From UHGV virus genome UHGV-0385622: 5,528 nt of DNA; one strand, written 5' to 3'. The DNA is from a virus. This document shows, in pieces, positions 1 through 5,528 of the stretch (its first letter is position 1; the number at the start of each line of letters is the position of its first letter). The translations under genes were made by a program, and so were the position numbers. The notes under the pieces were generated by a model. That model saw only the letters and a program-made list of their open reading frames with translations. It was not told the DNA's origin and did no database searches.

Positions 1-51
1 GAATCAAAATCGACACAGTCGAAGTATCAACAACAACAAAAATCAAGTAAC

Positions 52-357
52 ATGGACAAAAAATTCAGAAATCAGCTACTTGCTGAAAGCGGAAAAAAAG
101 AGAGCGAAATCGAAAGCGTAAACCTCGAAATCGAAGAAAGAGAGCAATCGAAAAACGGCATATTCGTGCTGATCCGCAACAAGAATAACAAATGGGTGAT
201 CACAATGTGCGGCTCGATGTTAAACGCAAAAGAATTCGACACTAAAGAAGAAGCGGAAGAACACATAGCTAAAAAAGAATGGGAAGACATCCTGACCGCA
301 ACATTCATATTCATCCTGCACGTAAACGAAGAAATGAAAAACAATCAAACAAAATAA
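52..357 (+). CDS. Hypothetical small protein (101 aa), charged K/E-rich with a short hydrophobic C-terminal stretch; function unknown
   Basis: ATG-initiated ORF on the same strand as the core genes, ending 3 nt before the capsid gene start (tight packing typical of microviruses). A TAA at 48-50 lies immediately upstream of its ATG. I recognise no motifs. The composition bias (A-rich strand) weakens ORF-length evidence. Confidence 0.4.
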   Translation: MDKKFRNQLLAESGKKESEIESVNLEIEEREQSKNGIFVLIRNKNNKWVITMCGSMLNAKEFDTKEEAEEHIAKKEWEDILTATFIFILHVNEEMKNNQTK

Positions 358-360
358 GCC

Positions 361-2409
361 ATGAAAAAAACATTAGGAGGAGACAGAATCCGAAGCGAAA
401 GTAAAATGGAAGTATATCTGCCCAATTTCGGCAGATCATCGCATAACATAGGAAAAATAATCCGAACATCACAAGCATGCGGTACAATCGTTCCCTACTG
501 GTGCCAGATAGGTATGGACGGAACGACATTCTACATCGATATCACGACAAAAGTAAAAACACTGCCGACGACCGGACCTGTATTCGGCAGCTTCAAACAC
601 CAAATCGACGTATTCGTAATTCCGATCAGACTCTACGTTGCAGCGCTGCACAACAACGCTCTGGGAGTAGGGCTGAACATGAGCAAAGTGCTGCTGCCAC
701 AATTTCAAGTGTATTCAGCCAATACATCGATCTACGAAAACGACACCAACAGAGGGCAGGTCAATCCGAGCTCGCTGCTCTCATACTTGGGAATCAAGGG
801 GTTCGGACGATCCGAGGTAAATCAATACCTCCGAAGATTTCCTGCGATATTCAATCTGGCGTACTGGGATATATTCAAAAACTACTACGCCAACAAACAA
901 GAAGAAAAGGCATATGTAATCACTGGAGTGGACCATATTTGGAAATCGATCCAGATAGGAGACGGGGTCAGTTGGAGCGTAACATGGAATAATAACTCAT
1001 CTTCAACATACACAGCCTCTCCAACAAGTCAAAAACCGTTGTTCATCAAGCTGGAATTCGAAGAGAACATCTCGCCCGAAGAGGTTAATGAGATACAATT
1101 CTTGACAAACAATCCATACGTACCGACAGTAGAGAGCAACGGCATAACGAAACTCGGAGATACTTTCGTATTCCAACGAACAGATCCGGACGCGCCGGGA
1201 ATCAAGGAACCGGAAAACCCGAGAAAGGCGACCAAAATTTACGTGTATCAGATCAAAAAGGCCGTCAAATTCGCATACAAAATAACTTCTACGTCCGGGA
1301 AAAATTTGATAACAATGCCGGACAACCAAAAAATCAAACTAACAGCATTCGCGTTAAAAAACATCGACGACGAACGGAATTCAATCTTAGCGGCACCCAG
1401 CTCCTCGGCATATATAGTAGCTAATACAAAATTGCCATACATGGCAGCAACAGCGACTTTAGATCTGCCGAATCATGATCGCACAAAAACATATCACAGC
1501 TCAAATGCATGGTTCTCACAAGCAGGGTTAGCGGTAAAAACATACCTTAGCGACAGGTTCAACAACTGGCTGAACACCGAATGGATCGACGGAACGACCG
1601 GGGGGATCAACGCGATCACGGCGGTAGATGTAAGCGATGGAAAACTTACGATGGATGCTCTGATCCTCCAAAAGAAGATTTTCAACATGCTGAATCGCGT
1701 AGCCATTACAGACGGCTCCTATCAGGCGTGGAGAGAAGCGACATACGGGATCAGAAGCACGACACTGCCTGAATCTCCCATCTTCTGCGGCGGAATGCAG
1801 AGCGAAATCGCATTCGACGAAATCGTATCGAACTCAGCGACAGATGAAGAGCCATTAGGAACACTTGCCGGACGAGGAGTCGCAACCATGTACAAATCCG
1901 GAAGGGGCTTGAAAATCAAATGCACAGAACCAAGCATGATCATAGCCTTAGGATCGATTACTCCCCGAATCGATTACAGCCAAGGCAACAAATGGTGGAC
2001 AAGACTGCAAAATATGGATGACTTCCATAAGCCGACATTGGACGCAATCGGATTTCAAGAACTGATAGCAGAAGAAGCAGCTGCATGGAGTACAGAAACC
2101 ACTGAAAACTACACACACACGTACCAATCATTAGGAAAACAACCGTCATGGATCGAATACACGACAGACGTAAACGAAACATACGGCGAATTTGCTGCCG
2201 GCATGCCCTTGGCATTCATGTGCTTGAACAGGGTATACGAAGAAAATAAAGACGGCTCGATCAAAAACGCATCGACATACATCGACCCTACAATATACAA
2301 CAGCATATTCGCAGAGTCGAGACTGAGTTCGCAAAACTTCTGGGTACAAGTAGCGTTCGACGTAACAGCACGTCGAGTAATGTCAGCAAAACAAATTCCA
2401 AATCTGTAA
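361..2409 (+). CDS. VP1: Microviridae major capsid protein (VP1 / F-protein family), 682 aa
   Basis: Longest ORF in the window. The N-terminal region (..NFGRSSHNIGKIIRTSQACGTIVPYWCQIGMDGTTFYID...VFVIPIRLYVAAL..) follows the pattern I recall from gokushovirus/Alpavirinae VP1 N-termini (basic start, then G.L.P....E.LPGDTF...FVP.RL.W-like block). Its size suits a jelly-roll capsid protein with large insertion loops. It is co-oriented and adjacent to the pilot and Rep genes. The start could alternatively be the in-frame ATG at 406. Confidence 0.88.
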   Translation: MKKTLGGDRIRSESKMEVYLPNFGRSSHNIGKIIRTSQACGTIVPYWCQIGMDGTTFYIDITTKVKTLPTTGPVFGSFKHQIDVFVIPIRLYVAALHNNALGVGLNMSKVLLPQFQVYSANTSIYENDTNRGQVNPSSLLSYLGIKGFGRSEVNQYLRRFPAIFNLAYWDIFKNYYANKQEEKAYVITGVDHIWKSIQIGDGVSWSVTWNNNSSSTYTASPTSQKPLFIKLEFEENISPEEVNEIQFLTNNPYVPTVESNGITKLGDTFVFQRTDPDAPGIKEPENPRKATKIYVYQIKKAVKFAYKITSTSGKNLITMPDNQKIKLTAFALKNIDDERNSILAAPSSSAYIVANTKLPYMAATATLDLPNHDRTKTYHSSNAWFSQAGLAVKTYLSDRFNNWLNTEWIDGTTGGINAITAVDVSDGKLTMDALILQKKIFNMLNRVAITDGSYQAWREATYGIRSTTLPESPIFCGGMQSEIAFDEIVSNSATDEEPLGTLAGRGVATMYKSGRGLKIKCTEPSMIIALGSITPRIDYSQGNKWWTRLQNMDDFHKPTLDAIGFQELIAEEAAAWSTETTENYTHTYQSLGKQPSWIEYTTDVNETYGEFAAGMPLAFMCLNRVYEENKDGSIKNASTYIDPTIYNSIFAESRLSSQNFWVQVAFDVTARRVMSAKQIPNL

Positions 2410-2413
2410 TACT

Positions 2414-2737
2414 ATGAAAACAACAAGAAATAGAAAAGGATGTATCGATAATCCGAACCTTACCTACGAGGCAGAACCGAGGGAAGTGAAACTAAGAAAG
2501 ATAATCAGCGGAGAAGCCAGTAACATGGAGGATGGAGTATTCCCGACAATCTACACGGAAAAAAAAGATGGAGTGCGACCCGAATACGACATAAGAACAG
2601 ATCGATTCGAAGTAGCGATAGACGCGATGGACAAAATCAACCAAAGCACAGCGGACCAGATCGCGAAGAACAAGGGCGAAACTGAAAGTGTGAAAACCTT
2701 CGGGACAGAAGGAAAAACCGATCCCGAAAAGAGCTAA
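2414..2737 (+). CDS. Hypothetical small acidic protein (107 aa); possibly a scaffolding-like or other virion-assembly accessory protein (speculative)
   Basis: ATG at 2414 sits 4 nt after the VP1 stop (TAA 2407-2409), suggesting translational coupling. It is D/E-rich. It is followed by a strong hairpin plus T-run (2767-2798), consistent with the end of a transcription unit. No motif I recognise. Confidence 0.45.
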   Translation: MKTTRNRKGCIDNPNLTYEAEPREVKLRKIISGEASNMEDGVFPTIYTEKKDGVRPEYDIRTDRFEVAIDAMDKINQSTADQIAKNKGETESVKTFGTEGKTDPEKS

Positions 2738-2766
2738 AGCAGTCGTATAAAGATCTACCAAAACTC

Positions 2767-2798
2767 AAAGAGGGGGGATATTTCCGCCCCCCCTCTTT
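2767..2798 (+). terminator. Perfect 11-bp G/C-rich inverted repeat (AAAGAGGGGGG ... CCCCCCTCTTT) with ~10-nt loop, followed by TTTT; candidate intrinsic terminator and/or replication-origin-like hairpin
   Basis: Read directly: 2767-2777 AAAGAGGGGGG, loop ATATTTCCGC, 2788-2798 CCCCCCTCTTT, then a T at 2799. It lies in the only sizeable intergenic region (2738-2893). The G6/C7 tracts stand out in an otherwise AT-rich genome. Confidence 0.55.
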
Positions 2799-2893
2799 TA
2801 GCCCTCGTAAATATATGTGGCACAGAGCGGTAGACATTTATACATATATAACAAGAACTATAGGTATAAATTCTTTTTTAAAAAAGAACGAAA
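2799..2893 (+). promoter_or_regulatory. AT-rich intergenic region upstream of the VP2-VP4 gene block; probable promoter region (TATAAA at 2865-2870, ~24 nt upstream of the ATG)
   Basis: AT-rich tract with TATACATATATA and TATAAA elements between the hairpin and the next gene start. I found no clear -35 or Bacteroidetes-type -7/-33 consensus, so this is a weak call. Confidence 0.25.
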
Positions 2894-4102
2894 ATGAACT
2901 TCAAAGATCTACTGAAACTACTCGAAAAAGGAGAGGATGTCATGAACCCTCTCTCGGGAATCGTCGGCGATGTTTCATCAATCCTCAACACGCTGGGCGT
3001 AGGCAGCAGGAGACAGATAAGGCAGCAGAAGGAGATGGCGGAGAACGCAGCCAAAATAAATTACAAATACGGAGAATTGGCGGCGGAAAATGCATTCGAA
3101 AGACAACAAGTGTTATACAACAGGACCTATCAAGACCAAAGTTACGCCAACCAAGTCGCGCAAATGGATGCAGCGGGATTGTCTCCCGGTCTGATGTATG
3201 GCAAAGGAGGTGCCGGAGGCGGAGGAGCCGGTTCGACAACCGGTGCTCCAATGGGTGCAACAGGAGCTACAGGAGCAGGAACAGCAGCCGATCCGAATAT
3301 GCGACTGCAGGCATTGATGTCATTGCGACAGGTACGGATGAGCGAACGAAAGAACGAGGCAGAAATCAACCTGCTCAATACGCAAGCAGATGCACTCAAG
3401 GCGGAAGCAGGCAAAAACCAAGAGGAAACCCAATCGATAGTCGAAAAAAGATTGTGGCAAGTAAAACAAGAGATGTACGAAGGGTGGAAAGGTTTCATCA
3501 ATACGGCAAACCAACTATGGGACCAGATGGTAAAATGGCAGCCTACAGAGAAAACGACGATCGACGGCAAAGAAGTCGAAATACCGAAGTACTTCGAAAT
3601 AGAGGACGATAAATTCGGGAAGATCGTATTCGGAGAAGAATCATTCCAGGGCGATATGATGAAAGCCGAAAAACAAATCCTCGAAGGAACAGCGGCAATC
3701 AAAACTCTGGAGAGCATATATGCAGACGAGAAACTATCGGCAGAAGTCAGAAAAATAAACGCGGACGCATGCAGCGCAATGGCTCAAGCAGCTTACTACT
3801 ACGCAGCTGGCGAAACCCAAAAAGCAGAGGCAAAAGTACTCGAAGCAAAAAAGAGGACCGAAGAAGCAACCGCCGATCTGCGAGAACTCCAATATTGGAC
3901 CGAAATAGCAAACACGATCCTCAAGCTGGCGCAAGTAGTAGGAAACATGGTAATCGGAGGAAAAACAGGAAAAGCGATCAGGGAATTCACAGAAAAAAAG
4001 ATGAACAATACTCCCCCCATGAACTCATCGACAGTAACACAACACTACGATCCGGAGATGAAATTCAAAGGAGTAGATAAGACCGTAACGACAAAATGGT
4101 AG
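2894..4102 (+). CDS. VP2: Microviridae DNA pilot / minor capsid protein (VP2 / H-protein functional analogue), 402 aa
   Basis: N-terminal ..QMDAAGLSPGLMYGKGG.. resembles the AAGLNP-type motif I recall near the N-terminus of gokushovirus VP2 proteins. A Gly/Ala/Thr-rich low-complexity tract follows (~3200-3292). The C-terminal half is long, charged and helical (KAEAGKNQEETQ..., ..EAKVLEAKKRTEEATADLRELQYW..), as expected for a pilot protein forming a coiled-coil tube. It sits between the capsid and Rep genes. An alternative in-frame start is at 2942 (MNPLSGIVG...). Confidence 0.78.
   Translation: MNFKDLLKLLEKGEDVMNPLSGIVGDVSSILNTLGVGSRRQIRQQKEMAENAAKINYKYGELAAENAFERQQVLYNRTYQDQSYANQVAQMDAAGLSPGLMYGKGGAGGGGAGSTTGAPMGATGATGAGTAADPNMRLQALMSLRQVRMSERKNEAEINLLNTQADALKAEAGKNQEETQSIVEKRLWQVKQEMYEGWKGFINTANQLWDQMVKWQPTEKTTIDGKEVEIPKYFEIEDDKFGKIVFGEESFQGDMMKAEKQILEGTAAIKTLESIYADEKLSAEVRKINADACSAMAQAAYYYAAGETQKAEAKVLEAKKRTEEATADLRELQYWTEIANTILKLAQVVGNMVIGGKTGKAIREFTEKKMNNTPPMNSSTVTQHYDPEMKFKGVDKTVTTKW
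3200..3292 (+). repeat. Gly/Ala/Thr-rich low-complexity coding tract inside VP2 (GKGGAGGGGAGSTTGAPMGATGATGAGTAAD)
   Basis: Read from the translation: runs of GGN/GCN codons, a local GC spike. Gly-rich linkers are typical of microvirus pilot proteins. Confidence 0.6.
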
Positions 4103-4140
4103 AAAAATGATTTTAAAGGGGCAAAATTCAATTAAAAGCA

Positions 4141-5052
4141 GTGTGTCTATATCCAAGTACCATAGAGAATCCAAAGTACGCCAAATCGAACGAAAACGCT
4201 AAAAGAATAAGAGACCGTCGTCTGAGATGGATACAAATTCCATGCGGACACTGCGAAGAATGCAGACGCGCAAAAGCAAATGAATGGAGAGTAAGATTGA
4301 TGGAAGAAATAAAATCCAATCCGAAAAATACTATATTTGCAACGCTGACGTTCTCAGAAGAAAGCCTAAAGAAATTAGAATATGACGAAAACGAACCGAA
4401 CAAAACACCTCAAAAAGCAGTCAGCCTATTCAGAAAACGATGGTGGAAAAAGTATAAAAAACCACTCAAACACTGGCTAATCACAGAAATGGGACACGAC
4501 AATACCAAAAGAATACATCTGCACGGCATTATATGGACAGAACTAACAGAGGAACAATTCGAAAAAGAATGGGGGTACGGCTGGATATTCTTCGGGTATG
4601 AAGTAAACGAAAAAACAATAAACTACATCGTAAAATACATAACGAAAAAAGACGAAGACAACCCTGAATTCAACGGAAAGATATTCACCTCAAAAAGAAT
4701 CGGAATAAACTACATAAACAAAAACACACTCAACAGGCATAGATATCAGGATAAATTCACAGAAGAAACATACAGAACAAATTCAGGAATAAAAACAGCA
4801 CTACCAGCATACTACAGACAAAAAATATGGACAGATCAAGAACGCGAAGCCCTCCGGATCATAAAGGAGGAGAAACAAGTAAAATACTACAACAAAACCC
4901 CTATCAAAGTAGAAACAGTAGAGCAATACAAAGAGTATGTACACGCAGTAAAATATTGGCAGTCAATCAAAAAGTATGACGGAAAGAGAAAAGAAGGAAA
5001 TATGCAAGGCATATGCAGACCTGATCATAAAGAAGGAGAATTTAATTCGTGA
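4141..5052 (+). CDS. VP4: Rolling-circle replication initiator protein (Microviridae VP4 / phiX174 gene A family), 303 aa, GTG start
   Basis: Three canonical RCR motifs are readable. Motif 1 is FATLTF (~4336-4353). Motif 2 is RIHLHGIIW, the HxH metal-binding motif (4516-4524). Motif 3 is NYIVKYITKKDED with two Tyr four residues apart (~4624-4650), matching the phiX174 A protein pattern YVAKYVNKK. An N-terminal CGHCEEC zinc-finger-like cluster (4243-4263) and a MCLYPSTIENPKY-type N-terminus (C..P..I.NP) are common in gokushovirus VP4. No in-frame ATG lies between the upstream stop (TAA 4114-4116) and the zinc finger, so GTG at 4141 is the likely start. Confidence 0.9.
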   Translation: MCLYPSTIENPKYAKSNENAKRIRDRRLRWIQIPCGHCEECRRAKANEWRVRLMEEIKSNPKNTIFATLTFSEESLKKLEYDENEPNKTPQKAVSLFRKRWWKKYKKPLKHWLITEMGHDNTKRIHLHGIIWTELTEEQFEKEWGYGWIFFGYEVNEKTINYIVKYITKKDEDNPEFNGKIFTSKRIGINYINKNTLNRHRYQDKFTEETYRTNSGIKTALPAYYRQKIWTDQEREALRIIKEEKQVKYYNKTPIKVETVEQYKEYVHAVKYWQSIKKYDGKRKEGNMQGICRPDHKEGEFNS

Positions 5053-5055
5053 AAT

Positions 5056-5415
5056 ATGGGAAACGGAATTCGCAATCAGAAAAATAGAGAATATATTGAC
5101 CAGAAACAGGATAATAAAATCACCAAAGGAAGAGGAGACATCGGAGATAGATCCACTAATCTTACAAAACTGATCGGTGCAGAAACAGTATCCAGACGAG
5201 ACTTCATATACGAAGGAACATTCTACGTGACAGAAGACGGAGAAACATTCGACAAGGAATACGTAGATACTCAAAAACCACAAAGAACCGGCATCAGCTT
5301 CTACGAAGTAAGCAACTGGATATACAACGAAAGAAAACAACTATACGAACCTATTGTCAGAAGGATAGTAATGATCAAAAAAACCGACACTCAATTATCA
5401 CTGAACTATGAATGA
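5056..5415 (+). CDS. Hypothetical protein (119 aa), aromatic-rich C-terminal half; function unknown
   Basis: ATG 4 nt after the VP4 stop (TGA 5050-5052), same strand, tight packing. The C-terminal half (FIYEGTFYVTEDGETFDKEYVD...ISFYEVSNWIYNERKQLYEP) looks like a folded domain, not low-complexity read-through. No motif I recognise. Confidence 0.45.
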   Translation: MGNGIRNQKNREYIDQKQDNKITKGRGDIGDRSTNLTKLIGAETVSRRDFIYEGTFYVTEDGETFDKEYVDTQKPQRTGISFYEVSNWIYNERKQLYEPIVRRIVMIKKTDTQLSLNYE

Positions 5416-5528
5416 AAAAGTAAAGAAAATCGTAAAATGGATCGCGGTAATAGCAGCCGCAATCGGCGCCGCAGCCGCCGTAATCATGGAGCAAGGATGC
5501 ACTCACAAGCACTACCTCAAAGCAAACG
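5408..5528 (+). CDS. Partial ORF (continues beyond window end) for a small predicted single-pass membrane protein: MNEKVKKIVKWIAVIAAAIGAAAAVIMEQGCTHKHYLKAN...
   Basis: ATG at 5408 overlaps the stop of the preceding ORF (ATGAATGA). The N-terminus is Lys-rich (positive-inside) and is followed by a 17-residue hydrophobic stretch (WIAVIAAAIGAAAAVIM) encoded by a local GC-rich island of GCN codons. It runs off the 3' end. If the molecule is circular it continues ...GIKIDTVEVSTTTKIK and stops at the TAA at 48-50, directly before the ATG at 52. The alternative frame (ATG 5437, Arg-rich) cannot be excluded. Confidence 0.35.
   Translation, partial: MNEKVKKIVKWIAVIAAAIGAAAAVIMEQGCTHKHYLKAN

What the first reader, a model, noticed from the sequence alone, without database searches (positions are those of the whole stretch)
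5408..5528. Junction-spanning small single-pass membrane protein, a candidate lysis or membrane-targeting factor
No endolysin or phiX174 E-like gene is evident anywhere in the window. The only hydrophobic candidate is a tiny ORF starting at ATG 5408: MNEKVKKIVKW-IAVIAAAIGAAAAVIM-EQGCTHKHYLKAN..., about 56 aa if circular. It has a basic N-terminus followed by one transmembrane-length helix. That is the architecture of single-gene lysis proteins and other phage membrane effectors. The helix is encoded by a conspicuous GC-rich island (gcagccgcaatcggcgccgcagccgcc) in an A-rich genome. The overlapping alternative frame (ATG 5437) would give an Arg-rich peptide (MDRGNSSRNRRRSRRNHG...), which would resemble a J/VP8-like DNA-binding protein. 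In a circular reading that frame runs on without a stop into the next gene, so the membrane-protein frame is tidier. Gokushovirus-type microviruses have no established lysis gene, so this is worth testing.
Basis: partly seen in the sequence, partly recalled or inferred. Interest (0 to 1): 0.6.

Follow-up and report, generated by a model that had tools for sequence, protein, structure and literature searches.

The report
Tiny exported membrane/lipoprotein gene of a microvirus
The small gene that spans the ends of this circular gut-phage genome is real and strongly conserved; it encodes a 56-residue peptide built like a lipoprotein precursor, related to unannotated mini-lipoproteins of sister phages, and is the only visible candidate for how this phage breaks out of its host, though that role is untested.

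Summary
ATG 5408 opens a 56-codon ORF that runs across the window junction to TAA at 48-50. It is contiguous in 35 related genomes, so the circular reading is right. Across 35 genomes the hydrophobic frame has pN/pS 0.13 (0.04 over residues 4-31). The Arg-rich frame has pN/pS 2.4 and in-frame stops in 7 relatives, so it is refuted.

It is the only + strand ORF with a hydrophobic segment. The genome has no recognisable endolysin.

The "single-pass TM protein" reading needs revising. The layout is a basic N-terminus, a 16-residue Ala-rich hydrophobic run, an invariant [E/D]-Q-G-C, then a 25-residue tail. Profile comparisons (P 4e-5 to 2e-4; controls 0.16-0.44) and a Cys-anchored permutation test (16/200,000) link it to small proteins in the same Rep-to-VP1 slot of distant relatives. 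Those proteins carry canonical lipoboxes (FTSC, LSSC, LTSC). In ORF56 the lipobox has an acidic -3 residue and fails the PROSITE pattern (0/107). It may therefore be an atypical lipoprotein or an uncleaved anchor.

In other relatives the same slot holds M15 or DUF5675 cell-wall enzymes, some next to small TM ORFs. A lysis role is the best guess (about 0.4). It is circumstantial and nothing here tests it.

The parts
5408..5528 (+). ORF56, 5' part: codons 1-40 plus the first base of codon 41 (Gly). The start ATG overlaps the TGA of the upstream 119-aa ORF (ATGAATGA, 5408-5415).
   Evidence: ORF coordinates, contiguity in relatives, and pN/pS 0.128 in this frame.
1..50 (+). ORF56, 3' part: the last two bases of codon 41, codons 42-56, and stop TAA at 48-50. 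The next gene's ATG is at 52.
   Evidence: the circular reading gives 56 aa, and the same 168 nt plus stop are contiguous in 35 related contigs.
5408..5440 (+). Basic n-region M1-W11 (MNEKVKKIVKW; K4, K6, K7, K10). Predicted to lie in the cytoplasm.
   Evidence: E3, K4, K6, K10 and W11 are invariant. The topology is inferred from the positive-inside rule.
5441..5488 (+). Hydrophobic h-region I12-M27 (IAVIAAAIGAAAAVIM). It has 16 uncharged residues and small-xxx-small motifs.
   Evidence: pN/pS 0.037 over codons 4-31, with pS 0.37. AlphaFold helix over residues 3-29; 64% GC. KD17 of 2.44.
5489..5500 (+). Invariant E28-Q29-G30-C31 motif. It sits at the lipobox position, but with an acidic residue at -3.
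   Evidence: [E/D]-[Q/H]-G-C in all 120 family members; it fails the PROSITE PS00013-type pattern (0 of 107); it aligns to the F-T-S-C lipobox of group E proteins.
5501..5528 (+). Tail, first part (T32 to N40, plus the first base of G41). Predicted to lie in the periplasm.
   Evidence: pN/pS 0.27. K38, A39 and G41 are invariant.
1..47 (+). Tail, second part (G41 to K56). It carries the motif G-I-K-I-D-T-V-E-V, shared with the small lipoproteins of relatives (G-L-H-A-D-S-V-E-V).
   Evidence: in a Cys-anchored ungapped comparison with the group E tail, 16 of 200,000 permutations reach the observed score; a D-[ST] motif recurs across groups.
5056..5415 (+). Context: the upstream 119-aa ORF of unknown function, probably translationally coupled to ORF56.
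   Evidence: the same order (118/119-aa ORF, 56-aa ORF, 101-aa ORF, VP1) with 4-8 nt overlaps is seen in relatives.
52..357 (+). Context: the downstream 101-aa ORF. It is conserved directly upstream of VP1 (361-2409) across the lineage.
   Evidence: homologues lie immediately before VP1 in distant relatives.

Best explanation
ORF56 is a genuine late-operon gene of a circular 5.5-kb gut microvirus. It encodes a 56-residue peptide that is directed to the cell envelope.

**Anatomy**
- A Lys-rich N-terminus (inferred to stay in the cytoplasm).
- A 16-residue Ala/Ile hydrophobic helix, acting as a Sec-type signal or anchor.
- An invariant [E/D]-Q-G-C31.
- A 25-residue basic tail (inferred to lie in the periplasm).

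**Family**
It is a divergent member of an unannotated set of tiny lipobox proteins. Their mature parts are 26-45 aa. Related microviruses encode them in the same slot, between Rep (or the small ORF downstream of Rep) and the ORF that precedes VP1.

**Ancestry and processing**
The ancestral state is a lipoprotein precursor, with Cys31 as the acylated +1 Cys. In this clade the lipobox -3 position has become acidic and is kept so. The product is therefore either an atypical, perhaps slowly processed, lipoprotein or an uncleaved N-in/C-out signal-anchored peptide. I put these at roughly even odds.

**Function (inferred, not shown)**
It is the phage's lysis or egress effector. It would accumulate in the inner membrane and periplasm late in infection and compromise the envelope, in one of two ways:
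- in the manner of small bacteriolytic lipoproteins (colicin lysis/bacteriocin-release proteins, entericidin B), where both the persistent hydrophobic signal peptide and the short lipopeptide contribute; or
- through its highly constrained helix binding a membrane enzyme of cell-wall synthesis, as in single-gene lysis proteins.

**Probabilities**
- Real gene for an envelope-targeted peptide: about 0.95.
- Relationship to the lipobox proteins: about 0.7.
- Lysis role: about 0.4.
For: **It is a gene**
- pN/pS is 0.128, and 0.037 over the N-terminus plus helix, with free synonymous change.
- It is intact in all 36 close relatives that cover the region.
- 190 homologues were found; 103 of the 120 listed are exactly 56 aa.

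**Envelope targeting**
- The n-region, h-region and G-C layout is visible in the sequence.
- AlphaFold predicts a helix over residues 3-29.

**Lipoprotein ancestry**
- About 20 of 52 distant complete genomes (VP1 37-57% identical) carry a small ORF in the same slot. It has a hydrophobic segment followed by LTSC, VQSC, FTSC, LSSC, TTGC, GVSC, LLAC or IGGC.
- hhalign of the ORF56 profile gives:
  - against group E: P 4e-5 and 1.3e-4, probability 70% and 53%, over 44 columns;
  - against group B/B': P 1.8e-4.
- The Cys aligns with the Cys in every case.
- Groups E and B' are themselves related (P 6e-10).
- Unrelated lipoprotein precursors give P 0.16-0.44.
- In a tail-only, Cys-anchored permutation test, 16 of 200,000 shuffles reach the observed score.

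**Lysis inference**
- ORF56 is the only hydrophobic + strand ORF.
- No endolysin or E homologue was found.
- In other relatives the same slot holds Peptidase_M15_3, LAS-like or DUF5675/Tlde1/YkuD-like cell-wall enzymes. In L085, L095 and L101 a 32-46-aa TM ORF follows the enzyme directly.
- None of the 6 complete enzyme-bearing genomes has a lipobox ORF, against about 20 of 44 without an enzyme.
- Published work places lysis-associated accessory genes between VP4 and VP1 in several microvirus families (PMC9239249; PMC3394797).
- The gene is never seen on contigs longer than 10 kb (139 blocks). This fits a lytic or episomal lifestyle better than a lysogen-protecting function.
Against: - No experiment and no homology to any characterised lysis protein. 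Pfam, PHROGs, NCBIfam and PDB give nothing.
- The lipobox fails the PROSITE-type pattern because of Glu/Asp at -3, in 0 of 107 family members. Lipidation is therefore doubtful.
- The homology to the lipobox proteins is moderate (probability 48-70%). Group E was picked after the fact from about 8 groups.
- hhalign against group C is not significant (probability 5.7%).
- An exhaustive profile search finds only the close family.
- 22 of 52 distant genomes have neither a small hydrophobic ORF nor an enzyme in the slot. The slot is therefore not a universal lysis locus.
- The enzyme/lipobox exclusivity is weak (hypergeometric P about 0.04) and is not corrected for phylogeny.
- The host is unknown. 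The one link to Bacteroidales DNA is a poly-G chimeric contig.
- A tiny periplasmic lipoprotein fits receptor masking equally well.
Confidence: 0.42

Rival explanations
1. It is a superinfection-exclusion or receptor-masking lipoprotein, working like T5 Llp or phi80/N15 Cor. The exported (lipo)peptide would sit on the periplasmic side of the envelope and inactivate the phage receptor. This would protect the infected cell from secondary infection and protect progeny from being wasted on cell debris.
For: - It has the architecture of a small periplasm-facing lipoprotein. There is no acidic surface-export signal after the Cys, either in ORF56 or in most relatives.
- Known phage lipoproteins of this size class do this job (Llp; PMC9586334, listed).
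- The gene is an accessory-type gene, absent from many related genomes (22 of 52 lack any such ORF). That pattern suits a dispensable function.
Against: - It is retained in 36 of 36 close relatives under strong purifying selection. A genome of only seven genes has little room for luxury functions.
- There is no prophage evidence.
- The hydrophobic N-terminal part is more constrained than the tail (pN/pS 0.037 against 0.27). For a receptor-binding mature domain with an interchangeable signal peptide, the opposite would be expected.
- The 25-aa tail is much shorter than Llp or Cor (about 60 aa; from my own knowledge).
- This explanation leaves the genome with no lysis candidate at all.
Confidence: 0.2
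2. ORF56 is an uncleaved single-pass membrane protein that works like phiX174 E or LysM. Its TM helix would bind and block a membrane step of peptidoglycan precursor synthesis (MraY- or MurJ-type targets), causing septal lysis. The Cys and tail would be secondary.
For: - The helix is nearly invariant, with small-xxx-small packing motifs and pN/pS 0.037.
- The acidic -3 residue argues against SPase II processing.
- There is no SPase I site (inspection of the sequence).
- No endolysin is present.
Against: - There is no homology to E or LysM, no helix proline, and the gene is not overprinted.
- The hydrophobic run has only 16 residues.
- G30 and C31 are invariant. They align to the lipobox G/S-C of relatives whose tails are homologous.
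- In group C proteins the N-terminal segment has been swapped while the mature part stayed identical. This points to the exported part as a functional unit in the wider family.
Confidence: 0.2
3. It is a non-lytic membrane factor. Examples would be a membrane anchor or organiser for replication or assembly, an anti-defence peptide, or a modulator of a carrier-state infection.
For: - Nothing ties the protein to lysis directly.
- Many related genomes lack any counterpart.
- Small peptides of about 65 aa with no assignable function are common in microviruses (PMC9239249).
Against: - The same slot holds recognisable cell-wall enzymes and holin-like ORFs in relatives.
- An exported tail with a conserved Cys is not expected for a cytoplasmic assembly factor.
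Confidence: 0.13
4. The overlapping Arg-rich frame (ATG 5437) is the real gene and encodes a J/VP8-like DNA-binding protein. Alternatively, the ORF is spurious.
Against: - In that frame pN/pS is 2.4 overall and 13 over the helix region.
- There are in-frame stops in L007, L008, L012, L014, L018, L019, L025 and L028.
- The hydrophobic frame shows a clear pattern of third-position variation.
Confidence: 0.01

Closest known systems
Colicin lysis proteins / bacteriocin release proteins (Pfam Lysis_col), e.g. ColE2 lysis protein, pCloDF13 BRP
   Same: - The precursor is 45-56 aa, with a basic N-terminus, a hydrophobic signal peptide and a Cys.
- The exported peptide is about 26-28 aa.
- The signal peptide itself is functionally important and conserved. 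For BRPs this is from my own knowledge; for ORF56 it comes.
- The outcome is envelope permeabilisation or quasi-lysis by a single small gene.
   Different: - No sequence relationship: no Pfam hit and hhalign P 0.16.
- BRPs have a canonical lipobox (L-S-A-C), while ORF56 has E-Q-G-C.
- BRPs are plasmid genes of Enterobacteria that release colicins, not virions.
- Activity of ORF56 is untested.
Entericidin B (EcnB), a small bacteriolytic lipoprotein of E. coli
   Same: It is a tiny lipoprotein precursor (48 aa) that gives a mature peptide of about 27 aa with lytic activity (from my own knowledge).
   Different: - No similarity (hhalign P 0.44).
- EcnB is chromosomal and has an antidote paralogue.
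- The mature EcnB peptide is an amphipathic helix, whereas the ORF56 tail is predicted to be non-helical at low confidence.
phiX174 E and levivirus LysM single-gene lysis proteins
   Same: - Both are small-genome phages in which one small membrane protein is the only lysis candidate.
- The TM helix carries the sequence constraint.
   Different: - E is overprinted inside gene D, has a cytoplasmic C-terminal domain and an essential helix proline, and has no lipobox-like Cys.
- ORF56 is a stand-alone gene with an exported tail.
- There is no homology.
Phage superinfection-exclusion lipoproteins (T5 Llp, phi80/N15 Cor)
   Same: Both are phage-encoded small lipoproteins facing the periplasm (PMC9586334).
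   Different: - Their mature domains are about 60 aa and folded.
- They have canonical lipoboxes.
- There is no sequence similarity.
- In ORF56 the N-terminal segment is more constrained than the tail.
Small lipobox proteins in the Rep-to-VP1 slot of related uncultured microviruses (groups B, B', C, D, E defined here; databases call them 'hypothetical protein')
   Same: - Same genomic slot, same size class and same layout.
- The Cys is in register.
- The tail motif G-x3-D-[ST]-V-E-V is shared with group E.
- Supporting calls: 72, 73, 79, 80, 83.
   Different: - Those proteins have uncharged -3 residues (L, F, V, I, T, A, G), whereas ORF56 always has E or D.
- Sequence similarity is only moderate.
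- None of them has a known function.

Membership tests
Bacterial prolipoprotein (Lgt/LspA substrate; PROSITE PS00013-type lipobox) | A basic n-region with K/R in the first 7 residues, and the Cys between positions 15 and 35. | tested here: met
   K4, K6 and K7 are present, and the Cys is at position 31.
Bacterial prolipoprotein (Lgt/LspA substrate; PROSITE PS00013-type lipobox) | Lipobox [LIVMFWSTAG](2)-[LIVMFYSTAGCQ]-[AGS]-C, with an uncharged -3 residue. | tested here: not met
   The sequence is M-E-Q-G-C. Positions -1 (G) and -2 (Q) are allowed, but -3 is Glu (Asp in one member). 0 of 107 family members match. The pattern was written from my memory of PROSITE.
Bacterial prolipoprotein (Lgt/LspA substrate; PROSITE PS00013-type lipobox) | Acylation of the Cys and globomycin-sensitive cleavage. 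| not testable with these tools
   This needs labelling or mass spectrometry. SignalP and LipoP were not available.
Microviral small lipobox proteins of the Rep-to-VP1 slot (defined here) | Same syntenic position: after Rep (and any small ORF downstream of it), and before the conserved ORF that precedes VP1. | tested here: met
Microviral small lipobox proteins of the Rep-to-VP1 slot (defined here) | Detectable sequence relationship with the Cys in register. | tested here: met
   hhalign gives P 4e-5, 1.3e-4 and 1.8e-4 against controls of 0.16-0.44. The permutation test gives 16 of 200,000. Strength is moderate. Group C is not significant.
Microviral small lipobox proteins of the Rep-to-VP1 slot (defined here) | Canonical lipobox immediately before the Cys. 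| tested here: not met
   ORF56 has an acidic -3 residue, whereas the relatives have L, F, V, I, T, A or G there.
phiX174 E-type lysis protein | Homology to E (Pfam/PHROG), a gene overprinted within the scaffold gene, and a proline in the TM helix. | tested here: not met
   There are no family hits. The gene stands alone with only an 8-nt overlap. The helix has no Pro.
Colicin lysis protein / BRP (Pfam Lysis_col) | Sequence membership. | tested here: not met
   No Pfam hit at E of 0.1 or better, and hhalign P 0.16. The resemblance is in architecture only.
Holin (partner of an endolysin) | A small TM protein encoded next to a muralytic enzyme. | tested here: not met
   No muralytic enzyme is found in the window or in the ORF56 clade. 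Such cassettes do exist in relatives L085, L095 and L101.
Spanin (o-spanin Rz1 / u-spanin) | An outer-membrane lipoprotein together with an i-spanin partner or a C-terminal TM domain. | tested here: not met
   There is no second TM protein on the + strand and no C-terminal hydrophobic segment.
DUF6486 / NCBIfam 'smalltalk protein' (Bacteroidota) | A match to PF20096 or NF033879. | tested here: not met
   ORF56 and P0002 give no hit at E of 5 or better. Only the swapped N-terminus of P0196-198 matches (E 2e-10).
J/VP8-like Arg-rich DNA-binding protein (alternative frame) | Conservation of that reading frame in relatives. | tested here: not met
   pN/pS is 2.4, and 7-8 relatives have stops in that frame.

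The most novel reading that the evidence does not exclude
Tiny lipoproteins (mature part 26-45 aa), encoded between Rep and VP1, are the long-missing lysis system of a large group of gut microviruses. On this reading:
- they would be a lipoprotein-type single-gene lysis protein, mechanistically akin to bacteriocin release proteins and not previously described for any phage;
- ORF56 would be a derived form in which an acidic -3 residue tunes or blocks lipoprotein processing, for example to time lysis.
Probability: 0.25. Interest if true: 0.8.

Novelty: new variant of a known kind. Interest (0 to 1): 0.6.

Why it matters
- **The open question.** How microviruses outside the phiX174 group lyse their hosts is not established. 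Only occasional M15 peptidases have been proposed (PMC3394797, PMC9239249).
- **What this work supplies.** It defines a concrete, testable candidate: a strongly conserved 56-aa envelope peptide. It also shows that sister genomes carry a diverse, unannotated set of mini-lipoproteins in the same slot, which elsewhere holds cell-wall enzymes.
- **If these proteins are lytic.** They would be a new class of phage "protein antibiotic" active against gut anaerobes, probably Bacteroidales.
- **If they mask receptors instead.** They would be the smallest known exclusion factors.
- **For annotation.** Either way, the gene should be annotated across the linearisation junction, where routine annotation of linear records would miss it.

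Tried and rejected
- **Whole-window megablast** against INPHARED phages found no match. tblastn of ORF56 and of the P0196 N-terminus against phages also found nothing, probably because of low-complexity masking.
- **Family libraries.** Pfam, PHROGs and NCBIfam gave no significant family for ORF56. The weak hits (phrog_7696 at E 0.02-0.04, SPW_0924 at E 0.84) were disregarded. The PDB sequence search gave nothing.
- **Exhaustive profile search** of 1.84 billion representatives returned only the close family, chimeric fragments and two repeat proteins judged to be chance matches.
- **The third homologue search**, with the smalltalk-like N-terminus, returned only the three query-type proteins. 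The DUF6486 genomic context could not be explored.
- **AlphaFold** gave only a helix (residues 3-29) and a low-confidence tail (pLDDT about 50). No fold search was attempted.
- **Host identification:**
  - The genome-contig scan found only a free 5.7-kb scaffold in an Acinetobacter lwoffii assembly, probably a contaminant.
  - The 11.6-kb contig L077 joins a clade member to Bacteroidales genes, but the join is a poly-G run. It was rejected as a chimera.
  - The Bacteroides promoter motif TAnnTTTG is not enriched. The sigma-70 and terminator scans are at background.
- **Searching viral contigs with the DUF5675 ORF** found only the two genomes already held.
- **L067's 68-aa slot ORF** shares a 'THKH' string with ORF56. 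This was judged coincidental, because that ORF appears, from inspection of its sequence, to belong to the non-hydrophobic family encoded downstream of Rep.
- **Literature searches** found no description of microviral small lipoproteins or of this gene.
Full report
**What the window is.**
The 5528-nt window is a complete microvirus genome. It is A-rich (39.6% A), and all genes lie on the + strand.
- 101-aa ORF: 52-357.
- Major capsid protein VP1: 361-2409 (Pfam Phage_F, phrog_514).
- 107-aa ORF: 2414-2737.
- DNA pilot protein VP2: 2894-4102.
- Replication initiator: 4141-5052 (PF23343, phrog_942).
- 119-aa ORF: 5056-5415.

No endolysin, peptidase or phiX174 E homologue is detectable. The closest named relatives are uncultured faecal microviruses at 56% VP1 identity or less. 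About 37 IMG/VR contigs share 80-93% VP1 identity.

**Check of the observation.**
ATG 5408 opens an ORF that leaves the window after 40 codons plus one base.
- The window has no terminal repeat.
- The same 168 nt plus stop lie uninterrupted inside 35 related contigs that are linearised elsewhere.
- Gene callers report a 56-aa product on 6 of 6 contigs examined, always in the order 118/119-aa ORF, 56-aa ORF, 101-aa ORF, VP1, with overlaps of 4-8 nt.
- The circular reading is therefore correct.
- The start overlaps the upstream stop (ATGAATGA), which suggests translational coupling.
- The GC-rich island is real (64% against 43%). It is simply the Ala and Gly codons of the helix.

**Which frame is coding.**
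I aligned 35 distinct genomes without gaps.
- In the hydrophobic frame, diversity is 0.05, 0.03 and 0.22 at codon positions 1, 2 and 3. pN/pS is 0.128 overall, 0.037 for residues 4-31 and 0.27 for residues 32-55.
- The Arg-rich frame has pN/pS 2.4 and acquires stop codons in 7-8 relatives. The J/VP8-like alternative is refuted.
- That frame also does terminate in this genome, at 119-121 (70 codons).

A database search found 190 homologues, at 79-96% identity among the 120 listed. Of those 120, 103 are exactly 56 aa, and one is labelled "hypothetical protein [Microviridae sp.]".

**Anatomy.**
- Residues 1-11 are basic (K4, K6, K7, K10, W11).
- Residues 12-27 are 16 uncharged residues (IAVIAAAIGAAAAVIM) rich in small-xxx-small motifs.
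- Residues 28-31 are [E/D]-[Q/H]-G-C in all 120 sequences examined.
- The tail, THKHYLKANGIKIDTVEVSTTTKIK, has invariant K38, A39, G41 and D45.
- AlphaFold gives a helix over residues 3-29 and an unconfident tail.
- On the + strand this is the only ORF of at least 20 aa, in any frame, with a hydrophobic segment. The many hydrophobic ORFs on the - strand are a by-product of its T-richness.

**What relatives carry at this position.**
I surveyed the interval between Rep and VP1 in 52 complete genomes whose VP1 is 37-57% identical.
- About 20 carry a small ORF with a basic N-terminus, a hydrophobic run and a canonical lipobox plus Cys. They fall into at least eight sequence groups. Examples:
  - ...VVLLTS|C NAKQFVSQSAS...
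  - ...AYLLSS|C TVTHKVVQSAYNTATGDSIIIRYEQ...
  - ...TTLTVQS|C TMSMSIFKNNN...
  - ...ILMFTS|C SASYMLHKKGLHADSVEVWIKTKTNNAAY
  - ...WLGVS|C TNML...
  - ...MIGG|C ESTIVV...
- About 9 carry a small TM ORF without a Cys motif.
- About 22 carry neither.

ORF56 aligns to these proteins with its Cys on their Cys.
- hhalign of the ORF56 profile against the L080 protein gives probability 70% and P 4e-5 over 44 columns.
- Against the group E alignment it gives 53% and P 1.3e-4.
- Against groups B/B' it gives 48% and P 1.8e-4.
- Groups E and B' are clearly related to each other (96.6%, P 6e-10).
- Three unrelated lipoprotein precursors used as controls give P 0.16-0.44.
- I aligned the tail alone to the group E tail, without gaps and counting from the Cys. 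It scores BLOSUM62 32, with 8 of 25 identities, including L, G and D-[ST]-V-E-V. Only 16 of 200,000 permutations reach that score.
- Allowing for the post-hoc choice among about eight groups, this remains significant.
- Group C is not significantly similar. An exhaustive HMM search finds only the close family.

I conclude, with moderate confidence, that ORF56 is a divergent member of this microviral mini-lipoprotein set.

**The lipobox problem.**
E28-Q29-G30 aligns to F/L-T-S.
- G at -1 and Q at -2 are acceptable lipobox residues.
- The acidic -3 residue violates the PROSITE-type rule. 0 of 107 family members match. Relatives match only when their -4 residue and their Cys position also comply.
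- The acidic residue is itself conserved (E, with D once).
- Inspection shows no SPase I site.

So the clade either retains an atypical, perhaps slow, lipoprotein processing, or has become an uncleaved N-in/C-out anchor that keeps the G-C for another reason. I cannot decide between these with the tools available.

The hydrophobic part is more constrained than the tail. In typical lipoproteins the opposite holds (from my own knowledge). This resembles bacteriocin release proteins, whose signal peptide is itself active.

In group C, three proteins carry an identical mature part behind a different N-terminal segment, one that matches the Bacteroidota family DUF6486/"smalltalk". The two parts therefore behave as modules.

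**Function.**
Nothing demonstrates it. The case for lysis is contextual.
1. No other candidate exists in this genome.
2. The same slot in other relatives encodes cell-wall enzymes.
   - Peptidase_M15_3 in L095 and L098.
   - DUF5675/Tlde1/YkuD-like proteins in L041, L052 and L096.
   - LAS-like proteins in L085 and L101.
   - In L085, L095 and L101 a 32-46-aa TM ORF follows the enzyme directly, like a holin-endolysin pair.
3. None of the six complete enzyme-bearing genomes has a lipobox ORF, against about 20 of 44 others. This gives P about 0.04, uncorrected for phylogeny.
4. Published surveys place lysis-associated accessory genes between VP4 and VP1 in several microvirus families. They leave small peptides of about 65 aa unassigned (PMC9239249; PMC3394797).
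5. The gene is retained in every close relative and is never seen on contigs above 10 kb.

Against this, many relatives have nothing in the slot. A periplasm-facing mini-lipoprotein would also suit receptor masking of the Llp/Cor type.

My probabilities are:
- exclusion, about 0.2;
- other roles, about 0.13.

**Host.**
- No gene has a Shine-Dalgarno sequence at working distance.
- The relatives' lipoboxes are of the ...[TS]-S-C type.
- One relative has acquired a Bacteroidota-family signal segment.

These observations fit a Bacteroidota host but do not prove one. The single contig that joins a clade member to Bacteroidales DNA is joined at a poly-G run and is best read as a chimera.

**Novelty.**
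None of the literature searches found a description of microviral small lipoproteins or of this gene. Databases list it only as hypothetical. I rate it a new variant of a known kind, namely a small phage- or plasmid-encoded envelope-active (lipo)peptide. It has real value as a testable lysis candidate for a microvirus group whose lysis mechanism is unknown.

Noticed in passing
window 2767-2798: There is a perfect 12-bp G/C-rich hairpin (AAAGAGGGGGG...CCCCCCTCTTT) in the 156-nt intergenic region between the 107-aa ORF and VP2. It could be a replication origin or a terminator element.
   Followed up: no
L077 1-11646 (IMGVR_UViG_3300007105_000184): This contig holds a complete clade genome (3-5542) joined to Bacteroidales chromosomal genes. 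These are an AAA ATPase identical to WP_178611833.1, two Arm-DNA-bind_5/Phage_int_SAM_5 integrases and a zeta toxin. The join is a poly-G run inside the VP2 Gly-rich region, and the contig starts with G15. It is most likely a chimeric assembly and not a prophage.
   Followed up: yes
L070 (NZ_JACWEU010000076.1, 5673 nt): A free scaffold in an Acinetobacter lwoffii genome assembly is a microvirus of this clade (83% VP1 identity). It is probably sequencing or sample contamination and not a host signal.
   Followed up: partly
P0196-P0198 (69 aa; contigs up to 6087 nt): Group C small lipoproteins with an identical mature peptide carry a replaced N-terminal signal segment. That segment matches Pfam DUF6486 / NCBIfam 'smalltalk protein' of Bacteroidota (E 2e-10). 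This is evidence of modular exchange with a host-type small protein.
   Followed up: partly
L095 468-999; L085 4606-5067; L101 366-828; L041 2388-2765; L052 1748-2131; L096 692-1147: Related microviruses carry cell-wall enzymes in the Rep-to-VP1 slot. L095 has an M15_3 peptidase and L085 and L101 a LAS-like enzyme, each immediately followed by a 32-46-aa TM ORF (a holin-like pair). L041, L052 and L096 have a DUF5675/Tlde1/YkuD-like enzyme.
   Followed up: partly
L040 2213-2365; L053 2888-3070; L055 697-879; L061 3744-3905; L116 1908-2156: A different conserved small hydrophobic protein (...VIARVIPTVNNWSGTA...; 50-82 aa) occupies the same slot in another sub-lineage. It has two hydrophobic stretches and no lipobox Cys (except VAGC in L040).
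   Followed up: no
P0131 (769 aa), P0134 (610 aa): Two long repeat proteins match only the ORF56 tail motif (LKANGIKIDT...), 6-10 times each. One is adhesin-like (LAQLKAAGLNVDTSGNV repeats). This is probably a chance or low-complexity resemblance.
   Followed up: no
window, 25 nt upstream of each of the 7 start codons: No Shine-Dalgarno motif lies at functional distance from any gene, and the leaders are A-rich. This is consistent with a Bacteroidota-type translation initiation context.
   Followed up: partly
window 3195-3290 (VP2 residues ~102-132): The pilot protein contains a Gly/Ala-rich low-complexity stretch (GKGGAGGGGAGSTTGAPMGATGATGAGTAA). In relatives the same region becomes poly-G and seeds misassemblies.
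   Followed up: partly
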